A DNA stretch of 64,000 nucleotides, taken from IMG/VR virus record IMGVR_UViG_3300023180_005138, positions 32,001 through 96,000 of that record. One strand, written 5' to 3'. This document shows positions 1 through 64,000 of this stretch, piece after piece. Source of the DNA: a virus. Each line of letters opens with the position of its first letter. Position 1 is the stretch's first letter. The translations under genes and the position numbers were made by a program. The notes beneath the pieces were generated by a model that had not been told where the DNA came from, did not search any database, and saw only the letters and a list, made by a program, of their open reading frames with translations.

Positions 1-166
1 AAAGTTTCAAATGAAATTAATCTATCAGCATCACGAAAGAAAAAGAATTTTAGAAACTGTAAAGAACTATAATAACCCTAATACTTGGGACGCTATTATT
101 GAAAATTACATTAATGTAATTACAGGAGTATATAATAATGAACAAAGACCAAGAAGATACACTTAG
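1..166 (+). CDS. 5'-truncated ORF, possibly the C-terminus of a GT-B glycosyltransferase
   Basis: Open frame from base 2 to TAG at 164-166 (...ETVKNYNNPNTWDAIIENYINVITG...). The W-x-x-I-x-x-x-Y ending resembles GT4 C-termini. Not in the supplied ORF track. Confidence 0.35.
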   Translation, partial: KFQMKLIYQHHERKRILETVKNYNNPNTWDAIIENYINVITGVYNNEQRPRRYT

Positions 167-584
167 TATATGGAGCTATATAGAACAACCAAAAACTTTA
201 GATGAAAAAATCTTAAGAGATTTTCATGGTAATGCTCCTATAGTAGACGAAAATCAAATAGAAAACCCTACAGTAGATGACGAATGTATAAAGTATTTTA
301 ATACTCTTATAAAAGAAAAGAATGATTTTATAAGAATAGCTATTGAGGGAGGCGGATGCTCTGGTTTTCAATATGCTTTTTATATTAATGATCCAGAGAT
401 AGAAGATTCTGATATTATTATAAATGAGTCTCCTAAAGTAGTTATAGATTGCGAAAGTATTAAGTATATGAAAGGTGCTATCATAAGATATGAAACAGCT
501 CCTTTTAATCAAAGAGTTTATGTAGACAACCCAGGAGCAAAATCTAGTTGTGGTTGTGGAGAGTCTTTTTCTTATGAATTTTAA
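138..584 (+). CDS. erpA: A-type Fe-S cluster carrier protein (ErpA/IscA/HesB family)
   Basis: IRIAIEGGGCSGFQY and C-terminal NPGAKSSCGCGESF supply the three conserved Cys; the GGGCSGFQY variant is ErpA-like. Confidence 0.85.
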   Translation: MNKDQEDTLSIWSYIEQPKTLDEKILRDFHGNAPIVDENQIENPTVDDECIKYFNTLIKEKNDFIRIAIEGGGCSGFQYAFYINDPEIEDSDIIINESPKVVIDCESIKYMKGAIIRYETAPFNQRVYVDNPGAKSSCGCGESFSYEF

Positions 585-1197
585 CTGGATAAAAACAGAA
601 AGTAGACTACCGTGGCTTCCTTTAGATATTTCTATTCCATACGAAGAAATGTTAGAGGAGGCTAAAAAAGTTAAAGAACGTTTTGTTTCACATAGAGACG
701 GAGACTCTCCTGGAGGCTATAGACATCGAGGTTGGAAGAGCTTATGTATTCATGGAATAGAAGAGACTAAGACTAATCATTTTACTTCTTATGGATATAA
801 GTCTCACGAAGATACCCCCTATAGATGGACTAAAACAGCTTTTTTATGTCCAATTACAACTAACTGGTTAATTAATAAGTTTCCAATGGAAAAATATTTT
901 AGAGTTCGTTTTATGTTATTAGAACCAAATGGTTTTATTGCTCCTCATAGAGATATGGATAAAAATATGTTATCACCAGTAAATATAGCACTTAATCATC
1001 CCACTGGTTGTATATTTAAGATGGAGACTCATGGGGTAGTTCCTATGGAACCAGGATCTGTAATGTTGTTAGACGTAGGAAATACTCACGCCTATATTAA
1101 TAAGTCTGATGAAGATAGATATCATATTATTATTCATGGGGTAGAAAATGATAGGTATAGAAAGTTAGTAGAAGAGAGCTATAATAAATATGCCTAA
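574..1197 (+). CDS. Asp/Asn beta-hydroxylase-like 2OG-Fe(II) oxygenase
   Basis: RVRFMLLEPNGFIAPHRD (HxD) with a distal H...R.HIIIHG. The ATG at 574 is preferred over the GTG at 550. Confidence 0.75.
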   Translation: MNFNWIKTESRLPWLPLDISIPYEEMLEEAKKVKERFVSHRDGDSPGGYRHRGWKSLCIHGIEETKTNHFTSYGYKSHEDTPYRWTKTAFLCPITTNWLINKFPMEKYFRVRFMLLEPNGFIAPHRDMDKNMLSPVNIALNHPTGCIFKMETHGVVPMEPGSVMLLDVGNTHAYINKSDEDRYHIIIHGVENDRYRKLVEESYNKYA

Positions 1198-2548
1198 ATA
1201 TATAATCGGTATTTATGATGACAGAGATCAGATATATAAAAAAGATTTAGCAAATAGATATAAAGAATTAACTGAATTTTTTATTAGACATATGAGTTCT
1301 CCTACTCCCAGAGAATTACTTTATGGAAATTCTATCAATGAGGTTTTAAATAAAGCAATAAAAACAGAAAATACTCATTGTTTAATAATGTCTATAGGTC
1401 ATTTTATTCGAAGTCCTACCTTTTTTAAATATATAGATGAATGGATAAATAAAATAGACTTTTTCATAACTGGGCATATAATTGATAAAGATTCGGGCAA
1501 TTCACAAGAAAACAGTGATAATCATTATTATGGATTACACAAACAATGTCTATTAGTTAATTTAAAATATTACGAAGAGTTTAAAAAACCTGACTGGGGG
1601 GTAAATGTTAGAGATTCTGGTATGCCAGAAAAAGTAGCTGTAGCAAAGCGCTCTTCAGATAATATTCATGACGACTATACACCTTTATTCTTAGACCCTA
1701 CACAAGATACAAAAGTATGTACTCCTTATGTAGATGGATGGAACTTTATTAATACCTCATTAAATAATAATTTAAAAGTATATAATTTTCATCCTAAGAT
1801 AAGAGTTACTAAAAGATATGCATACCCTAACAAAGATTTAGATACCCTAAAAGAACAGCTTAATTGGATAGTAAACATATTAAATGGTGCTACAGACTGT
1901 GTATTTTTTTGGAACACAGAAGCTATGTTTGATGTTAAAAGATATACGAAAAAAGTACAAAAACCAATTAAAAAACTATATTCTGTAGCTGCCGGATTCA
2001 AACCCAACTATATGTTACATTCTATAGGTTTTACAGATACTACAGAAATCGTTTACTTTGATTATAGTAAACAAGCACTTAGTTTTAAAAAAGCCTTAAT
2101 AGACCTTTGGGACGGAAGAGATTATCCCAATTTTTTAAGAGAGTTAAAGAAAAAATTTAAAGTAAATGAAACTTTCGGAGCACAAACAGAGGGTAAGTCT
2201 TATGAAGAGCTGTGGGAAAGAGAATTAACTTATTGGGAGTCAGAAGAGACGTTCTACGAACACTGGCAACAATATAAAAAATTAAAACATACTTTTATAC
2301 ATTGTAATTTGTTAGAAAATTCAGAAAAACTAATAAAATTAATAGATGGTACGGAAGACTCTTATATTTGGTGGAGTAACTGTTTTCACACAGTAACAGC
2401 ACACTATACTATGCCTTTAAATGATTTAGAGAATTTATATAATAATTATGTAAAAAATATATACGAAAACAATAATAGTATAGTAGTATTTGGTGCAGAT
2501 CACATGAATAATAGAATAGAAGGAGTTAAAATTAGTGAATTACTTTAA
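1190..2548 (+). CDS. Hypothetical two-domain protein (452 aa), possibly a modification enzyme
   Basis: Long ORF coupled to both neighbours. The C-terminal half has a weak SAM-fold-like pattern (SVAAGF...VYFDYS); no firm family call. Confidence 0.5.
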   Translation: MPKYIIGIYDDRDQIYKKDLANRYKELTEFFIRHMSSPTPRELLYGNSINEVLNKAIKTENTHCLIMSIGHFIRSPTFFKYIDEWINKIDFFITGHIIDKDSGNSQENSDNHYYGLHKQCLLVNLKYYEEFKKPDWGVNVRDSGMPEKVAVAKRSSDNIHDDYTPLFLDPTQDTKVCTPYVDGWNFINTSLNNNLKVYNFHPKIRVTKRYAYPNKDLDTLKEQLNWIVNILNGATDCVFFWNTEAMFDVKRYTKKVQKPIKKLYSVAAGFKPNYMLHSIGFTDTTEIVYFDYSKQALSFKKALIDLWDGRDYPNFLRELKKKFKVNETFGAQTEGKSYEELWERELTYWESEETFYEHWQQYKKLKHTFIHCNLLENSEKLIKLIDGTEDSYIWWSNCFHTVTAHYTMPLNDLENLYNNYVKNIYENNNSIVVFGADHMNNRIEGVKISELL

Positions 2549-3092
2549 GCCTAATTTTACTATCAGTGCTAGTTGGGATAAAGAAATAGAAAAACTTCCA
2601 TATTTTGCTTGTAATGATTATGATTTAAAAAATGCAATAACTGCCTGTGCTATAAAAAGTGCTACAGGAAAAGAAGATGACTTATATAAATCTGAACTAG
2701 AAGATATACCAAAAAATTATAAATATACTAGGTTGATGGAAGTTCCTATTATTAATAAGGTAGTAGATTACTTTAAATTTGAAACTACAAGAATAAGAGT
2801 CTTTAAACAAGAACCAAAACATTCTACTCCTATGCATATTGATAAAGACGATCCTACTATCATAAGAATGTGGATGGCTCTAAATGAAGATGAAAAATTT
2901 AAATTCTTTTTTGGAGAAGAAAAAGAAGAAATAGTTTTAAAAAAAGGAGAAATAATATTCTTTAATCCAAACTATTTACACGGTGCTATTAATTTAAGTA
3001 ATAAAAATAGGTATACTTTAAATATCTGTGGAATTCCTAATAAATGGATAAAAGAATTATTAGAAGTTAGGAACAAGGTAGTATTTTTATGA
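2535..3092 (+). CDS. Asp/Asn beta-hydroxylase-like 2OG-Fe(II) oxygenase
   Basis: RIRVFKQEP.HSTPMHID (HxD), then LHGAIN...RYTLNI (distal His and Arg). Confidence 0.7.
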   Translation: MNYFKPNFTISASWDKEIEKLPYFACNDYDLKNAITACAIKSATGKEDDLYKSELEDIPKNYKYTRLMEVPIINKVVDYFKFETTRIRVFKQEPKHSTPMHIDKDDPTIIRMWMALNEDEKFKFFFGEEKEEIVLKKGEIIFFNPNYLHGAINLSNKNRYTLNICGIPNKWIKELLEVRNKVVFL

Positions 3093-3367
3093 TTGATATA
3101 GACGTTTTTAAAAAACCAAATGAAAATGTAGTAAAAGTTACTATGAGTGAATTTAGAGGACAAGTTTATGTACATATTCGAGACTATCAAATGGATGGTG
3201 ATACTGGATACTGGTTTCCAACCAAGAATGGGTATGCCTTTATTGCAGAAGAAACAGACTCCATTATACAAGCACTAGGAGAAGCTAGCGAATTTTACGC
3301 TAAGTATTCTAGAAACTTAGAAACAGCAGAACAACTGGAATTTAATTTTAGGGAAGAAAATGATTAA
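3089..3367 (+). CDS. PC4/p15-like single-stranded DNA-binding protein
   Basis: VKVTMSEFRGQVYVHIRDY...WFPTKNG matches the PC4 pattern (V.v.eF.G..YvdIR.y...PtkkG). Confidence 0.8.
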   Translation: MIDIDVFKKPNENVVKVTMSEFRGQVYVHIRDYQMDGDTGYWFPTKNGYAFIAEETDSIIQALGEASEFYAKYSRNLETAEQLEFNFREEND

Positions 3368-3675
3368 TGAGTATTAAAGCATGGTCAGACGAACAAGAAG
3401 CATCTTTAATAGATTTATATACAAATCAAAATAGGACAGATGTACACGAACTAGCAAAACATTTTGGAAAAGGATATAGGTCTGTAATTAGTAAGCTAGT
3501 ACAACTTAAAATATATCAAAAACCAGAAGACTTAGAAGAAAGTAAAACTAAAACAGTTAAAACTATGTTAAGAGAAATAGAAGAGTTGTTAGAGATTCAA
3601 ATTGAAGGTATTAACCTTAATAAAAAAGAAAATCTCGTAAAACTAGTAGAAGCTTTAAATAGTAAATTAGGTTAA
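3367..3675 (+). CDS. Small HTH-like DNA-binding protein (T5 D3/D5-like N-terminus)
   Basis: WSDEQEASLIDLY...ELAKHFGKGYRSVISKL resembles the N-terminal repeat of the D5-like gene at 6082. Confidence 0.55.
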   Translation: MSIKAWSDEQEASLIDLYTNQNRTDVHELAKHFGKGYRSVISKLVQLKIYQKPEDLEESKTKTVKTMLREIEELLEIQIEGINLNKKENLVKLVEALNSKLG

Positions 3676-3677
3676 AT

Positions 3678-4124
3678 ATGATAGATTGGAAAATCTTAAA
3701 CTATTTAAATAAGCAAAAATATAAACGTATTTTACTTATTACAAAAAATTATAACCAAATAAAAAAATTTGTAAATAACCCCTGTATAACAGTAATTGAA
3801 GAAAAAAATTTTCTTGAACATTATCCAGAAAATGCGTATCATATAATTTCGACCTGGGAATTATTGTCTGAGGGGGCATCGGTATTTATCTATACCTATT
3901 TAGCAAAAATGAATCATCTCTTAAGAGATGATGGTCAGCTCTATTTAAGAGTTCTTCACAATCAAAATCATTTCGTTGAATTTGATACCCCTCCTTTTTG
4001 TTGGAATATAGAAAGAATAGACTCTTTTGGAAAAACAAAAGGTCTTAAACTATATAAAGAAGCACAAAAAATTACTACTAAAAAAGCTTCTTTCTTACGA
4101 TTTAGGTATATTCCAGCCATCTAA
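3678..4124 (+). CDS. Hypothetical protein, possibly a degenerate class I methyltransferase fold
   Basis: YHIIST...LAKMNHLLRDDGQLYL resembles the MTase motif (yD.i....l......lkpgG.l). Confidence 0.4.
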   Translation: MIDWKILNYLNKQKYKRILLITKNYNQIKKFVNNPCITVIEEKNFLEHYPENAYHIISTWELLSEGASVFIYTYLAKMNHLLRDDGQLYLRVLHNQNHFVEFDTPPFCWNIERIDSFGKTKGLKLYKEAQKITTKKASFLRFRYIPAI

Positions 4125-4138
4125 ATTTCAATTAATTA

Positions 4139-4168
4139 TTGCCTATCGGTTAAAACTTATTGTATAAT
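4139..4168 (+). promoter_or_regulatory. sigma70-type promoter for the ligase
   Basis: TTGCCT-N18-TATAAT, 30 nt upstream of the ligase ATG. Confidence 0.7.
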
Positions 4169-4197
4169 TTTTATACAATAAAACGGATAACTATTTT

Positions 4198-5934
4198 ATG
4201 ACATACGAAGAATTAAAAGAACTGGTTGCCCATCACTGCCACTTATACTACGATATAAATCGTCCTGAGTTAAGTGATGCAGAATTTGATCAACTATATG
4301 ATAAACTGGTAAAAGTAGAAACAGATCAAGGATGGCATGATGCAGATTCTCCTACCGTTCGTGTAGGCGGTACAGCTGGTAAAGTGCGTCATCCATATAA
4401 ATTATACTCTCTTCGCAAAGTATATGATGAAGAAGAGATTGAAGACAAATTTATAGTTGAGACTCCTAAAATGGATGGAGCCAACTTAACAATTATCTAT
4501 AAAAATGGAAAACCTTCTATGGCTCTAACTCGCGGAAATGGTGAGTTTGGAGAAGATGTATCACATCTAATTCCAGGAATATTAGGTATTCCAGAACTTA
4601 TTGCCGGAGATGTCGCTGTAAACGGCGAATGTGTAACCGACAATGAAGTAGATAATTTTAGAAATTACGTTAGCGGAGCACTTGGTCTACTTGATCTTGA
4701 AGAGTTTCGTTCTCGTAATATTAGATTTATTGCACATGAACTTTTAGGTGTGGCTATGAATTACACCAATAAAATGAAAGTTCTATCTGCATCGTTGTTC
4801 CATACAGTTTTCGATGAGGAATTGTGTTCAAAGTATCCTCAAGACGGATTAGTGTATAGAATTGATGATTGGAGAGAGTGTGAAAGGCTAGGATATACCT
4901 CTAAATATCCGCGGTTCGCTGTTGCTCTTAAAGAAAAAGAGAGTCTTACAGCCACAACAACACTACAAGATGTGATTTGGGTTGTTGGTAGAACTGGAAC
5001 TGTTAATCCCACGGGCATAGTAGACCCGGTTGAACTTGACGGTGCGACGGTAAGTCGCGTAACTCTTCACAATATAGAATTCATCGAAAGTCATGACTTG
5101 GGCCTTGGCGACCTGATACAGATCGAAAGAGCAGGCGGGGTGATTCCGAAGTTTAATAGAGTACTCCAGCACTCACAACATAATCTAAAAATTAAACAAA
5201 GACATGCCGAAGAGAGCATTGGACACGCTCTTCGTAAAGTCGGCCCAAAGTTATTTGTAACTGATGCTTCGCAACACAGTACAAGTAAGTTGCTAGAACA
5301 TTTTATCAAGACCCTTGAAATCAAGGGACTTGGCCCTGCGTCCGTGTCTAAAATGGGACTACTTCATCCGATTGACCTTTTTGACAATCAAGATTGGAGC
5401 CTTCTTGGGGCAAATGGCGAAAAAGTTGTAGCAGAAATTGAACGTAGCAAGACAAAGCCTTATGAGCTAGTTCTTGCATCTCTGGGTATCCCTGGTGTTG
5501 GAAAAAGAGCTTCTAAGCTAATTGTAAAACACATACCTTCGTTTGATCGGTTGCGAGAGATCGAAACGGTGCAGATACACGGAATCGGGCCTAAAACCGT
5601 AGAAAATCTACTAGTTTGGCTTGACACGAACGAGGAGTGGGTCTATGGGCTTCCTCTTCGTCTAGAGCAGAATCAAAGCATAGACTTCGAGAGTGATTCC
5701 GACGAAGTACGAAAAATTTGCATAACAGGGAAAATGGATATGACCCGTAATGAACTTGCTGAAGTATTAGAAAGCAAGGGATTTAAGGTTACTAACACAG
5801 TCACAAAAGACTGCTATGCTTTGATAACTGCAGGAGATACTAGTAGCAGTAAATATAAAAAAGCTATTAGTAGTGGAATAAAAGTGGTAGACTATTGGGA
5901 AAATAGAACTGAAGTGTTAAACGGTGCTTTTTAA
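4198..5934 (+). CDS. ligA: NAD-dependent DNA ligase, single chain with BRCT domain
   Basis: Domain Ia (HCHLYY...SDAEFDQL), PKMDG adenylation motif, SKYPRFAVALK, OB fold (GRTG...ATVSRVTLHN), HhH (LGIPGVG) and BRCT (ICITGKM...VTKDCYALI). Confidence 0.95.
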   Translation: MTYEELKELVAHHCHLYYDINRPELSDAEFDQLYDKLVKVETDQGWHDADSPTVRVGGTAGKVRHPYKLYSLRKVYDEEEIEDKFIVETPKMDGANLTIIYKNGKPSMALTRGNGEFGEDVSHLIPGILGIPELIAGDVAVNGECVTDNEVDNFRNYVSGALGLLDLEEFRSRNIRFIAHELLGVAMNYTNKMKVLSASLFHTVFDEELCSKYPQDGLVYRIDDWRECERLGYTSKYPRFAVALKEKESLTATTTLQDVIWVVGRTGTVNPTGIVDPVELDGATVSRVTLHNIEFIESHDLGLGDLIQIERAGGVIPKFNRVLQHSQHNLKIKQRHAEESIGHALRKVGPKLFVTDASQHSTSKLLEHFIKTLEIKGLGPASVSKMGLLHPIDLFDNQDWSLLGANGEKVVAEIERSKTKPYELVLASLGIPGVGKRASKLIVKHIPSFDRLREIETVQIHGIGPKTVENLLVWLDTNEEWVYGLPLRLEQNQSIDFESDSDEVRKICITGKMDMTRNELAEVLESKGFKVTNTVTKDCYALITAGDTSSSKYKKAISSGIKVVDYWENRTEVLNGAF

Positions 5935-5979
5935 TGATTTTCACAAAAGACCAAAAGACTAAATACTGTCACATTAATC

Positions 5980-6008
5980 TTGCTCTATCATCTTTTAACT
6001 GCTATAAT
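5980..6008 (+). promoter_or_regulatory. sigma70 promoter with extended -10 for the D5-like gene
   Basis: TTGCTC-N17-TATAAT preceded by TGc; followed by a 5' hairpin TGAGAG-AAAAA-CTCTCA (6022-6038) and SD AAGGAG. Confidence 0.8.
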
Positions 6009-6081
6009 CCTTTTATGACGTTGAGAGAAAAACTCTCAGTCAGAAAAAACCAAAATAACTACTGACAAATAAGGAGAAAAC

Positions 6082-6762
6082 ATGTCTAAGTTTGAATACA
6101 CTGATGAAATGGTCACCCGCATGAATGATGTCTGCGGCAGTGGCGTAACTGAGGATATTATCGAGTCACTTTGTGACGAGTTTGAGTTTCCTCGTCGTTC
6201 TGTAACTGCAAAGCTACGTAAGCTTGGTTACGACGTTCCTAAGAAGCCAGGTGCAGCACCTGTCTTTACCGCAGATGAGACTGATGCTCTCGCTGCTTAT
6301 CTTGAAGCTAACTCTGGTAACCAGACAGCTGAAGAGATTGCTGCTGGATTCGCGGACGGTAAGTTTACCGCTCGTCAGATTAATGGTAAGGCTCTCTCAC
6401 TAGAGATGACCTCACACATTAAGCCCGCTGAGAAGAAGGTTACACCTAAGACCTACTCTGCTGAAGAGGAAGAGAAGATTGCTTCTATGGTCGAAGATGG
6501 TGCGTTCCTTGAGGACATTGCCGAGGCAGTCGGCAAGACCGCTAACTCAGTTCGTGGTAAGCTTCTAAGCATGGGTCTTAAGGCCGAGCAGAAGAACAAG
6601 AAGGGTACTAAGGCCGATCCTTATGAAGGTATCGAAGATATGCTTGACCAGTCAGTTGAGCAGATTGCTGAGAACTTTGATAAGACAGTCCGTGGTGTCA
6701 AGACAGTTCTAACTCGTCGTGGTCTATCTTGCGCAGACTATACGCCAAAGACAGCTGAGTAA
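6082..6762 (+). CDS. T5 D5-like DNA-binding transcription regulator
   Basis: RSVTAKLRKLGYDV...FTADETDAL...INGKALSLEMTSHIKP resembles T5 D5 as recalled; it follows the ligase as in T5; repeated HTH-like units. Confidence 0.8.
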   Translation: MSKFEYTDEMVTRMNDVCGSGVTEDIIESLCDEFEFPRRSVTAKLRKLGYDVPKKPGAAPVFTADETDALAAYLEANSGNQTAEEIAAGFADGKFTARQINGKALSLEMTSHIKPAEKKVTPKTYSAEEEEKIASMVEDGAFLEDIAEAVGKTANSVRGKLLSMGLKAEQKNKKGTKADPYEGIEDMLDQSVEQIAENFDKTVRGVKTVLTRRGLSCADYTPKTAE

Positions 6763-6782
6763 TCAGTTACACTGTTAGAAAA

Positions 6783-6815
6783 TATAGAGTGGGGTGCTAT
6801 GCACTTCACTCTATA
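6783..6815 (+). terminator. Stem-loop after D5 (probable terminator)
   Basis: TATAGAGTGGGGTGC-TAT-GCACTTCACTCTATA forms a 15-bp stem including G-U pairs; the U-tract on + is weak. Confidence 0.65.
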
Positions 6816-6829
6816 AGTGTATCTAAAAT

Positions 6830-7141
6830 ATGGCAGCAAAAGAGTTAACTTTAAACGAGATAGAAGAAGAAAAAATAGACATAGTTTTATCTTTGGATGA
6901 TCAAAGTAAAACAATATTTTTTGATAATTTGATTCAATTACACTATCCTAATATTAAAAGAGAATCGACAGAATATCATAATCTACAAGTACATTATAGA
7001 GCTTGTTGGTTAATGGAAAAGATTTACCGTAATAATGATTTTATGAAAGAGTGTTTTAGTGTAGTATATACAAAAACTGGTTTAATAAGAAATATTTGGA
7101 ATGATTTGTATTACACTGATGACGATTTAATAATACACTAG
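6830..7141 (+). CDS. Hypothetical protein
   Basis: 103-aa ORF filling the gap between D5 and the next gene. Confidence 0.6.
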   Translation: MAAKELTLNEIEEEKIDIVLSLDDQSKTIFFDNLIQLHYPNIKRESTEYHNLQVHYRACWLMEKIYRNNDFMKECFSVVYTKTGLIRNIWNDLYYTDDDLIIH

Positions 7142-7149
7142 GAGAATTA

Positions 7150-7911
7150 ATGAAATACGTATTAGTAACTGGAGGATTTGATCCTGTTCATTCTGGACAC
7201 ATAGAGTATTTTAAAGCAGCTAAGAAATTAGGCGATAAATTAATTGTAGGACTAAATTCAGACGAATGGCTTACTCGTAAAAAGGGTAAGCCATTTATGC
7301 CTTTAAAAGAGCGTATTAGTGTGGTAGAAAACTTAAAAATGGTTGACGAAGTTATAACCTGGGATGATTCTGATGGGTCAGCTAGTGCAGCTATTTTTAA
7401 ACTTCGTTGTACTACTGGGAATGATGACTCGATAATTTTTGCTAACGGAGGAGATAGAACAGAGACTAATACTCCTGAGCAAAAGCTATGGAAAGATACA
7501 ATAGGTGTTGAGTTTGCTTTTGGAGTAGGAGGGGGAAAACAAAATTCTTCAAGTGTTATTTTAAATAACTGGGATAAAGAGTTTGCTAACAGGGACTGGG
7601 GTAGTTGGAGTGTTTTAAAAGAATATCCTAATGTAAAAGTAAAAGAATTAGTAGTAAATCCTGGACAGTCATTAAGTATGCAAAGACACCAGCACAGAGA
7701 AGAGTTATGGTTTGTAGCAGCGGGAACTGCTACTGTAGGAACTTTAAATGTCTCAACAGATTATGATCTTTACACCGTAGAAAGGCTTAGTACTACAACA
7801 ATTAGAAAAAAACAATGGCATCAACTACAAAATAAACATGATGAAATACTAAGAGTAGTTGAGATTCAATATGGCGATCTTTGCGAAGAAGACGATATTG
7901 AAAGAAAATAA
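7150..7911 (+). CDS. Cytidylyl/adenylyltransferase (HIGH superfamily) fused to a C-terminal cupin (MPI type II-like)
   Basis: VTGGFDPVHSGH, LIVGLNSDEWL.RKKG and FANGGDR; then WGSW.VL...KELVVNPGQSLSMQRHQHREELWFV...EIQYG..EDDIER. Confidence 0.85.
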   Translation: MKYVLVTGGFDPVHSGHIEYFKAAKKLGDKLIVGLNSDEWLTRKKGKPFMPLKERISVVENLKMVDEVITWDDSDGSASAAIFKLRCTTGNDDSIIFANGGDRTETNTPEQKLWKDTIGVEFAFGVGGGKQNSSSVILNNWDKEFANRDWGSWSVLKEYPNVKVKELVVNPGQSLSMQRHQHREELWFVAAGTATVGTLNVSTDYDLYTVERLSTTTIRKKQWHQLQNKHDEILRVVEIQYGDLCEEDDIERK

Positions 7912-7914
7912 CGT

Positions 7915-7943
7915 TTGACTATTACTCTAACTTATTGTAAAAT
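7915..7943 (+). promoter_or_regulatory. sigma70 promoter for uvsE
   Basis: TTGACT-N17-TAAAAT, followed by SD AGGAG. Confidence 0.75.
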
Positions 7944-7967
7944 AGTAAAAAATAAGTAGGAGATAAT

Positions 7968-9065
7968 ATGTATTTTAACCAATCACAAACTGATTGGCGC
8001 ATTTCCCAATGCTGCCAATTTCACGATAAATCACTAGCTAAACGATACAATTTCGGAACAACGACAAAAACCTACGCTCTTAAAGACGGAGGTAAAGAAC
8101 GTGTTCAATCTAAAGCTATTGAAAATTGTACAAAACTAGTAGATATTCTTTCTACATATTTTACAAAACAACCTAAGAATTTGCGCTGTTTCAGAATCTC
8201 TTCTGAGCTGTTTCCTTGCTATACGCTAGAGTTTACAAAGCCTTGGTATGAAGAAATCATGCCAGAGATTTCTAAACTCCTAAAACAAGCAGGTGACATT
8301 GCTAAAGAGCATGAAATTCGTTTGTCTGTTCATCCAGGACAGTATACAGTTCTTGCATCTAATAATCCACAGGTAGTTGAAAACTCCGTTAAAGATCTAG
8401 AATACCATGCTTTATATGGTATTCTAATGGGTATCCCTGCTAAAGATTTTGCAATGAATATTCACCTTCAAGGGCTATATGGAGGCAAACACATTGATGG
8501 TATTAAGCGTTTCGCTACACATTTCGACTATCTTTCAGACTATGCTAAAGAATGTCTCACTGTTGAAAATGAAGACAAACCAAACGGATACGATATTGAA
8601 CATACACTAGAGCTTGCCCAACGAGTTCCTATTAGAACTTGCCTAGACATTCATCATTATGCTTGCCATCGTATGCGTACCTCTGAAAAAGCTATCAATT
8701 CATCAGGTAAAGAAGTTAATAAAAAGATTAGGGATGAAGTTACCCATATTACTGTGAATGATGATTTCTTCAAAGAAGCAGTAAAAACATGGGGTGATGT
8801 ACGTCCTCTATTTCATAAATCTCAGTCTTTTCCGATAGATAATGAAGATTACTGGATGAAGCCAAATGCACACTCTGATATGTATCATGATGAAGAGTTG
8901 ATGTCCTTGGCTATTCCAATGCTTGAGTATGCAGATTTTGAAGTAGAAGCTAAAAACAAAGAAGTTGCAGTGCAACACTTTTACAAATTTATACAAGACG
9001 AAGAGTCTATGGCAGGAGAAACCCTAACATGCAAAACTTTTGGAAATACTGGTGTAAAGCAATAG
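7968..9065 (+). CDS. uvsE: UV-damage endonuclease (UvsE/UVDE)
   Basis: FRISSELFP, RLSVHPGQYTVLAS, LTVENEDK, CLDIHHY and HSD metal-binding motifs. Confidence 0.9.
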   Translation: MYFNQSQTDWRISQCCQFHDKSLAKRYNFGTTTKTYALKDGGKERVQSKAIENCTKLVDILSTYFTKQPKNLRCFRISSELFPCYTLEFTKPWYEEIMPEISKLLKQAGDIAKEHEIRLSVHPGQYTVLASNNPQVVENSVKDLEYHALYGILMGIPAKDFAMNIHLQGLYGGKHIDGIKRFATHFDYLSDYAKECLTVENEDKPNGYDIEHTLELAQRVPIRTCLDIHHYACHRMRTSEKAINSSGKEVNKKIRDEVTHITVNDDFFKEAVKTWGDVRPLFHKSQSFPIDNEDYWMKPNAHSDMYHDEELMSLAIPMLEYADFEVEAKNKEVAVQHFYKFIQDEESMAGETLTCKTFGNTGVKQ

Positions 9066-9187
9066 GTCAAAAAGCGTATGAAGATAATAAACAAGCAGAT
9101 CGAGTAGCTATTATTCGTACCTGTTGGATTATATTACATATTATAACGTGTTTTGCAATTATCGCAAATGCGGTAAGACACTGGTAA
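9029..9187 (+). CDS. Small membrane protein (52 aa), absent from the ORF track
   Basis: SD GGAG then ATG at 9029: MQNFWKYWCKAIGQKAYEDNKQADRVAIIRTCWIILHIITCFAIIANAVRHW. One TM helix; resembles small proteins recalled from marine phages. Confidence 0.7.
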   Translation: MQNFWKYWCKAIGQKAYEDNKQADRVAIIRTCWIILHIITCFAIIANAVRHW

Positions 9188-9199
9188 TTTACATTTTAA

Positions 9200-9228
9200 T
9201 TGACATGTATTCTTCTTTATGTTAAAAT
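9200..9228 (+). promoter_or_regulatory. Consensus sigma70 promoter for the helicase-primase-polymerase operon
   Basis: TTGACA-N17-TAAAAT with TGn extended -10. Confidence 0.85.
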
Positions 9229-9250
9229 AAAGAAAAATAGGAGATTGACT

Positions 9251-10027
9251 ATGGCTAGGAAGCCAACAACAAACGAAATTTCAGAAACAAAAATTAGACA
9301 AGCTATCTGGATGGTAAAAGCAAATAAGACTAAAAAGTCTATTTGTGAACATCTTGGTATTGCTTACAACACAAAACGTCTCGACAATATTATTAACGAG
9401 TTTCAAGACAAAGAAAACAGACTAAAAGAGCTAAAAAAGAAACGCTCTAAAACTCCGTTTACCACAGAAGAAAAGAAAAGTATTGTAGACGATTATAATA
9501 ATGGCGAGAGTCAATCTGCCATTGCTACTCGTTTATATGCTTCTCCTCAGAGAATTAAAAACGTTCTAATCGAAATGAACGTTCCTATTCGCGCCCGATC
9601 TAAAACTGGCGAAGCAAAAGTAGATCACGTTGTTCAAGACTTAGACGTTATCTTTAAAAAAGAAGATAGAGTATTTATTCCAAAAATTAACGCTTTTGGA
9701 AAAGTAAAAGAAGTATTTGATGAAGAATGGATTGATTATCATAGACAGCCAGAACGTCGTCGATACGTAGAACTTCACGCACTAGAAGAAGCTAAGAAAC
9801 GGTATGGAGAAACGTTTGAAGGCCGTGAAGATGTACACTGGAATATTTACTGGCAATATGATAACGGAACTGAATGGAAAGAGTCTGCTATAAAGTATAA
9901 AATCGGTCAAGTAGAAAATATAATAGAAGAAACCGGTAGAGAGTACTATTCACTATTTGTAGACGGAGACTACGGACATTTTAGGAATGAAAAACGAGAA
10001 AATCTTTTCCCTGTAAAGAGTAATTAA
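9251..10027 (+). CDS. Hypothetical DNA-binding protein upstream of the helicase
   Basis: True start is likely MARKP (SD AGGAG; the track's TTG at 9200 is the -35 box). HTH-like segment FTTEEKKSIVDDYNNGESQSAIATRL. Confidence 0.6.
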   Translation: MARKPTTNEISETKIRQAIWMVKANKTKKSICEHLGIAYNTKRLDNIINEFQDKENRLKELKKKRSKTPFTTEEKKSIVDDYNNGESQSAIATRLYASPQRIKNVLIEMNVPIRARSKTGEAKVDHVVQDLDVIFKKEDRVFIPKINAFGKVKEVFDEEWIDYHRQPERRRYVELHALEEAKKRYGETFEGREDVHWNIYWQYDNGTEWKESAIKYKIGQVENIIEETGREYYSLFVDGDYGHFRNEKRENLFPVKSN

Positions 10028-11427
10028 TGGCACTAGACTTACAAAAACTTGCTATCCGAAGATTGTTGGATGGCAAAGACCCTGATTTTTATTCTAAATT
10101 AACCCCTGTGTACTTCACAGGGGCTAATTCTGCTTTGTTCAATAGAGTTCAAACATTTTACAAAGCTAATATTAGAATTCCAACTTTAGATGAGTTTCAG
10201 GTATTAAAGAAAGAATCCTCTCTTCAAGAGTATTTTGATACTCAAATTCTTGATGAAGATAATAAATATGATGAAGTTGCAGATGAATTTTTGGTCGGGC
10301 AACTACAGGATTACTATATCCGAGAAGAAACTATTGGATTCTTAGACAAATTTATTAATGATTTATCAGAACTAGAAAAAGTAGAAATAGTAGATCAACT
10401 ACAAACTCATTTATTAAATCTAAATAAGGCTCTTCCAATGACGGACGAGCTTTACGATGTTGCAGATCTAGATTTCTTTCCAAATCCTGATGATTTTATA
10501 TTACATCCGTCTGGATTAAGTGCTGAGTATGACTCTGCAAATGGAGGGCTTGCGCTACAAGAACTGGTATTACTTGGAGGGCGTCGAGGCTCTGGTAAAT
10601 CTATTATAAGTTTAAATCTAGCTATAAATAGGTTTTTACAAGGTAATACTATTGCATTTTTTACAATCGAAATGCGATATAAAGAAGTTTATGATCGTCT
10701 ACTAAGTATTCTTAGTGGAGTTCCTTTTCTATCTATTTTTAAGAATGAACTATCTAATGATCAAAAACTATCCCTTGTAAAAGCAAAGATTGATAATTTT
10801 TATGCTAAAGATTCAGTCATTGATGATTGGTACAAAGAATTATATTCTACAAAAGATTTTAAGAAGTTTGAGAAACGAGTAAAGTCGGAAAAACCTCCTT
10901 TACGAGACAATAGATTTTTTATTATTGATGATGAAGGACTGACCCTTAATCGTATTGATCATTATTGTAATATGTTTTCTAATCAATATGATAAATTTAA
11001 TATGGCTGTTGTAGATTATATTAATATTATTAAACATGACGACTCTAAAGACTGGAAAACACAAATTGTATTAGCAGAAGCTTTAAAAGGTATGAGTCGT
11101 AAATTTAATCTTACAATGCTGTCTCCTTATCAGATTGACGCAACTGGTGAAGCCCGATTTGCTAAAGGTATTCTTGATAGTGCAGATAGAAGTTTCGCTT
11201 TCTTTCCAGCAAAAGAAGGAGATGATAGAGCGCAAGAAAATAAGCTACAGATTCATACAACAAAGATTCGTAATGGTAAGCATATGAGTTTTGATGTTTA
11301 TATGGATTGGGCTTGTGTAAAAATTGACCCATCTCAAAGTCAGTCTATTAATGCCGCTCCGCATCGTGGAGCAATGTACGGAGACGATGAGAACGGAAAA
11401 TCATCAGAAGTGAGTCGCGACCTATGA
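10027..11427 (+). CDS. Replicative DnaB-like helicase (T5 D6-like)
   Basis: Walker A GGRRGSGKS, FFTIEM, VVDYINII, LSPYQID and KIRNG motifs. Confidence 0.9.
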   Translation: MALDLQKLAIRRLLDGKDPDFYSKLTPVYFTGANSALFNRVQTFYKANIRIPTLDEFQVLKKESSLQEYFDTQILDEDNKYDEVADEFLVGQLQDYYIREETIGFLDKFINDLSELEKVEIVDQLQTHLLNLNKALPMTDELYDVADLDFFPNPDDFILHPSGLSAEYDSANGGLALQELVLLGGRRGSGKSIISLNLAINRFLQGNTIAFFTIEMRYKEVYDRLLSILSGVPFLSIFKNELSNDQKLSLVKAKIDNFYAKDSVIDDWYKELYSTKDFKKFEKRVKSEKPPLRDNRFFIIDDEGLTLNRIDHYCNMFSNQYDKFNMAVVDYINIIKHDDSKDWKTQIVLAEALKGMSRKFNLTMLSPYQIDATGEARFAKGILDSADRSFAFFPAKEGDDRAQENKLQIHTTKIRNGKHMSFDVYMDWACVKIDPSQSQSINAAPHRGAMYGDDENGKSSEVSRDL

Positions 11428-12305
11428 ACATGATTGATGTTTTAGAGCAGCACGGATTAAACTATGAAAAAACTAATAATCCAATAGAAATTGTTTTACA
11501 ATGCACTTCTGGTAATCATGCAGATAACAGACCAAGTATGATGTATAACTTAGATAAAGATATATTTCATTGTTGGTCCTGCGGTTTCAAAGGAACAAAA
11601 CGTCGTTTTCTACAAAGTATTGGTATAAATACCGATATACCTTTTGATAGTAAACAGCCTTTTAAAATTCAAAAATTACGCGATAAATTAAATGAAGTAA
11701 TGTTTGAAGATAATATGACAGTTCCAGAGGATGCTCGGTCTGTTAACGGAACTGTACGCAATATCAGTGCTACCACCTTAAAAGATTTTGAAGCTTTCTT
11801 TACTGAGAAGCTTGGGCTAGAAGATTATATTTGCTTTCCTGTATCACAATTTGGTAAAATAAGATTTATAGAAGGTAGAAACAGATTTGCAAAATCTGAG
11901 AAACCAAAATATTATCGTCGTCCTGCTAAAGCTAGATCATCAGATATACTTTTTCCGTTGGATAAGATAAAAAACAAATCACAACTTATCTTAGTAGAAG
12001 GTTTATTTGATATGCTAAATATGTGGGACAAAGGTTATACCAATACCGTATGCGTATTTGGTGCAACTAACTTCAGTACTCCTAAACTGGAAGTTCTTGA
12101 TAAAATTGGAACAACTTTTGTTGAGATACTATTTGATGGAGATGCTGCAGGAGTATCTGGTGCAAACAAAATAGCAAACCTTTTAGAAAGACGATTTATA
12201 CAGTCAAAAATTATTAAACTACCGTCTGGTAAAGACCCAGGCGACTTAACACAAGATGAATTAAACATGATATTACCAAAGGATAGATATAAAAATGTCA
12301 AATAA
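11424..12305 (+). CDS. DNA primase (Zn finger plus TOPRIM)
   Basis: C..GNH.D..PS...HCWSCG zinc finger; LVEGLFD and FDGDAAG TOPRIM motifs. Confidence 0.92.
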   Translation: MNMIDVLEQHGLNYEKTNNPIEIVLQCTSGNHADNRPSMMYNLDKDIFHCWSCGFKGTKRRFLQSIGINTDIPFDSKQPFKIQKLRDKLNEVMFEDNMTVPEDARSVNGTVRNISATTLKDFEAFFTEKLGLEDYICFPVSQFGKIRFIEGRNRFAKSEKPKYYRRPAKARSSDILFPLDKIKNKSQLILVEGLFDMLNMWDKGYTNTVCVFGATNFSTPKLEVLDKIGTTFVEILFDGDAAGVSGANKIANLLERRFIQSKIIKLPSGKDPGDLTQDELNMILPKDRYKNVK

Positions 12306-14523
12306 TGTAGCTTTTGTTTTTGCATCTACTTCTGAAAAAGACCCTCAGATTATGAGTAAGTATTTTGAAGAAGAGTTTGATGTACATTTCCTATGCTCAA
12401 AACCTAAAGATAAAATTCTAAAGAAAGATATTGATTTAGACTTGTCAGTTCTTGACGAGTATAAAGTAGTGTGTCCTGTTGGTGCAGAACCTCTAAAATA
12501 CGTAGCTGGTTTAACTGGTATTACAAAATATAATGGTATGTTTATTGAGAAGAAATGGTTACCATTTCTTCATCCTAACATGACAGTTTTCAAACCTCAA
12601 TATGAGGATGAAATCCTAAAAGCTACTATTCAACTTAAGAAAGTTCTATCTGGAGAAATTGACTCTAATATTCAAGAAAAAAACTATGTGTATATAGACT
12701 CACAAAAAGAATTAGATACTGTAATGGATAAGTTTATGTCTGCCGACCCTCTAATTGTAGATATTGAAACTTCAAGCCTATCCCCCAGAACTGGTAATGT
12801 GATTGGTATTGCTTTATCAACACAAGCACACGAAGGCTATTATATACACTCAGATCTAATAACAAATAACAAAGACTGGTTTCATAAACTGTTTGAGACT
12901 CGTAAATGTGTCCTTCATAATGCAAAATTTGATATGAACTTTCTTCAATATGAGTTTGGATTTGAGTTTCCAGACTTTGAAGACACAATGCTTATGCATT
13001 ATTGTCTAGAAGAATCTGTAGGTACACACGGTCTTAAACCCCTAGCTCTAAGATTTACTGATCTTGGAGACTATGAACGTGAGCTTGATGAGTACAAGAA
13101 AACTTTTGCGCGTAAAAACAAGATCAAACTAGAAGACTTTAATTATGGTATGATTCCAACAGACATTCTCGCTCCATATGCTGAGAAAGATGCCGATGCT
13201 ACATATCAACTGTGGAACAAGTTCAATCCACTAATTAGTAAAAATAAAGAGTTTTCTTATCTTTACAATAAGATTCTAAAACCTGCTACACTTGCTCTTA
13301 TGAGACTAGAGCATAATGGCGGTCCTATTGATATGGATAAGCTATCTTCTATAGAAGAAGAGTATAAAATTGATATAGAAGAATGTTTAGCTGAGATTGA
13401 ATTGCACGAAGATGTTAAAACTTTTGAACGTCTTCATAATAAAACATTTAATCCAAATAGTACTCAACAATTACAAGAACTTTTCTTTAAGATTATTAAA
13501 CTTAAACCTACCAAAAAAACTGCAACAGGTGCTTGGTCTGTTGATAAAGAAGTTCTTGCCGAGTTAAAACATCCACTATCTCAGGCTATTCTTGATCTTC
13601 GTGAAAAGAATAAGCTTCTAAATACCTATATTTCTAGTATTAGAAATGGTGTTGACCAAGATTTACGACTCCGTAGCGGATTCAATATTCATGGAACTAC
13701 TTCTGGACGACTGTCTAGTTCTGGTGTTCTAAATTATCAAAATATTCCAAGAGATAATAAAGATGTAAAAAAACTGTTTAAAGCACGCCCTGGATATAAA
13801 ATTGTTCAAGGAGACCTTGGAACCGCAGAAGTTTATATTGCAGCCGCACTAAGTAACGATCAGTTCTTACAACGAGCGTTTAAAGAAAAACTAGACTTTC
13901 ACTCTTATGTTGCAAAGCAGATTTTTAATCTACCTTGCGAAGTGAACGAAGTTAAAAGTGCGTTCCCAGATAAGAGACAACACGCAAAAGCTATTACCTT
14001 CGGTATTATGTATCAAGCTGGTCCGGCAAAAATTGCAGAAACTGCCGATGTAACACCTACAGAGGCTAAATCTTTTATCGCAAAATATTTTAGAGAAGCC
14101 TATGCCCTAAAATCTTATATTGATGATAGTAACTCTCAAATTGAGAATAATGCTTTTATCTATAGTTTCTTCGGGCGTAAACGTAGATTACCAGAATCGC
14201 GCTCTCCAAATCGTGGTGTAGCACAACATGCAATTCGTTCTGGTGTTAACTTCTTAGTTCAGAGTGTGGCTTCTGATATTAATATTTTTGGTTTAATCGA
14301 CTTAATTAAGTGGATTGATGATAATGAGTATCAAAATGATATTCTACCCTTTACAGTCGTACATGACTCTATTGTTGCAGAAGTTAGAGAAGATTTAATT
14401 GACTTATATATTTCTAAGACAAAAGAGTTTATTCAGATTGATAGAGGTTGCTCTATTGAAGACTGTCCTATTGGAATGGACTTCGAAGTAGGGCCTAGTT
14501 GGGGAGAACTCAACGATTATTGA
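12295..14523 (+). CDS. polA: Family A DNA polymerase with 3'-5' exonuclease
   Basis: ExoI DIET, ExoII HNAKFD, ExoIII YAEKDAD; motif A DLGTAE, motif B RQHAKAITFGIMY, motif C VHDSI. Confidence 0.95.
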   Translation: MSNNVAFVFASTSEKDPQIMSKYFEEEFDVHFLCSKPKDKILKKDIDLDLSVLDEYKVVCPVGAEPLKYVAGLTGITKYNGMFIEKKWLPFLHPNMTVFKPQYEDEILKATIQLKKVLSGEIDSNIQEKNYVYIDSQKELDTVMDKFMSADPLIVDIETSSLSPRTGNVIGIALSTQAHEGYYIHSDLITNNKDWFHKLFETRKCVLHNAKFDMNFLQYEFGFEFPDFEDTMLMHYCLEESVGTHGLKPLALRFTDLGDYERELDEYKKTFARKNKIKLEDFNYGMIPTDILAPYAEKDADATYQLWNKFNPLISKNKEFSYLYNKILKPATLALMRLEHNGGPIDMDKLSSIEEEYKIDIEECLAEIELHEDVKTFERLHNKTFNPNSTQQLQELFFKIIKLKPTKKTATGAWSVDKEVLAELKHPLSQAILDLREKNKLLNTYISSIRNGVDQDLRLRSGFNIHGTTSGRLSSSGVLNYQNIPRDNKDVKKLFKARPGYKIVQGDLGTAEVYIAAALSNDQFLQRAFKEKLDFHSYVAKQIFNLPCEVNEVKSAFPDKRQHAKAITFGIMYQAGPAKIAETADVTPTEAKSFIAKYFREAYALKSYIDDSNSQIENNAFIYSFFGRKRRLPESRSPNRGVAQHAIRSGVNFLVQSVASDINIFGLIDLIKWIDDNEYQNDILPFTVVHDSIVAEVREDLIDLYISKTKEFIQIDRGCSIEDCPIGMDFEVGPSWGELNDY

Positions 14524-14544
14524 GGGGGGAAGAGAGAATGACTA

Positions 14545-14997
14545 TTGAGAAATATATTACTAGCCTTAATATTATTTTTAATTCCCAAACAAATTAAAGC
14601 AAATGAAGCTTTGAACGAAGCTAGATCTTGGTTAGGGTATCACGAAAGAAAAAATAGAGTATCTTTAAAAAATTTTTTAAAGATAGACCCTGTAAGAGTA
14701 GAGTGGTGTGCTGCTTTTATGAACTCTGTTTTAAAAAAAGCAGGATATAAAAGCACTAATAGCTTAATGGCTAGAAGCTATTTAAGATATGGTAAAAAAA
14801 CTAGAAAACCAAAAGTGGGAGATATAGCTATCTTTAAAAGAGGTAGAAGTAGAATAACAGGACACGTTGCTTTCTATTTAGGTACTGAAATTATTAATGG
14901 TAAAAAGTTTATCAAAGTACTAGGAGGCAATCAAGATAAAAAAGTTAGTATTACTTTATTGCCTTACAAAAGACTGTTAGCATATAGGACATATTAA
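14545..14997 (+). CDS. TIGR02594-family NlpC/P60-CHAP-like peptidoglycan hydrolase with signal peptide
   Basis: WCAAFMN, SLMARSY, GDIAIFKRG..GHVAFY and VLGGNQ; hydrophobic N-terminus MRNILLALILFLIP. Confidence 0.85.
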   Translation: MRNILLALILFLIPKQIKANEALNEARSWLGYHERKNRVSLKNFLKIDPVRVEWCAAFMNSVLKKAGYKSTNSLMARSYLRYGKKTRKPKVGDIAIFKRGRSRITGHVAFYLGTEIINGKKFIKVLGGNQDKKVSITLLPYKRLLAYRTY

Positions 14998-15444
14998 ATG
15001 AATCTAATTGATACTACAGATGATAGGTTATATGCAACTTGTAACCATGTTGCTAAACCAGAATCTTTAAGTATAAAAATGCTTAGAGATAAAATGATTA
15101 AAGTTATGAAAAAAGAAAAAGGCATAGGATTAGCGGCTACTCAAGTAGGTAGGTCCGAGGCTATTTTTATTATGTATAAAGAAGGAAGAATCATAACTTG
15201 TTTAAACCCTGCTATTTCTTGGCAGTCAGACGATGTGGTAGAAATGAAAGAAGGATGTGTTAGCTTTCCTAATATGTTCGTTAACCTGTGGCGTCCTTCT
15301 AAAATTATTGCAGAATATACTGATATTAGAGGAAAAAGAATAACTGAAAAAATGGAAGGTATAGAAGCGAGATGTTACCAACATGAGCTTGATCATTTAA
15401 GTGGTATCACTTTTATCCATAGACAAAATGAACAAGTTCAGTAA
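14998..15444 (+). CDS. def: Peptide deformylase
   Basis: GIGLAATQVG, EGCVS and QHELDHL signature motifs. Confidence 0.95.
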   Translation: MNLIDTTDDRLYATCNHVAKPESLSIKMLRDKMIKVMKKEKGIGLAATQVGRSEAIFIMYKEGRIITCLNPAISWQSDDVVEMKEGCVSFPNMFVNLWRPSKIIAEYTDIRGKRITEKMEGIEARCYQHELDHLSGITFIHRQNEQVQ

Positions 15445-15937
15445 GTTAAATTTTCCTATTTTCGGGTTAAAAACTGTTGTAGACTTTAATTTTACTATTA
15501 ATGAAATATTTACTACAATAAATGGACAAAAATATATCGTAGATGATAAATCTATTAATAATCCATCTTATTTAAGTAGATTAATAGAGTTAGACTCTAG
15601 AAAAAAGTATCAAAGACTAAAATTTGACTATACTATTAGAAATATGGAAGAATTATTAAAATCTGATTGTAAAGTAGGAATTGATGAGCTAGGAAACATT
15701 AGATATTTTGATGTAAAAGAACAATTTAAATATTCTGAGCGAAAAATAGTCAAAAATAGAAATAAACACTTTTGGTTTGATAAAATAAGCTACCCTTTTA
15801 CCTTAGATTTAGAGAATATAGAAAAAATTGCTGAAGATTACAAATACTATTATGGAAAACTAACATATATTAACAGAAATTGGTATTTTTTAGGTTTTTC
15901 TGATGAAAAAGGCACTAAAGATAAGATATGGATATAA
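15428..15937 (+). CDS. Conserved T5-like hypothetical protein (between pol and D10)
   Basis: Likely start is MNKFSKLNFPIF (ATG 15428); IVDDKSI...YLSRL..L pattern and position are as in T5-like phages. Confidence 0.6.
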   Translation: MNKFSKLNFPIFGLKTVVDFNFTINEIFTTINGQKYIVDDKSINNPSYLSRLIELDSRKKYQRLKFDYTIRNMEELLKSDCKVGIDELGNIRYFDVKEQFKYSERKIVKNRNKHFWFDKISYPFTLDLENIEKIAEDYKYYYGKLTYINRNWYFLGFSDEKGTKDKIWI

Positions 15938-17013
15938 ACAAAGACACTTTTTGCTCTCGTCCTTTTAATGAAATTAATATTGATATATATGGAGGTATTA
16001 GCCCTTGTTGTACCATGTATGGTAAGCCTTATCAATCTATAAATAACTATTTAAACAGCGATTTTCTAAAAGATTTAAAAAAAGACCTTACTACAGGAGT
16101 TAAAAGTACCTCGTGTTTTAGATGCTGGATACACGAAAACAGAGGAACTTGGTCAAATAGAGAACTTAATGAGATAAAAGACTCTATAAACTATGCACAT
16201 ATAAAGTTTTCTAATAAATGTAATTTGAAATGTCTAATGTGTAGTAAATACCATTCCTCAGCAATTGGACAAGAAGAAACTGGTAAAACAAACATAGTTA
16301 ATGCGTTTGATAATAATGTTTTAAAAGAAGATTTTTACAATAATATACTTCCTAAATTAGAAATAGCATGTATAAGTGGAGGTGAGCCTTTTTTATCAGA
16401 GGATCATTTGCATTTTCTACTACATGCTCATAAAGTTAACCCTGATTTGATGTTAATATATAATTCTAATGTTACAACTTCTAGTTATAAAGGTTATAAT
16501 TTTGTAGATTTATGGAAAAAATATAAACAAGTATGGGTATCCCCGTCGGTTGATGGGTTTGGTAACATTCAAGAATATCAGAGATATGGAAGTAAATGGG
16601 AGATAATAGAAGAAAATCTACTTTATTTTAAAAATTATATAAATTTTATACATTGCTGCGTATCAATCTATAATATTAGTAATATTACAAAATTAATTAA
16701 CTGGTGTGTTAAACATGATACTAAAATAAGGTTTTTCTACGTAAGTGATCTTTGGCTAGACGCAATTACACTACCAAAGTTAGAAAAGAAATTAATTATT
16801 GAAGAATATAAACAATTAAAAAATATTCCAGAAGATTTACAATTAGAAATAAAAAATAATATACTAGTACCTTTATTAAATGAGGTTCCAGAGAAGTATA
16901 GGATAGAAAATAATAAAAAATTTAAAGAACACACAAAAAAGAAAGATAGGATTAGAAATAAATCTTTTATAGAAGAAGTTCCTTTATTGAAAGAATGGTA
17001 TGAAAAAATATGA
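15928..17013 (+). CDS. Radical SAM protein with N-terminal twitch/SPASM-like Cys cluster
   Basis: SNKCNLKCLMC (CX3CX2C), ISGGEPFL; N-terminal FCSRPF...PCC...CFRCW. Confidence 0.88.
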   Translation: MDINKDTFCSRPFNEINIDIYGGISPCCTMYGKPYQSINNYLNSDFLKDLKKDLTTGVKSTSCFRCWIHENRGTWSNRELNEIKDSINYAHIKFSNKCNLKCLMCSKYHSSAIGQEETGKTNIVNAFDNNVLKEDFYNNILPKLEIACISGGEPFLSEDHLHFLLHAHKVNPDLMLIYNSNVTTSSYKGYNFVDLWKKYKQVWVSPSVDGFGNIQEYQRYGSKWEIIEENLLYFKNYINFIHCCVSIYNISNITKLINWCVKHDTKIRFFYVSDLWLDAITLPKLEKKLIIEEYKQLKNIPEDLQLEIKNNILVPLLNEVPEKYRIENNKKFKEHTKKKDRIRNKSFIEEVPLLKEWYEKI

Positions 17014-17810
17014 CAATAAACCACTTGATTACACTAAATAATTGGAGCATAAATACTTTTAACAGGTTTTTTATAACTGTAGATGAGTTTAGAAAAAATA
17101 GATTTATGCCTCATACTAGTAATAAAATAGTCGCAAATTTATTTTATGAGCCTTCCACTAGAACAAGCTCTAGTTTTTACGCGGCTGCTAAAAAAGTCGG
17201 GGCTGATGTTATCTCTATTAACAACGTTAACTACTCAAGCGTAGCAAAAGGAGAAACTTTAGAAGACACTATAAGGACTTTAGCCTGTTATAGTCAAATT
17301 ATAGTACTTAGGCACCCGGAAATTGGAGCAGCAAAGCGTGCAGCTAATATTTCTCCAGTTCCAATTATAAATGCTGGTGACGGAGCAGGAGAACACCCGA
17401 CACAAACACTATTAGACCTATATACTATATATAAAAACTTTGGAAAAATAGAAGATTTAAAAATCGCGTTCGTTGGAGATAATAAAAATAGCAGAACAGT
17501 GCATTCTTTAGGTAAGGTTTTAGAAAAATGCGCTGAAGTTTACTATTGTGATGATTATTCTGTTGATAATATACCAGAATCAGACATATATTACTTAACA
17601 AGAGTACAAAAAGAGCGAGGAAGCTCTGGTAGTTATGAATTAACAAAAGAACATATTGATAAATTACCAGAAAAATGTATAGTTATGCACCCATTTCCTA
17701 GAAATGAAGAAATTCCTCAGTGGTTTGATAGCGATCCAAGAGCAAAATACTTTGAGCAAATGTCAAATGGGCTTTATGTCAGAATGGCAATACTTTATGA
17801 GAGACTATGA
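17010..17810 (+). CDS. pyrB: Aspartate carbamoyltransferase catalytic subunit
   Basis: FYEPSTRTSSSF, IIVLRHP, INAGDGAGEHPTQTLLD, YLTRVQKER and MHPFPRNEEI. Confidence 0.95.
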   Translation: MTINHLITLNNWSINTFNRFFITVDEFRKNRFMPHTSNKIVANLFYEPSTRTSSSFYAAAKKVGADVISINNVNYSSVAKGETLEDTIRTLACYSQIIVLRHPEIGAAKRAANISPVPIINAGDGAGEHPTQTLLDLYTIYKNFGKIEDLKIAFVGDNKNSRTVHSLGKVLEKCAEVYYCDDYSVDNIPESDIYYLTRVQKERGSSGSYELTKEHIDKLPEKCIVMHPFPRNEEIPQWFDSDPRAKYFEQMSNGLYVRMAILYERL

Positions 17811-19099
17811 ACAAAATTAACATAAAATCAGCAACAATTACAGATAAAATATACATAAAAGAAGAAGATATTCAAGATATTTCTGCTTTTGAACAAGCAT
17901 ATACATATCAAATTGTTGATGATTTTCACTATACCTATGAATATGACGAAGATACTGGAATATATACTGTTCCTAGCAATTCTTATGCTAAATTAGATAT
18001 AGAAACTGTTGAAGACTTAAGAAATTTTGAAGATTCTGAGAAAAAATTTGAATTTAAAGGGCAATTAAGAGAAGAACAGCAAGATATGGTAGATGCTTTC
18101 TTCCAAATCAAGGACAGGGTGCGTAGTGGACTATTCCAAGCACCTTGCGGCTGGGGTAAAACCTATGTAGGATGCAATCTTTTAGCCCGTGCTAACAAAC
18201 CCACTTTAATTTTAGTTCACACAAAGCTACTTTTTAGACAATGGATTGAAGAGTTAGAAAAACAAATACCAGGAATAAAAATTGGTCGAGTTGGAGACGG
18301 TCTTTTAGATATTCAAGACATTACAGTAGGCATTTATAAAAGTGTATTGAACAATATTCCTCAACTACATGATAAGTTTGGTCTTCTAATGGTTGACGAA
18401 GCTCATTTATGTCCTGCAGATATGTTCTCTCAAGCAGTAAATGCTATAAATTGTAGAGCAAAAATAGCTATTACAGCTACTCCTCGTAGAAAAGATGGAA
18501 AACATATAGTTTTAGACGACTATTTTACCACATTTAAGTCATATGCGTATGACCCACGAGTTCTTGCAACTCCAAAAGTTGAAATATACCAAACAGCTAT
18601 TAGATTTAATGTGGTTGACCCAAAACGAGATTGGAGTAGGCAAACTAACTCTCTAGCAAAAAATTCACAATTGCGCCGGCTGGTAGCTGAAAAAGCCATA
18701 TCAAAAGTGAGTGGAGGTCGCTGTATACTCATTTTAGGAGAACGTCTAGATTGGCTTCGTGAGTTAAATAAAATTATACCTGAATCAGTTCTTTTAATTG
18801 GAGAAACTGGGGAAGAACAACGTAAAGAAATATTAGATAACGTAGGTACAAAGTATAAAGTAGTTTTAACAACTAAGTTATTTGATGAAGGCATTAGCTG
18901 TCATAGACTTGATACTTTATTTTTAGTATTTCCTTCTAATAATCCCATAAAACTGGAACAAAGAATTGGTAGAATTATTAGAGAACATCCCGAAAAGAAA
19001 CGTCCTCTTATTTGTGATTTTTGGTTAACAGGACCGATAGTACAAAAACAACAAACTAATAGAAGAAACTGGTATATACAAAGAGGGTACTCTCTATGA
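17807..19099 (+). CDS. SF2 DNA helicase (T5 D10/UvsW-like)
   Basis: APCGWGKT, VDEAH, TATPRRKDG and EQRIGRIIR. Confidence 0.92.
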   Translation: MNKINIKSATITDKIYIKEEDIQDISAFEQAYTYQIVDDFHYTYEYDEDTGIYTVPSNSYAKLDIETVEDLRNFEDSEKKFEFKGQLREEQQDMVDAFFQIKDRVRSGLFQAPCGWGKTYVGCNLLARANKPTLILVHTKLLFRQWIEELEKQIPGIKIGRVGDGLLDIQDITVGIYKSVLNNIPQLHDKFGLLMVDEAHLCPADMFSQAVNAINCRAKIAITATPRRKDGKHIVLDDYFTTFKSYAYDPRVLATPKVEIYQTAIRFNVVDPKRDWSRQTNSLAKNSQLRRLVAEKAISKVSGGRCILILGERLDWLRELNKIIPESVLLIGETGEEQRKEILDNVGTKYKVVLTTKLFDEGISCHRLDTLFLVFPSNNPIKLEQRIGRIIREHPEKKRPLICDFWLTGPIVQKQQTNRRNWYIQRGYSL

Positions 19100-19557
19100 G
19101 TTTTTACTTTAACTGGTATGAGTTGCTTAAAAAATCCAAAAAGGATTACGATTCAATAATCGTATTGACATATGCTTCTACTTTTGGATATAATAAGAAA
19201 ATTGCAAATAGCTCGTTAGAATTAGTAAAAAAACTATATGTTCATAGAATACCAAACTGGTTAAATTCTAGTTTAATAACAAATAGAAGTTTTGAAATCT
19301 TTAATAATTATAGAGTTGAAGAACCTCAAAGCTATTTTAGAAATCCATCATTTCTCAAAACTGTTACACCAGTAACACATAAAATACAATACTTATGGTT
19401 GCTTTCGCACAGAAGAAATGATGATAAAAACCCATTTATTAACAGAGACTTTTTTAAGTTAAAAGAAATAGATGGTATAAAAAGTAACCCATTTATAAGT
19501 ATTGACAAAGATAAGATAAATTTTATCTTAGAAAATACCTACACACAAAGAACATAG
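19096..19557 (+). CDS. Conserved T5-like hypothetical protein (between D10 and D11)
   Basis: Syntenic position; QYLWLLSHRR pattern. Confidence 0.6.
   Translation: MSFYFNWYELLKKSKKDYDSIIVLTYASTFGYNKKIANSSLELVKKLYVHRIPNWLNSSLITNRSFEIFNNYRVEEPQSYFRNPSFLKTVTPVTHKIQYLWLLSHRRNDDKNPFINRDFFKLKEIDGIKSNPFISIDKDKINFILENTYTQRT
19165..19194 (+). promoter_or_regulatory. Intragenic perfect-consensus sigma70 promoter upstream of D11
   Basis: TTGACA-N18-TATAAT inside the 19096-19557 ORF. Confidence 0.7.
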
Positions 19558-19581
19558 TTCAACAAGAAAGGAAACACTATT

Positions 19582-20241
19582 ATGGTATCATGGGACAAAG
19601 CTAAAGGAAACGCCGGAGGTGGCGGTGGCGGACAACGCCGAGAAATTGAGAGACTAACTCTCCCAGTCGGAGAAACAAAGATTCGACTAATTGGAGAAGT
19701 TATGCCTCGTTATGTATATTGGGTAGTAACCACAGAAGGCAAAAAGATGCCTGTTGAGTGCTTACGTTTTGATCGTCAGAAGGAAACTTTTAATGAGTCA
19801 AATAAAGACCCAATGACAGAAATTGACGAAGAGATTTATGCTGATAAACCCCAATTTGCGTATGTTTGTAATGTAATTGATCGTGCAGACAATAAGATTA
19901 AGATTTTTGATCTTCGCTCTACGATTTACAAGCAGATTGTAGACTATGCTACAAATCCTGATTACGGTAATCCAGCAGATGATAGTACAGGATATGATAT
20001 TACTATTAAGAAGGAAAAGACAGGACCTCTACCACAGAATGTTAAATATTCTGTAATTCCTGCTCGTAATAATTCTGCTCTTACAGATTCAGATAAGGGC
20101 CTAGAGCTTTTTGAACTTGATAAGATTTACAAGCGTCAATCTTATGAAGAGCAAAAACAGTGGCTTCTTCAAAATACGGCTTATTTTGCTGAAGAAGCTT
20201 CTGATGAATTTAAGCCAGAAGCAGTAGAGGATCTCGACTAA
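19582..20241 (+). CDS. ssDNA-binding protein (T5 D11-like)
   Basis: KIRLIG..MPRYVYWV...ECLRFDR.KETF...GNPAD..GYDI..K.KTGP...VKY; acidic C-terminal tail. Confidence 0.85.
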   Translation: MVSWDKAKGNAGGGGGGQRREIERLTLPVGETKIRLIGEVMPRYVYWVVTTEGKKMPVECLRFDRQKETFNESNKDPMTEIDEEIYADKPQFAYVCNVIDRADNKIKIFDLRSTIYKQIVDYATNPDYGNPADDSTGYDITIKKEKTGPLPQNVKYSVIPARNNSALTDSDKGLELFELDKIYKRQSYEEQKQWLLQNTAYFAEEASDEFKPEAVEDLD

Positions 20242-21066
20242 ATGGCAAAAAAGTCACTAAGTGATTTTACTACAGTAGAAGCAGAGGAAAATTCTGCTCC
20301 TACTGGGGCCTTATTAGTAGGCCCAGAAGGTCAGACACAAGTTGACCTACAAAAACTAAGAGAAACCTGTTCTGTATTTTTTGCTACACCTTGCTATGGT
20401 GGTATGATTACAGACCAGTACTTTTTAAGTATTTTTAAAGCATCTCAAGAATTAGTAAGGCATAATATTACCTTCCGACTAACAACCCTTAGAAACGAAA
20501 GCCTTGTTACACGAGCTAGAAACATTCTTACTGCAATGTTTTTAGATTCTGGTGCTAGTCACCTATTTTTTATTGATGCTGATATAGAATTTGAACAAGA
20601 CGCAATTATTAGAATGTTAGCTATGGATAAGCCTATTATCGCAGCAGCATATCCTAAAAAAGCTCTACCAATTCAATATGCTATGAATTTCAAGTATATT
20701 GATCCTGTAAAACAACAAATCAGAGTAGAAAACGGGGCAGTAGAAGTTTGGGACGCATCTACAGGATTCTTCTGTATTAAACGTGAAGTTTTCGAAAAAA
20801 TGATGGTTGAATATCCACACCTTCATTATAAGAATGATAGTAATATTGACCCTAAACTACAAAAATATTGCTATGCATTTTTTGATACAATGATTGATGA
20901 AGATGAAAATGGTGACAATCGTTATCTATCAGAAGATTATACTTTCTGTCGTCTTTGGCAAAAGATGGGAGGAGAAATTTGGATGGACCCTAATACTAAA
21001 CTAAATCACGTAGGATCATATACTTTTGAAGGTGATTTAGGTAAAATTATTAATATGAAGAGGTAA
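20242..21066 (+). CDS. GT-A (GT2-like) glycosyltransferase
   Basis: ATPCYGG, SLVTRARN, HLFFIDADIEF (DxD), TGFFCIKR and YLSEDYTFCRLW. Confidence 0.8.
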   Translation: MAKKSLSDFTTVEAEENSAPTGALLVGPEGQTQVDLQKLRETCSVFFATPCYGGMITDQYFLSIFKASQELVRHNITFRLTTLRNESLVTRARNILTAMFLDSGASHLFFIDADIEFEQDAIIRMLAMDKPIIAAAYPKKALPIQYAMNFKYIDPVKQQIRVENGAVEVWDASTGFFCIKREVFEKMMVEYPHLHYKNDSNIDPKLQKYCYAFFDTMIDEDENGDNRYLSEDYTFCRLWQKMGGEIWMDPNTKLNHVGSYTFEGDLGKIINMKR

Positions 21067-21069
21067 TCA

Positions 21070-22245
21070 GTGAAACGTATTCTACTATTAGGAAGTGGTG
21101 AATTAGGTAAAGAAGTTGTTATTAGTGCTAAAAGACTAGGAATGCATGTAGTAGCTTGCGATAACTACTTCGGAGCACCTGCTATGTCAGTAGCAGATCA
21201 TGATGTTACTTTTGATATGCTTGATGCAAAACAACTTGAACGTGTTATAGATAAATATAAACCTGATTATATTGTTCCTGAAATAGAGGCTATTGCTACA
21301 GAAGTTTTACTAAAGAAAGAAGCAGAAGGATACACAGTAGTACCCTCTGCTAAAGCTGTAAACCTTACAATGAATCGTGATAAAATTAGAGATCGGGCAG
21401 CGGAGCTAGGCATTCGTACTGCCCGATTTTCTTATGCAGAGTCTTTAGCTTCTTTATATTCTATTGCAGATGAAATTGGATACCCTTGTGTAATAAAACC
21501 AGTAATGAGTTCGAGTGGTAAGGGACAGTCGATAGCAAACTCTGTAGAAGACCTAGCTTCTTCTTGGCAATATGCTGTGGATAATATGAGAGGAGACAGA
21601 GAAAAAGTAATCATAGAAGAGTTTATTAAATTTGATTATGAAATCACTCTTCTCACAATTAAACAACAAAATGGTCCTACTTTATTTTGTCCTCCTATTG
21701 GGCACCACCAAGAAAGTGGTGATTATAAACATAGCTGGCAACCTGCTACAGAAGAAACTTTTACAGGACATATTATTGAATCAGATGCTAGACAAATTGC
21801 AAAAACTATAACAGACGATTTAGGAGGTTCTGGCATATTTGGAGTAGAGTTTTTTGTAATAACTTCTTCAGATAGACCAGAAGTTATATTTAGTGAATTA
21901 AGTCCTCGTCCACACGATACAGGTATGATCACTATGATATCTCAAGAATTATCAGAATTTGATCTACATGTTAGGGCATTTACTGGACTTCCTATACCAG
22001 AAATTAAAGTTAGACCTAATAAAAATAAATGGGCAAGTGCTACTATTAATATTCCATCTGATACTAAATCAGGGTTAGTTTATGATCTAGAAGGTATTGA
22101 AGAAGCATTGGAACTGGGATGTGATATTAGAATCTTTGGAAAACCAAGTACAAAACCTAATAGAAGAGTAGGAGTGTTACTGTCTAATAATTTAGATACA
22201 GCACTAGAGGCTCAGAAGTTAGTCAAAATCAAGACGCAAGTGTGA
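21070..22245 (+). CDS. purT: Formate-dependent phosphoribosylglycinamide formyltransferase (ATP-grasp)
   Basis: ILLLGSGELGKEV, PEIEAIAT, IKPVMSSSGKGQS, SELSPRPHDTGM and RRVGV. Confidence 0.95.
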   Translation: MKRILLLGSGELGKEVVISAKRLGMHVVACDNYFGAPAMSVADHDVTFDMLDAKQLERVIDKYKPDYIVPEIEAIATEVLLKKEAEGYTVVPSAKAVNLTMNRDKIRDRAAELGIRTARFSYAESLASLYSIADEIGYPCVIKPVMSSSGKGQSIANSVEDLASSWQYAVDNMRGDREKVIIEEFIKFDYEITLLTIKQQNGPTLFCPPIGHHQESGDYKHSWQPATEETFTGHIIESDARQIAKTITDDLGGSGIFGVEFFVITSSDRPEVIFSELSPRPHDTGMITMISQELSEFDLHVRAFTGLPIPEIKVRPNKNKWASATINIPSDTKSGLVYDLEGIEEALELGCDIRIFGKPSTKPNRRVGVLLSNNLDTALEAQKLVKIKTQV

Positions 22246-22369
22246 CGTCTTAGGAAAGTAGCGCACTCCGTGCGCCCGGCTGTGTCTCTCCGAGACAACG
22301 TGAATGAACATCTTAGGTCAGCGCTGTCCAACAGCTGTTCACCTGCGGTGGTATTTATTCACTAATTAT
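22224..22369 (-). ncRNA. Putative ~145-nt sRNA with three GGA-loop hairpins (CsrA/RsmA-sponge-like)
   Basis: Minus-strand promoter TTGCCG-N17-TATTCT. Hairpins GCTG-TTGGA-CAGC, TGTCTC-GGA-GAGACA and GCGCAC-GGA-GTGCGC. Terminal hairpin AAGACGT-7nt-GCGTCTT followed by GATTTTG. Confidence 0.6.
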
Positions 22370-22375
22370 GCACAT

Positions 22376-22404
22376 AGAATAGCATACTTTTTGCCTTTCG
22401 GCAA
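22376..22404 (-). promoter_or_regulatory. Minus-strand sigma70 promoter for the putative sRNA
   Basis: -35 TTGCCG (22404-22399), 17-nt spacer, TGc-TATTCT (-10 at 22381-22376). Same TTGC-type -35 as other promoters in the window. Confidence 0.65.
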
Positions 22405-22448
22405 GTATATAAAATTAAAATTTTATCGTTGCTCTTTCTGGTGCAACG

Positions 22449-22477
22449 CTGTCATAAAACTGTAACAAAACTGTGAT
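22449..22477 (+). promoter_or_regulatory. Pho box (three 11-bp direct repeats, PhoB-binding site)
   Basis: CTGTCATAAAA-CTGTAACAAAA-CTGTGAT fits the proteobacterial Pho box consensus; candidate -10 TATATT at 22477-22482. Confidence 0.8.
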
Positions 22478-22486
22478 ATATTTATA

Positions 22487-22933
22487 ATGAAACTAAAACA
22501 TATTCATGCTCATATGAAATCTGCTTTTAACTATGCAGAGTGTTCCACAGCCGTCCGTCTTCAGGTCGGCTGTGTTATTGTAAAAGAAGATCGTATTATT
22601 AGCATCGGATACAACGGTATGCCAAGTGGTTGGAACAACTGTTGCGAAGACACTGTATTTTTTCAAGGTGGCAAGCAATTAGTAGAGCCTATACTAAAAA
22701 CAAAACCAGAAGTACTACATGCAGAATCTAATGCTATAGCTAAACTAGCACGATCACCTGAGAGTGGAGAAGGAGCTGTAGCTTTTATTACCCACGCTCC
22801 TTGTTTAGATTGTGCAAAACTTTTGTATCAAGCTGGTATCTGTGAAGTATACTACTCTCATAGCTATAGACTCACAGATGGAATAGATTTTTTAAAACAG
22901 TGTAAGATTAAAGTTCATCAGGTAGAACTATGA
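22487..22933 (+). CDS. dCMP (deoxycytidylate) deaminase
   Basis: VGCVIV...SIGYNGMP, LHAESNAI and PCLDCAKLL zinc motifs. Confidence 0.92.
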   Translation: MKLKHIHAHMKSAFNYAECSTAVRLQVGCVIVKEDRIISIGYNGMPSGWNNCCEDTVFFQGGKQLVEPILKTKPEVLHAESNAIAKLARSPESGEGAVAFITHAPCLDCAKLLYQAGICEVYYSHSYRLTDGIDFLKQCKIKVHQVEL

Positions 22934-23166
22934 AAAGAGTGATGTTTTCTGCTAAATTAAGTGATGAACTTGCAGAAGAACTCACAGATGCTATAGTAGA
23001 GATGCTACAAGAGGAACCTGAGATAGAGATTAAAGATCTATCTCGTAGATTAAAAATAGAGACGATTAATCTTCCCTGGGGAGTTGATTCTCCCTTTGCC
23101 TATATATTTAAAGAAGATCAAAAAACCTGGTGTTGTCTCAAACCTCAATATAGAAAGAGAGACTAA
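22930..23166 (+). CDS. Hypothetical protein
   Basis: 78-aa ORF with ATGA overlap upstream and a 2-nt gap downstream. Confidence 0.55.
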   Translation: MKRVMFSAKLSDELAEELTDAIVEMLQEEPEIEIKDLSRRLKIETINLPWGVDSPFAYIFKEDQKTWCCLKPQYRKRD

Positions 23167-23168
23167 AA

Positions 23169-24128
23169 ATGGATGCAGTAACTATTTGGATGGCGATCGG
23201 ATTTCTCATGGCCGCATATAGTGTTATAGCAAACGATTCAGTCCAAACGCTTGGAACTTGGATTGCATCAAATAACGAACGATTCCACTGGACAGTTTTA
23301 TGGACCGCCTCTTCGGCGGTTTTGCTTTGGGCGCTATGGTTCGGTTGGTATATCAATGGAGGCGACATTTCATATGGTCGCCTAACTAAGATACCTTTCC
23401 AAGAGGTTCAATGGTATCATGCAGCTGCTCCAGCAATCCTTCTACTTCTAACTCGTGTGGGTGTCCCTGTCTCTACTTCCTTCCTCGTTCTCTCTGCATT
23501 TGCATCAACCTTTGTGTTAGAAAAGATGTTGATGAAATCTATCATGGGATATGCTGTAGCAGCTGTCACTGCCTACGCACTTTGGCATATCATTGCTCGA
23601 TTAATTAATGAAAAGAAGCCTATCGGTGATCACTGGAGTCGCCCATACTGGCGTGTAGCACAGTGGGTAACTACTGGTCTACTTTGGTGGACTTGGTTAT
23701 CACATGATATGGCAAACATTGCAGTGTTTCTTCCCAGACAAGTTCCATGGGATTTAATGATTATCATTTCAATCATCTTTGTCGCAGGACTAGGATGGAT
23801 GTTTATGGAACGTGGAGGTAAGATTCAAAATATTGTGTTAGAAAAATCTACAACACGATATATTAGATCAGCTACGTTAATTGATTTAGCGTATTTTGTT
23901 ATTCTCTACTTCTTCAAAGAACTCAATAATATTCCAATGTCAACCACATGGGTATTCGTTGGTCTACTGACAGGACGAGAACTAGCAATTGCTTCTGTAT
24001 ATAATACTAAGATGAAACAAATCTTTCCTTTAGTCACTCGTGATTTTATGAAAATGATGATTGGTCTTGGTGCTTCAGTAGGCATTGTACTATTAATTCA
24101 TTATGTAATTGTACCTAACGGTTACTAG
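23169..24128 (+). CDS. Polytopic membrane transporter, PiT/PHO4 phosphate-sulfate permease-like
   Basis: About 8-9 TM segments; the two inverted-repeat signatures IANDSVQTLGT and SHDMANIA, plus GVPVSTSF and PMSTTWVFVG, mirror PiT motifs (GANDxAN, G.PVSTT). Confidence 0.7.
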   Translation: MDAVTIWMAIGFLMAAYSVIANDSVQTLGTWIASNNERFHWTVLWTASSAVLLWALWFGWYINGGDISYGRLTKIPFQEVQWYHAAAPAILLLLTRVGVPVSTSFLVLSAFASTFVLEKMLMKSIMGYAVAAVTAYALWHIIARLINEKKPIGDHWSRPYWRVAQWVTTGLLWWTWLSHDMANIAVFLPRQVPWDLMIIISIIFVAGLGWMFMERGGKIQNIVLEKSTTRYIRSATLIDLAYFVILYFFKELNNIPMSTTWVFVGLLTGRELAIASVYNTKMKQIFPLVTRDFMKMMIGLGASVGIVLLIHYVIVPNGY

Positions 24129-24160
24129 AATTTAAATTTAAATAGTTCTGGACAATTATG

Positions 24161-24186
24161 GGATAGTGTAGTAAAATACACTATCC
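24161..24186 (+). terminator. Intrinsic terminator closing the permease operon
   Basis: GGATAGTGTA-GTAAAA-TACACTATCC, a perfect 10-bp stem followed by TTAAATTTTT. Confidence 0.75.
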
Positions 24187-24208
24187 TTAAATTTTTGGAG
24201 AAGCTAGA

Positions 24209-25177
24209 TTGAAAATTTTACACAGTGCCGACTGGCATATTAACCTACATAAGAAAAAAGTTCCCGCTAGTTGGAGTGCGAATCGTTTCAGACTTTTCTT
24301 TGAAGAGATTCATAAATTAGAAGAAACACATGATGTTCACTTCTTATCTGGTGATATTTTTGATAGAAAACCTGAACCAGATGAAATTTGTTTATTTCTT
24401 AGATTCGCAAATGCAGTAAAAATTCCAACCTATATTATCCCAGGAAACCATGAAGCTACGAAGAAAGGCGAAACATTCCTTGAACATTTCCATGAACAAC
24501 ATGCTATTACGAATCCAAACGTGGTTCTTATTACAAAAAATCAACGTGAAACTATACGGGGTCAAAGCGTATATTTCTATCCCTATGGAGAAATGCAAAA
24601 AGAAAATCTTCTGGATTTTGAGGGAGATGAAATTCTTGTTACTCATATTCGTGGAGAAGTACCGCCCCATATCACGGCTGAATATGATTTTGAAAAGCTT
24701 CGTCCCTGGAAACTCATACTTCTTGGTGACATACATTTTGCTCATCGTTACTTGGATTATCCTGCTTGGTATAGTGGTTCTCCGATGAATGTAAGTTTTG
24801 ATAGAGATGACTCTAGAGACTATGGAGTTAACTCTATTGATTTTAGATCTATTGATGATTATGAAGTATCTTTTCTACCACTAAAACTTCCAAAGCTAGT
24901 AAGAAAGACTCTACAAGTAGGAGAAGAAATGGTTCCTGATAATTTTAATCATGTAATATATGAAGTAACTGGTTCAGTAGATCAACTTGCTAAAGTACAA
25001 AACTCAGAACTACTTGATAAAAAGATTGCTCTAAAGCCAACTGAAAACTCAAAACTAGACTTAAAAAATATGAGTCTTATTGAAGAACTTAGAGCATATT
25101 TAGAATACACAAAAATTTCAAATACAGAAGAAATTATAAAAGACTTTCAAGACTTAAATATAAATGTTGGAACTTAA
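24209..25177 (+). CDS. Mre11/SbcD-like recombination nuclease (T5 D12)
   Basis: ILHSADWH, GDIFD, PGNHE, GDIH and YSGSP phosphoesterase motifs. Confidence 0.92.
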   Translation: MKILHSADWHINLHKKKVPASWSANRFRLFFEEIHKLEETHDVHFLSGDIFDRKPEPDEICLFLRFANAVKIPTYIIPGNHEATKKGETFLEHFHEQHAITNPNVVLITKNQRETIRGQSVYFYPYGEMQKENLLDFEGDEILVTHIRGEVPPHITAEYDFEKLRPWKLILLGDIHFAHRYLDYPAWYSGSPMNVSFDRDDSRDYGVNSIDFRSIDDYEVSFLPLKLPKLVRKTLQVGEEMVPDNFNHVIYEVTGSVDQLAKVQNSELLDKKIALKPTENSKLDLKNMSLIEELRAYLEYTKISNTEEIIKDFQDLNINVGT

Positions 25178-25982
25178 TAGAGTATATTGGGAATATGATG
25201 ATAGAAACTGGTGGCGACCAACTCCATACTCTCAAGCAAAAGTAACTTGTCCTAGATATAAAAGATATGGACCTACAATAAGACATGATTTATTTACTCT
25301 TGTAGAAAAATTTGTAGAAAAGTATCCTAAATATAACTATTATATAGCTATGAGTGGCGGCATTGATTCTGAAATCACTGCTGAAACTTTTTTTCAATTA
25401 GGTGTACCCTTTGAAGCTGTCAGCTTATCGCTATTCGAAGCACAAAATGCACATGACTTAATATATGTAAAACATTTTTGTCAACAAAGAAGTATAAACT
25501 ATAATTTTATAGATTTAGATTTAACTGATTTTGTAAATAATGTAATACCAAAAGCAGTAGAGTTTGGACAGTTTACTAATTCTTTGAGTCAAGTTGCCTT
25601 AACATATCTTTTTGAATTTATGGATGAAAAAGATATTCTTATTTTTTCTGGACATAACCCTGACTTTTGTTTAAAAGGTATAGGATGGTGGGAAGACTCA
25701 CCAAACTTGGTAAAGTATGCAATAAATACTGATAATAATTTTTTTACTTTTACAAGTTTAGAACCTATTTTTATGCACTATCTAATAAACTACGACCCAA
25801 GGCAGCCTGGAGATAAAGATAATACTTTTATATATAACTGTTATCCTAATCTAAAAAAGAGAACAAAAAGAACTGGATGGGAAGTATTAGGGCATATTCA
25901 AGATAAATATAAAACACTATTAGACACTCCTGTATTACTAGGAAGTGATACATATGAACAGGTATTTTTAACATGGAAATAA
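25164..25982 (+). CDS. PP-loop (adenine nucleotide alpha-hydrolase-like) protein
   Basis: YYIAMSGGIDSE (SGGxDS) motif; substrate unknown. Confidence 0.65.
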   Translation: MLELNRVYWEYDDRNWWRPTPYSQAKVTCPRYKRYGPTIRHDLFTLVEKFVEKYPKYNYYIAMSGGIDSEITAETFFQLGVPFEAVSLSLFEAQNAHDLIYVKHFCQQRSINYNFIDLDLTDFVNNVIPKAVEFGQFTNSLSQVALTYLFEFMDEKDILIFSGHNPDFCLKGIGWWEDSPNLVKYAINTDNNFFTFTSLEPIFMHYLINYDPRQPGDKDNTFIYNCYPNLKKRTKRTGWEVLGHIQDKYKTLLDTPVLLGSDTYEQVFLTWK

Positions 25983-27799
25983 CATTAGAATCATTAAAAT
26001 TTAATAATATGTTTAGCTATGGAAATGATAATGAATTATCAATAAATAGCAATAAAATTACACAACTTACTGCTCCTAATGGAAGCGGTAAATCTACTAT
26101 TGCATTAATCATACAAGAACTGCTATTTTCTAAAAATATTAAGAATATTAAAAAAGGTGATATTTTAAATAGATACTCTAATGTAAAAGAATGGAACGGA
26201 TCTATTGAATTTAAAGTAAATGCTAAATCTTATAAAATAGACGTTAAAAGAGTAGGAGCCTCTTCTAAGGTTGCTCTTTATGAAAATGGAACGGATATTT
26301 CAGATCACAAAGTCCCTGATACCTACAAAAAAATAGCTTCTATTTTAGGAATGGACTTTGAAGTATTTTCTCAATTAACATATCAAAGCTCAACAGACTT
26401 ACTAGACTTTATTAAGGCAACTGATACAAACCGTAAAAAATTCTTAATTAACCTCTTTGGATTAGAAAAATATATAGGAATAGGAGATGCTCTTAAAGTA
26501 TCGCTATCTTCCCTAGAAAAAGATCTTGCTGGTAAAAATGGTGAAATGAAAACTGTTAAAGCTTTCTTAGAAGAGACTCAAATAGGAAGAGCAAAAAACT
26601 TAATTGAAGTACCAGAAGTAGATGATAGATTACGTCAAAGTATTGCTAGACTAAAAAACGAACTAGAAGATTACGAAGATCAATGTAAAAAGATTGATAG
26701 AAATAATTCCTTAATTGAGGATAGAGATTCTTTAAAATTTGATGTGTCATTAAAATCTCCCAAAATAAATGAGACGCTTTCTGACGAGTTAGAAACCGCA
26801 AAAAATGATGTATCAAAGAGAAAAAATCATATCTCTAACGTAAATAAACAACTTAAGGACATAGATACAGCCGATAAATGTTATGTGTGCGGACAGCAAA
26901 TCGACAATACGCATTCAATGCTTATGAAGGCTAATCTTGAAGAAGATTTATTCTCTTCTAAAAAAGAACTAGAAATTGAAGAACAAAAGTTACAAGAATT
27001 ACAAAAAACATTAGATGACTATCTTAAACTTGATAAAGAATATAGCAGAAACTTAGCTGCAATTGACAAGTTTGAGAATCTAACTCAAATTATTGATTCA
27101 TCTCTACCTGTAGAATATCCAGACTATACTCAAATAGAAACAGAAGCAAAGAAATTGTCAAAAACTCTTTTTGAACAAGAAAAAGAAAGAGACTTTGCTA
27201 TGGAACATAATGAACAAGTTAAGATTCATAATACTAAATTGGAAGCCCTGCAGGAACAAAAACGACAATTTTTAGTTAGACAACAGCTGTTAAATAATGA
27301 TATAATTTCTTTAACTTCAAAAATTAAAAATATAACAATTTTAAGAAAAGCATTTAGCACAACAGGTATTGTAGCGTTCAAACTTGAAAATCTAACAAAA
27401 GAACTTGAAGATACTATTAATAGATATTTATCAGAATTATCTGATGGTAAATTTCAAGTAGTTTTCAGACTAGAAGGCGAAAAACTAAATATTGTTGTAG
27501 TTAATGATGGAAAAGAGACTCCTATAGAAACCGTCTCTGGAGGAGAGTTTAGTAGAATACAAACTGCTATTCTTCTTTCTATAAGAAGCCTACTATCTAA
27601 AATAGGCGGAAATTATATCAATTTGCTGTTCTTAGATGAAATAACTGGTGTTTTAGATGATGCCGGTAAGGAAAAACTTATTGATATTTTACAAGAGGAA
27701 GAGAACTTAAATGTGTTTTTGATATCTCATGATTTTACACATCCTCTAATAGAAAAAGTTTCAATATTAAAAGAAAATAATGTAAGTCACATAGAATAG
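25973..27799 (+). CDS. Rad50/SbcC-like ATPase (T5 D13)
   Basis: APNGSGKS Walker A, CYVC zinc hook, VSGGE signature and LFLDE Walker B. Confidence 0.93.
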   Translation: MEITLESLKFNNMFSYGNDNELSINSNKITQLTAPNGSGKSTIALIIQELLFSKNIKNIKKGDILNRYSNVKEWNGSIEFKVNAKSYKIDVKRVGASSKVALYENGTDISDHKVPDTYKKIASILGMDFEVFSQLTYQSSTDLLDFIKATDTNRKKFLINLFGLEKYIGIGDALKVSLSSLEKDLAGKNGEMKTVKAFLEETQIGRAKNLIEVPEVDDRLRQSIARLKNELEDYEDQCKKIDRNNSLIEDRDSLKFDVSLKSPKINETLSDELETAKNDVSKRKNHISNVNKQLKDIDTADKCYVCGQQIDNTHSMLMKANLEEDLFSSKKELEIEEQKLQELQKTLDDYLKLDKEYSRNLAAIDKFENLTQIIDSSLPVEYPDYTQIETEAKKLSKTLFEQEKERDFAMEHNEQVKIHNTKLEALQEQKRQFLVRQQLLNNDIISLTSKIKNITILRKAFSTTGIVAFKLENLTKELEDTINRYLSELSDGKFQVVFRLEGEKLNIVVVNDGKETPIETVSGGEFSRIQTAILLSIRSLLSKIGGNYINLLFLDEITGVLDDAGKEKLIDILQEEENLNVFLISHDFTHPLIEKVSILKENNVSHIE

Positions 27800-27811
27800 G
27801 AGAAAAATATA

Positions 27812-30112
27812 GTGTCAAACATAGAGGTAATAAAAAGAGATGGTAATAAAGAGTCTCTTAATCTAGAAAAGTTACATAAGATGACTTTTGAAGCCTGTGA
27901 TGGATTAAGTGGAGTTTCTGCGTCACAGATTGAAATGAATTCTGGTATTCAAATTTTTGATGGTATTACAACTAAAGATATTCAAGATATTTTAGTTAAA
28001 AGTGCTGCTGATCTAATTTCTTTAGACACACCAAACTATCAGTTTGCAGCTGCCAGACTACTTCTTTTTGCGCTTAGAAAAGAAGTAATGGGTCAGTTTG
28101 AATATATTTCTTTATCAGAAATGATTAATAGAAATATTAAGCATGGTGTCTATGATAGTACTATACTAGAGTGGTACTCTGCAAAAGAGATTGAAAAACT
28201 TGATTCTTATGTTAAACATCAACGTGACTTCGACTTTACATATGCTGGACTACGACAAGTAGTAGATAAATATTTAGTACAAGATCGTTCTAGCGGTCAG
28301 ATATATGAAACTCCACAATTTATGTATATTATGATTGCTGCAACTATGTTTGCACAATATCCGAAAGAGACTAGATTATCCTATGTTAAAAAATACTATG
28401 ATGCTATTTCTACATTTAAAATTAATATCCCAACTCCTGTTATGGCAGGCGTTCGCACTCCTATCAGGCAGTTTGCTTCTTGTGTTCTCGTTGATGCTGA
28501 TGATACTCTTCAGTCCATATTTAGTTCTGATATGGCTATCGGATACTATACAGCACAAAGAGCTGGAATTGGTATCAACTCTGGAAGAATTAGAGCGATC
28601 AATTCGAAAATTAGAGACGGAGAAGTACAACATACAGGGGTCATTCCTTTCCTTAAGAAATTTGAAAGTACAGTTCGTTGTTGTACTCAAAACGGTGTAC
28701 GCGGAGGCTCTGCGACAGTACATTTTCCTATTTGGCACAGAGAAATCGAAGACATTCTGGTACTAAAAAACAATAAAGGAACTGAAGATAATCGTGTTCG
28801 TAAGTTAGACTACTCTATTCAAATTTCTAAGTTATTTTATGAACGTTTTATTGAGGATAAACAAATCTCTTTATTTTCTCCTCACGATGTTCCTGGTCTA
28901 TATGAGGCTTTTGGCACTGATAAGTTTGATGAACTTTATGAAAAATATGAACGCGCTTATTCAATTCCTAAAAAGAAAGTTAAAGCTCAAGATATATTTA
29001 TGGCATTATTAAAAGAAAGAGCAGAAACTGGTCGTATCTATATTATGAATCTAGATCATTGTAATTCTCACTCATCTTTTAAAGACAAAGTATATATGTC
29101 TAATCTGTGCCAAGAAATTACGTTACCTACGAAACCGATTCAACACATTGATGATAAGAATGGAGAAATTGCTCTTTGTATCTTAAGTGCTCTAAACTTA
29201 GGTAAAATTAGTAAGCTAGATGAAATGGAAGAACTTGCTGATATAGCAGTTCGTGCGTTAGACGAACTAATAGATTTTCAAGGATACCCAGTCGATGCTG
29301 CAGAAAAGTCTACAAAAGCTAGACGTTCATTAGGTGTAGGATATATCGGAGTAGCACATTACTTAGCTAAGAATAAAGTAAAATATGATTCTCCAGAAGC
29401 TTGGCAGCTTATGCATGATACTACAGAAGCATTTCAATATTACTTAATTAAGGCTTCTGTGAATCTTGCTAAAGAAAAAGGAGCTTGTGAGTATTTTAAT
29501 CGTACAAAGTATTATGATGGTATTTTACCTATTGATACATATAAGAAGGAAGTTGACGCTCTTATTCGTGACCCCTCTTTAAAGTATGATTGGGAAAGAT
29601 TGAGAGAAGAAATTTGTAGGCATGGAATGAGACACTCTACTCTTACAGCACAAATGCCTTCAGAATCTTCTTCTGTTGTGTCAAACGCTACTAACGGTAT
29701 TGAGCCTCCACGAGGATACCTATCTGTTAAGAAATCTAAAAAAGGACCTCTGAAACAGATTGTTCCTGGATACTATCATTATAGAAACTATTATACCCTA
29801 TTATGGGATATGCCAAGTAATGATGGATATATTAACATTGTAGCCGTAATGCAAAAATTCTTTGATCAAGCTATTAGTGGAAACTGGAGTTATAATCCAG
29901 AAAATTATGAAGATAATGAGGTTCCGTTATCTGTAATGGCTAAAGATTTATTAAATACTTATAAACTAGGGTGGAAAACTTCTTATTATCAAAATACTTA
30001 TGATGCTAAGAAAGACGAAGATGAAGAGCCAAAACATAATATTGGCTGGCATGATGAAACAGATTTACCAAAATTAGAAGACCCAGAAGATTGTGAAAGC
30101 TGCACTATATGA
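27812..30112 (+). CDS. nrdA: Ribonucleotide reductase class Ia alpha subunit with ATP cone
   Basis: VIKRDG ATP cone, FASCVL, SNLCQEI, TSYY and C-terminal CESC. Confidence 0.97.
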   Translation: MSNIEVIKRDGNKESLNLEKLHKMTFEACDGLSGVSASQIEMNSGIQIFDGITTKDIQDILVKSAADLISLDTPNYQFAAARLLLFALRKEVMGQFEYISLSEMINRNIKHGVYDSTILEWYSAKEIEKLDSYVKHQRDFDFTYAGLRQVVDKYLVQDRSSGQIYETPQFMYIMIAATMFAQYPKETRLSYVKKYYDAISTFKINIPTPVMAGVRTPIRQFASCVLVDADDTLQSIFSSDMAIGYYTAQRAGIGINSGRIRAINSKIRDGEVQHTGVIPFLKKFESTVRCCTQNGVRGGSATVHFPIWHREIEDILVLKNNKGTEDNRVRKLDYSIQISKLFYERFIEDKQISLFSPHDVPGLYEAFGTDKFDELYEKYERAYSIPKKKVKAQDIFMALLKERAETGRIYIMNLDHCNSHSSFKDKVYMSNLCQEITLPTKPIQHIDDKNGEIALCILSALNLGKISKLDEMEELADIAVRALDELIDFQGYPVDAAEKSTKARRSLGVGYIGVAHYLAKNKVKYDSPEAWQLMHDTTEAFQYYLIKASVNLAKEKGACEYFNRTKYYDGILPIDTYKKEVDALIRDPSLKYDWERLREEICRHGMRHSTLTAQMPSESSSVVSNATNGIEPPRGYLSVKKSKKGPLKQIVPGYYHYRNYYTLLWDMPSNDGYINIVAVMQKFFDQAISGNWSYNPENYEDNEVPLSVMAKDLLNTYKLGWKTSYYQNTYDAKKDEDEEPKHNIGWHDETDLPKLEDPEDCESCTI

Positions 30113-30681
30113 AAAAGATAATATTTTTTAACGGACCTCCTAGATGTGGTAAAGATACTGCATCTAACGGTCTCCTATCTCATTATGAAAAATCAGAAAA
30201 TATTAAGTTTTCAGAGTCTTTAAAATCTTCTTTGCCTAAGTTTTTTGGTATTTCCGATGACTATGTAAGTGCCCTAGAAAATCATAAAGAGTTTCCTCTC
30301 GAAATTTTATTAGGCAAAACTTGGAGAGAGGTGCAGATCTCTTTATCTGAGTATTGGGCTAAACCAATATTCGGTAAAGATGTATTTGGTAGAATAGCAT
30401 CTAATAGAATAAAACACTCTAATAATGAAATTTTTTTTATTAGTGATAGCGGATTCTATGAAGAAGCCCATACTTTAGTAGAAGATTTTGGAGTAAAAAA
30501 TTGTTTACTAATAAGAGTAAAGCGAGAAGGTTACGATTTTTCGTCAGATAGTAGAAGTTACTGGAATAATATTGATGACATTTATGAAACAGCAGTGTAT
30601 AATAATAAAGATATAAATTCTTTAATAGAAACATGTATTAAAGAAATAAATAGGTGGCTAAATAATGACAACAGTTTTTAA
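30109..30681 (+). CDS. Deoxynucleoside monophosphate kinase-like P-loop protein
   Basis: FNGPPRCGKDT, IKFSESLK, REVQISLSE and FISDSGF..E. Confidence 0.75.
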   Translation: MKKIIFFNGPPRCGKDTASNGLLSHYEKSENIKFSESLKSSLPKFFGISDDYVSALENHKEFPLEILLGKTWREVQISLSEYWAKPIFGKDVFGRIASNRIKHSNNEIFFISDSGFYEEAHTLVEDFGVKNCLLIRVKREGYDFSSDSRSYWNNIDDIYETAVYNNKDINSLIETCIKEINRWLNNDNSF

Positions 30682-31765
30682 TAAGAATAAAATAGATTTT
30701 ACTAAACAGCCTATGTTCTTTGGAGAAGAGTTAAATTCTCAAAGATACGATGCTTTTAAGTATCCAATTTTTGATAAGCTAACGCAAAGTCAGCTTGGAT
30801 ATTTTTGGCGCCCAGAAGAAGTATCTCTTCAAAAAGATCGTAATGATTATAATGAACTTAGAGAAGAACAAAAATTTATTTTTACTTCTAATCTAAAATA
30901 TCAAACGCTGTTAGATTCTGTTCAAGGTAGAGGACCTGCGCTAGCTTTTATACCTTTCTGTACTCTTCCAGAACTAGAAGCTTGTATGATTACTTGGGAC
31001 TTTTTTGAGACTATCCATAGTCGTTCATATACGCATATAATGAAAAATGTGTATTCTAATCCTAGTGAAGTATTTGATACTATTCTAGATGACCCTATGA
31101 TTATTGAAAGAGCTGAAAGCGTAACTAAAACCTACGATGATTTTATTGAGTATGGAAACCGTTTTAAGCTTGGATTAGTAAATGATACTAGAGAACTTAA
31201 AAAGAGGCTCTGGTTAGCTTTAATTAATGTTAATATACTAGAAGGAATTAGATTTTATGTAAGTTTTGCTTGTACTTTTGCCTTTGGCGAACTAAAACTG
31301 ATGGAAGGTAGTGCTAAAATTATTTCGCTGATTGCTAGAGATGAATCTCAGCACCTTGCTATTACTCAGCATATTATTAAAAACTATCGTGCTGCTGAAG
31401 GTGATTCAGAGATGCGAGAAGTTATTAAAGAATGCACTCCTACTGTTTATCAGATGTATAAAGATGCAGTTGCGGAAGAAAAACGTTGGGCTGAGTATCT
31501 TTTTGAACATGGTTCAATGGTAGGACTAAACGCAAAACTTTTATCAGATTATGTAGAGTGGGTTGCCAATAAACGTATGAAAGCTATTGGATTAGAAGCA
31601 ATATTTAGTCAGAAAACTAATAATAACCCACTTCCTTGGACACAACATTGGTTAAATTCAAGAGAACTTCAAAATGCTCCTCAAGAGACAGAAATTGAAT
31701 CCTACATAGTAGGAGGAATTAAACAAGACATTAATAAAAATACCTTTGAAGGATTTAAACTATGA
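30665..31765 (+). CDS. nrdB: Ribonucleotide reductase class Ia beta subunit
   Basis: FWRPEEV, ETIHSRSY (radical Tyr), LEGIRFY, ARDESQH and PQETEIESY. Confidence 0.97.
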   Translation: MTTVFNKNKIDFTKQPMFFGEELNSQRYDAFKYPIFDKLTQSQLGYFWRPEEVSLQKDRNDYNELREEQKFIFTSNLKYQTLLDSVQGRGPALAFIPFCTLPELEACMITWDFFETIHSRSYTHIMKNVYSNPSEVFDTILDDPMIIERAESVTKTYDDFIEYGNRFKLGLVNDTRELKKRLWLALINVNILEGIRFYVSFACTFAFGELKLMEGSAKIISLIARDESQHLAITQHIIKNYRAAEGDSEMREVIKECTPTVYQMYKDAVAEEKRWAEYLFEHGSMVGLNAKLLSDYVEWVANKRMKAIGLEAIFSQKTNNNPLPWTQHWLNSRELQNAPQETEIESYIVGGIKQDINKNTFEGFKL

Positions 31766-32007
31766 GTAAAAATATTATATGGTCAAAAGACGATTGCATT
31801 TTTTGTCAAAAAGCAAAGTATGAATTAGAGTCAAGAAGCATTCCTTATGAAGAAAGAAAATTAGGAGATGGTTGGACAAAAGAACAGTTACTAGAAATAG
31901 TGCCGGATGCTAAAACTGTACCTCAAATATTCATGTGGGGTAAATATGTAGGAGGGTATACAGACCTACAAAATTACATTGAGAATCATGGAATGAACGT
32001 TGGCTAG
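31762..32007 (+). CDS. Glutaredoxin
   Basis: CIFC active site, TVPQIF and VGGYTDL. Confidence 0.92.
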   Translation: MSKNIIWSKDDCIFCQKAKYELESRSIPYEERKLGDGWTKEQLLEIVPDAKTVPQIFMWGKYVGGYTDLQNYIENHGMNVG

Positions 32008-32443
32008 CCGTAGTAAAATAAAAGGCTCTGCTTATGAGGCTAAGATTAGAGATTTATTAACAAAAGAGCTTAAAATAGAATTTAAACGTATGCCTCTCAG
32101 TGGTGCTATTGAATACCTAAAAGGTGATCTATGGACTCCCCATGACACAGCTGCTTGGCCTTATTGTATAGAATGTAAACACTATGCAGAAGTAAACTGG
32201 AACGGACTTTTAACCGCTACATCTTCTGATTTATTAAACTTTTGGAGACAAGCTGTTAGAGAGGCAGAAGTCATGAAAAAGAAACCTCTTGTTATTTACA
32301 GGTGGAATCGTTCTAAAGATTATATTTGTTGGAATGATGAGATAGAGTTAGAGAATCAAATTCACTGTCAAGTCTTTGATTGTAACTTTAAAATGGGATT
32401 ACTCCAAGACTGGTTAAAAGTTTACAAAAAGATTGCTAAATGA
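32000..32443 (+). CDS. T5 D14-like Holliday-junction resolvase-type nuclease
   Basis: SKIKGSAYEAKIRD...RMPLSGA..YLKGD...IECKHY (PD-(D/E)xK). Confidence 0.85.
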   Translation: MASRSKIKGSAYEAKIRDLLTKELKIEFKRMPLSGAIEYLKGDLWTPHDTAAWPYCIECKHYAEVNWNGLLTATSSDLLNFWRQAVREAEVMKKKPLVIYRWNRSKDYICWNDEIELENQIHCQVFDCNFKMGLLQDWLKVYKKIAK

Positions 32444-32461
32444 CTGAAATTGTTATATAAT
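32433..32461 (+). promoter_or_regulatory. sigma70 promoter for D15
   Basis: TTGCTA-N17-TATAAT. Confidence 0.75.
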
Positions 32462-32492
32462 ATATTATAACTTAAAACAGAAAGAAATAAAA

Positions 32493-33347
32493 ATGAATAC
32501 AAAAACTTGGGATGACTTAGCGGAGGTTGAGAACATTAAATCTCAGCCTAAGTCTCTACTTCTTATTGACGGTAATAATCTAGCCTACCGTTGGTTACAC
32601 CGTAAAAACTACAATTCTTTTCAAGATGATTATCTCCGAACACTAGAAAGCTTATCAGGAAGTTATAATGCAGAAAAAACTATTGTATGTTTTGATTTTG
32701 GTAAAAGTTATTATAGAATGGATTTGCTTGATTCTTACAAAGGAAATAGATCTAAACCTAAAGAGGAAGAAGAACAAAAACATTACGAAGAGTTTTTTGC
32801 CTGTCTCAATGATATCCCAGAAATGTTACCTTATCAATCTCTAAAATTTAGAGGATTAGAGGCGGATGATATTATAACTTTCTTAGTTATGAATTTATCT
32901 GATAGATACGAACATACTTGGATCGTAACAAGTGACCGAGATATGTATCAACTACTATCTGATAAGGTAAGTATCTTCAATATATTTTCACGAAAAGAAA
33001 TTGACTTAGGAAGTTTCTATGAGACTTATGAACTAGAACCTACTCAATACCTATTCTCTCGTATTTTAGAGGGTGATAAAAGCGATAATATTATAGGAGT
33101 GGAAGGTGTAGGACCTAAAAGAGCACAACAGTTAGCTAAGGAGTATGAATCTTTAACTGCTTTATTAAGTGACCTACCTCTTAAAGGAAAATCTAAATAC
33201 ATTCAAAATATTAATCAAAGTAAGGATAAACTACTTCAGAACGAACAACTTATTTCATTAAAAAAATATAATAAATCTGTAGTTCAGGCAGCTAAAGATG
33301 GTCAAGAAGTATGGGAGACGCTATGCGAGATGGTGAACAACTGGTAG
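32493..33347 (+). CDS. 5'-3' exonuclease / flap endonuclease (T5 D15)
   Basis: LIDGNNLAYR, YKGNR, EADD, SDRD and GDKSDNIIGVEGVGPKRA. Confidence 0.93.
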   Translation: MNTKTWDDLAEVENIKSQPKSLLLIDGNNLAYRWLHRKNYNSFQDDYLRTLESLSGSYNAEKTIVCFDFGKSYYRMDLLDSYKGNRSKPKEEEEQKHYEEFFACLNDIPEMLPYQSLKFRGLEADDIITFLVMNLSDRYEHTWIVTSDRDMYQLLSDKVSIFNIFSRKEIDLGSFYETYELEPTQYLFSRILEGDKSDNIIGVEGVGPKRAQQLAKEYESLTALLSDLPLKGKSKYIQNINQSKDKLLQNEQLISLKKYNKSVVQAAKDGQEVWETLCEMVNNW

Positions 33348-33919
33348 TTTTATATGAAATATCTAGTTTAGCACAAGAAATAAGTAAAAAATATAATATA
33401 GAGTGGGGACTTATCCAAGAGTCTCCATTCGATTCTGTTTACTATTTAAGAAGTGCCAATCCCAAAGATATAGTAGTTTCTAGTAAATCCTTAGAAACTA
33501 TACGCACAGGTATTTACGTACAGTTAACAGACCCTCGCGTAAGAATGGAAGTTATTACTAATTCTAATGTCTTACGGAGTAAAAATATAGGAGTGTTAAA
33601 TAACGTATTTGATTATGATTTTAGAAATGAATTAACGCTAATTATTTATAATTATGGAAATATAGAGCAAACTATCTCTCAAGGAGAAATTATAGCTAAT
33701 CTAAGTTTTAGAAGATTTCCTTTAGTAACATTTAAAAATGTTACTATGATAGAGCCTGGAGAAAAATATAAAGGCACTAAAGACAATAACTGGATTCAAG
33801 AAGAGAAAAAAGAAAGAAAACAAGATATAGTCGCTAAAAACTATATAAATAAGTCTGAGGAAAATATTAAAATTAATAAACATATGGTGCATAAAATAAT
33901 CAAAGAAAGAACAGAATGA
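33311..33919 (+). CDS. dUTPase-fold protein with degenerate catalytic motifs
   Basis: Occupies the T5 dut position. IRTGIYV, FDYDFRNEL..IIYN and GEIIANL are remnants of dUTPase motifs; motifs 1, 2 and 5 are lost. Confidence 0.65.
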   Translation: MGDAMRDGEQLVVLYEISSLAQEISKKYNIEWGLIQESPFDSVYYLRSANPKDIVVSSKSLETIRTGIYVQLTDPRVRMEVITNSNVLRSKNIGVLNNVFDYDFRNELTLIIYNYGNIEQTISQGEIIANLSFRRFPLVTFKNVTMIEPGEKYKGTKDNNWIQEEKKERKQDIVAKNYINKSEENIKINKHMVHKIIKERTE

Positions 33920-34122
33920 AAAAATACTTATTAATACTTTCTCATATTATTCTATATGTACTTGTAGTAGTCATAGGATATTTTGAGTATCAATATTATA
34001 ATTCTATATATCATACACTACTTATAATAGCTATACTATCTATTAATATTAATATATGGTATCAATCAACTCACACTAAAATTTTGTATTTAGCACTGAA
34101 AAAATGGTTAGGATGGAAATAA
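33916..34122 (+). CDS. Small two-TM membrane protein
   Basis: 68 aa, two hydrophobic stretches, basic C-terminus. Confidence 0.5.
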   Translation: MKKYLLILSHIILYVLVVVIGYFEYQYYNSIYHTLLIIAILSININIWYQSTHTKILYLALKKWLGWK

Positions 34123-34784
34123 TGAAAGTAAAATTAATATCTCACTCTATTAGTGATATGGAAGGGCTAGTAGACTGTCAAGATTTAGTAGCCTATTGTG
34201 CAAGGGTTTCTAACCCTGCAAATCAAATGAATAAGGAAACTTCAGAAAAACTTATTAAATATTTAATTAAACACGGTCACTGGTCGCCTCTTGAAATGGT
34301 TAACGCTTGTTTAGAAATTGAAACTACAAGAGATATTGCTAGACAGGTGCTACGACACCGCAGTTTTAGTTTTCAAGAATTTTCTCAACGATACGCCGAT
34401 CCTTCTGCTATGGGAGATATGTTTGTTGATAGAGAGGCAAGACTTCAAGATGAGAAAAATAGACAAAATTCTGTAGAGCTGGATAAAGACAGTAACATTC
34501 ATAATGAATGGGCTTGCGAACAAATAGCGATAATGAAAGCTGCAGAAGACGCCTATAAATGGGCTATTAGTAATGGTATTGCTAAAGAACAAGCTAGAGC
34601 AGTTTTACCGGAAGGACTAACTGTATCTAAATTATATATGAATGGTACTCTTCGTTCTTGGGTTCACTATATCGAACTCCGTAGTGGACACGGAACTCAA
34701 AAAGAACATATGGAAATAGCCCGTGCTTGCGCTGATGCGATAGAACCTATATTTCCTATGATTAGAGATTTTGTACACGAATGA
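34104..34784 (+). CDS. thyX: Flavin-dependent thymidylate synthase
   Basis: RHRSFSFQEFSQRY signature, HWSPLE, EQARAVLP and TQKEH. Confidence 0.95.
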   Translation: MVRMEIMKVKLISHSISDMEGLVDCQDLVAYCARVSNPANQMNKETSEKLIKYLIKHGHWSPLEMVNACLEIETTRDIARQVLRHRSFSFQEFSQRYADPSAMGDMFVDREARLQDEKNRQNSVELDKDSNIHNEWACEQIAIMKAAEDAYKWAISNGIAKEQARAVLPEGLTVSKLYMNGTLRSWVHYIELRSGHGTQKEHMEIARACADAIEPIFPMIRDFVHE

Positions 34785-35896
34785 TAGCTTTTCATACTCA
34801 ATACTATAGAGGATTGGGTCATGCTATGCGGGTTAAGTATATCTCTGATAACTTACCCGCAAATTCATTTATAATGATAAATCAATTATTCAATCCTCCT
34901 ATTGAATATAATACTGAGTATGCTTATTATTTAGAAGAAAAGCCTGATAAGTTAGAGAATGACTATAGATTCTTAATGAAAAAAGAACGAGTCAGAAGAA
35001 GACTTGTTAGGTTGTTAGATATATTTGATAAACACCCAGAAATTACTAAATTAGTATGTGAAGGGTTTCCTTTTTGTAGGCAACAATTTTCCTATGAATA
35101 TTTTTCTATGTTCGAAGAATGTAAAAAGAGAGATATTCAAATTATTATTAGTGTAAGAGATTTTCCTTGGGATGAGCCTCACTATGAAGGTCTTCAAGAC
35201 TGGATAGCTAATACAATAAACCAAACTATTCTACATTACGATTGTAAAATTTTAATACACGGAGATGATAAAGTTATGCCTTTGATGGCAGATGCTATAA
35301 GAAATTATCAGTGGTCAGAACTAGAAAAGCCTATTAAAGATAAAATAATTTATACAGGATATGTTTGTAACCCTCATATAAAGCCTCATAAAAAAGAAAA
35401 CAATAACGTATATATCAGCTGCGGACTAAATAAAGAAGAAGCATTTTTTATTTATAGTAAAATTCTTAGAAATTTATCAAAAAAATTTCCTAATCTTAAT
35501 TTTATAGTTCCTTTAGGAGACTCAGAGTTATTTTCTAAGATAGGAAGCAGAGCTTCAGGTAATGTAAATATTGTTAATTATATTCCAAACTTATCTAAAA
35601 AATTAGAAAGCTGTACTGCGTATATAACATACGGCGGATATAATAGCACTACAGACATACTTAAAGCTAGAATACCTTCAATTATAATACCTAGACAAGA
35701 CGGGCATAAACTCGAACAGCTAATTAGGTGCTTTAAATTTGAAGAATATGACTGGTTTAAAGTATGTTCTTATCACTCGTTATTTAATATAGATAAACAA
35801 CTAAATTCAATTTTAGAAGATAGTAGTTTTCCTAGAAAAACTTTTATTAATTTGGACGGAGCGGATATAAGTGCCAGACTCATTGAAGACTTTTAA
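34781..35896 (+). CDS. GT-B glycosyltransferase (GT28 C-terminal / COG4671-like)
   Basis: QYYRGLGHAMR, EGFPF, ISVRD and TYGGYNS..DIL..RIPSIIIPR....EQLIR. Confidence 0.8.
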   Translation: MIAFHTQYYRGLGHAMRVKYISDNLPANSFIMINQLFNPPIEYNTEYAYYLEEKPDKLENDYRFLMKKERVRRRLVRLLDIFDKHPEITKLVCEGFPFCRQQFSYEYFSMFEECKKRDIQIIISVRDFPWDEPHYEGLQDWIANTINQTILHYDCKILIHGDDKVMPLMADAIRNYQWSELEKPIKDKIIYTGYVCNPHIKPHKKENNNVYISCGLNKEEAFFIYSKILRNLSKKFPNLNFIVPLGDSELFSKIGSRASGNVNIVNYIPNLSKKLESCTAYITYGGYNSTTDILKARIPSIIIPRQDGHKLEQLIRCFKFEEYDWFKVCSYHSLFNIDKQLNSILEDSSFPRKTFINLDGADISARLIEDF

Positions 35897-36422
35897 AAAA
35901 CTAGAAAATAATTGGAAACAAGGTCTAAAACAGACGGAATTTAAATACATAGAGTGGATTATTAAGAATAATAGATATGATTTATTTTTAAGTAAAGAAC
36001 CTAGAAAAAATTGGATAAGAGAGACTTTATTAGAAAAAAAGTGTGCTTCTAAATTTAAAACTTGTAAGACTCTTGTTATGGTAGGTTCTGGTATGTATCC
36101 ATATAGCTTAGTAGATTTACATAAAGAATATCCAAATATGAAAATGATTGGATTAGACTACGATGAAAAATGTGTAAAACTAAGTAAGCACCTAATAGAG
36201 AAATGTAAGATAAAAAACATAGAAATAATATTTATAGATGGTAAAAAATATGATTATTCTAATTTAGATCACGAAGACTTAGTATTTTTTAGTATTGATG
36301 TTGAAGGTATTGATGAGATTTTTCAAAGAGTTATAGAAACAAGTAGGGCGCAGCCTTATATCTGCGCCCCAGGTAAACATGCTTGGTTTAAGAATACGTT
36401 TGGTGATTATTTAAAAAGTTAG
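35871..36422 (+). CDS. SAM-dependent transferase, nicotianamine-synthase-like
   Basis: LVMVGSGMYPYS resembles NAS/CntL VAFIGSGPLPLT; GLDYDEKCVKLS and DLVFF also fit. Confidence 0.55.
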   Translation: MPDSLKTFKKLENNWKQGLKQTEFKYIEWIIKNNRYDLFLSKEPRKNWIRETLLEKKCASKFKTCKTLVMVGSGMYPYSLVDLHKEYPNMKMIGLDYDEKCVKLSKHLIEKCKIKNIEIIFIDGKKYDYSNLDHEDLVFFSIDVEGIDEIFQRVIETSRAQPYICAPGKHAWFKNTFGDYLKS

Positions 36423-36557
36423 TTTTTTTGGTTTTTTATTGATAGAAATACCTTTACCAGAAATTAAGCGTACAGCAATAGAATCTTTTTTCTTTTTGCT
36501 GTACGCTTTTTTCTTTACTTTAGGCATTGTTTGTTGTAAAAACGCTGGAATATCCAT
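36411..36557 (-). CDS. Small Lys-rich protein (48 aa), absent from the ORF track
   Basis: MDIPAFLQQTMPKVKKKAYSKKKKDSIAVRLISGKGISINKKPKKLTF; TAATG coupling to the upstream gene. Confidence 0.6.
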   Translation of the reverse strand: MDIPAFLQQTMPKVKKKAYSKKKKDSIAVRLISGKGISINKKPKKLTF

Positions 36558-36796
36558 TATTCGCCTTTTTGTTTTACAACTTTTTTACCATAGTTTAGTT
36601 GTCTTTGAGGATACGTTCCTAGATCAAGTCCGGTTCCGTTATATACCGCTTTGAGTTCTCTTGATGCAGAGTCTCCTTCACGATACTTCATAACAGTTTT
36701 TTGCTTACGAACAGGATCATATTCTTCGGGCATGCCATAACGATTGTCACCAATCATAACAACCCTACGTTCTCCTTTTCCTGCCGCTCCTGCCAT
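36557..36796 (-). CDS. Hypothetical small basic protein
   Basis: SD AGGAGG; 79 aa. Confidence 0.65.
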   Translation of the reverse strand: MAGAAGKGERRVVMIGDNRYGMPEEYDPVRKQKTVMKYREGDSASRELKAVYNGTGLDLGTYPQRQLNYGKKVVKQKGE

Positions 36797-36811
36797 TTAA
36801 CTATCCTCCTA

Positions 36812-37075
36812 TTAGAAACGACCCTTGCCGTTACCGCTCATTGAAGTTCCGGTAGCGCCAAGTGAACCATTTTGTGGCCCTTTTGAAAGGCCATGAGCAT
36901 CTGTATCTGCTCCTGCATTATTACCGATAAGGCCGGGGGCGTCCTTTAAATACTTCTTACCGGTTGCATCGCCAGAAGCACCTGGACCCATATCTGTTCC
37001 TCCCTGTGGATTCATCTCATATGAGTTTCCTAGGGCTGCTGCAACGCCAGTAACTTCTTTTCTTACTGCTGCCAT
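36812..37075 (-). CDS. Gly/Ala-rich small protein
   Basis: SD AAGGAG and own promoter; low-complexity 87 aa. Confidence 0.65.
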   Translation of the reverse strand: MAAVRKEVTGVAAALGNSYEMNPQGGTDMGPGASGDATGKKYLKDAPGLIGNNAGADTDAHGLSKGPQNGSLGATGTSMSGNGKGRF

Positions 37076-37133
37076 TTTAAGTTCTCCTTTTTAGTTCTTA
37101 ACTAACTAGCTTGTACAAATTAGCTATATATAA

Positions 37134-37162
37134 ATTATATCTTGCTAAAGTAAATTTAGCAA
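37134..37162 (-). promoter_or_regulatory. Minus-strand sigma70 promoter containing an inverted repeat
   Basis: TTGCTA-N17-TATAAT; TTGCTAAA-N5-TTTAGCAA palindrome at 37142-37162. Confidence 0.75.
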
Positions 37163-37178
37163 TAGTTATTTTCAAAAA

Positions 37179-37400
37179 TTATTTTATTTCTAGTTGGACT
37201 ACTTTTTGTTTTTTCTCTTCCAAAGAAAGTACTTTTTCGTTTTCTATCATATCAATAATAATATTAGTAATATTTATTTCTTTTTGTAAGTCATGTACTC
37301 TTATTTGGAGCTTTTGCAAAGCTTCTAAATAATAATCAAGTTCTTGTTGTTTTTTAAGTCTTGACTCTACTAACTCTACTAGAGAAATAACTTCTCCCAT
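37179..37400 (-). CDS. Hypothetical coiled-coil protein
   Basis: Likely start is MGEVISL at 37400, one base after the upstream TAA. Confidence 0.65.
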   Translation of the reverse strand: MGEVISLVELVESRLKKQQELDYYLEALQKLQIRVHDLQKEINITNIIIDMIENEKVLSLEEKKQKVVQLEIK

Positions 37401-37401
37401 A

Positions 37402-37569
37402 TTACTCTGATTTCCAAGCTGTCCATGCACCATAGGCAATTGCTGCCCAACAAATAAGATTCATTGGAATTATTGCTGAGAAGAAGAGCCCAATAACGCC
37501 AACAGCGATAAGAGCACCGCCGTCCCAAGATGTACGTTCTTTAATTCTATCTTTAATCCAATTAATCAT
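37402..37569 (-). CDS. Small two-TM membrane protein (55 aa), absent from the ORF track
   Basis: MINWIKDRIKERTSWDGGALIAVGVIGLFFSAIIPMNLICWAAIAYGAWTAWKSE; ATGA coupling; resembles small proteins recalled from marine phages. Confidence 0.75.
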   Translation of the reverse strand: MINWIKDRIKERTSWDGGALIAVGVIGLFFSAIIPMNLICWAAIAYGAWTAWKSE

Positions 37570-37706
37570 TTCTTTTTTCCTCCTTTTGGTTTTTTATAAC
37601 CAGAAGCATATGCAGCAGCAGCTTGTTTTGCTGCTTGACCTTTTGTGGGGTAAACCTTACCAGAACTACCCCAACGATAACCGCCTTTTACTTTTCTAAT
37701 AGGCAT
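37566..37706 (-). CDS. Small basic protein (46 aa), absent from the ORF track
   Basis: MPIRKVKGGYRWGSSGKVYPTKGQAAKQAAAAYASGYKKPKGGKKK; SD AGGAG. Confidence 0.75.
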   Translation of the reverse strand: MPIRKVKGGYRWGSSGKVYPTKGQAAKQAAAAYASGYKKPKGGKKK

Positions 37707-37716
37707 TTTAGTCTCC

Positions 37717-38583
37717 TTACATATGTGTATGTGCTTTAGATTCTAGGATTTTTAAATCCTTTGCGGGTACTCCTTTAGCAATTCCATTAGAAAATACTAC
37801 ATCATAAAATTCAACAGTTCCATCTTTTTCTAATGAATGAGTTGTTGGAATGCACATTCCAAAGCCCATCTTTTCATGTTGCACAGATAACGCGCATACA
37901 TGCTCAATACCTTGTGCGGTTGGTGGCAGAGGCATATCTTCTTCGTGAACTGCTTGAGGCTTTGGCTCATAACGCTCACCAAATTTATAATATGTATAAA
38001 CTGCTTCAATCATATGATCCATTTCGGCCATTTTAGCTTGTACCCAAGACTCAAGTTCATCATCAGGTTCAATCATACTAAGCATCTCACCAGCATACAT
38101 AATTAATTTTCTAAGAGAAGCACGAGCCATACGTCCTTCGCCATATTCTTTTTCTTTGTCCATTGTTGTAATTTCTCCGTACATTTTCTTTTCCTCTTCT
38201 ACGGCTTTATCAGGTAAAGCGGGATTAATTTTCTTGTAGGGGTGTCTAATCTGTTCAATATGCATTGGAAGATAATCAAACATGTCAACAATTTCCATAT
38301 CAAGTTCAGCAGAAACCATACCAATAGCGTAAGTTGTCATATGAGATAGCATTACAGCCTCTTCAACTTGATCCATATCTACTTCAGTACTACCAATTTC
38401 ATAAAGAGCTTTTTCAATACCAAACATAGCATCTTGATATTTCATTGCTGAAAGCACATCTTCTCTAGACTGCTTACTCATATCAGGAATCATTGCTTTT
38501 AATTTTGTAAAGGCTTGAACGGCTCCCATACAAATATCAAAGTTTTTAGTGGTGTATCCCATAAGTTCTACTTGATTTTCCAT
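37717..38583 (-). CDS. Multi-module hypothetical protein, possibly virion-associated
   Basis: Met-rich; modules EGRMARASL...ESWVQAK and HVCALSVQH...FYDVVF...H.H; SD AGGAG. Confidence 0.65.
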   Translation of the reverse strand: MENQVELMGYTTKNFDICMGAVQAFTKLKAMIPDMSKQSREDVLSAMKYQDAMFGIEKALYEIGSTEVDMDQVEEAVMLSHMTTYAIGMVSAELDMEIVDMFDYLPMHIEQIRHPYKKINPALPDKAVEEEKKMYGEITTMDKEKEYGEGRMARASLRKLIMYAGEMLSMIEPDDELESWVQAKMAEMDHMIEAVYTYYKFGERYEPKPQAVHEEDMPLPPTAQGIEHVCALSVQHEKMGFGMCIPTTHSLEKDGTVEFYDVVFSNGIAKGVPAKDLKILESKAHTHM

Positions 38584-38653
38584 TAGACATCTCCTAAAAT
38601 TTTCTTTTATTATAACTTTTATACTATTTTACTTCCAGTTAAAAATTCTTAAA

Positions 38654-39634
38654 TTAAGTTCCAAGCCCAGCTTCAAATACCGTCTTTTCTCCAGTAGTTA
38701 AATTCTCTTCAATCTTTTCTCTACTACTCAATAATTTTCCACACTGAGACTTACAAAGTTTAAAACTTCTATCATATCCTTGTAAATATGCTTTTAGCTT
38801 ATTCCAGTATTCATATGATATAATAGTTTCTAAAGGAATCTTCGTAGCATTAAACTTTTCTTCCATATCATCTAGATAATAAAATCTATCATTACTTTTA
38901 TCAAAGTAGTGTGATCCTGTCCAACAACATCTAAATACTAGACCATTTGGAGCAACATACCACTTCCCCCATTCTTCCCACGAACATATAATTTGTTTTG
39001 GGATAGAAGATAAGTCTGTTTTCTTTTTAGCATGAACATAATCTCCAGATTTTGGTGCTGCAAAATCACGACCAGTTTTAACAGTAGAAAAAGAGTGAAA
39101 ACCTTCTGAGATAGCTAGTTCTTTAGCTTTTTCTACTTGATGCTTATTATGTTCAAAAACTATATATTTCCAGTGTACTTGTGGTCTATTAGTTGCTATA
39201 ACAGAACGAGCATTGTTAAATACATTTTCAAACTTTGTATTAATTCTATAAATAGAATGAGTATCTTCTAGTCCGTCTAAATCAAAATTTATAATATCTT
39301 CTGTGGTTAAAATATTTCCTACGTCAGTCCAATAGTCTGACCCATGTATACCACCGTTAGTATGAATATTTAAACGTGTTCCATATTTCTTAACATATGT
39401 AATAATTTCACGAAACTCTTTGTTCATTATAGAGTCTCCGAAATTACCATTTAAAACAATCCAGTCAAGTTGTTCTAAAAACTCTGGATAAAAGACTTGC
39501 TTAAATCTATCTAACGTATAGGTATACTGCTCATCGTTTAAGTCTATTCTTAGAGGTTTTAAACGATGACATGCAGGACACTTTGCATTACATCTAAAAG
39601 TTAGTTCAGTAGTTATTTGTTTATATTTTCGCAT
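38654..39634 (-). CDS. Radical SAM protein with C-terminal SPASM/twitch-like domain
   Basis: ELTFRCNAKCPAC, LNGNFGD and HTNGG; C-terminal ICSW...FRCCW...CKSQC. Confidence 0.88.
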   Translation of the reverse strand: MRKYKQITTELTFRCNAKCPACHRLKPLRIDLNDEQYTYTLDRFKQVFYPEFLEQLDWIVLNGNFGDSIMNKEFREIITYVKKYGTRLNIHTNGGIHGSDYWTDVGNILTTEDIINFDLDGLEDTHSIYRINTKFENVFNNARSVIATNRPQVHWKYIVFEHNKHQVEKAKELAISEGFHSFSTVKTGRDFAAPKSGDYVHAKKKTDLSSIPKQIICSWEEWGKWYVAPNGLVFRCCWTGSHYFDKSNDRFYYLDDMEEKFNATKIPLETIISYEYWNKLKAYLQGYDRSFKLCKSQCGKLLSSREKIEENLTTGEKTVFEAGLGT

Positions 39635-39644
39635 ATATCCCTCA

Positions 39645-42584
39645 TTATGGTGTATCCCATGCGGAAATAACAGAAACTAAGCCAGAGGGAAGGCTCGCTA
39701 CAGTATATTGAATTGAGTTATTTCCTCCATTAAATATCCAATCAGCAGTTGGAGCTTGAACTACTCCATTTAAGGCTACAGATATTTTATCAATATCTGC
39801 TGGAGAATTAGTTAGTGCAATTACATTTGAAGTACCTGTAGAAGTATTAGTTACATAAGTAGGAACAATTGAAGCACCAAGAAGACCGTCTACATATGCT
39901 TTAGTAGCTGCATCTTGTAGGGCAGTAGGATTTCCTACACCAGTAATTTTATTGGTTCCCATAGCAAGAGCGCCTGTCATAGAGTCTCCTGCTTTATCTA
40001 CTTTAGCATCAGCGTTTGAAGATACTGCATTAAGGTTTGCATTTAATTGGGTATAAGTAATATAGTCATTTGCACGAAGTTCTACACCATTAGATTCTAC
40101 TGTATCTGCTGCAACAGAGGTAGCAGTAAATACTCCTACATTGGAAGTTCCTCTAGCATCAAAATTAAATCCTGAACTTGTGGTTCCTACCAAAAGATTA
40201 CCTAGGTTAGTAATTCTAAGTCTTTCTGCAAGTGTCCCAGAATTACTAGTTCCGATAGCTAAGTAAGTACTTCCTCCATTACTATCCACATTAATAGTAC
40301 CTGCACCAGAAGTGCCATTGTAATCTAAATCTAATGAGTTTGTGGAACTACCATTTGAATCGTGAACTACAAGACCTCCACTAGAAATTGTTAGGGTTCC
40401 TGCAATATCACCATTACCGTCTACATCAAGGGAATCAGATTGCAGCTCACCAGTAATATCTACCCCGTCTGTTTTAGTTGTAAGTTTAGCACTCCCACCA
40501 AAATATAATAAAGCCGCAGTTGTAGAACCATCTGCTAAGAAGTAGTTTGCTAACCCTCCAGAACCGTCATCAGATGCTATAGCAACATCTTTATCGGTAG
40601 CAGTATTTCTAATATGTAAATCTCCAGTAAAGTTATAAACTGTAGAGTCTGTTCCGTCGTGATATATTTTAAGGTCAGTAGAAGCACCTAGTTGAATCTC
40701 ATCACTATCTCCCATGATAAGATGAGAACCAAGAGTTAAAGTCCCAGAAATATCACCATTACCATCTACATCAAGAGAGTCTGACTGAAGTTCACCAGTA
40801 ATGTCTACACCATCTGCTTTAGTTGTAAGTTTGACTGCATTATCATAATAAAGGGTTACTGCACCATCAGGTGTAAAAATAGCCATATTTTCTGAAGTAC
40901 CTTTGGTAAGTCTGATGCTGTCGCCATTTGTTTGAAGTAATAATCTTCCAGTACCTTCGTCAGAAATGCGACTAGCCGAACCATCATGGTAAATCAATAA
41001 GTCTTGGCCATCACCAACTCTAATATATTGGCCATCAGCAACATCAACATTACTCACAAAAGATGCATCTTGGTTATCTGCAATAGTTAGTGCAGCAATT
41101 CCACCTGTTGAGAAACCAAGTCCGTCTGCTCCTGTTCTATACATACCAGTATCTGCATCACCACTAAAATTAAATGCAGGAGCGGCGGCAGTGCCGTTTG
41201 CGTAGGTTAGTCTAATACCTCCAGTTTGAGGACTTGCAAAAGAAGCAGTAGATATATTAAACCTATTAGTTCCTGATGTTGTAAAACTAATAGTTTCTGC
41301 CCCAGCTCTCCAAATACCTGTATTAGGATCAGAGTCAAAAGTAATAGAAGGAGCGCTGGCTGTTCCATCATCAAAATAACCAGTGTTTAATCTAAGGTTA
41401 GCGGCTGTAGACCCAGAAATAGCTGTATTAGTAGCAGGGTCAAAGTTGTGTAGTAGGGCAACTTCCCCTTGAGATTCATCATACCCAATAAATACATTAC
41501 CATCATTTCCACGATTTAGTAGAAGACCAACATCAAGAGAAGGCGAACCTGTAAAGTTATTAGCTAAAAATAAGAGTCTATCATCAGTATAAGAGTCTTG
41601 AACTGCAAGATTTGCAAAAGAACCTGCAACAGTAAGGTTACCTTGAACTGTTAAGTCGTCATTCATAGTGACGGCTCCAGTAAAGGCTGTTGATCCATCT
41701 GTTATAGCAGCAATAGCTGAATTAGACCCCGTTAATCCTGTTACAAGATTAGTAATATCTGTATCATTAGAAGAAATATTAGTATTTGCACCTTGAAGGC
41801 CTGTTACAAGGTTAGTGATATTTGTATTAGCACCTGAGTGGGCGCCTAAGAAAATAAGAGTATTAGCTTGAAGTTTAGCATTTGTACCTGTTAAACCAGT
41901 TTGTAAGTTAGTGATAGCAGTATTAGATCCTGTTAATCCTCCACGAGCAACAAGATAGGTAGCATAGTCATTTGCACGAAGTTCGACTCCCGCAGAAGAT
42001 ACAGATGTAGCTGTAAAAGTACCTGTATTAGCGGTCCCACGTACATCTAGCCTAAAAGGAGTAGTTGTAAAACCGCTAGAGCCAATAATAACATTACCTC
42101 CTACAGTTGGACTAAAATCAATAATAACGTTAGCAGGACTACCAAAAGCAACCTGCCCTACTCCTAAAGAAGTAGCTACATTACTAAAACCAAAGGATCT
42201 TCGATCTTTATCTATCGTAAATATATTAGTACCAATAAGCAAATCAGTAGTTTCATTTATTATAGCAGTGACATTAGATTGCACTAAATTTATATTTGCA
42301 TTAGCTCTCCTAGCATATGCATGTAAATTAGATAGAATAGAACCAGCGTTAGAAGATACGGTATTAACATTAACTTGAGTAGCTACAACATTAGACTGTA
42401 CTAAATCTATATTTGCATTAAGAGCTACCGCTATAGGACTAGCGGTAGCGGTATTAGCAGCAAATTTATCTGCTGTGATAGAAGCAGTACTATAATGTCT
42501 AGTTTCCAGTGCGTGACTAGAGATAGCACCTGTTGTAATAACATTTGAGGAAATTACTTGAGAAGTAATCTGGGTTATAGCCAT
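39645..42584 (-). CDS. Mosaic tail fibre protein
   Basis: 979 aa, T/G/S/N-rich, with coiled-coil repeats, beta-repeats (PSITFDSDPNTGIWR) and internal duplications. Confidence 0.85.
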   Translation of the reverse strand: MAITQITSQVISSNVITTGAISSHALETRHYSTASITADKFAANTATASPIAVALNANIDLVQSNVVATQVNVNTVSSNAGSILSNLHAYARRANANINLVQSNVTAIINETTDLLIGTNIFTIDKDRRSFGFSNVATSLGVGQVAFGSPANVIIDFSPTVGGNVIIGSSGFTTTPFRLDVRGTANTGTFTATSVSSAGVELRANDYATYLVARGGLTGSNTAITNLQTGLTGTNAKLQANTLIFLGAHSGANTNITNLVTGLQGANTNISSNDTDITNLVTGLTGSNSAIAAITDGSTAFTGAVTMNDDLTVQGNLTVAGSFANLAVQDSYTDDRLLFLANNFTGSPSLDVGLLLNRGNDGNVFIGYDESQGEVALLHNFDPATNTAISGSTAANLRLNTGYFDDGTASAPSITFDSDPNTGIWRAGAETISFTTSGTNRFNISTASFASPQTGGIRLTYANGTAAAPAFNFSGDADTGMYRTGADGLGFSTGGIAALTIADNQDASFVSNVDVADGQYIRVGDGQDLLIYHDGSASRISDEGTGRLLLQTNGDSIRLTKGTSENMAIFTPDGAVTLYYDNAVKLTTKADGVDITGELQSDSLDVDGNGDISGTLTLGSHLIMGDSDEIQLGASTDLKIYHDGTDSTVYNFTGDLHIRNTATDKDVAIASDDGSGGLANYFLADGSTTAALLYFGGSAKLTTKTDGVDITGELQSDSLDVDGNGDIAGTLTISSGGLVVHDSNGSSTNSLDLDYNGTSGAGTINVDSNGGSTYLAIGTSNSGTLAERLRITNLGNLLVGTTSSGFNFDARGTSNVGVFTATSVAADTVESNGVELRANDYITYTQLNANLNAVSSNADAKVDKAGDSMTGALAMGTNKITGVGNPTALQDAATKAYVDGLLGASIVPTYVTNTSTGTSNVIALTNSPADIDKISVALNGVVQAPTADWIFNGGNNSIQYTVASLPSGLVSVISAWDTP
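40062..41984. repeat. 21-bp exact direct repeat pair inside the tail fibre (40062-40082 and 41964-41984)
   Basis: ATAGTCATTTGCACGAAGTTC occurs twice, 1902 bp apart (in frame); both copies encode ELRANDY. Confidence 0.85.
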
Positions 42585-42600
42585 TTAAATTATCTCCGTA

Positions 42601-43047
42601 TTATGTATCTGTTTTATCAGACTCTAGTTCGTCGAAAAATTCTTTTAAGAAATCTTTTTGTTCTGCAGGATTATCTTCTTCATCAAAAAATTCTTTAATA
42701 AAATCATCAATCTGGTCATCCACAGAAGGAGGAGCAAGTAAATCTTCAAACTCTAAGTCTTTACATGCTCTAATAACTAAGTTTTTACAGTATTCAATTT
42801 CATCTTCTTCCATAGACCCCAAAGAGCCATCTAAAGATTTTTTCTCTGTATAGTCATTTTCAATGTATAAAGAATATACATCCCCTTCAAGTAGTTTTGC
42901 TAAAGTAGGTTCTTTTTCCATAAAAGCATCAAAAGGGAAAGACCTTTCGACCGGCATTGCTCTAGGACCTTCAGTTTCGACGTCTCTAAAATAACAATAC
43001 ACTGTTTTTGTTTGAATGTCAATAGCATTAAATTTAATTGTAAGCAT
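42601..43047 (-). CDS. Hypothetical acidic protein between the fibre genes (possible chaperone)
   Basis: 148 aa with a strongly acidic C-terminus. Confidence 0.6.
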   Translation of the reverse strand: MLTIKFNAIDIQTKTVYCYFRDVETEGPRAMPVERSFPFDAFMEKEPTLAKLLEGDVYSLYIENDYTEKKSLDGSLGSMEEDEIEYCKNLVIRACKDLEFEDLLAPPSVDDQIDDFIKEFFDEEDNPAEQKDFLKEFFDELESDKTDT

Positions 43048-43057
43048 TTGGTGCCTC

Positions 43058-44350
43058 CTAAGTTTTTATAATATATTTCATACTGATTCCTGGATGGGTT
43101 ACAGTATGTGTATGAGCTGAATGGGCAGATACTGAACTAACTACGTTGATAGTAGTCGATACGTCTTTATTAGTACTAGCGCTAACAGCAGCCGTGCCTA
43201 CAGTATGAGAAGTTGGACCTCCTGAAGCAGTACTATTTTGAAAACTACTACCTATCGCTGTTGAAGTAGCTCCTAAACTAACAGAAGTAGACGTACCATA
43301 TATAGCTCTTCCTCTAATATCTGGTAAATTAAATGTAGTAGATCCGTTTCCTGATCCAAAAGCAGTTCCACAGACAGCATAGAGCGCTGCATATGTTGTT
43401 CTACTTATTGCACTGCCTGAACATTCTAGCCAACCACTAGGAGCTGCACCACCTGCCCAGGCTACAACTACACCAGCTGGTATAAGAGGAGCAGCAGTTT
43501 CTGAAGTACTTCCCATAATAGTAGACTGAACAACTAAGTTAGCTCTGATAGGAGCAAGAGCACCTGCAGTAGTATATACCCCAAGACCTCTATTTGTATC
43601 TCCTGTATTGCCTGGAATCATCTTTATTGCAGCATTTTTTGTTCCGTTATTAAATCCTAAAGCTATATCATTAGAACCAGAAGAAGATTTTAGCTCAATA
43701 GCGGCACTTGTAGCTGTTGTCTGATTATTGGCAAAACTAGAAACTACTATTCTTGGAGTAATCGTAACTGCAGAAGTATGTTCCATTACAGTTGTAGGAA
43801 TTGCTTTCATAGAAGCGTTTAATTTAGGACCTGTTACTGCTCCATTTGTTAATTCAGTAGTACCAACTCTACCAGGAAAAGGCAATCCAACGTCAACAAA
43901 GTCACTATTAAAAGTTCCTGTTGTTGCTACTCTTAAATACATTCTATTATTGGAAGAGCCTCCGCTATCTTTAACTACAACAAAAGCTTCTCCAACATCA
44001 AAAGTAGCAATATTAGCTGCAGCAGCGGCTAAGGAACCTTGTTGCCTCCAAGCAACTCCATATCTAGTAAAATTACCTCCCACAGGTCGATTAGTTCTGC
44101 CAGAAGCAACAGTAATAGCGCTATCAGAAACATAAAACATTCCAGTATCCGAGTCTCTATACCACATACCATCATAAGCGGTTGCGCCCATAGCAGACCC
44201 TTCTGCTACCAAGTTATCTGTATCTGGTGTAGCTCCACTATAAAAATTTTGTAATAGTGCTCTTAAACTACTATTAAATTGCGATCTTGAAACCGCAATA
44301 GATGCCCCTTGAGAGGGCAATACGTAGGTATTTGCATCTGTTAATGCCAT
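43058..44350 (-). CDS. Tail fibre protein with phage tail-collar domain
   Basis: IPAGVVVAWAG..APSGWLECSG.AISRTTYAALYAV.GT.FGSGNGSTTFNLPDIRGR. Confidence 0.88.
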   Translation of the reverse strand: MALTDANTYVLPSQGASIAVSRSQFNSSLRALLQNFYSGATPDTDNLVAEGSAMGATAYDGMWYRDSDTGMFYVSDSAITVASGRTNRPVGGNFTRYGVAWRQQGSLAAAAANIATFDVGEAFVVVKDSGGSSNNRMYLRVATTGTFNSDFVDVGLPFPGRVGTTELTNGAVTGPKLNASMKAIPTTVMEHTSAVTITPRIVVSSFANNQTTATSAAIELKSSSGSNDIALGFNNGTKNAAIKMIPGNTGDTNRGLGVYTTAGALAPIRANLVVQSTIMGSTSETAAPLIPAGVVVAWAGGAAPSGWLECSGSAISRTTYAALYAVCGTAFGSGNGSTTFNLPDIRGRAIYGTSTSVSLGATSTAIGSSFQNSTASGGPTSHTVGTAAVSASTNKDVSTTINVVSSVSAHSAHTHTVTHPGISMKYIIKT

Positions 44351-44354
44351 ATTA

Positions 44355-47300
44355 TTAAACTCCTGTTACCGCGAAATCTACTTGTGGTAATATACCACTT
44401 GGTCCGCCAATATTATGTGCAGAGACTCCATTAGAGAAATATACGGAAATATTCGCTCCTCCTAACCCTCTATCTAAAATAATTACTTGTGGTTGTGCTA
44501 ACTGATTAGAACTTGCACTCACAATAGACCCAGTTACTTTTGGAATTTGTGTAAATGCCATCTGTGAATAATCAACATATTTTGATAAGGTATCTACTGT
44601 TACTATTTCTGTATATAATCTTTCGTCTAAAGTTATTTTATAGTTAAACTTATCCAAAATTAATTCAGCTTGAGTCGGGTCACTATTATTAACTTTATAT
44701 CTAAACTGGAAATATCTAAAGGTTCTAGCACCTGTTACAAAGTTTTCAAAACCGTCTGAACCAGCTACAGAAGTAAACGCTGATGAATCTACGTTACCAT
44801 TAGCAAAATAAGGACTTGTTGTAGCGTATCTAACTTCAGTATTAGTTGTTACAATACCCGAAGTTCCATAAAAAGTCGCTCCCTCACTTAAATCTAACCA
44901 CTGTTTTAAGTTTACCAATTTATAGGAGCTTCCGGCAACTTCTAAATTCGCAAATCCATTACTTCCTGTAGACATTCCGTTAGCATACCAAGAGTCTCCC
45001 AAAATAATTTCATTATCATTAGAAACTCCAGCAATTAAAGAAAATACGTTAGCGTTAGAATCATCTCCGTCATAGTTTCCAATAGCTACAATACCATATA
45101 CATTGGCAGGGAAAGATCCTTGTAATCCGCTAACTAAAGTTTTATTTTCTGAATGATAAGTTACCGTAGCTGCTCCTGTGTTAGAGCTTCCTAAAATTTC
45201 TCCAATACCTAATGTTCCAGAAAAATCTACATCCTTTAATTTTCCAGAGCCAGAGGCAGCTTCTGTGACTTGATCTCCTCCTATCTGCTCGCTATAATCT
45301 AACCAAGTAGATTTAAGAGCTTGAGAGCCTACTAATTCTAATTGTATAGAAGCAGTCAAAGTATTACCTAAATCTCTAATTTGTGTTACATATTCAGCAT
45401 TTTCTAGTGCTCTTAAGTCTGTAGGAGATCCTCCAATTACACTCCAACCAGAGGAGGAACCATTAGCGTTATCTACTACACTGGAATCAAACAAACTATC
45501 CGCTTTTGCGTAAGATAATCCTCCTGTATTAGAAGAATAGAATGATGCATAGGCGGACTCTGTGTTATTAGAGTTGTGAACCCCTACTACTAAAGGTACT
45601 CCAGGGGTATCTTCAGAAAAGATTTGGTATGTTTTACTAAAAGAAACAGGTTGAGAAGTAAAGGAAGCTGCAACTATATCAGTACTGAATATACCAGAAG
45701 TATCTTTAGTTCTTACTAGATACGAATATTGACCATATTGATCAATATCAATTACTACTCGGTTAGTACGAGCGTCAACGATAGCAACCTCTTGTGCTCT
45801 AGGCCATAAGTCTAAAAGAGTTGCTTGATCTGTTGCAATAGAGCCTTCAACCTTTTTAATTTGAACTTCTAATAGGTCAAGGTCATAGTTATCACCTGTT
45901 ATAGGATCAATAACGTATCTCCAAATCATAACTAAAGTGTCACTTGCCTGTCCTACAGCAAAGTTTACCACATTTTTAGGAGGAGCTAATTTACCGGTGA
46001 TTGAAGCCTGTTTAATTGCTACTGAGCCTCTAATATTTTTATTTAAAGGTATAACGCGTACAACAATAGCATTGGGGTTTGAACTTAAACCTCTTTCAAT
46101 ATTATCTATTTTTATTCTTATCTTTCCATCTTCATCTACCCCTGCTGCAGACACTTTTACAGTATTAAAAGAGGTTAAGTCTCCTGCAATATCTCCAGAT
46201 ATTTTATAAGAAATTTCATAATCGGTTACTTCTTGACCTGTGATATGGTCAAAAGAAACCATAATTCTAGTAGAGACTCCTAGTGTTGAGTCTTTATATA
46301 ACTCTTCCGCAATAGCTAAATTAGAAACAGCCTTAATCGGAATAGGTCTTACACTAACACTTTTAGTTGTAAAAGGGCTACGTCTTCCATACTTAGTTAC
46401 GTTTCTAGCCCTTACAGAATGAATACCTACTTCAGCTCTATTAATTACTCTTTTACTACCAGACTCTAAGTTTAAAGGTATAAAAGTATTAACGGGGGTA
46501 TTAGTAGTATATACCCCATTATTAGCTAAATTTAAAAGACCTCTATAACGAAGATGGTTATAGTCAAAGGTAAACGTTTTTGATCCTAAATCTAAATTAC
46601 CAACAGTTCCAATAGGATCTTCAGTAATATTTATAGCAAACGCTGTTGCCACATTAGATTTAATATTATCACTCAAAGTAACTCTATATATACCGTTAGC
46701 AGTAAGAGCAGCGTCATAAGACGGAGCCGCAATATCAAAGGTAGAGTCAGAAATACCATATACGTTACCCGCATTCCAGGTAATATTATCACCTCTTTCT
46801 AATATAGGAACAGTATAAACATTAGCTGTTACTCTAATATCTAAATTAGATATTGAGGTAGGTAAAGTGCTTAGATTAATAGATACTTGAGAATTAGATA
46901 AATTATCTAATCCTTTTTCTAGTGTAAAATCAGAGTGTGTTCCTCCATTAATAAATACTTCTACAAAGCCTGTATGTCTTAGAGAAACTCCTAAAGGTTG
47001 TTTAAAAACATGATTATCAATTAAATTAGAGATAGTAGCTGTATTACTTCTAACTAAATCTAAATGTGTACCAGTTACATACAGAGAATTATTAGCAAAA
47101 TATCTGTGATCTATAACTTGAGGAACCTTAATATAAAAAGGAGGATCAGGCAATAATCCATGAATAGTAGTAGAACCAGAATGATCATTCAATATTTTAA
47201 TAGTATTAGTAGAGGCATTATAAGAAGTAACATTAGCACTGTATTGAGTCACCCTAGTATCAGACCCAATAAATCCTAATAATCCCGCTGCGTCTCCTGT

Positions 47301-50300
47301 ACCTCCCTCATCTTTAGAGTTAATTGGTAAAGTAATCTTATCATTACCTTTTAATCCTCCAAAGTCAAAAGTATCATTAACAGCAAGAACATGAGTACCA
47401 AAGTTTATGTCTTGAAGATTGTTTAATCCTGTCAAAGAAAGCTCAATATACCCATTAGCTTCTTCGTCAGCTCCAATATCAACGATATCATAACCAGTAA
47501 CAAGAATTTTTGATCTTCCGATTTCTGTAGTGAAACCGTTTTTACCCATTAGAGTAACAGACTCTCCTTCTAAGATATCTGTAAAATCATCCATATGTAC
47601 TTTTATAATATCCCTCGATGCTTGAGGGGTAGTGTTTGATACTAGCGATCTTGTATTAAAAGGAGGAGCATGGAAAAAGTCAGTTCTAGTCTCGTTAGAA
47701 TAACCGGTAAAATCATTTGTAAAACTAATATCAATATCAGTATAAACAGAGCCGTCTAAATCTCTTTTTGGTACTGCTCTTAGTTCAAACATAGGAGCAG
47801 GAGGAGCTTGTAGAGGAGAGAATAAATCCGTAAAAGCTAAAGGCTTATAATTAATTAATGTATCAGAATCTACATAAACATTAGAAATATATTCTCTAGC
47901 TTCAATGAATACTGTTTCGTCTGGCTCTCTTTTCATATTAATGATTCTAAAGAGTTTGTCAGATTGCGCAGTAAAAATATCAGTAGGATTAGCAATAGTT
48001 CCTATACTCCAAGTATCATACCTACTTGGTGTATGAAAAGTTCCCCACCCACCACTAAAAGCATTAAAAGTTTTAGATGGGTGATCCCATTTACTTAAAG
48101 CCTCAACTCTGATAACTTCGGCACCACCAGTAACATTTGCAGTATTAGATAGATTAAAACTAGTGTTACTAATTATATAAGCATCAACTAAACCAGAAGT
48201 GTGACTAGACACCCTAAGAATTAAAGGATCAGTATTAGCTGTAAAAAACGACGAAGTTATAGAAGGATTTCCTATATGTTCTAGGTATATAGCCGTATTT
48301 GATGCAGTAGAAGAGTTAGATACTATACCTCCATAACCCCACCCTACAGAAGTAGCTCTTTGAGATACCGCAATAATAGATCCTGGAGTAAGTTCAGAAG
48401 CTTCTATACCAGTTTTAAAGCCAACTTTTCTTCTAGAATATTTGGAATCAGCAATAACATATTGAGCAGCTCTAATTGCTTGACTTTTTCTAGCTACTCC
48501 ATCTAAATCAATTTTTGCAATATTCTCAATACTATTACGTTCTCTAAGAGCTTTTGGATCATCAATTCTTAAAACTTCTCTTCTAAAGTGTAATGTAGGG
48601 TCTATATAAGTAACATCTACACCAGTAATTAGAGACTCCTCTGATATACCAGAAATATTCATGGTCCCTGCTATAATATTTGTCTCATTAAATACTGCTG
48701 ATGGCATATTATCAGGCTTATCCTGATACATCATAATTTTACCACCAGAATAGAATAGTATAGATCTAGAACTAAGACTAACAATATTTATAGCATCCAT
48801 GACTTGTTTTTGGTCAGATATAACACCGTCGTATATAAAACGTCTCTCTAACACTCCAAGACCTGCGTCTATCCCCACTAAAACCTCTGTAACCTTTGTT
48901 TTAACTCCTCTAGGCTTATATCTATTAGTACCATCAGCCTCTGCTGCAACTCCTACAAATTCACCTGTAGTAACATCACAAGCATCATTATATACTGCAG
49001 CATCATAAAAAGAGAATTTATCAACATTTTCTTCTGGAATACCTAATCCATAAGATTTATTAGTTAGCATGTCATATATAATCCATGCAGGATTCTGAGT
49101 CCATGAGAATACAAACTGCCCGTCCCAAAGACCGTTATAAATAACAGGAGTGCCTGTTAGTAAGGTAGTTCCAGTTTTTTGTTGACTATAACCATAATTT
49201 GTTCTATCAGTGGCACTAACCTCTACCTCTCTCCAATCAATATCTCCATTCTCTAAAATAGGCTGATTATAATTAGAGGGTACTTTTACAATAAGACCTT
49301 TAACTATCTGAGTAATAGCAGGCATTCCGCCTTTATGTTCTGCGAAAGCTTTTAGTGCATATCCAACAGTAGCTGTTCTAGTATATGCAATAGGTTCTTC
49401 TATAATTTCGGTCCACCCTTGGAAAGTTACAGAGGCTTGTACTTTAGAAGACGCAGTATCAGCATTTGTTTTTTCAACTGTGAATTTATAACCAGCGTCA
49501 TCTATTTTATTAGTAGGAACTGCTAAGTATATGTCAAAAGAAAATGCAACGTTCGTCTTACCATTAATAGTTCTTGTTTGTGTAGCTAGTTCTTCTGTTC
49601 CATCTCTATTATATAATGTAACTTTTACCTCTATAGTTTCTGGAAGAACATCTCCTTTATCATTTTGTTTTTGTAAGCCTCCAATGATAAAATAAAACTT
49701 ACAGGCTGTTAATGCTGTAGGAGATGTATCTTGTTTATCAACAGCAGATCGAGGAACGCCATCAGCATTACCTTTTTTAAGTTCTACTGTTCCTTGTAGT
49801 CTCTGAGGGATAAAAGTATAGTCTCCAAATAAAGGAATGCGTTGTTGAGATATTGTTCCTGTATTAGTATAATAAAAGAACTTTTCATCATCTACTACTC
49901 CCTCTACTAATAAATCTTCAATATTACCTTCATTAAATTCTATATCTTGTGGTCCATTTGGGTTGATTCTATATACAGGACCTTCTCCTAAACCAAGGGT
50001 TAGTAATAAAATATCTGTAGAGAACAGGTTATTGGGAGTTTCGGTTCCGCTACCGCCGCCTTTTCCTCCACCGCCACCATTATGAACATAAACTCCATTA
50101 GCGATATAAGAGTGAACATGAGAAACTTTAAAGTTATAAACTTCTCCATCTCGTAGATATTCAATAGAATTAATTTTAGATAGTTGATTATCGTTTGTTA
50201 AAAGATTGTCACCAACCTTAAAATCTTTTAGCTCTTGATATGTACCATCTTCTTTTAACACCCAGTGATTAGGAGTAATATCAAGAGTACCCGCTTCGTG

Positions 50301-50531
50301 TTCGACGCGATATATTTTATCTATAGGGTGATAAAAAGTCTCAGTAACTGTGGATAAAACAGAATGTCCTAATTCGTTAAAAGCCCATACGGAATCTCCT
50401 ACTTCAATATCTGAAATAGGTTTAAATCCTGATTCTATAGAGATAAGAGTATCAGGAGCAAAACAACCTCCTCCTCCGCCTCCACCTTCTATTAAAGGAA
50501 CCGCAGTATCATCAATATAAAGCACTGTCAT
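44355..50531 (-). CDS. Central tail fibre / tip attachment protein (lambda gpJ-like) with N-terminal Hint domain
   Basis: 2058 aa; VKGLIVKVPSNY, WTQNPAWIIYDML..K.YGLG, FNETNII and FnIII-like repeats. Confidence 0.9.
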   Translation of the reverse strand: MTVLYIDDTAVPLIEGGGGGGGCFAPDTLISIESGFKPISDIEVGDSVWAFNELGHSVLSTVTETFYHPIDKIYRVEHEAGTLDITPNHWVLKEDGTYQELKDFKVGDNLLTNDNQLSKINSIEYLRDGEVYNFKVSHVHSYIANGVYVHNGGGGGKGGGSGTETPNNLFSTDILLLTLGLGEGPVYRINPNGPQDIEFNEGNIEDLLVEGVVDDEKFFYYTNTGTISQQRIPLFGDYTFIPQRLQGTVELKKGNADGVPRSAVDKQDTSPTALTACKFYFIIGGLQKQNDKGDVLPETIEVKVTLYNRDGTEELATQTRTINGKTNVAFSFDIYLAVPTNKIDDAGYKFTVEKTNADTASSKVQASVTFQGWTEIIEEPIAYTRTATVGYALKAFAEHKGGMPAITQIVKGLIVKVPSNYNQPILENGDIDWREVEVSATDRTNYGYSQQKTGTTLLTGTPVIYNGLWDGQFVFSWTQNPAWIIYDMLTNKSYGLGIPEENVDKFSFYDAAVYNDACDVTTGEFVGVAAEADGTNRYKPRGVKTKVTEVLVGIDAGLGVLERRFIYDGVISDQKQVMDAINIVSLSSRSILFYSGGKIMMYQDKPDNMPSAVFNETNIIAGTMNISGISEESLITGVDVTYIDPTLHFRREVLRIDDPKALRERNSIENIAKIDLDGVARKSQAIRAAQYVIADSKYSRRKVGFKTGIEASELTPGSIIAVSQRATSVGWGYGGIVSNSSTASNTAIYLEHIGNPSITSSFFTANTDPLILRVSSHTSGLVDAYIISNTSFNLSNTANVTGGAEVIRVEALSKWDHPSKTFNAFSGGWGTFHTPSRYDTWSIGTIANPTDIFTAQSDKLFRIINMKREPDETVFIEAREYISNVYVDSDTLINYKPLAFTDLFSPLQAPPAPMFELRAVPKRDLDGSVYTDIDISFTNDFTGYSNETRTDFFHAPPFNTRSLVSNTTPQASRDIIKVHMDDFTDILEGESVTLMGKNGFTTEIGRSKILVTGYDIVDIGADEEANGYIELSLTGLNNLQDINFGTHVLAVNDTFDFGGLKGNDKITLPINSKDEGGTGDAAGLLGFIGSDTRVTQYSANVTSYNASTNTIKILNDHSGSTTIHGLLPDPPFYIKVPQVIDHRYFANNSLYVTGTHLDLVRSNTATISNLIDNHVFKQPLGVSLRHTGFVEVFINGGTHSDFTLEKGLDNLSNSQVSINLSTLPTSISNLDIRVTANVYTVPILERGDNITWNAGNVYGISDSTFDIAAPSYDAALTANGIYRVTLSDNIKSNVATAFAINITEDPIGTVGNLDLGSKTFTFDYNHLRYRGLLNLANNGVYTTNTPVNTFIPLNLESGSKRVINRAEVGIHSVRARNVTKYGRRSPFTTKSVSVRPIPIKAVSNLAIAEELYKDSTLGVSTRIMVSFDHITGQEVTDYEISYKISGDIAGDLTSFNTVKVSAAGVDEDGKIRIKIDNIERGLSSNPNAIVVRVIPLNKNIRGSVAIKQASITGKLAPPKNVVNFAVGQASDTLVMIWRYVIDPITGDNYDLDLLEVQIKKVEGSIATDQATLLDLWPRAQEVAIVDARTNRVVIDIDQYGQYSYLVRTKDTSGIFSTDIVAASFTSQPVSFSKTYQIFSEDTPGVPLVVGVHNSNNTESAYASFYSSNTGGLSYAKADSLFDSSVVDNANGSSSGWSVIGGSPTDLRALENAEYVTQIRDLGNTLTASIQLELVGSQALKSTWLDYSEQIGGDQVTEAASGSGKLKDVDFSGTLGIGEILGSSNTGAATVTYHSENKTLVSGLQGSFPANVYGIVAIGNYDGDDSNANVFSLIAGVSNDNEIILGDSWYANGMSTGSNGFANLEVAGSSYKLVNLKQWLDLSEGATFYGTSGIVTTNTEVRYATTSPYFANGNVDSSAFTSVAGSDGFENFVTGARTFRYFQFRYKVNNSDPTQAELILDKFNYKITLDERLYTEIVTVDTLSKYVDYSQMAFTQIPKVTGSIVSASSNQLAQPQVIILDRGLGGANISVYFSNGVSAHNIGGPSGILPQVDFAVTGV
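50079..50465 (-). mobile_element. Mini-intein / Hint (BIL-like) domain, 129 aa, with no endonuclease and +1 Gly
   Basis: Block A CFAPDTLI, block B ITPNHWV, block F VYNFKV, block G YIANGVYVHN; flanked by G7 and G5KG3. Confidence 0.9.
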
Positions 50532-50548
50532 TCTGTATAATCTACCTT

Positions 50549-51265
50549 TTAATTTGTCCTAGTAATTTCATCTGACCTAGTATAAAATATGTCACTCACA
50601 GCGATTGTATCGTTTTCTCCGTGTTTTATAGTTTCTACGTGCCCACTTAACATTTGTCCTGCAACTCTAGGAGCACCATAAATCAGAGGAACATTAGCAT
50701 TAGTATCTGTAGTATTCTCTAAAGCATCAAACATATCATTATTTCTTCTTTGTTGGTTATTATTACTATTATTAACAGGCTCTGGAGGTTTCATCATCAT
50801 TTGCATTAGTCCAGCCAAAACCAGACCAATACCCATTTTAAGCAGCCCTCCTGCTGTCAGACCAGCGATACCGACCTTAGCACTAGCATCAAATGCTGCA
50901 AGCCCACCAGCGGCGAAGGCACCTCCAGTAAAAAGGGCGAGACCTATTAAAACTACTCCCAAAAGTACCATTAAAAGACCACTTTTTCCTCCTGACCCTT
51001 CTAAAATAGGGACTAAGGTAAGTTCTTCATGTTTTAATCTATTAAATTCATAGTCTTTTTTCTTTAATAGTTCTCCTTCTGGAGTTATTAAACTAATATT
51101 TTCTTTTAAACATCCTGTAGAGATAGTTTTTATATACCTTCTCATTTTAGGAAATAAAGCCACTAATGCATGACGTATATCAGAAATACTGTTTACGTCT
51201 ACTTGGTGAGACTTAACTCCTGTCATTTCTTGAAATGCGGGATGAAAGTTTAAAGTAACTAGCAT
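50549..51265 (-). CDS. Tail assembly protein I-like (ubiquitin-like beta-grasp plus TM-like segment)
   Basis: Ubl region ending LTLVPILEGSGG, then a Gly/Ala hydrophobic segment, then VPLIYG...G..LS. Confidence 0.82.
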   Translation of the reverse strand: MLVTLNFHPAFQEMTGVKSHQVDVNSISDIRHALVALFPKMRRYIKTISTGCLKENISLITPEGELLKKKDYEFNRLKHEELTLVPILEGSGGKSGLLMVLLGVVLIGLALFTGGAFAAGGLAAFDASAKVGIAGLTAGGLLKMGIGLVLAGLMQMMMKPPEPVNNSNNNQQRRNNDMFDALENTTDTNANVPLIYGAPRVAGQMLSGHVETIKHGENDTIAVSDIFYTRSDEITRTN

Positions 51266-51630
51266 TGTAAATCTGATTCCTCTAATGGTTTAAATCTTAG
51301 ATAATTTAAGTCATCTAACCAGTATAAATAATATTCCTCTTTTGGACTACCAACTATAAATTTATATTGTTTAAATATAGCAGAGTTCTTATCATGATCA
51401 CTAGGTAGTACGTCATGATAAGCAGTATGGCTATGAAAAATACCCCAGCAATCCTCTCCATACTTGAATAAGGCTCTGGGGTCTAAGACAAAACTTTCTG
51501 ATGGCACAGGACTAAGATTATCACAAGGAATATATTCAAAGTTTTTTGTAATAATTCCACAACATTCTACTTCAGTATTTTCATTAATATGTTTTTTAAA
51601 TCCTGCTACTAAGTCTTTGTACCTATCCAT
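51259..51630 (-). CDS. JAB/MPN+ metalloprotease (gpK N-terminal-like), standalone
   Basis: ECCG...N.SP.P..SF...FHSH......PS..D JAMM motif. Confidence 0.85.
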   Translation of the reverse strand: MDRYKDLVAGFKKHINENTEVECCGIITKNFEYIPCDNLSPVPSESFVLDPRALFKYGEDCWGIFHSHTAYHDVLPSDHDKNSAIFKQYKFIVGSPKEEYYLYWLDDLNYLRFKPLEESDLQC

Positions 51631-52064
51631 TTATATATCCCCATCGTATATTGTTTATAATAGTTACCATATGTAGCTATATGTGATTTGTGATTTTGTA
51701 ATATATGCAGTATCTTATTATTCCCTATATATAAACCACAATGATTAGTAATTGTAGAAGCACCAATAGTCATAGTTATAACATCAAATTCTTTAGGACT
51801 ATTAACTAACTGCCATCCATAATCTTTAGAAGATGCTTTTTTAATATTATCTTCATGAATTTGCTGATACCAGTAATCGTCTACTATATTACACCAGTCT
51901 CTAGTAGTATAGGGTATTTCTATTTCAAGTTCTTGTTTATAAATATACTTAACTAAATTAAAACAATCTATTCCAGTATTAGGGTCTAATCCTAAATGTT
52001 TAAAAGGAAGCCCTACGTATTTATCCCATTCCACCGCCATATACTTGCTATTTGATCTCTCCAA
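51609..52064 (-). CDS. NlpC/P60 tail assembly protein (gpK C-terminal-like)
   Basis: YVGLPF...GIDCFNLV...NHCGLYIGNNKILH. Confidence 0.85.
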   Translation of the reverse strand: MERSNSKYMAVEWDKYVGLPFKHLGLDPNTGIDCFNLVKYIYKQELEIEIPYTTRDWCNIVDDYWYQQIHEDNIKKASSKDYGWQLVNSPKEFDVITMTIGASTITNHCGLYIGNNKILHILQNHKSHIATYGNYYKQYTMGIYKWIGTKT

Positions 52065-52444
52065 TCTTGATTTAATACCTCAATTAAAGAACTTTTTCCT
52101 TCCGGTAAGTGAATAAATCTATTAGCCTCTATATATAAACCAAAATGAGTTGGTATTAAACGACCTGATTTAAATATTATTACATCATATTCTTGCAACT
52201 CTGTCAAGTAAACTTTTTTAGCAACAGTAGTTGCCCAATCTTCAAGTGTCTGAACGGATAAGCGCTTCATCCAACCTCTTCCATCTTTTGGCTTACCCCC
52301 TGGAAGACCTAAAGGTTCCCACAAACTTTCAAAAACATTAGAATTAAGCTCATTTTTATAGATGGAATCTATAAGAGTAATACAATTATTTTCTAAGTAA
52401 TTATGTTGAATTCCTAAGTATTTAAGATATTTTGATTCCATCAT
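52013..52444 (-). CDS. Second NlpC/P60 protein
   Basis: YLGIQH...NNCITLI...DVIIF...THFGLYI....FIH. Confidence 0.75.
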   Translation of the reverse strand: MMESKYLKYLGIQHNYLENNCITLIDSIYKNELNSNVFESLWEPLGLPGGKPKDGRGWMKRLSVQTLEDWATTVAKKVYLTELQEYDVIIFKSGRLIPTHFGLYIEANRFIHLPEGKSSLIEVLNQDWRDQIASIWRWNGINT

Positions 52445-53597
52445 ACCAATCTGCTAACTGAGGGACTATAGCTGTAAAATTTTCGTTTCTATTTCTGTCT
52501 AAAATTCCAGTATTTTTCTTAAAGATACACTCTAATTTTTCTCTGTCTTTTATCTCACCATTCATATATCTTAACCAGTCTGACATATGTTTAATATCAG
52601 ATATATGTAAATCTTTTTTGTGAGTCTCTATAAAATTTTTATAATACCTCATTATTTTTTGCTTTTCTTCAGTAGGTAAAACTTGCAAAGAAATAGAAGG
52701 GGGAGTAACTAGCGTTGTACCAAAGATAGGTATATTTTTCTTTTTACCCCATAAAAGTAAATCAGGCATAGAATAAATAGTTAATATAGATACGACTGAA
52801 CTAATAGAGGTAACATAGGGTTTAACCATATCTATATTAGACTCAAAGTCTTCCCAAACTAACTCTTTTCTAACATATTCTGTAACTTCTTTATAACCAT
52901 CACAACTCGTCCAGAGGTTGACTTTCTTAAACTGTTTCCATAAAGATACTAGATCATATTCTTTAAATTTTAAAATAGATAGGTTAGTGTTATACTGAAC
53001 ATTTATATCAGTTTTACCCTTAGAAATTAAGTACTCCAGTATTTTATAATGTTGCTCTAATACTAAAGGCTCTCCTCCTGCAAAATATAAAACTTCTAAA
53101 TTAGGATATATTAACTCTAATCCTTCCCAAAACAAATCATTATCCCACTGCTCTTCTTTTTTACCTTGAATTGAAAATAAGTTTTTACCTTCTTTTATCC
53201 AAGCAGTACTAGAAGCAGGACCGCAAGTTCTGCACCTAAAATTACAAGTATTTCCTAGTCTAAAATCTATATAAGGAGGGGGAGGAGGGGTAAGGGTTTT
53301 TTGTAGGTACTCTTTGTGACTCCAAAAATTATTAGCGTTATTCTTTGGATTTTCAATAACACCTAATTCATCTTTTTTAAAACAAGGATTATAACACTGT
53401 TCTGGTATTTTCCCTTCTAAAAAAGATTTTCTTAATTCTATGTACGGAGTTCCGTGCCACACATCCATAATAGGTTGTGTATTATCTCCTAAAGAATCTT
53501 TATTTGAAAAAGAATCTGAAAAGCAACAGGCTTTATACTCCCCTCTCATATTACCATGCATATGAATCCACGGTAATATACATCCTTTTATTGCCAT
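52422..53597 (-). CDS. Radical SAM protein (N-terminal twitch-like) embedded in the tail operon
   Basis: GCILPW.H...ACC; DFRLGNTCNFRCRTC; FAGGEPL; YNTN. Confidence 0.88.
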   Translation of the reverse strand: MAIKGCILPWIHMHGNMRGEYKACCFSDSFSNKDSLGDNTQPIMDVWHGTPYIELRKSFLEGKIPEQCYNPCFKKDELGVIENPKNNANNFWSHKEYLQKTLTPPPPPYIDFRLGNTCNFRCRTCGPASSTAWIKEGKNLFSIQGKKEEQWDNDLFWEGLELIYPNLEVLYFAGGEPLVLEQHYKILEYLISKGKTDINVQYNTNLSILKFKEYDLVSLWKQFKKVNLWTSCDGYKEVTEYVRKELVWEDFESNIDMVKPYVTSISSVVSILTIYSMPDLLLWGKKKNIPIFGTTLVTPPSISLQVLPTEEKQKIMRYYKNFIETHKKDLHISDIKHMSDWLRYMNGEIKDREKLECIFKKNTGILDRNRNENFTAIVPQLADWYDGIKIS

Positions 53598-55339
53598 TAC
53601 TGTTTTGGTACCTGTCTTCCTGTTCCTGGAAACCCTCCAAAATGAATTGTATTATTTCTAACTCTACAGGCTTCATATGATTTACCACATTCATCATCTT
53701 TTATTGATGCTGCGATAGTATTATTAGCAAATATAGGATTTGTATTAGCATAACGAGTCGGAAAAGTACCTGGTATAGCACTAGCGGCAGCAGGAGGGGT
53801 AGGAGGTCCAGGATATTGACACTCAGTTCCTTTATACTCCCATTGACACGTATTTTTATAAAATTTTCTTTTTGGAAGACGTAGTTTAAAATACTGTAAC
53901 CAACTAGTTAAAGTAAATTCTGCAATTTGCTCATTTAGAGTAGGCATTTCTAAAATTTTAAATACATCTTTTACATAGGCTTCTGGATCATAATCATCGT
54001 TTACGATATAAAGGTTTTGTGTTTCTGCTGCATTAGCTAGAGGGGCACTCAAAAATAAAATTCTTTCTTCTTGAATATCTTGAATAGTTCTAGTAGCAGT
54101 TCCAAATTGATTTTTAACATTATCGCCTACTCTATAAGGAGCTGCGTTTACTACAGATATGACATTTCCACTAATATAATCTATACTAGAGTGTTCTGGC
54201 CAGTATTCAAGATGTGTTGCAAAAGTAGACTTAATTTCTACAACTCCTCCAAGAAAATCTCTCGTATCGTATTTAAGTTGTTCCCAGTCTTCCCCTAATG
54301 TCTGTGCTCTTGAATATCCCCAAGCTGAGTTTGTAGTTCCATAATAAGAATCTACGACATCTTGATTAAAATGAACATTACCTACAACTGTCGCCGGGTC
54401 AAGACCCCACACCATTTCACCATTTACCATAGCATGACAAGAGTTAGACGTAACATTTCCTACTAAGTATGGATTTTCTACAAGAGTAGTAACAACATTA
54501 TCATAGTTAGATACCGAAATACTAACTCTATCAATACTTCCATCCGAAGAAGTAGAAATACCAGAAGATTCTACTGGATAAGGAAGATAACTCTCTCCTG
54601 CAAAAGAAACATTGTAGGTTAAATCAGAAAAATTATCACCAATTACTTCTGCTATTCTCCACGGCATGTCTACAGGCCAAGCGTATCCGGCACCCTCTCC
54701 AGAAGGATTACCGTTTTCATTAGGAGGATACCACTCTCCGGGGTAATAAAAAGTATATAGTCTTACTACAGGAGGTTGAGTAAATGCATGTCGTGCTCTA
54801 ATAAAAGGGCTAACATTTATTGCTGAAATTGTAGCACTAGAAGATTGTACTGCGTTTGCAGCTATTAAAGTGCCTGTTGAAGAAGCAAAACTAAAAGCAT
54901 TAGTATTACCCGTTTGTCTAAATACTTTAATAGTTGATTGACCTGGAAGAGTGCTATCAAAAAATTGAATCTTATTATTTCCTTCATGATAGGTCCAATC
55001 ATTAGGATAAGCTATTTGTTCATTAACATAGACACTAAGTTCTGTAGCATAGGTAGGAATTGTCAAACCAGTTAGCGTAACATACTCTGTGCTTGAAGTT
55101 GCAGCAAATGATTGTATTGAAACAACATTAGAAAGTAAATAATGATTACTGTATACAGATTCTCCTACAGTAAATTCTTGAAAAGCATTAGCAACTTTAA
55201 CTTTAATATTACTTGTAGAAGGATCTACATTAGCAACATACCCAAAAGTTTCAGAACTGGCACCAATAATATTGTTTCCATTCTTAAATGGGGTTGTATC
55301 ATTAACTGTTAAAATATAATCATAAAGTCTAGTAGACAT
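53597..55339 (-). CDS. Minor tail protein L-like (Fe-S-binding C-terminus)
   Basis: YLPYPVE, LPKRKF...CQWEYKGTECQY...CGK...AC..R...FGGFPG. Confidence 0.82.
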   Translation of the reverse strand: MSTRLYDYILTVNDTTPFKNGNNIIGASSETFGYVANVDPSTSNIKVKVANAFQEFTVGESVYSNHYLLSNVVSIQSFAATSSTEYVTLTGLTIPTYATELSVYVNEQIAYPNDWTYHEGNNKIQFFDSTLPGQSTIKVFRQTGNTNAFSFASSTGTLIAANAVQSSSATISAINVSPFIRARHAFTQPPVVRLYTFYYPGEWYPPNENGNPSGEGAGYAWPVDMPWRIAEVIGDNFSDLTYNVSFAGESYLPYPVESSGISTSSDGSIDRVSISVSNYDNVVTTLVENPYLVGNVTSNSCHAMVNGEMVWGLDPATVVGNVHFNQDVVDSYYGTTNSAWGYSRAQTLGEDWEQLKYDTRDFLGGVVEIKSTFATHLEYWPEHSSIDYISGNVISVVNAAPYRVGDNVKNQFGTATRTIQDIQEERILFLSAPLANAAETQNLYIVNDDYDPEAYVKDVFKILEMPTLNEQIAEFTLTSWLQYFKLRLPKRKFYKNTCQWEYKGTECQYPGPPTPPAAASAIPGTFPTRYANTNPIFANNTIAASIKDDECGKSYEACRVRNNTIHFGGFPGTGRQVPKQ

Positions 55340-56316
55340 TAATCAAAATCTTCCATTAAATTTATAGTAACTGAGTAAAAATTTTGGGTAAGAGCGGTAC
55401 CACCAGAAATAACTTGTTGAATTTGTAGAGGTCCATTAAATCTTGTTCTTACTGTACCAGTACTATTAATATGTGTCAAGTCAAAAGTGAAAGTTTCATA
55501 CTCTCCGTTCATAGATACATAAAAATCTTCAATTGCTTGTTTTTCAACACCAGAAATATTATTGTATGCTAACTGATACTGTCTTTTTCCTCTGCGAGAC
55601 ATTAATCGTCTCTTTTCATAACCGCTTTGAGTCGCATATTTATTTACATTAAATTGACGACCGAGTTGGAACCCATTAGAAGGTTTACGATCTCTCATAT
55701 CATTAAATCGACCAATTGAGTCTACTTGAGGAGCAAACGTTCTAATTTCTAGAGTAACATTAGCGTAATCTACTTCTTCTTCGTCTACAGCAGGGGCTAC
55801 TGGAAGGTCTATACCATTTACTCCTAAAGTAGCACTTGGATAAGTAAAACTATCTGGATTCTGTAACACGCCTGAAAGCGTAACAAATATAGCGTTGGCT
55901 TCATTTTCTCCTATACTACCTAAAACAGGAGTTGGAAGAGAAAAAGTTGTAGCAACACCGTTTAATAGATACGTGTTAGAATCTATAATAGTAGCAGAAG
56001 TATTTGAATAATGAGCGTAAAAAACAGCGGGATACTTTCGAGTTACTCTAAACCTATTAGGCAAATCAATAGTTCTAAGGATAAGTTCATCAGCACTTGG
56101 GGCTGCTACAAAAGTAATAGAACCGTTATTATTAGATAAATAATAACTTGAAACATCTTGAACAATACCATCAATAGTAGCTATTACCTCTCCTGAAAAT
56201 GATACTGTAGAAGGAAGGGGGAATTCAATTTCGATTCCTGTAGTAGTATATGTTTTTGTTCCCACAGTCGAAAAAGCGTCTAGTGCTACTGTAGCGTCGT
56301 TTGGATATGTAGCCAT
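55339..56316 (-). CDS. Distal tail / minor tail protein M-like with N-terminal accessory domains
   Basis: C-terminal SGYEKRR...RQYQLAY...IEDFY..MNG.YETFTF; directly follows the tape measure gene. Confidence 0.75.
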   Translation of the reverse strand: MATYPNDATVALDAFSTVGTKTYTTTGIEIEFPLPSTVSFSGEVIATIDGIVQDVSSYYLSNNNGSITFVAAPSADELILRTIDLPNRFRVTRKYPAVFYAHYSNTSATIIDSNTYLLNGVATTFSLPTPVLGSIGENEANAIFVTLSGVLQNPDSFTYPSATLGVNGIDLPVAPAVDEEEVDYANVTLEIRTFAPQVDSIGRFNDMRDRKPSNGFQLGRQFNVNKYATQSGYEKRRLMSRRGKRQYQLAYNNISGVEKQAIEDFYVSMNGEYETFTFDLTHINSTGTVRTRFNGPLQIQQVISGGTALTQNFYSVTINLMEDFD

Positions 56317-56318
56317 TT

Positions 56319-59300
56319 TTATGTATTACTCCTAATTGATCTTCTGATAGGGCCGTTTGTATCTAGGTCCTTAAGAATCAGTTTAACAATTGCTGTTTCG
56401 CCGTCCATCTGTGTTTCTCCTTGTTCAGCTTCTTTATCTGATCCTTTATTTTCTATTTGAACTTTTACCTTTGGTGCTGAATTAAGAGCGGTTTTACCTG
56501 TAGCATTCATGCGCTCCATATTTGAAGCACCGATAGCATCTACAGCACTCTTCTTCATTACAAACTCGCCTGGCTCTAAGAGAGCAGGCACGCTATCACG
56601 GGTTCTAACATTACCGCCTGCTGCATAACGAGCAATACCTTGTCTACCTACTAAACCACCTGATGCAGCAGCCACTAGGGCAGTAAAGAATCCACCGCCA
56701 CCACCAGCAGAACCAGATGCACCTACAGTTTGTAGGGCTGTAGCAGCACTATAGGCTGCTGTAGTTAGTGTAGTATCCGCCGTTGTTTGACTTACAGCAG
56801 CTACCTTAGACCCCACCTGTGCTGCTTCTAGTGCTTGTGTGGCAGCACCTGCGCTTCCTAAACTACCACCAAGAACGCTTGCATCATTACCTACGTTGAG
56901 TAGGCTGCCTCCAGCAGTCTGTGTATCAGTACCAAAGCTACTTAAAAGTCCACTACTATCCGTAACTTTGGTACCAAAATCGCCAAGATTTGTTACGCCA
57001 TCCTTAAGGCCTGTTGTAAAGTTATCAAGCTCTGCAGTTACTCCCTCAAGGCCAAGGCCACCGTCGCCGATGCCGGCTTCTGATACACGATTAGTAAACT
57101 TATCCGTAGAGAAAGGTGTGGCCGCTGGGAATCCTCCCATAGGAGCTTGTCCAAAACTGGTTCCGAAGGGACTCCCTAGAGGAGTGAAAGAGCCTCCAAT
57201 ATTACCTAAACCTCCAGGGGCGCCAAAACCCATAGCACCAAAACCACCGGGGCCTGACGGGTTAAGAGTATTTTGACCAAACATATCAAAAGGACCATAT
57301 GTTGTCGAAGAATAACCTGTTCCCATTGGATTAAAACCGCCGCCTAAATTATAGTCAGATTGTACCTGATCTCCCAATAGAGTACCTATTGGTACGTTTT
57401 TACTCTTAAGCACCTCAACAGGGACTCCATTAGACGTTATTCCGCCGCTGCCGCCACCAAACCAATCGCTTACCATATCTCCTAGATTTTTAAAAGCACC
57501 CGAAACAGAATCTACTATTCCAGATACGCCAGATTTTATACTATCCCATAAATCACTAAATGCACCTTTTGTTTCTTCTAACATCTCACCAGGAACAGGG
57601 GACTTTCCACTACCACCAGTATCAGTAATCTTTGGACCACCAGTACCAGGAATCTTTAGACCACCAGCTGCTTCACCTACTCCACCACCAGAGCAAGCAC
57701 AGAACTCTGATACGTTAGTAACATAAACTGATTGGATGCCAACGTCTTTAAGGGCTTTAACACTTCCTTCAATATTTCCGAGACTTGATTTAATAGCTGA
57801 AGAAGCCGCATCAGGTAGAGTCTGTGTTAATGCTGTTGTAGCAGTTTTAGTAAGCCCTCCTAACAATCCTTGGAATTGTTGTTTAAGAAAATCAGTTACA
57901 GGCTGTACAATAAACTGCTTAAAAGCTTGTTTAGCTAGGTCCACTAAAATACCCTTAAGCATATTCATTAGACCTTCTTTAAAGTTCTTCATTGTTAGAG
58001 TACCGTTTTTAATAGCCTCAAATAAATCATCGACACCTTTATTAAGAGCACCTTCGATAATTCCTGCTGCTGCTTGTAAATATTTTAATAACCCAGCTTC
58101 TTCTAACTGGTACTTTCTTTCTGCTAAAGCAATAATTTCCTTTTGCTTATCTCTTTCAATGTTTAAAGCTGTTAGCTTTTCTTGTGCGTTAGAAGAAGCG
58201 GCAGCTTTTTGTGCCTCAATACTTTTTAACTGAGCTTCGGTATTAGCACTCTGTGCTTCTATTTCTTTAATTTTCTGATTATAATTTTCAAGTATTTTTG
58301 CTGATTCAGCGGCATATCTTCTGTCTACGTCAGCTTGAATTTTTTTAATCTTCTGCTCTTCTGCGTTTAAAAGCGATGTTTTAAGATCTGCAAGACGTTG
58401 ATTCTTCTTAATCTCCTCGTTTAATATATCAGCACTTGCAGTTTTTTGTGCCTCAATATTAGTTCGTAAATTCTCAACATTAGTTTGAAGGGTCTTAATA
58501 GTAGAATTAGCCAACTCCCTTGCAGTCTTCTTAACTTCCTCAAGTTGTGGATCTTTCTTACCAGTTTGCAACTCTACTAGTCTAGCCTGTTGCTCTAAAA
58601 TTTTAGCCATTGCTGTAATGTATCTATCATCTACCTGAGCCTGCATTTCAAGAAGCTTAACCTTCTTTTCAATTAGTCCTAGTTGATATTCTCTATCCTT
58701 AGCAGCATTTGCTGCTTGTAAGTCAGCAACTTTTTGTTGAGATAAAACAAGTTCTTTTTCTTTAACAATTTGCTCCGCTCTGTCAGAACGAGCCTTATCA
58801 TCCAGCGCCTTTTTCTCATCTAGTGCTTTGAACTGGTCAAGTGCTTCAAGTGCTGCATTAGTTTTCTTTACCTCGTTTAATTCTATTTGTTCTCTTAGTA
58901 TAGCAGCTTGTTTATCTAAAGCAGCTAAGTCAGCAGCTAGTTTAGTGCGAATTAAGTTTTCTTCTCTATCAAGACGCGCCATTTCTGCATTAAACTTTTC
59001 CCGAGCAACATTAATCTCTGCATCTCTAATTTGTTTTTCTGTAGCTAAATTACCTAATAAACCTAATTGATTTTGTTGTCTTTCTGCAGCATTAACTTTT
59101 TGTAAATCTGCTCGTCGAGCAGCAGCATTAGTTGCTCGTTGCGCAGCTTCTGCTCTAGCAGCTTCTGCCTGTGCTAATTGTTTGGAGGCTTCTAAAGCTT
59201 TTATTCTTAAGTCAACTTCTTGTTCAAGTCCTTTTCTAACAGTAGCAGCCGCAGCTCTTTCAGCCGCGTTAGCTTCGTTTTTAGCTTGTTGAATTTCTCT

Positions 59301-62126
59301 AGCATTAGCCTGTCTAGCTTTTAGTAGATCTAGCTCTTTTTGTAAAATATCTACAGAAGCTTGCGCTTTTAATACTGCTAGTTGCTGTTGAAGAACAGTT
59401 AAACTTCTTTGTTGAGTTCTTAAAAGTTTTGTAGAATCTTTTGCAGCCTCTATTATAAGACCAGCTTTTGCTTTTTCTGCTGTAGTAGCATTGGTTGCTC
59501 GTTGAATTTCTATAGAAGTTATACCTAGTGATTTAATCTTGCCTTGTAAAATCGATGCCTCGTTATTTTTACCCTCTTTTTGCGCTTGAACTAACATCTC
59601 TTGTAATCTAACAGCTTCTCTTTGCTTATCAGAGATATTTCCTGCCGCTGCTATTGTATCATCTAGGAACTTCATTTGATTTGCTTTTACTTCTTCAGGA
59701 GTAGCAGCTATCTCAGCTATCTTTCCAACTTTGCTTATAGACCCACTAGCTAATAAAGAGTCAACCGCTTTTAAGGCTCCTCCGAAAGTAGATTGAAGAT
59801 CTTTGTTAATTTTTTCTAATCCTTGAACATTAGCTAAAGTATTAGAAAGACTTTGAATTCTTTTCTCTAATTTGTATAAAGCTTCCTCTTGCTGATTACT
59901 TAGATCATCAAAATCTAGAGTATCTGAGAATTTTTCTAACTCTCTATTTGCTCTAACCAAAGCTTGAGAAAGTTTTTCTGAATTAACACCTAACTTTAAT
60001 TGCTCATTAAAGTTCTGTATGGCCCCCGTTGTTGCTACAAGAGCGGCTCCTTGTGCTTCTGCTCCCGCTATAAATTCATTTTGACCGCCTACATTTTGTA
60101 TAATAACGTCAAGTAAGTTTTTATACTCTTTTACCGCCGCTCCATTTTCATCAGTTAATTGTTTTACAGCTTTTGCTGCGGAGTCATAAGACACACCAGT
60201 GGCAACAATACCCCTTAATAAACCAACATTTTCTTTTCCTACAGTTTTAATAGCTTGTTTTGTTTCTTGAAGAACTAATAGTCTAAACTTTTCTTCTTTT
60301 GTTAACTCTCCTGTCTTGTCAGTTAAAGCTTTAATTCGCGCATCAAGGGTTTTTACTCCTGCGTCGTTATCATTGAGGAGTTTTGTAGTTCTTTCAAGAG
60401 ATTTACCAGTTAAATCCTGTGAAGCCGCATACTGAATTTGTGATTTACCAAAAAGGAGGAAATACTTTGTGAGCCTATCTGTTTTTTCAGAGGCAATTTG
60501 TGCATTAACACTACCAGCTTGTACTCCTTGTATTAAATCTGCCTGTTCTTTTCTAACATCTGCTATCTGATCTTCTGTAAGCCCAAGAGCCTTGGCATAT
60601 TGAACCGCAGTTCCTGATGAATTTAATATCGCAGTAGATAATCCTTCTATTTCTTTTCTATTTTGTCTAGCCTGAGCGTTTAATCTTTCAAAGTATCCTA
60701 TTACCTCTCCAATTAAATCAATACCAAATAAAGAAAGAACTCCTTGAGCAATTCCTACATATATTAAAATTTTTGACATTGCCGCCCCTACAGCAACTAC
60801 TGCTCCTTGTAGAACACGAAAAGTTCCTGCTAATCCTGATACACCCTTTGCAGTTCCTCGTGCAATCTTACCTGTACCTTCTAGCCTGTCATTAAAAGCT
60901 GTTTCTGCAGTTTCGAGTCCTTTAATCTGTGCTGCATAGACCCCCGTGCCGTTATCAAGAGCCTTTAAATCAGCAATTCTACGTGCAGTTAACTCTTTGC
61001 CTCTTTCAGCTTGCCTAATAGATAGATCTTGCGTTGCAAGAAGTTTACGAATTTCTGCCCCTTCAGTACGAGCTAATTTAGCATTAGTGCCTTGAATAGC
61101 TCCTGTACCTGTTAACCCTCCTTCTCCTTTAGAGAGAGCCTGTTTAGCAGCCGCCTGGAACTTAGTAAGAGCTTCTGGACCGGCTCTTGAAAATTTCTCA
61201 GTAAGATTATCTAATTTTCTAGTAACAAAATCAAATCCAGACCCTAGTCCTGCAACTATAGAGTCTTTTAGTTTTGAAAAAACAATAGCACCTACAGCCC
61301 CAAAAGCTATAATTAAATTACCTGTTTTAGATAAGAAATCAGCAATAGGGCTTAAAACATTTGCTACGAATCCTAACACAGATTGTGTTAAGTCTTGGAA
61401 CTTAGCAGCTAATTGTTCGATTGATTGTTGGGAAGTTTTAGAACTTGTATCAATAATACCAAACTTTGCATTACCTTCATCAATAACAGCATTAACAAAT
61501 GCTTGGCGTCTTTCAAAAGTAGTCAAACTAGAAGCACTTCTATTTAAAGATGCAGCATACTTATTAACAGCAGGCTCAATACGAGTAAAAATACCAAGTT
61601 CGTCGATAAGTTCTGGTTCTAACTTAGCAGAGCCTCTAACTAGTCGGTTAAAAGAATCTGTTAAATCTCTACCTAAAGCACGAGATGCTTTTAAAGAAAC
61701 AGTTGTAAGACCTTCAATCTGTTTAGCACTAAAACCTGCAGAAAGTGCGGTGTTAACTTGAGTAGCAGCTTCAACAATAGATAACTGATTTTTTGTTATC
61801 TCTTTTGTTTTAGCAATAATTTGATCCCCTGATTCCCCAATAGTTCTAGCTAAAGTTTGAGTACCCCTAATAACTTCTTCGTTTCTAGCAGCTCTAGACA
61901 GTGCTTGGAAAGCAGAAGTAATAGCAAAGATATTAGCGGCAGCGCCTGCATAAACAGAAACCAGACCTCCCAAACCAGATGCTTGAGCAGAAAACTGTCT
62001 TCCTGCTGATGCGCTGGTTTGACCAAGTCTGGTTTGTTGTTTAGTTACTGTTTCAGTAGCCGCAGCTGCTGCAGCCGCTCCTTTGGTACTAAAAGTAGTT
62101 TCAATAATATTTTTAATTGATGCCAC
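56319..62126 (-). CDS. Tail tape measure protein (T5 pb2-like N-terminus)
   Basis: 1935 aa; YAGAAANIFAITSAF, RLVRGSAKLEPELIDELGI, long Ala/Lys/Glu coiled coil, C-terminal YAAGG...DSVPALLEPGEFV. Confidence 0.93.
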   Translation of the reverse strand: MASIKNIIETTFSTKGAAAAAAATETVTKQQTRLGQTSASAGRQFSAQASGLGGLVSVYAGAAANIFAITSAFQALSRAARNEEVIRGTQTLARTIGESGDQIIAKTKEITKNQLSIVEAATQVNTALSAGFSAKQIEGLTTVSLKASRALGRDLTDSFNRLVRGSAKLEPELIDELGIFTRIEPAVNKYAASLNRSASSLTTFERRQAFVNAVIDEGNAKFGIIDTSSKTSQQSIEQLAAKFQDLTQSVLGFVANVLSPIADFLSKTGNLIIAFGAVGAIVFSKLKDSIVAGLGSGFDFVTRKLDNLTEKFSRAGPEALTKFQAAAKQALSKGEGGLTGTGAIQGTNAKLARTEGAEIRKLLATQDLSIRQAERGKELTARRIADLKALDNGTGVYAAQIKGLETAETAFNDRLEGTGKIARGTAKGVSGLAGTFRVLQGAVVAVGAAMSKILIYVGIAQGVLSLFGIDLIGEVIGYFERLNAQARQNRKEIEGLSTAILNSSGTAVQYAKALGLTEDQIADVRKEQADLIQGVQAGSVNAQIASEKTDRLTKYFLLFGKSQIQYAASQDLTGKSLERTTKLLNDNDAGVKTLDARIKALTDKTGELTKEEKFRLLVLQETKQAIKTVGKENVGLLRGIVATGVSYDSAAKAVKQLTDENGAAVKEYKNLLDVIIQNVGGQNEFIAGAEAQGAALVATTGAIQNFNEQLKLGVNSEKLSQALVRANRELEKFSDTLDFDDLSNQQEEALYKLEKRIQSLSNTLANVQGLEKINKDLQSTFGGALKAVDSLLASGSISKVGKIAEIAATPEEVKANQMKFLDDTIAAAGNISDKQREAVRLQEMLVQAQKEGKNNEASILQGKIKSLGITSIEIQRATNATTAEKAKAGLIIEAAKDSTKLLRTQQRSLTVLQQQLAVLKAQASVDILQKELDLLKARQANAREIQQAKNEANAAERAAAATVRKGLEQEVDLRIKALEASKQLAQAEAARAEAAQRATNAAARRADLQKVNAAERQQNQLGLLGNLATEKQIRDAEINVAREKFNAEMARLDREENLIRTKLAADLAALDKQAAILREQIELNEVKKTNAALEALDQFKALDEKKALDDKARSDRAEQIVKEKELVLSQQKVADLQAANAAKDREYQLGLIEKKVKLLEMQAQVDDRYITAMAKILEQQARLVELQTGKKDPQLEEVKKTARELANSTIKTLQTNVENLRTNIEAQKTASADILNEEIKKNQRLADLKTSLLNAEEQKIKKIQADVDRRYAAESAKILENYNQKIKEIEAQSANTEAQLKSIEAQKAAASSNAQEKLTALNIERDKQKEIIALAERKYQLEEAGLLKYLQAAAGIIEGALNKGVDDLFEAIKNGTLTMKNFKEGLMNMLKGILVDLAKQAFKQFIVQPVTDFLKQQFQGLLGGLTKTATTALTQTLPDAASSAIKSSLGNIEGSVKALKDVGIQSVYVTNVSEFCACSGGGVGEAAGGLKIPGTGGPKITDTGGSGKSPVPGEMLEETKGAFSDLWDSIKSGVSGIVDSVSGAFKNLGDMVSDWFGGGSGGITSNGVPVEVLKSKNVPIGTLLGDQVQSDYNLGGGFNPMGTGYSSTTYGPFDMFGQNTLNPSGPGGFGAMGFGAPGGLGNIGGSFTPLGSPFGTSFGQAPMGGFPAATPFSTDKFTNRVSEAGIGDGGLGLEGVTAELDNFTTGLKDGVTNLGDFGTKVTDSSGLLSSFGTDTQTAGGSLLNVGNDASVLGGSLGSAGAATQALEAAQVGSKVAAVSQTTADTTLTTAAYSAATALQTVGASGSAGGGGGFFTALVAAASGGLVGRQGIARYAAGGNVRTRDSVPALLEPGEFVMKKSAVDAIGASNMERMNATGKTALNSAPKVKVQIENKGSDKEAEQGETQMDGETAIVKLILKDLDTNGPIRRSIRSNT

Positions 62127-62449
62127 TAGCGTCTCACCCTTGATGCGGCTTCTCTAGTTCTACGTTGTTGGTCATAGTGTGTAGAAGCCTCAGAAATACA
62201 TACTTGAAGAAGTTCAAACACCTCTTCACTATCTTCAATTTTATAGATGCGCATAATATCTCCTAAACCTGCATAGTCTTTACCTAACCAGACTCCATTC
62301 ATTCCCTCTATCTTATCTGGCAAAGCATTAAAAAGCCTTAGAGCTTGTTGCGCTTCGTAACTTAATTCATGTACCTCTGGCGGCATTTCGTCAGGGTCAG
62401 GGTCCCATCCCATCTGTTCACACATTAACAGATATTGGTCTTGGGTCAT
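62126..62449 (-). CDS. Tail assembly chaperone GT-like C-terminal frame
   Basis: QYLLMCEQMG.DPDPDEMP...GKDY; in frame with the upstream gene after a -1 shift. Confidence 0.82.
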   Translation of the reverse strand: MTQDQYLLMCEQMGWDPDPDEMPPEVHELSYEAQQALRLFNALPDKIEGMNGVWLGKDYAGLGDIMRIYKIEDSEEVFELLQVCISEASTHYDQQRRTREAASRVRR

Positions 62450-62916
62450 TCCCCCTGCTTGGAAGCTGTGCCGGAGGTACTTTTCGAGTTTTTTGAGTCT
62501 TCAGCCTTCTTATTAATAGAAAACTGCTCATAATCATTTAGTGCGTCAGTTACAAACTGATCAAAAACTGTGGAATTCTTTAGAAGATCTAGTGCGTCTT
62601 CTTCAGAATAATTTACGTCCTCATTTGGCTCCATAGAACTAATATCTACTGGAAGAAGCTTGGGCAACGATCTAACTTTAAGACCTGACCACCCCTTAAT
62701 TGCTCTACGTGAATACTCTTCAATAAACTTATCATTATCAATTTCCTCTTCACGTTGACGAGTACGCTTATTAAACTTATATGTAAGACTTGAGTTACGA
62801 ATCTTCATTAGATCATCACGACCTAAATATACTAGATTAACTACAAAACCTTCGATATCAGGAAACTCTACGTCAATTACGGTTTCCTTTGCCATTAAAC
62901 TTGAAATTTTACTCAT
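62446..62916 (-). CDS. Tail assembly chaperone G-like
   Basis: Lies between the tail tube and tape measure genes; IKGWSGL...LLKNS..FDQFV. Confidence 0.82.
   Translation of the reverse strand: MSKISSLMAKETVIDVEFPDIEGFVVNLVYLGRDDLMKIRNSSLTYKFNKRTRQREEEIDNDKFIEEYSRRAIKGWSGLKVRSLPKLLPVDISSMEPNEDVNYSEEDALDLLKNSTVFDQFVTDALNDYEQFSINKKAEDSKNSKSTSGTASKQGE
62488..62494 (-). other. -1 programmed ribosomal frameshift slippery site A-AAA-AAC
   Basis: GAC TCA AAA AAC; the -1 frame reads KLEKYLRHSFQAGG-MTQDQY with no stop. Confidence 0.85.
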
Positions 62917-62939
62917 TTTTTGGTTTTCCCCTCTGTGTT

Positions 62940-63045
62940 AATAAAAAGGGTGCTCACCGTCGTTATCAACGCCTGTCAAACTGAGGGGGCAAGTTTGACG
63001 TTTGTTAACAGTGAGCACCCACATGAAATTAAATTTTGCCCCCTC
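62940..63045 (-). terminator. Complex terminator hairpin with potential pseudoknot after the tail tube gene
   Basis: GGGTGCTCAC/GTGAGCACCC 10-bp stem plus TTTTTATT; the apical TTGCCCCCTC is complementary to the upstream GAGGGGGCAA. Confidence 0.75.
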
Positions 63046-63059
63046 AAAGCTCATTTAAC

Positions 63060-64000
63060 TTACTTTTCTACAATAAGTGTCAACTCATCTCCGGTACCTT
63101 TGCTAGTTTCCTGAGCAAGGAAGTTAACTGTAATACCGATAACATCTTCAACAGCGTGAGTTGGAATCTCGAACTGAATCTTTGGCATATTGATTGCAAA
63201 GAATGGTGCTGTTGCTCCGCCAATTTTAAGGTTAGCGTTAGATGTAGCAGAAGAAGATGTACGAGTGTCTTCAACGATCTGCTTCAAGAACTGAGCAGAA
63301 TCACTTGAACCACCACGTAAGTAAGCACTTAGTGAACCAGAAATAGCACGAGCACCGGCAAACTGACCGATAGGTGAGTTAAGAGATGCAAGCTCTTCTG
63401 GTGTTAAGTATGTGATGTTATTATTGTAGTCAAAACTGAGTGCAGTTACTGGGAATGTGAAATCAACCCCTGTAGCAGTTGAACTTTCAGCGTGCTTAAT
63501 ATCAATTGTTGAAAGTCTATTCTTAATGAAGCTAGCAGAAGAAATTGTGCCAGAAACATTATAAGAGTTCCAAGGATGATAAGAAGCCTCAGCTGTCAGT
63601 GCATACTGATTTGAGTTAGCTGTGATTTCATTTCCTCCAGCATTTAGTATTCCACCGAATACTGAAATAGCATTATTACGTTTATCATCACGAAGTTCGA
63701 TTAGGTTTGTACCGAATCCTGTCCAAGTGGTTGTAGCAATGCCGTCAATAGCAGCATCAATAGACCCTTGGTTAACAGTTGCGTTAGAAACCTGATAAAC
63801 AACGTTATCCATTTTGAAATATAGATGGTATTCAGAAGCAGTAGCAAAGTTTGCAGAATGCTGGAACACGTTTGCAGCAGCAGCACGCTCTCCTAGTGCA
63901 AATTTACCATCAGCCTGCCAAGTACTCTGAAGTGAATCGCCAGAAGCAAATGCAGTGTTACTCATTAAGGCTTGCCACATAAACCAGTCGGCGCAAGGCA
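63060..64000 (-). CDS. Major tail tube protein (T5 pb6-like), 5'-truncated by the window edge
   Basis: The frame is open beyond 64000; LYFKMDN..YQV.NA.VNQ.SID..IDGIATTTWTGFG, YNNNITYLTPEEL and R.ISGSL.AYLR. Confidence 0.88.
   Translation of the reverse strand, partial: PCADWFMWQALMSNTAFASGDSLQSTWQADGKFALGERAAAANVFQHSANFATASEYHLYFKMDNVVYQVSNATVNQGSIDAAIDGIATTTWTGFGTNLIELRDDKRNNAISVFGGILNAGGNEITANSNQYALTAEASYHPWNSYNVSGTISSASFIKNRLSTIDIKHAESSTATGVDFTFPVTALSFDYNNNITYLTPEELASLNSPIGQFAGARAISGSLSAYLRGGSSDSAQFLKQIVEDTRTSSSATSNANLKIGGATAPFFAINMPKIQFEIPTHAVEDVIGITVNFLAQETSKGTGDELTLIVEK

Follow-up and report, generated by a model that had tools for sequence, protein, structure and literature searches.

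Why would a phage place a dCMP deaminase and a membrane permease behind what looks like a phosphate-starvation promoter of its host? The question is raised by positions 22449-24196 of the window, i.e. the whole 64-kb stretch of viral DNA that was analysed, in which an earlier note had read an operon controlled by host PhoB. The virus is an uncultured marine phage of 117 kb, a distant T5-like siphovirus; its DNA polymerase is 41% identical to those of T5-like phages. Its tmRNA is an alpha_tmRNA (117 bits). As host, an AT-rich alphaproteobacterium is probable, and SAR11 likely.

The candidate promoter and its operon

Is there a Pho box upstream of the deaminase? Positions 22449-22477 read CTGTCATAAAA CTGTAACAAAA CTGTGAT, which is a CTGTnA repeat with an 11-bp period, letter for letter the triple repeat claimed before. 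The pattern CTGTNA-N5-CTGTNA has two overlapping matches in the 64-kb window, both at this site, against 0.17 expected, and two matches were reached in 0 of 100 shuffles; the site is also its sole occurrence in the whole phage genome of 117,378 bp. The first two repeats (22449-22470, plus strand) equal the consensus CTGTCATAWAWCTGTCAY at 17 of 18 positions, the consensus being that of E. coli and not of the presumed host. In the E. coli PhoB promoters of pstS and phoA, the Pho box, CTGTCATA(A/T)A(T/A)CTGTCA(C/T), lies 10 bp upstream of the -10 hexamer. The phage site shares with them the two 11-bp direct repeats, the spacing (the 18-bp box is followed by 10 bp and then by TATATT at 22477-22482, plus strand) and the lack of a -35 hexamer, as a sigma-70 scan gave no -35/-10 pair at the box. 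It differs from them in that the -10 stands 4 nt (TATA) from a start codon, the ATG at 22487.

The third repeat (CTGTGATATAT, 22471-22481, plus strand) is of another kind. It gave the second-best matrix match, but it is degenerate, overlaps the extended -10 (TGA-TATATT) and is the least conserved of the three in relatives, where it reads GAT, AGT or ATT. Among five sequence variants of the relatives, T2-G3-T4 and A6 are invariant in both of the other repeats, and changes fall at heptamer positions 1, 5 and 7 and in the 4-bp spacers. Thus of the triple Pho box two repeats stand, and the putative element amounts rather to a 22-bp Pho box of two repeats with a degenerate third one. The 10-bp spacing recurs with TATACT or TATAAT as the -10 in L201/L207, L204, L035 and L038. 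Note that conservation of the box alone discriminates poorly, because conservation among close relatives is about 95% across all of the intergenic region.

Does the same motif occur in SAR11? An unseeded motif search in 18 diverse SAR11 pstS upstream regions gave TTGTAACAAAACTKTAAC at -77 to -99, a testable SAR11 Pho-box consensus with which a seeded SAR11 matrix agrees. When the whole phage was scanned with a matrix trained solely on SAR11 pstS promoters, the top match was 20.1 bits at 22449, followed by 16.8 bits at 22460 and then by 7.1 bits. The maxima in 40 simulated genomes had a mean of 10.1 (sd 3.6) and reached 17.8 at most. In SAR11, the presumed host, this type of motif stands upstream of pstS (26 non-identical upstream regions), pstC and phoR. 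TGTAAY-N5-TGTAAY is found 0-3 times per SAR11 genome; further matches (L162, L164, L166, L167) are intragenic and were treated as chance. At heptamer position 5 the SAR11-type box has A and not C, and at position 1 T is allowed as well. The proposed fit to the proteobacterial PhoB consensus is sound as far as the 17 positions go, but the host-type box is YTGTAAY (SAR11-like) and not strictly CTGTCAT. Rfam gave no known riboswitch in SAR11 leaders, and nothing beyond noise (psRNA6, 11.9 bits) in the window or around the box. The gene pstS itself was found in 50 of 81 Pelagibacteraceae genomes, a tally that takes in the unpublished genome G073, which gave no locus or sequence to the analysis and enters no other claim. 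We consider it likely that 22449-22482 acts as a PhoB-dependent promoter of SAR11-like type, heading a host-controlled operon with a phosphate permease.

Three genes follow on the plus strand. The first (22487-22933, 148 aa) is a dCMP deaminase, with 72 bits to PF00383 (cut-off 25), 1.4e-52 to PHROG 174 (dCMP deaminase) and the zinc motifs HAE (HAESNA) and PCxxC (PCLDC). The second (22930-23166) is an ORF of 78 aa with unassigned function and no family match above noise in Pfam, PHROGs or PADLOC-type routes. It is 77-97% identical in relatives, solely where a deaminase of the same type is present. The third (23169-24128, 319 aa) is the permease. With an overlap of 4 nt and then a gap of 2 nt, the middle ORF appears translationally coupled to both neighbours. 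The operon is closed by a terminator-like hairpin (24160-24196), which has an 11-bp stem and a 6-nt loop at 24160-24187 followed by the T-rich tail TAAATTTTTG, so the coupled run ending after the transporter is as first described. The genes upstream of the operon are co-directional with it.

Would the deaminase be translated from this promoter? As had been noticed, no Shine-Dalgarno-like purine run lies upstream of its ATG. By E. coli rules the transcript would start at about 22489, which is within the first codon, and full-length deaminase may thus go untranslated from the box promoter. Of the two possible outcomes, just one is a leaderless mRNA. Some basal activity independent of PhoB might also come from the TGn extended -10.

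The permease and its substrate

Is the third gene really a phosphate transporter? The AlphaFold model (AF2, pLDDT 94) has two inverted repeats of helices with re-entrant hairpins, as is required of a PiT fold. It matches TmPiT, the sodium-dependent phosphate transporter of Thermotoga maritima (6L85, SLC20/PiT), with probability 1.00 and TM 0.64-0.66 in Foldseek, and with Z 20.0 and rmsd 4.5 over 295 residues in VIA-align, where the next best is 6.7. The duplicated PiT signature, an aspartate (x-N-D-x in TM1/TM6) and a P-x-S-T-T phosphate-sodium motif (in general form P-x-S-x-T, one per hairpin), is present, with P100-V-S102-T103-S104 and P256-M-S258-T259-T260. The motifs N22-D23, P100-V-S-T-S, H179-D180 and P256-M-S-T-T are kept across 41 homologues (N22 in 40, D23 in 37 and D180 in 31 of them), and the residue before D180 is H or Q instead of N. 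In TmPiT the phosphate and sodium ligands are D22, S105-T107, D258 and S345-T347 (PMC7413737), to which the phage residues were mapped by motif and not by residue-level superposition. Both proteins thus show inverted repeats, and each repeat has its aspartate in helix one and its re-entrant hairpin with P-x-S-T-T.

The two also differ. Identity is 15%, and the phage protein has 319 residues against 401, with 157 residues from aspartate to aspartate against 236. In the model, residues 146-157 are the sole link between helix 114-145 and helix 158-185, which leaves 12 residues between the equivalents of TM3 and TM6, and the last helix has no Trp. The permease thus appears to lack the scaffold and dimerisation helices TM4/TM5 and may be called a minimal PiT. 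Sequence searches see little of this. The search for PF01384 (PHO4) on 23169-24128, which had been suggested as a check, failed: the permease lies below the Pfam gathering threshold of 33.7 bits and gives no match even at E 10. Among the 41 homologues, 12 give sub-threshold matches (best 5.2e-7; L084 reaches 32.4 bits). A PDB profile search by sequence gave nothing at E 10, so that 6L85 was found by fold comparison only. The permease had no match in PHROGs or by PADLOC-type routes, and neither a homologue of it (tblastn) nor a DNA relative of the locus was found in the phage collection. The claim of a PiT-like permease is nevertheless borne out by the fold and by the conserved phosphate/sodium motifs.

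Where do its cellular relatives lie? SAR11 homologues are 55-62% identical to the phage permease. Cellular homologues adjoin phoR-phoB, pstS-pstC, arsenic genes, and a pair of metallophosphoesterase and GT4 glycosyltransferase genes, which in SAR11 we take to be plcP-agt. In a quick tree of the permease, the viral proteins form one clade (monophyletic), the cellular sister group is a polytomy, and no donor or host was identified from it. In five genomes with a homologue, neither PstS nor canonical PHO4 above the cut-off was found, hence this family is the only phosphate importer visible in them. Taken together, these genomic surroundings, and those in a Flavobacteriales MAG described below, support ion-coupled phosphate transport.

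A possibly related SAR11 orthogroup, OG0001433, was recently flagged as pitA-like: profile annotation left it unassigned and Foldseek matched it to 6L85 (bioRxiv 10.64898/2026.08.15.744057). A role as alternative phosphate transporter was proposed for it (same preprint, and Tucker et al. 2025 as far as cited there). An anti-occurrence of the SAR11 homologue with Pst/Pho is also reported (same preprint), which speaks against a Pho-controlled permease. By its description, OG0001433 is like the phage permease in the match to 6L85. The difference is that OG0001433 belongs to cellular genomes and shows anti-occurrence with Pst/Pho, whereas the viral proteins form their own clade and are tied to Pho boxes. 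Our results support a phosphate role for that family.

Could the protein carry something else? It might move sulfate, arsenate or another oxyanion, or act as an exporter, with the Pho link arising from cross-talk between arsenate and phosphate. The sole NCBIfam hint is the PiT-family sulfate permease CysP (E 0.027). Some homologues adjoin a pair of LMWPc (ArsC-like) and MIP genes, and in one MAG of the Flavobacteriales a response regulator and a histidine kinase come before the homologue and an SBF-family (ACR3-like) gene after it. The replacement of N-D by H/Q-D in the second repeat and the apparent loss of the scaffold helices point the same way. However, both repeats keep the D and S-T-T that in TmPiT serve as phosphate and sodium ligands, the five genomes with the gene show no PstS or canonical PHO4, and one viral contig (L039) carries it in an operon with pstS. 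We regard another substrate as unlikely, and the permease most likely imports inorganic phosphate.

Viral relatives and the place of pstS

Is the link between box and permease general? A search of 80 viral loci with the strict pattern CTGT.A-N5-CTGT.A gave no match, which first looked like a lack of conservation. With the leading C relaxed and the host-trained matrix, the box proved to be conserved. In these 80 contigs (569 kb), the matrix gave 28 matches of 14 bits or more, and every one of them precedes the permease gene or its operon; in L039 the box precedes the pstS-permease pair. In about seven viral context groups the box is reversed, 40-74 nt upstream of the permease, an arrangement that does not fit simple activation as in E. 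coli.

Close siblings show what else the promoter may drive. In L207, L209, L208, L201 and L204 the same promoter heads pstS (PF12849, 1e-43). In L207 the order is box, leader, pstS, terminator-like hairpin, deaminase, 78-aa ORF and permease (97% identical), while in L209 purT (98% identity) precedes this box, with pstS behind it. In our phage, pstS, phoB and phoR are absent, and the junction lies directly after the -10. Thus a PiT-like permease rather than PstS, as first stated, is true for this phage, which by comparison with its siblings is a pstS-less variant. What, then, of the proposed rerouting of dCMP to dUMP? The identity of the deaminase is confirmed, but not the design. Because the siblings carry pstS and a terminator between box and deaminase, the placement of the deaminase is probably historical; a gain or loss of pstS is the likely event that put it behind the box, and its Pho control looks incidental.

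The same siblings raise the question whether the whole unit is a relic. The Pho promoter could be real but left over from pstS, with phosphate control of deaminase and permease accidental or weak and expression coming by read-through from the co-directional early genes upstream. The gene orders of L207 and L209 and the junction directly after the -10 are what such a history would leave. On the other hand, the pstS-less junction is found in the window type as well as in the L002 type, which are diverged sublineages, and each has kept the core of the box, with heptamer substitutions confined to degenerate positions. Moreover, in other phages, across many unrelated contexts, the permease gene stands directly behind a Pho box of its own, so that such control of the permease was apparently selected repeatedly. 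A mere relic seems to us somewhat less probable still than a different substrate.

Proposed host control and comparison with known systems

How might the operon work? The proposal that the phage reads host phosphate starvation and boosts phosphate uptake is supported in its core by the computed box match and PiT fold, and it would run as follows. Scarcity of phosphate, or the drain on it during infection, would lead to phosphorylated host PhoB. Pelagiphage infection can by itself induce host pstSCAB and phoB (PMC12753301). The phage has no PhoB of its own; host PhoB~P would settle on the direct repeats and bring in the RNA polymerase of the host, presumably as an activator and not a repressor. 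Transcription would cover all three genes and end at the terminator (24160-24196), and the permease, as a secondary, ion-coupled transporter of PiT fold, would import phosphate to feed phage DNA synthesis. That the repeats instead bind another OmpR/PhoB-family response regulator or a phage protein, and so report nothing of phosphate status, is highly improbable: many winged-helix regulators do bind direct repeats of 10-11 bp, the host is known only by inference and the 78-aa ORF has a faint HTH_24 match (E 0.025), but the same motif heads SAR11 pstS, pstC and phoR and viral pstS, and it occurs once in the phage genome, unlike a general phage promoter element.

Host-controlled phosphate genes of phages are known in cyanophages (pstS), where, as Zeng and Chisholm reportedly described in 2012, pstS and phoA are under the host PhoR/PhoB system. 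As in cyanophages, a phage phosphate-acquisition gene stands here behind a promoter for the host starvation regulator, and the siblings even carry pstS. PhoB control of our locus would widen this principle in three directions: to phages of the ocean's most abundant heterotrophs, here a distant T5-like siphovirus with a probable alphaproteobacterial host; to a different, proteobacterial type of box (YTGTAAY, 11-bp period); and to a single-gene cargo, a PiT-fold secondary permease and not an ABC binding protein. Algal viruses (prasinoviruses and coccolithoviruses) encode PHO4-family phosphate transporters, likewise virus-encoded secondary permeases of the PiT/PHO4 superfamily. Those are canonical, eukaryote-type proteins of giant viruses, whereas the present one is short, divergent, of bacterial type and found in tailed phages. 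For pelagiphages, the library searched gave no report of a PiT-type permease of a phage combined with a Pho box, which is not proof of novelty.

Is there a general scenario behind these loci? Tentatively, with chances that we would put slightly below even, SAR11-like tailed phages may share a mobile, monophyletic minimal PiT of ten helices and no scaffold, repeatedly wired to host-type Pho boxes alone or with pstS, such that the promoter is a fixed slot and the cargo, with or without pstS, is swapped by recombination. If this is true, viruses in the ocean would acquire phosphate by a major route that has so far gone undescribed. The family would then also serve as a natural test of whether the PiT transport domain works without its scaffold, and a PiT form of this kind bears on the elevator mechanism. 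In marine metagenomes such proteins are abundant: 7,961 of 8,000 scored candidates were homologues of the permease, and at least 587 viral contig stretches were matched.

The probable Pho box and its counterpart in SAR11

The repeat array at 22449-22477 (+ strand) reads CTGTCATAAAA CTGTAACAAAA CTGTGAT and runs into a TATATT -10 at 22477-22482 on the same strand, 10 bases past the 18-mer of the box, just as the earlier note had read the triple 11-bp repeat. The pattern CTGTNA-N5-CTGTNA is confined to this array: 0.17 sites were expected across the window, and neither it nor the full genome has another. The proposed fit to a PhoB box is borne out in two ways. The first 18 bases agree with the consensus, which is that of E. 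coli, at 17 of 18 positions, and the array holds the top two scores in the whole phage genome of a matrix trained on SAR11 (Pelagibacteraceae) sequences. For that matrix, pstS upstream regions were gathered from Pelagibacteraceae genomes. An unseeded motif search in 18 diverse regions returned TTGTAACAAAACT(T/G)TAAC at 77-99 nt upstream of the start of pstS, and the seeded matrix from 26 non-identical regions agrees with it. Run over both strands of the phage genome, the matrix scored 20.1 bits at 22449 and 16.8 bits at 22460, while the third-ranking site, elsewhere, reached 7.1 bits; the maxima of 40 Markov-1 simulated genomes had a mean of 10.1 bits (sd 3.6, highest 17.8). Similar arrays precede phoR in the fetched locus L110 (CTGTAACAAAT CTGTAACATAA GTGTAAT) and pstC in L120, and TGTAAY-N5-TGTAAY is rare in SAR11 genomes, with 0-3 copies each.

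The source virus record has 117,378 bp and 35% G+C, the window being its bases 32001-96000 (IMG/VR). The DNA polymerase shares 41% identity with T5-like phage polymerases and NrdA 73% with cyanomyovirus NrdA; the genome also encodes an alpha-type two-piece tmRNA (RF01849, 117 bits). Box type, this tmRNA and base composition point to the probable host, an AT-rich alphaproteobacterium and likely SAR11.

Where would transcription start? The TATATT site has no -35 hexamer and a sigma-70 scan gives no promoter there; a TGA directly before TATATT makes it an extended -10. Only 4 nt separate TATATT from the deaminase ATG. The spacing usual in E. coli would predict a start near 22489, which would exclude the first AUG. 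If transcription began at A22487, the deaminase mRNA would be leaderless. The annotated deaminase start is probably real, because changes among relatives in codons 1-9 are mostly synonymous and starting at Met10 would cut the first helix short. Transcripts reading through from upstream may be what serves this start. In the predicted mechanism, phosphorylated host PhoB would bind repeats 1 and 2, and perhaps the weaker repeat 3, and bring RNA polymerase to a promoter that has no -35; the three genes would be driven from there, and the permease would add ion-coupled phosphate uptake. Expression of pst and phoB in SAR11 hosts can rise through infection itself (PMC12753301), so the promoter may be active even without external phosphate scarcity.

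The genes behind the proposed promoter and the pstS siblings

The operon was claimed to be a three-gene run closed by a terminator after the transporter, and this is what its ORFs (22487-24128) present. On the + strand, dCMP deaminase (22487-22933; PF00383, 72 bits; PHROG 174) is followed by an acidic 78-aa ORF without recognisable family (P0286, 22930-23166), the 319-aa membrane permease of PiT fold (23169-24128) and a terminator-like hairpin at 24160-24187, 3' of the permease. The 78-aa ORF is 77-97% identical among relatives, and in those compared it is seen exclusively alongside this deaminase; its sole family signal is a faint HTH_24 (E 0.025). Between purT and the box lies a G+C-rich non-coding element (22224-22448), about 95% conserved, whose equivalent always abuts the box in the relatives compared, with either pstS or the deaminase next.

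Sibling contigs were chosen by this conserved element upstream of the box, and they fall into two groups. In L199, L200, L202, L205 and L206 the box-to-deaminase junction is identical in layout to that of the window, with repeats TTGTAAC / TTGTAAC / ATGTGAT. In L201, L204, L207, L208 and L209 the box is kept, the -10 is TATACT, and a leader with a hairpin leads into pstS (PF12849, 1e-43) and a terminator-like hairpin; the deaminase, the 78-aa ORF and the permease (97% identical) come after these. The sibling pstS product is 51% identical to SAR11 PstS. In all these variants, repeats 1 and 2 keep T2-G3-T4 and A6 unchanged. Heptamer changes are confined to positions 1, 5 and 7, where the host matrix is degenerate as well, and a few others lie in the 4-bp spacers.

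Since these siblings carry pstS between box and deaminase, the window phage is, judged by gene order, a pstS-less variant, and pstS was either lost there or gained in the siblings. Neither phoB, phoR nor pstS was found in its genome, which upholds the earlier reading of a PiT-like transporter rather than PstS. The suggested tie of dCMP rerouting to phosphate is not favoured, given the pstS and terminator-like hairpin that siblings have between box and deaminase: the deaminase seems to have come under Pho control as a by-product of pstS rearrangement, not through a designed phosphate-dCMP link. The arrangements compared show the promoter as an apparent slot for phosphate genes. On its other side, purT of L209 is 98% identical to that of the window, and in L207 (59-502) a fatty-acid-hydroxylase-family ORF (PF04116, 3e-15) takes the place before the hairpin element that purT has in the window and L209, which shows that genes were swapped on the purT side too.

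The permease as a protein of PiT fold

The permease matches nothing in Pfam even at E 10 and nothing in PHROGs, and its relatives are absent from the phage collection searched. Metagenomic homologues number in the thousands; clustering the matches of an exhaustive search at 50% left 831 representatives, and 12 of 41 diverse homologues have sub-threshold PHO4 matches. A confident AlphaFold model on the exhaustive-search alignment (pLDDT 94.4, pTM 0.91) retrieved with Foldseek only 6L85, the Thermotoga maritima sodium/phosphate transporter TmPiT (probability 1.00, TM 0.64-0.66; runners-up about 0.15). A comparison independent of Foldseek, over 48,161 chains, again ranked it top, with Z 20.0 over 295 residues against 6.7 for the runner-up. 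The PiT-like claim is supported by fold; the Pfam PF01384 search proposed for checking it gave no match at E 10.

The phosphate and sodium ligands of TmPiT (D22, S105-T107, D258 and S345-T347) sit in duplicated x-N-D-x and P-x-S-x-T motifs (PMC7413737). Their counterparts in the permease, kept family-wide, are N22-D23, P100-V-S-T-S104, H179-D180 and P256-M-S-T-T260. Because just 12 residues part the equivalents of TM3 and TM6 in the model, the permease, which shares the fold and duplicated motifs of TmPiT, seems from model and motif spacing to be without its scaffold helices TM4 and TM5. Control of a phage phosphate gene by host PhoB is known in principle from cyanophages; that principle would be common to both, whereas phage group, box type and permease cargo differ here. 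The literature search gave no earlier account of such a phage group, box type, permease cargo or scaffold-less form, and as far as it shows these are new.

Permease genes in other viruses and in cells

At least 587 viral contig stretches have a permease gene, and 80 loci were fetched. In a quick tree 25 viral permeases form one clade with 100% support, with no clear cellular sister group. The deaminase is missing from most of the fetched viral loci. Over 569 kb of viral loci the matrix reaches 14 bits or more at 28 sites, every one of them upstream of the permease gene or of the operon that contains it, mostly 40-120 nt before the permease start. The distance is 720 nt in the close relatives L002, L004 and L007, where the box is ahead of the deaminase, and 1412 nt in L039, where it is ahead of a viral pstS preceding the permease. 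L035 and L038 repeat the window's layout: an 18-bp box, 10 bp, then TATACT or TATAAT. In about seven viral context groups the box is reversed. This resembles the host arrangement phoR <- box -> permease of L110, and a simple activation model does not account for it. One viral subgroup without a Pho box (L053-L081, e.g. L055:3950-4000) has a conserved 5'-UTR hairpin some 45 nt ahead of the permease start, laid out as GTGAGCG, stem, GGTAAAG, stem, AAGCAGAGGAG, directly before the Shine-Dalgarno; 4 of 7 predicted pairs have compensatory changes (10 sequences). It is a candidate cis-regulatory leader without Rfam family.

Cellular homologues, 55-64% identical, come from Pelagibacteraceae, Flavobacteriales, Micavibrio-like genomes and others. 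In the SAR11 loci L110, L108 and L117 the homologue points away from a histidine kinase and its neighbouring response regulator, and behind it come a metallophosphoesterase and a GT4 glycosyltransferase, which by Pfam domains may be read as plcP-agt, lipid-remodelling genes (PMC4796936). In L120 and L122 the homologue is divergent from a histidine kinase that has pstS and pstC behind it. The names phoR and phoB for such neighbours are read from context and domains, without a specific family match. L116 has DUF6552, an LMW phosphatase (ArsC-like), a MIP channel and then the homologue; a Pho-box-like site, TTTTAACAAATCTTTAACATAA (1465-1486, + strand, 17.6 bits; also in L112), lies upstream of the run, and the arrangement suggests a phosphate/arsenate island in SAR11. 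L084, a Flavobacteriales MAG, has a response regulator, a histidine kinase, the permease (PHO4, 32.4 bits) and an SBF-family protein read as ACR3-like. Five non-SAR11 genomes bearing the homologue, which may be incomplete (G086-G090, of loci L150, L126, L084, L087 and L143; Micavibrio-like, Flavobacteriales and one alphaproteobacterial MAG), have no PstS (PF12849) and no above-cut-off PHO4, and their sub-threshold PHO4 matches are exclusively the homologue itself. Two Flavobacteriales genomes have their best PhoB-like regulator some 1.1 kb upstream of the homologue. The SAR11 orthogroup OG0001433, independently called 'pitA-like' on Foldseek evidence in a recent preprint, is reported there to tend to exclude Pst/Pho (bioRxiv 10.64898/2026.08.15.744057), and it appears to be the SAR11 family of these homologues.

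Where the SAR11 homologue is not beside phoR (L112, L116, L118, L119, L124, L125 and others), a conserved leader about 130 nt upstream (positions ~2870-3000) ends ...AAGTCATGAATCGATAGGAACCGAAAACAATAATAT...; it has no Rfam match at E 1 and is possibly a regulatory RNA or a protein site not yet characterised. A Pho-box-like repeat, CTGTAACAAAGCTGTAAC, recurs at ~4553 (- strand) in L112, L116, L118, L119, L125, L129 and L147, within the mannose-1-phosphate guanylyltransferase ORF adjoining the SAR11 permease gene. The repeat may act as an internal promoter, or close relatives may have it in common as a coincidence of coding.

Follow-up and report, generated by a model that had tools for sequence, protein, structure and literature searches.

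The tail-tip protein J of an uncultured marine-type phage with a 117-kb genome carries, close to its N-terminus, a 129-residue HINT domain that is a type-A bacterial intein-like (BIL) domain of the PT-HINT kind and not a canonical intein. The domain probably forms a cassette in a flexible Gly/Lys linker that excises itself after translation, the short leader in front of it being either rejoined to J or lost; with the same moderate confidence, and as part of one reading, the cassette is taken to be inherited with J, swapped between related J genes through recombination in the runs of Gly codons, and not required for the assembly of the tail itself. The window, i.e. the whole 64,000-nucleotide stretch of DNA analyzed, contains the J gene and the neighboring genes listed in Table 1. 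The order along the J chain is leader, Hint, Gly/Lys run, and J body, and residues 1–151 of this lambda-J-like protein are encoded by positions 50079–50531 of the minus strand. The 22-residue leader segment (50466–50531) consists of MTVLYIDDTAVPLIE plus Gly7 and ends in …VPLIE followed by the seven glycines. Profile searches identify the J body by phrog_31 (4e-91), and by Phage-tail_3 (PF13550) and FNIII-A_GpJ (PF24801). The preliminary description of this DNA had reported a mini HINT domain with intact splice residues, no +1 nucleophile, and no endonuclease, and every element it quoted was confirmed by translation. At only 129 residues the domain has no room for a homing endonuclease. A check of open reading frames and translations found no internal start downstream of Hint in J, so that Hint can only be removed or retained at the protein level. 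A read-through fusion of gpI and J is excluded, with gpI stopping at TAA and the ATG of J following 17 nt on in another frame. No further Hint copies were found across the 117-kb genome by profile search.

Table 1. Features of the J gene and its upstream neighbors (positions in the window)
Feature	Position	Strand	Basis and remarks
Tail-tip/central fibre protein J homologue, 2058 aa (P0001)	44355..50531	-	ORF list, translation
Leader, residues 1–15, MTVLYIDDTAVPLIE	50487..50531	-	Translation; VPxIxG motif; predicted β-hairpin
N-side Gly7 run, residues 16–22	50466..50486	-	Translation; Gly22 is the -1 residue
HINT domain, 129 aa, CFAP…YVHN, residues 23–151	50079..50465	-	Pfam, PDB sequence search, AlphaFold, Foldseek
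Cys23, block-A nucleophile	50463..50465	-	Translation; family alignment
Block B, TPNH, residues 86–89 (Thr86, His89)	50265..50276	-	Translation; family alignment
Block F, YNFKVS	50121..50138	-	Asn133 at the class-1 intein Asp position
Block G, His150-Asn151	50079..50084	-	Translation; family alignment; terminal Asn predicted to cyclize
C-side run GGGGGKGGGSG, residues 152–162	50046..50078	-	+1 is Gly152; Lys157 within run
Tail protein gpI homologue	50549..51265	-	phrog_32, 6.5e-28; translation
gpI Ubl head end, VPILEGSGG	50987-51013	-	Translation, motif search
gpI C-domain motif, VPLIYG	50675-50692	-	Translation, motif search
Stand-alone JAB/MPN peptidase, gpK N-half equivalent	51259..51630	-	PF14464, 7.7e-8; HSH…S..D motif

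The assignment to the HINT family is far beyond chance by Pfam, PDB sequence search, AlphaFold, and Foldseek. PT-HINT (PF07591, cut-off 27.7) scored 37.5 bits on the N-terminal 164 residues, 32.9 bits on the whole of J, and 37.8 bits in the genome search, and the Pfam Hint profile scored 36.3 bits on the N-terminal 164 residues (cut-off 29.7). Among solved sequences the C. thermocellum BIL (PDB ID 2LWY, E = 2.9e-6) comes closest; its alignment with the J Hint shows the hexapeptide VYNFKV in common, with Asn in block F in place of the intein Asp. Residues 21–152 were modeled by AlphaFold with pLDDT values mostly of 85–95 (71–95 per 10-residue block), and Foldseek matched the model to HINT folds with a best E-value of 2e-11. 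The top matches were Tetrahymena BIL2 (PDB ID 6Y75), DnaB mini-inteins, and 2LWY (TM 0.87), with E-values of 1e-10 to 1e-11 for 2LWY, 6Y75, and 4O1R. The profile, the HINT fold, Cys1, TxxH, and His-Asn, together with the absence of a +1 nucleophile and of an endonuclease, are those of a type-A BIL, and the likeness to BILs proposed in the preliminary description is borne out by Pfam, 2LWY, and the fold.

Judged from sequence comparison, Hint has long been present in this phage lineage and is conserved there. None of the 73 related copies aligned departs from Cys1, from the Thr and His of block B, or from the terminal Asn, and Cys1 is present in 281 of 284 copies of the wider family. Before the terminal Asn, 65 of the related copies have His and 8 have Ser, and 60 of the 64 J-borne copies carry Asn in block F. 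Gly precedes the domain (-1) in 68 of the 73 copies, and the residues found at +1 are Lys (36), Gly (32), Arg (2), Ala (2), and Thr (1), with no Cys or Ser; of the wider-family copies that have a +1 residue, 187 of 271 likewise have Lys there. Within clade A, GGGGGK directly follows Hint in 19/20 clusters (GGGAGK in 1/20) and the N-side run ranges from 3 to 7 Gly. A Lys is always found at +1 or +6. Hint is under purifying selection as estimated from a dN/dS of about 0.15, with values of ~0.15 for the leader and ~0.19 for the J body. Invariant catalytic residues and purifying selection would be equally expected of a purely selfish element that needs excision. The Hint tree mirrors the J tree, recovering its clades A and B at 99 and 100, respectively, and Hint co-diverges with J; in the J tree, whose sample is enriched for Hint-bearing proteins, at least two changes are counted as a lower bound. 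Two near-identical phages differ solely in the Hint cassette, and relatives carry tandem arrays of 2–7 Hint copies. The survey of J genes with and without the insert called for in the preliminary description reveals neither a sporadic nor a decaying insertion, as 20 of the 21 closest informative J clusters carry a Hint with invariant catalytic residues and the low dN/dS given above.

Homologue alignments show that Hint-less relatives possess the same leader followed by an uninterrupted Gly/Lys run, with which the C-side run of Hint-bearing J aligns. Fifty-six Hint-less J clusters form a clade in the tree, and the protein P0053, whose contig was not found in IMG/VR, lacks Hint yet falls inside the same J clade as Hint-bearing proteins. 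In an 80-sequence alignment the leader motif VPxIxG has an invariant Ile and at least 90% Pro and Gly, and the positions 9–11 residues before the junction vary little or not at all, whether J carries Hint or lacks it. Because Hint-less J keeps both the leader and a contiguous run, the Gly flanks and the leader belong to J itself; the flanks singled out in the preliminary description are thus conserved, but as a property of J. Since these relatives share the leader and the neighboring genes, Hint is dispensable. The leader is predicted to be a short hairpin motif and not a ubiquitin fold, AlphaFold giving the hairpin at low confidence (pLDDT 53–59) with no confident docking onto J, the body of which had pLDDT < 50 in the first model. 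Its conservation would fit a leader that still matters after processing. Lambda J starts with a Gly/Lys-rich stretch and, to our knowledge, has no leader and no Hint, which would make a leader-less J functional.

Self-excision of some kind is very probable. With the anatomy, fold, conservation, distribution, and dispensability of the domain observed, we infer each step of the chemistry as follows. Cys23 would attack the carbonyl of Gly22 in an N–S acyl shift aided by Thr86 and His89, leaving the thioester on Gly22. Cyclization of Asn151 would then release a free α-amine on Gly152, and the 129-residue domain would leave J. Trans-esterification as in class-1 inteins is impossible and is refuted by the sequence, as there is no Cys, Ser, or Thr at +1. 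The freed amine of Gly152 could instead attack the Gly22 thioester, giving BIL-type splicing without a side-chain nucleophile and a leader-Gly run-J chain as in the Hint-less relatives, or water could attack the thioester, in which case the leader would be lost and J would begin with a lambda-like Gly/Lys N-terminus. Re-ligation of leader and J as the main outcome is put at slightly less than an even chance. For BILs without a +1 nucleophile, PMC7664689 (citing Amitai 2003 and Aranko 2013) describes N- and C-cleavage and ligation that is possible without nucleophilic side chains, and experimental precedent both for splicing by aminolysis and for transfer of a thioester to an amine is given in PMC7664689 and PMC8616854 (section 2.4).

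The same chemistry could serve a maturation device that only cleaves, with cyclization of Asn151, with or without thioester hydrolysis, removing leader and Hint so that J starts at Gly152, and with leader and Hint acting before assembly, e.g. by delaying trimerization or entry into the tip; we regard this as unlikely, although it accounts for several observations. BIL products are predominantly cleaved and not spliced (PMC7664689), which also speaks against re-ligation, the sequence after Hint (GGGGGKGGGSGTETPNNLFSTD…) lines up with J homologues at their extreme N-terminus, and the C-side GGGGGK is near-fixed in clade A next to an N-side run of variable length. However, C-cleavage alone would not require the invariance of Cys1 and block B in 73/73 copies, the leader is equally conserved in Hint-bearing and Hint-less J, and no such device is needed by the Hint-less relatives, P0053 included.

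The genes upstream of J bear on a further alternative. The gpI homologue, a separate gene, contains Gly/Ala-rich hydrophobic segments by translation and is not part of Hint, and JAB, gpI, and two NlpC genes are present in 45/45 Hint-bearing loci and JAB, gpI, and NlpC likewise at the Hint-less loci whose upstream region was covered, the locus contexts compared being those outside clades B–D and F and outside P0079 and P0081. Replacement of JAB by Hint was rejected, as JAB is present with and without Hint, and so was a tie between Hint and a neighboring twitch radical-SAM gene, which is absent from many Hint-bearing loci (L016–L019 and L022–L044) and present at many Hint-less ones. The J leader resembles two gpI motifs overall and its VPLIEGGG resembles the gpI Ubl tail VPILEGSGG; a strict VPxxEGxGG-type motif occurs only in the gpI tail and the J leader among the 24.8 k residues of the window frames. 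In a conjugation reaction like that of BUBL BIL2, the leader-Gly22 thioester would pass to a Lys ε-amine, of Lys157 or of another tail protein, forming an isopeptide without ATP and in functional connection with the Ubl-gpI and JAB genes. Apart from the shared motif, this improbable scheme draws on the top Foldseek match being BUBL BIL2, which makes K(ε-NH2) isopeptides and dispenses a Ubl (PMC8616854, section 2.4), and on the constant Lys at +1 or +6 and the frequent +1 Lys of the wider family. Yet the 15-residue leader has no Ubl fold, inteins give equally good Foldseek E-values, the Lys and the leader are likewise found in Hint-less J, JAB and Ubl-gpI occur whether or not Hint is there, and the Ubl tail of gpI does not covary tightly with the leader of J, the two having only the general motif in common. 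It is similarly improbable that Hint acts as an ATP-free ligase that passes the leader Gly thioester to an amine of another chain, covalently stapling the tip through Lys157 or Gly152 in a neighboring J subunit or else through a lysine in gpI or in the tape measure, and would form with JAB and Ubl-gpI, by virtue of the VPxxEGxGG motif common to leader and gpI, a minimal viral ubiquitin-like conjugation and deconjugation set. Of the interpretation offered in the preliminary description, the anatomy, the BIL likeness, the persistence of the domain, and the precedent in BILs for aminolysis and transfer stand, whereas the idea of a domesticated maturation switch and that of a ubiquitin-like transfer to a second tail protein are speculation.

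A Hint that is no longer processed, either as a structural N-terminal module on J or as an inert relic, has little to recommend it. The arrays of 2–7 copies could mean structural use, but the catalytic residues have not changed across deep divergence, with a dN/dS of 0.15, a relic would decay, and harmless deletion is possible in a length-variable Gly linker, as in P0053. Canonical class-1 splicing through a +1 nucleophile is scarcely credible, for despite 34% identity to Vibrio phage helicase inteins, a TIGR01443 score (intein C-terminal region) over its cut-off (20.2 versus 15.6), and insert-free alleles at the same site, the +1 residue is Gly152 here and never Cys or Ser among the 73 copies, Intein_splicing (PF14890; 35.5 versus 35.8) falls just under and TIGR01445 (18.2 versus 24.5) under their cut-offs, block F has Asn and not Asp, and the insertion site is a length-variable, low-complexity Gly/Lys linker and not a conserved functional site occupied sporadically.

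The self-excising cassette favored here represents a BIL subfamily in a defined spot of a structural phage protein, with near-fixed flanks, natural insert-free controls, and hundreds of variants. Two decades after BIL domains became known, their natural roles and side-chain-free ligation chemistry are poorly understood; the defined place, fixed flanks, and insert-free controls make natural Hint splicing by amine attack testable with a small construct. Unless the cassette is recognized, gene callers and structure pipelines will give J the wrong size in a large group of marine siphophages, all uncultured. As a glycine-flanked, endonuclease-free element that swaps between genes, the cassette might also yield compact protein tags that remove themselves. 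Among deposited phage genomes, Hint matched only helicase, terminase, and polymerase inteins and no J with Hint, and relatives of the J body reached at most about 25% identity; literature searches on J with intein and on pretoxin HINT with phage tail found no paper describing such a cassette.

When compared with known systems, the J Hint is most like the type-A BIL of 2LWY, with which it shares the HINT fold, Cys1, TxxH, and His-Asn and the lack of a +1 nucleophile and endonuclease. In contrast to type-A BILs, its host is the N-terminus of a phage tail tip and not a secreted bacterial or toxin protein, its flanks lie in Gly runs, with few exceptions to Gly at -1 and to Gly or Lys at +1, and the family is often found in tandem arrays. 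Tetrahymena BUBL BIL2 (PDB IDs 6Y75 and 6TMM) similarly has an N-extein ending in Gly-Gly and an amine as the only available acceptor (PMC8616854), but identity is only 22%, the N-extein of J is a 15-residue hairpin plus Gly7 and not a Ubl, and no Ubl lies directly N-terminal to the domain, the Ubl being in the separate upstream gpI. Class-1 mini-inteins (NpuDnaB, 4O1R; gp41-1, 6QAZ; Vibrio phage helicase inteins) agree in fold and in blocks A, B, and G at 28–34% identity, whereas the J Hint has no +1 Cys/Ser/Thr, has Asn in block F, sits in a linker, and co-diverges with its host gene instead of occurring sporadically. For the lambda proteins, Iyer et al. 2006 (PMC1779556) predicted cleavage by JAB past the C-terminal Gly of the gpI Ubl, and in the virion β-strands of gpI thread the hub domains of gpJ (PMC11101478). 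Gene order and families are the same as in lambda gpK (JAB plus NlpC), gpI (Ubl plus TAPI-C), and gpJ, except that here gpK is split into JAB and two NlpC genes and J bears the leader.

The preliminary description had placed an intein-like (Hint) domain at 50079-50531, and translation of the sub-range agrees with it, as this span is exactly the leader plus the Hint of the lambda-J-like tail-tip protein J. In the translation the TPNH motif occupies residues 86-89, YNFKV lies in block F, His-150 and Asn-151 end the domain, and the J body starts with TETPNNLFSTD… after the GGGGGKGGGSG run. Profile matches identify the remainder of the ORF as a lambda-J-type tail-tip protein (phrog_31, 4e-91; Phage-tail_3; FNIII-A_GpJ), and no internal start bypassing the Hint was found in the J ORF. 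The source IMG/VR virus record (117,378 bp, G+C 34%) is rated complete and was found to contain no second Hint besides that of J.

Features of J and of the neighboring tail-tip genes in the window
Feature	Position (nt)	Strand	Remarks
J ORF	44355-50531	-	2058 aa
J leader MTVLYIDDTAVPLIE	50487-50531	-	sub-range translation
Gly7 run of J	50466-50486	-	sub-range translation
Hint domain, Cys23 to Asn151, 129 aa	50079-50465	-	sub-range translation
C-side run GGGGGKGGGSG of J, including +1 Gly152	50046-50078	-	sub-range translation
gpI	50549-51265	-	Ubl head with VPILEGSGG at its end; hydrophobic segments of Gly/Ala; VPLIYG in the C-domain
Stand-alone JAB peptidase	51259-51630	-	upstream of J
Two overlapping NlpC/P60 ORFs	51609-52064, 52013-52444	-	second NlpC match partial
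Twitch-domain radical-SAM gene	52422-53597	-	between gpL and NlpC genes in the tail-tip operon; NF033640, 1.3e-93
gpL homologue, 580 aa	53597-55339	-	Phage_tail_L match to residues 432-513 only

The Hint of J scores 37.5 bits against Pfam PT-HINT (cut-off 27.7) and 36.3 bits against Hint (cut-off 29.7), with Intein_splicing slightly below its cut-off; the NCBIfam intein C-terminal motif is above cut-off and the N-terminal motif below. The best solved-sequence match is 2LWY, a bacterial intein-like (BIL) domain from Clostridium thermocellum (E 2.9e-6), followed by the gp41-1 and NpuDnaB inteins. In the alignment, block F (VYNFKV) is common to the Hint of J and 2LWY; the gp41-1 and NpuDnaB inteins have an Asp in this block, whereas the Hint of J has an Asn there. 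An AlphaFold model built on 15 relatives has pLDDT values mostly of 85-95 for J residues 21-152 (71-95 per 10-residue block), and the Foldseek matches of the Hint model are HINT folds only, the best being Tetrahymena BUBL BIL2 (2e-11), then DnaB mini-inteins, and then 2LWY (TM 0.87). The HINT active site is intact at both junctions and the nucleophile at +1, the residue directly after the Hint, is absent. Assignment as a canonical intein was rejected because this defining nucleophile is replaced by Gly-152. All sequence-level features of a type-A BIL are present, including the +1 Gly and a length of only 129 residues.

A search with J residues 1-260 found 587 proteins, and 63 of the 120 listed contain the Hint, giving 73 copies. 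Among these listed matches, none of the 73 copies departs from Cys-1, from the Thr and His of block B, or from the terminal Asn. The penultimate position holds His (65) or Ser (8), 68 copies have Gly directly before the Hint (-1), and +1 is occupied by Lys (36), Gly (32), Arg (2), Ala (2), or Thr (1), with neither Cys nor Ser there in any copy. The Hint-less J homologues serve as the deciding control: they start with the same type of leader, followed directly by a Gly/Lys run, as in the Hint-less relative P0053 (MAIIYIEDKAVPLIEGAKGGGG…KEDPN) and many others (…VPVIGGAKGGKGGGGG…EDPN). In 80 aligned sequences with and without the Hint, the Ile located two residues after the leader Pro is invariant; this Pro and the Gly, Gly-Gly, and Lys after the Ile are each at least 90% conserved. 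Because Hint-less J proteins share the leader and the Gly/Lys run, both the leader and the Gly flanks are properties of J, and the Hint reads as a clean insert within the Gly run.

From the sequence we infer a chemistry in which Cys-23 and Gly-22 would form a thioester, cyclization of Asn-151 would free Gly-152, and the Gly-22 thioester would be taken either by the adjacent free amine of Gly-152, resulting in ligation, or by water, resulting in cleavage. Self-excision of the Hint is highly probable. Two observations argue for ligation: Cys-1 and block B are invariant, though J could be freed by C-cleavage alone, and leader positions lying 9-11 residues from the junction are equally constrained with and without the Hint. 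Resolution by cleavage instead would be in line with lambda J, which has a Gly/Lys-rich N terminus and is not known to carry a leader. For BIL domains PMC7664689 reports ligation (citing Aranko 2013) as well as cleavage as the predominant outcome (citing Amitai 2003), and this known preference for cleaved products favors cleavage in J. Ligation as the main route is rated at slightly less than even odds. Transfer of the Gly-22 thioester to a lysine is very unlikely; section 2.4 of PMC8616854 describes such isopeptide formation for the ciliate BUBL BIL2, which dispenses its Ubl without ATP, and a Lys is always present at +1 or +6, but the leader of J is no Ubl and J without the Hint has this Lys too.

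A J-body tree (FastTree, 700 residues, 118 rows) needs only two changes in Hint presence, one being a nested clade of 56 Hint-less clusters and the other P0053, within the clade of the window's J (clade A). The sample for this tree was enriched for Hint-bearing proteins and the search was therefore rerun with the J body alone, where 20 of 21 informative clusters at 60% identity or above contain the Hint; P0266, a protein with a truncated N terminus, was uninformative and left out of this count. In a tree of the Hint alone the clades of J reappear (A at 99, B at 100, and also D and the lambda-like group), indicating that the Hint diverged jointly with its host gene. Values of dN/dS (Nei-Gojobori, 12 clade-A genes) are ~0.15 in both the Hint and the leader and ~0.19 in the J body; the Hint is strongly constrained, and relatives without it are functional. 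The cassette has also been exchanged between phages, as we read the IMG/VR phages L004 and L005 as a module swap: the DNA flanking the Hint on each side is 95-100% identical and that of the cassette (L004:8061-8440 versus L005:1584-1963) only 67-80%, the divergent stretch extending from J nucleotide 61 to ~440 with two Gly-codon runs as its edges. Some J proteins contain two Hints in tandem, as does a tape measure, and the related protein P0079 has seven. In the J homologues P0112 and P0055 the leader motif (…IKGAGGGG or …IHGAGGGG) precedes and follows each Hint, resembling the duplication footprint of leader plus Hint units, and its recurrence with each copy suggests that unequal recombination took place in the Gly runs.

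With the Hint alone, phmmer gave 5990 matches at E ≤1e-3 in the full library and 487 at E ≤1e-10. Most of the 143 best new proteins, among which are more J proteins and tape measures, contain 2-5 tandem copies; in this set, 187 of the 271 full copies having a +1 residue show Lys there, and -1 is Gly in 167 copies. The secreted metagenomic proteins P0126, P0125, and P0134 combine a signal peptide, 3-5 Hints in tandem (of the subfamily of the J Hint, separated by KGG linkers), a membrane segment, and Tim44-like domains, an architecture that appears to be widespread and unstudied. The seven Hints of P0079 (1285 aa, metagenomic) lie back-to-back in residues 134-1222 with linkers of 1-3 residues (e.g. 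K, KG, or KGG). The "Gly / Cys…His-Asn / Lys/Gly" junction, by these counts, characterizes not only the J site but also this Hint subfamily, and the subfamily's own preference for Gly-Lys/Gly junctions is probably why the Hint is found in the J linker.

In contrast to lambda, the equivalent of gpK (51259-52444) is split into the stand-alone JAB and the two NlpC/P60 ORFs. JAB is predicted to cleave gpI behind the C-terminal Gly of its Ubl (PMC1779556), and the lambda virion contains gpI from residue 101 onward, with β-strands of gpI passing through openings in the hub domains of gpJ (PMC11101478). Since gpI strands thread through the hub, similar docking is conceivable for the VPxIxG strand that the J leader carries; AlphaFold gives the leader a hairpin of low confidence only. 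The window frames (24.8 k residues) contain four matches to the loose motif [VI]P[LIVFY][LIVF].G, two of them in gpI and two in J, where one lies in the leader and the other late in the protein. The strict form, continuing with G..G, is confined to the gpI Ubl tail and the J leader. No close covariation of the gpI Ubl tail with the J leader was seen among the phages compared. In related loci JAB, gpI, and NlpC are next to J whether the Hint is present or absent, and the radical-SAM gene is found in some relatives and missing in others regardless of the Hint. Loci L022-L043, a clade 43-45% identical, have a gpI-to-J gap of ~530 nt, and in several of these contigs J is present as two ORFs (e.g. 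7968-10931 plus a later frame), which could mean that a further small gene is present, that J is split, or that the assembly contains errors. The J homologue at L016:4167-10406 has two weak partial Hint-profile matches deep in its body (residues 1240-1343) that could be spurious or a remnant.

A selfish insert must excise too, and the constraint and the invariant catalytic residues are therefore not decisive on whether the Hint is selfish or useful. Its retention through deep divergence, in a length-variable linker from which clean deletion is harmless, hints at more than parasitism. An 8-nt GGTGGAGG repeat lies on both sides of the Hint, and P0053 represents a viable J after Hint loss. Three points argue against the "maturation switch" of the preliminary description as an essential device: the Hint-less clade is large, tandem amplification is optional, and the Hint is independent of the neighboring genes. 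Our literature search brought up no publication describing a Hint or BIL in J or any other tail protein of phages, and the occurrences of the domain in deposited phage genomes were all inteins of replication and packaging genes. The Hint of J falls within a known family, in which it is set apart by where it is hosted, by its fixed flanks and tandem habit, and by the exchange of the cassette.
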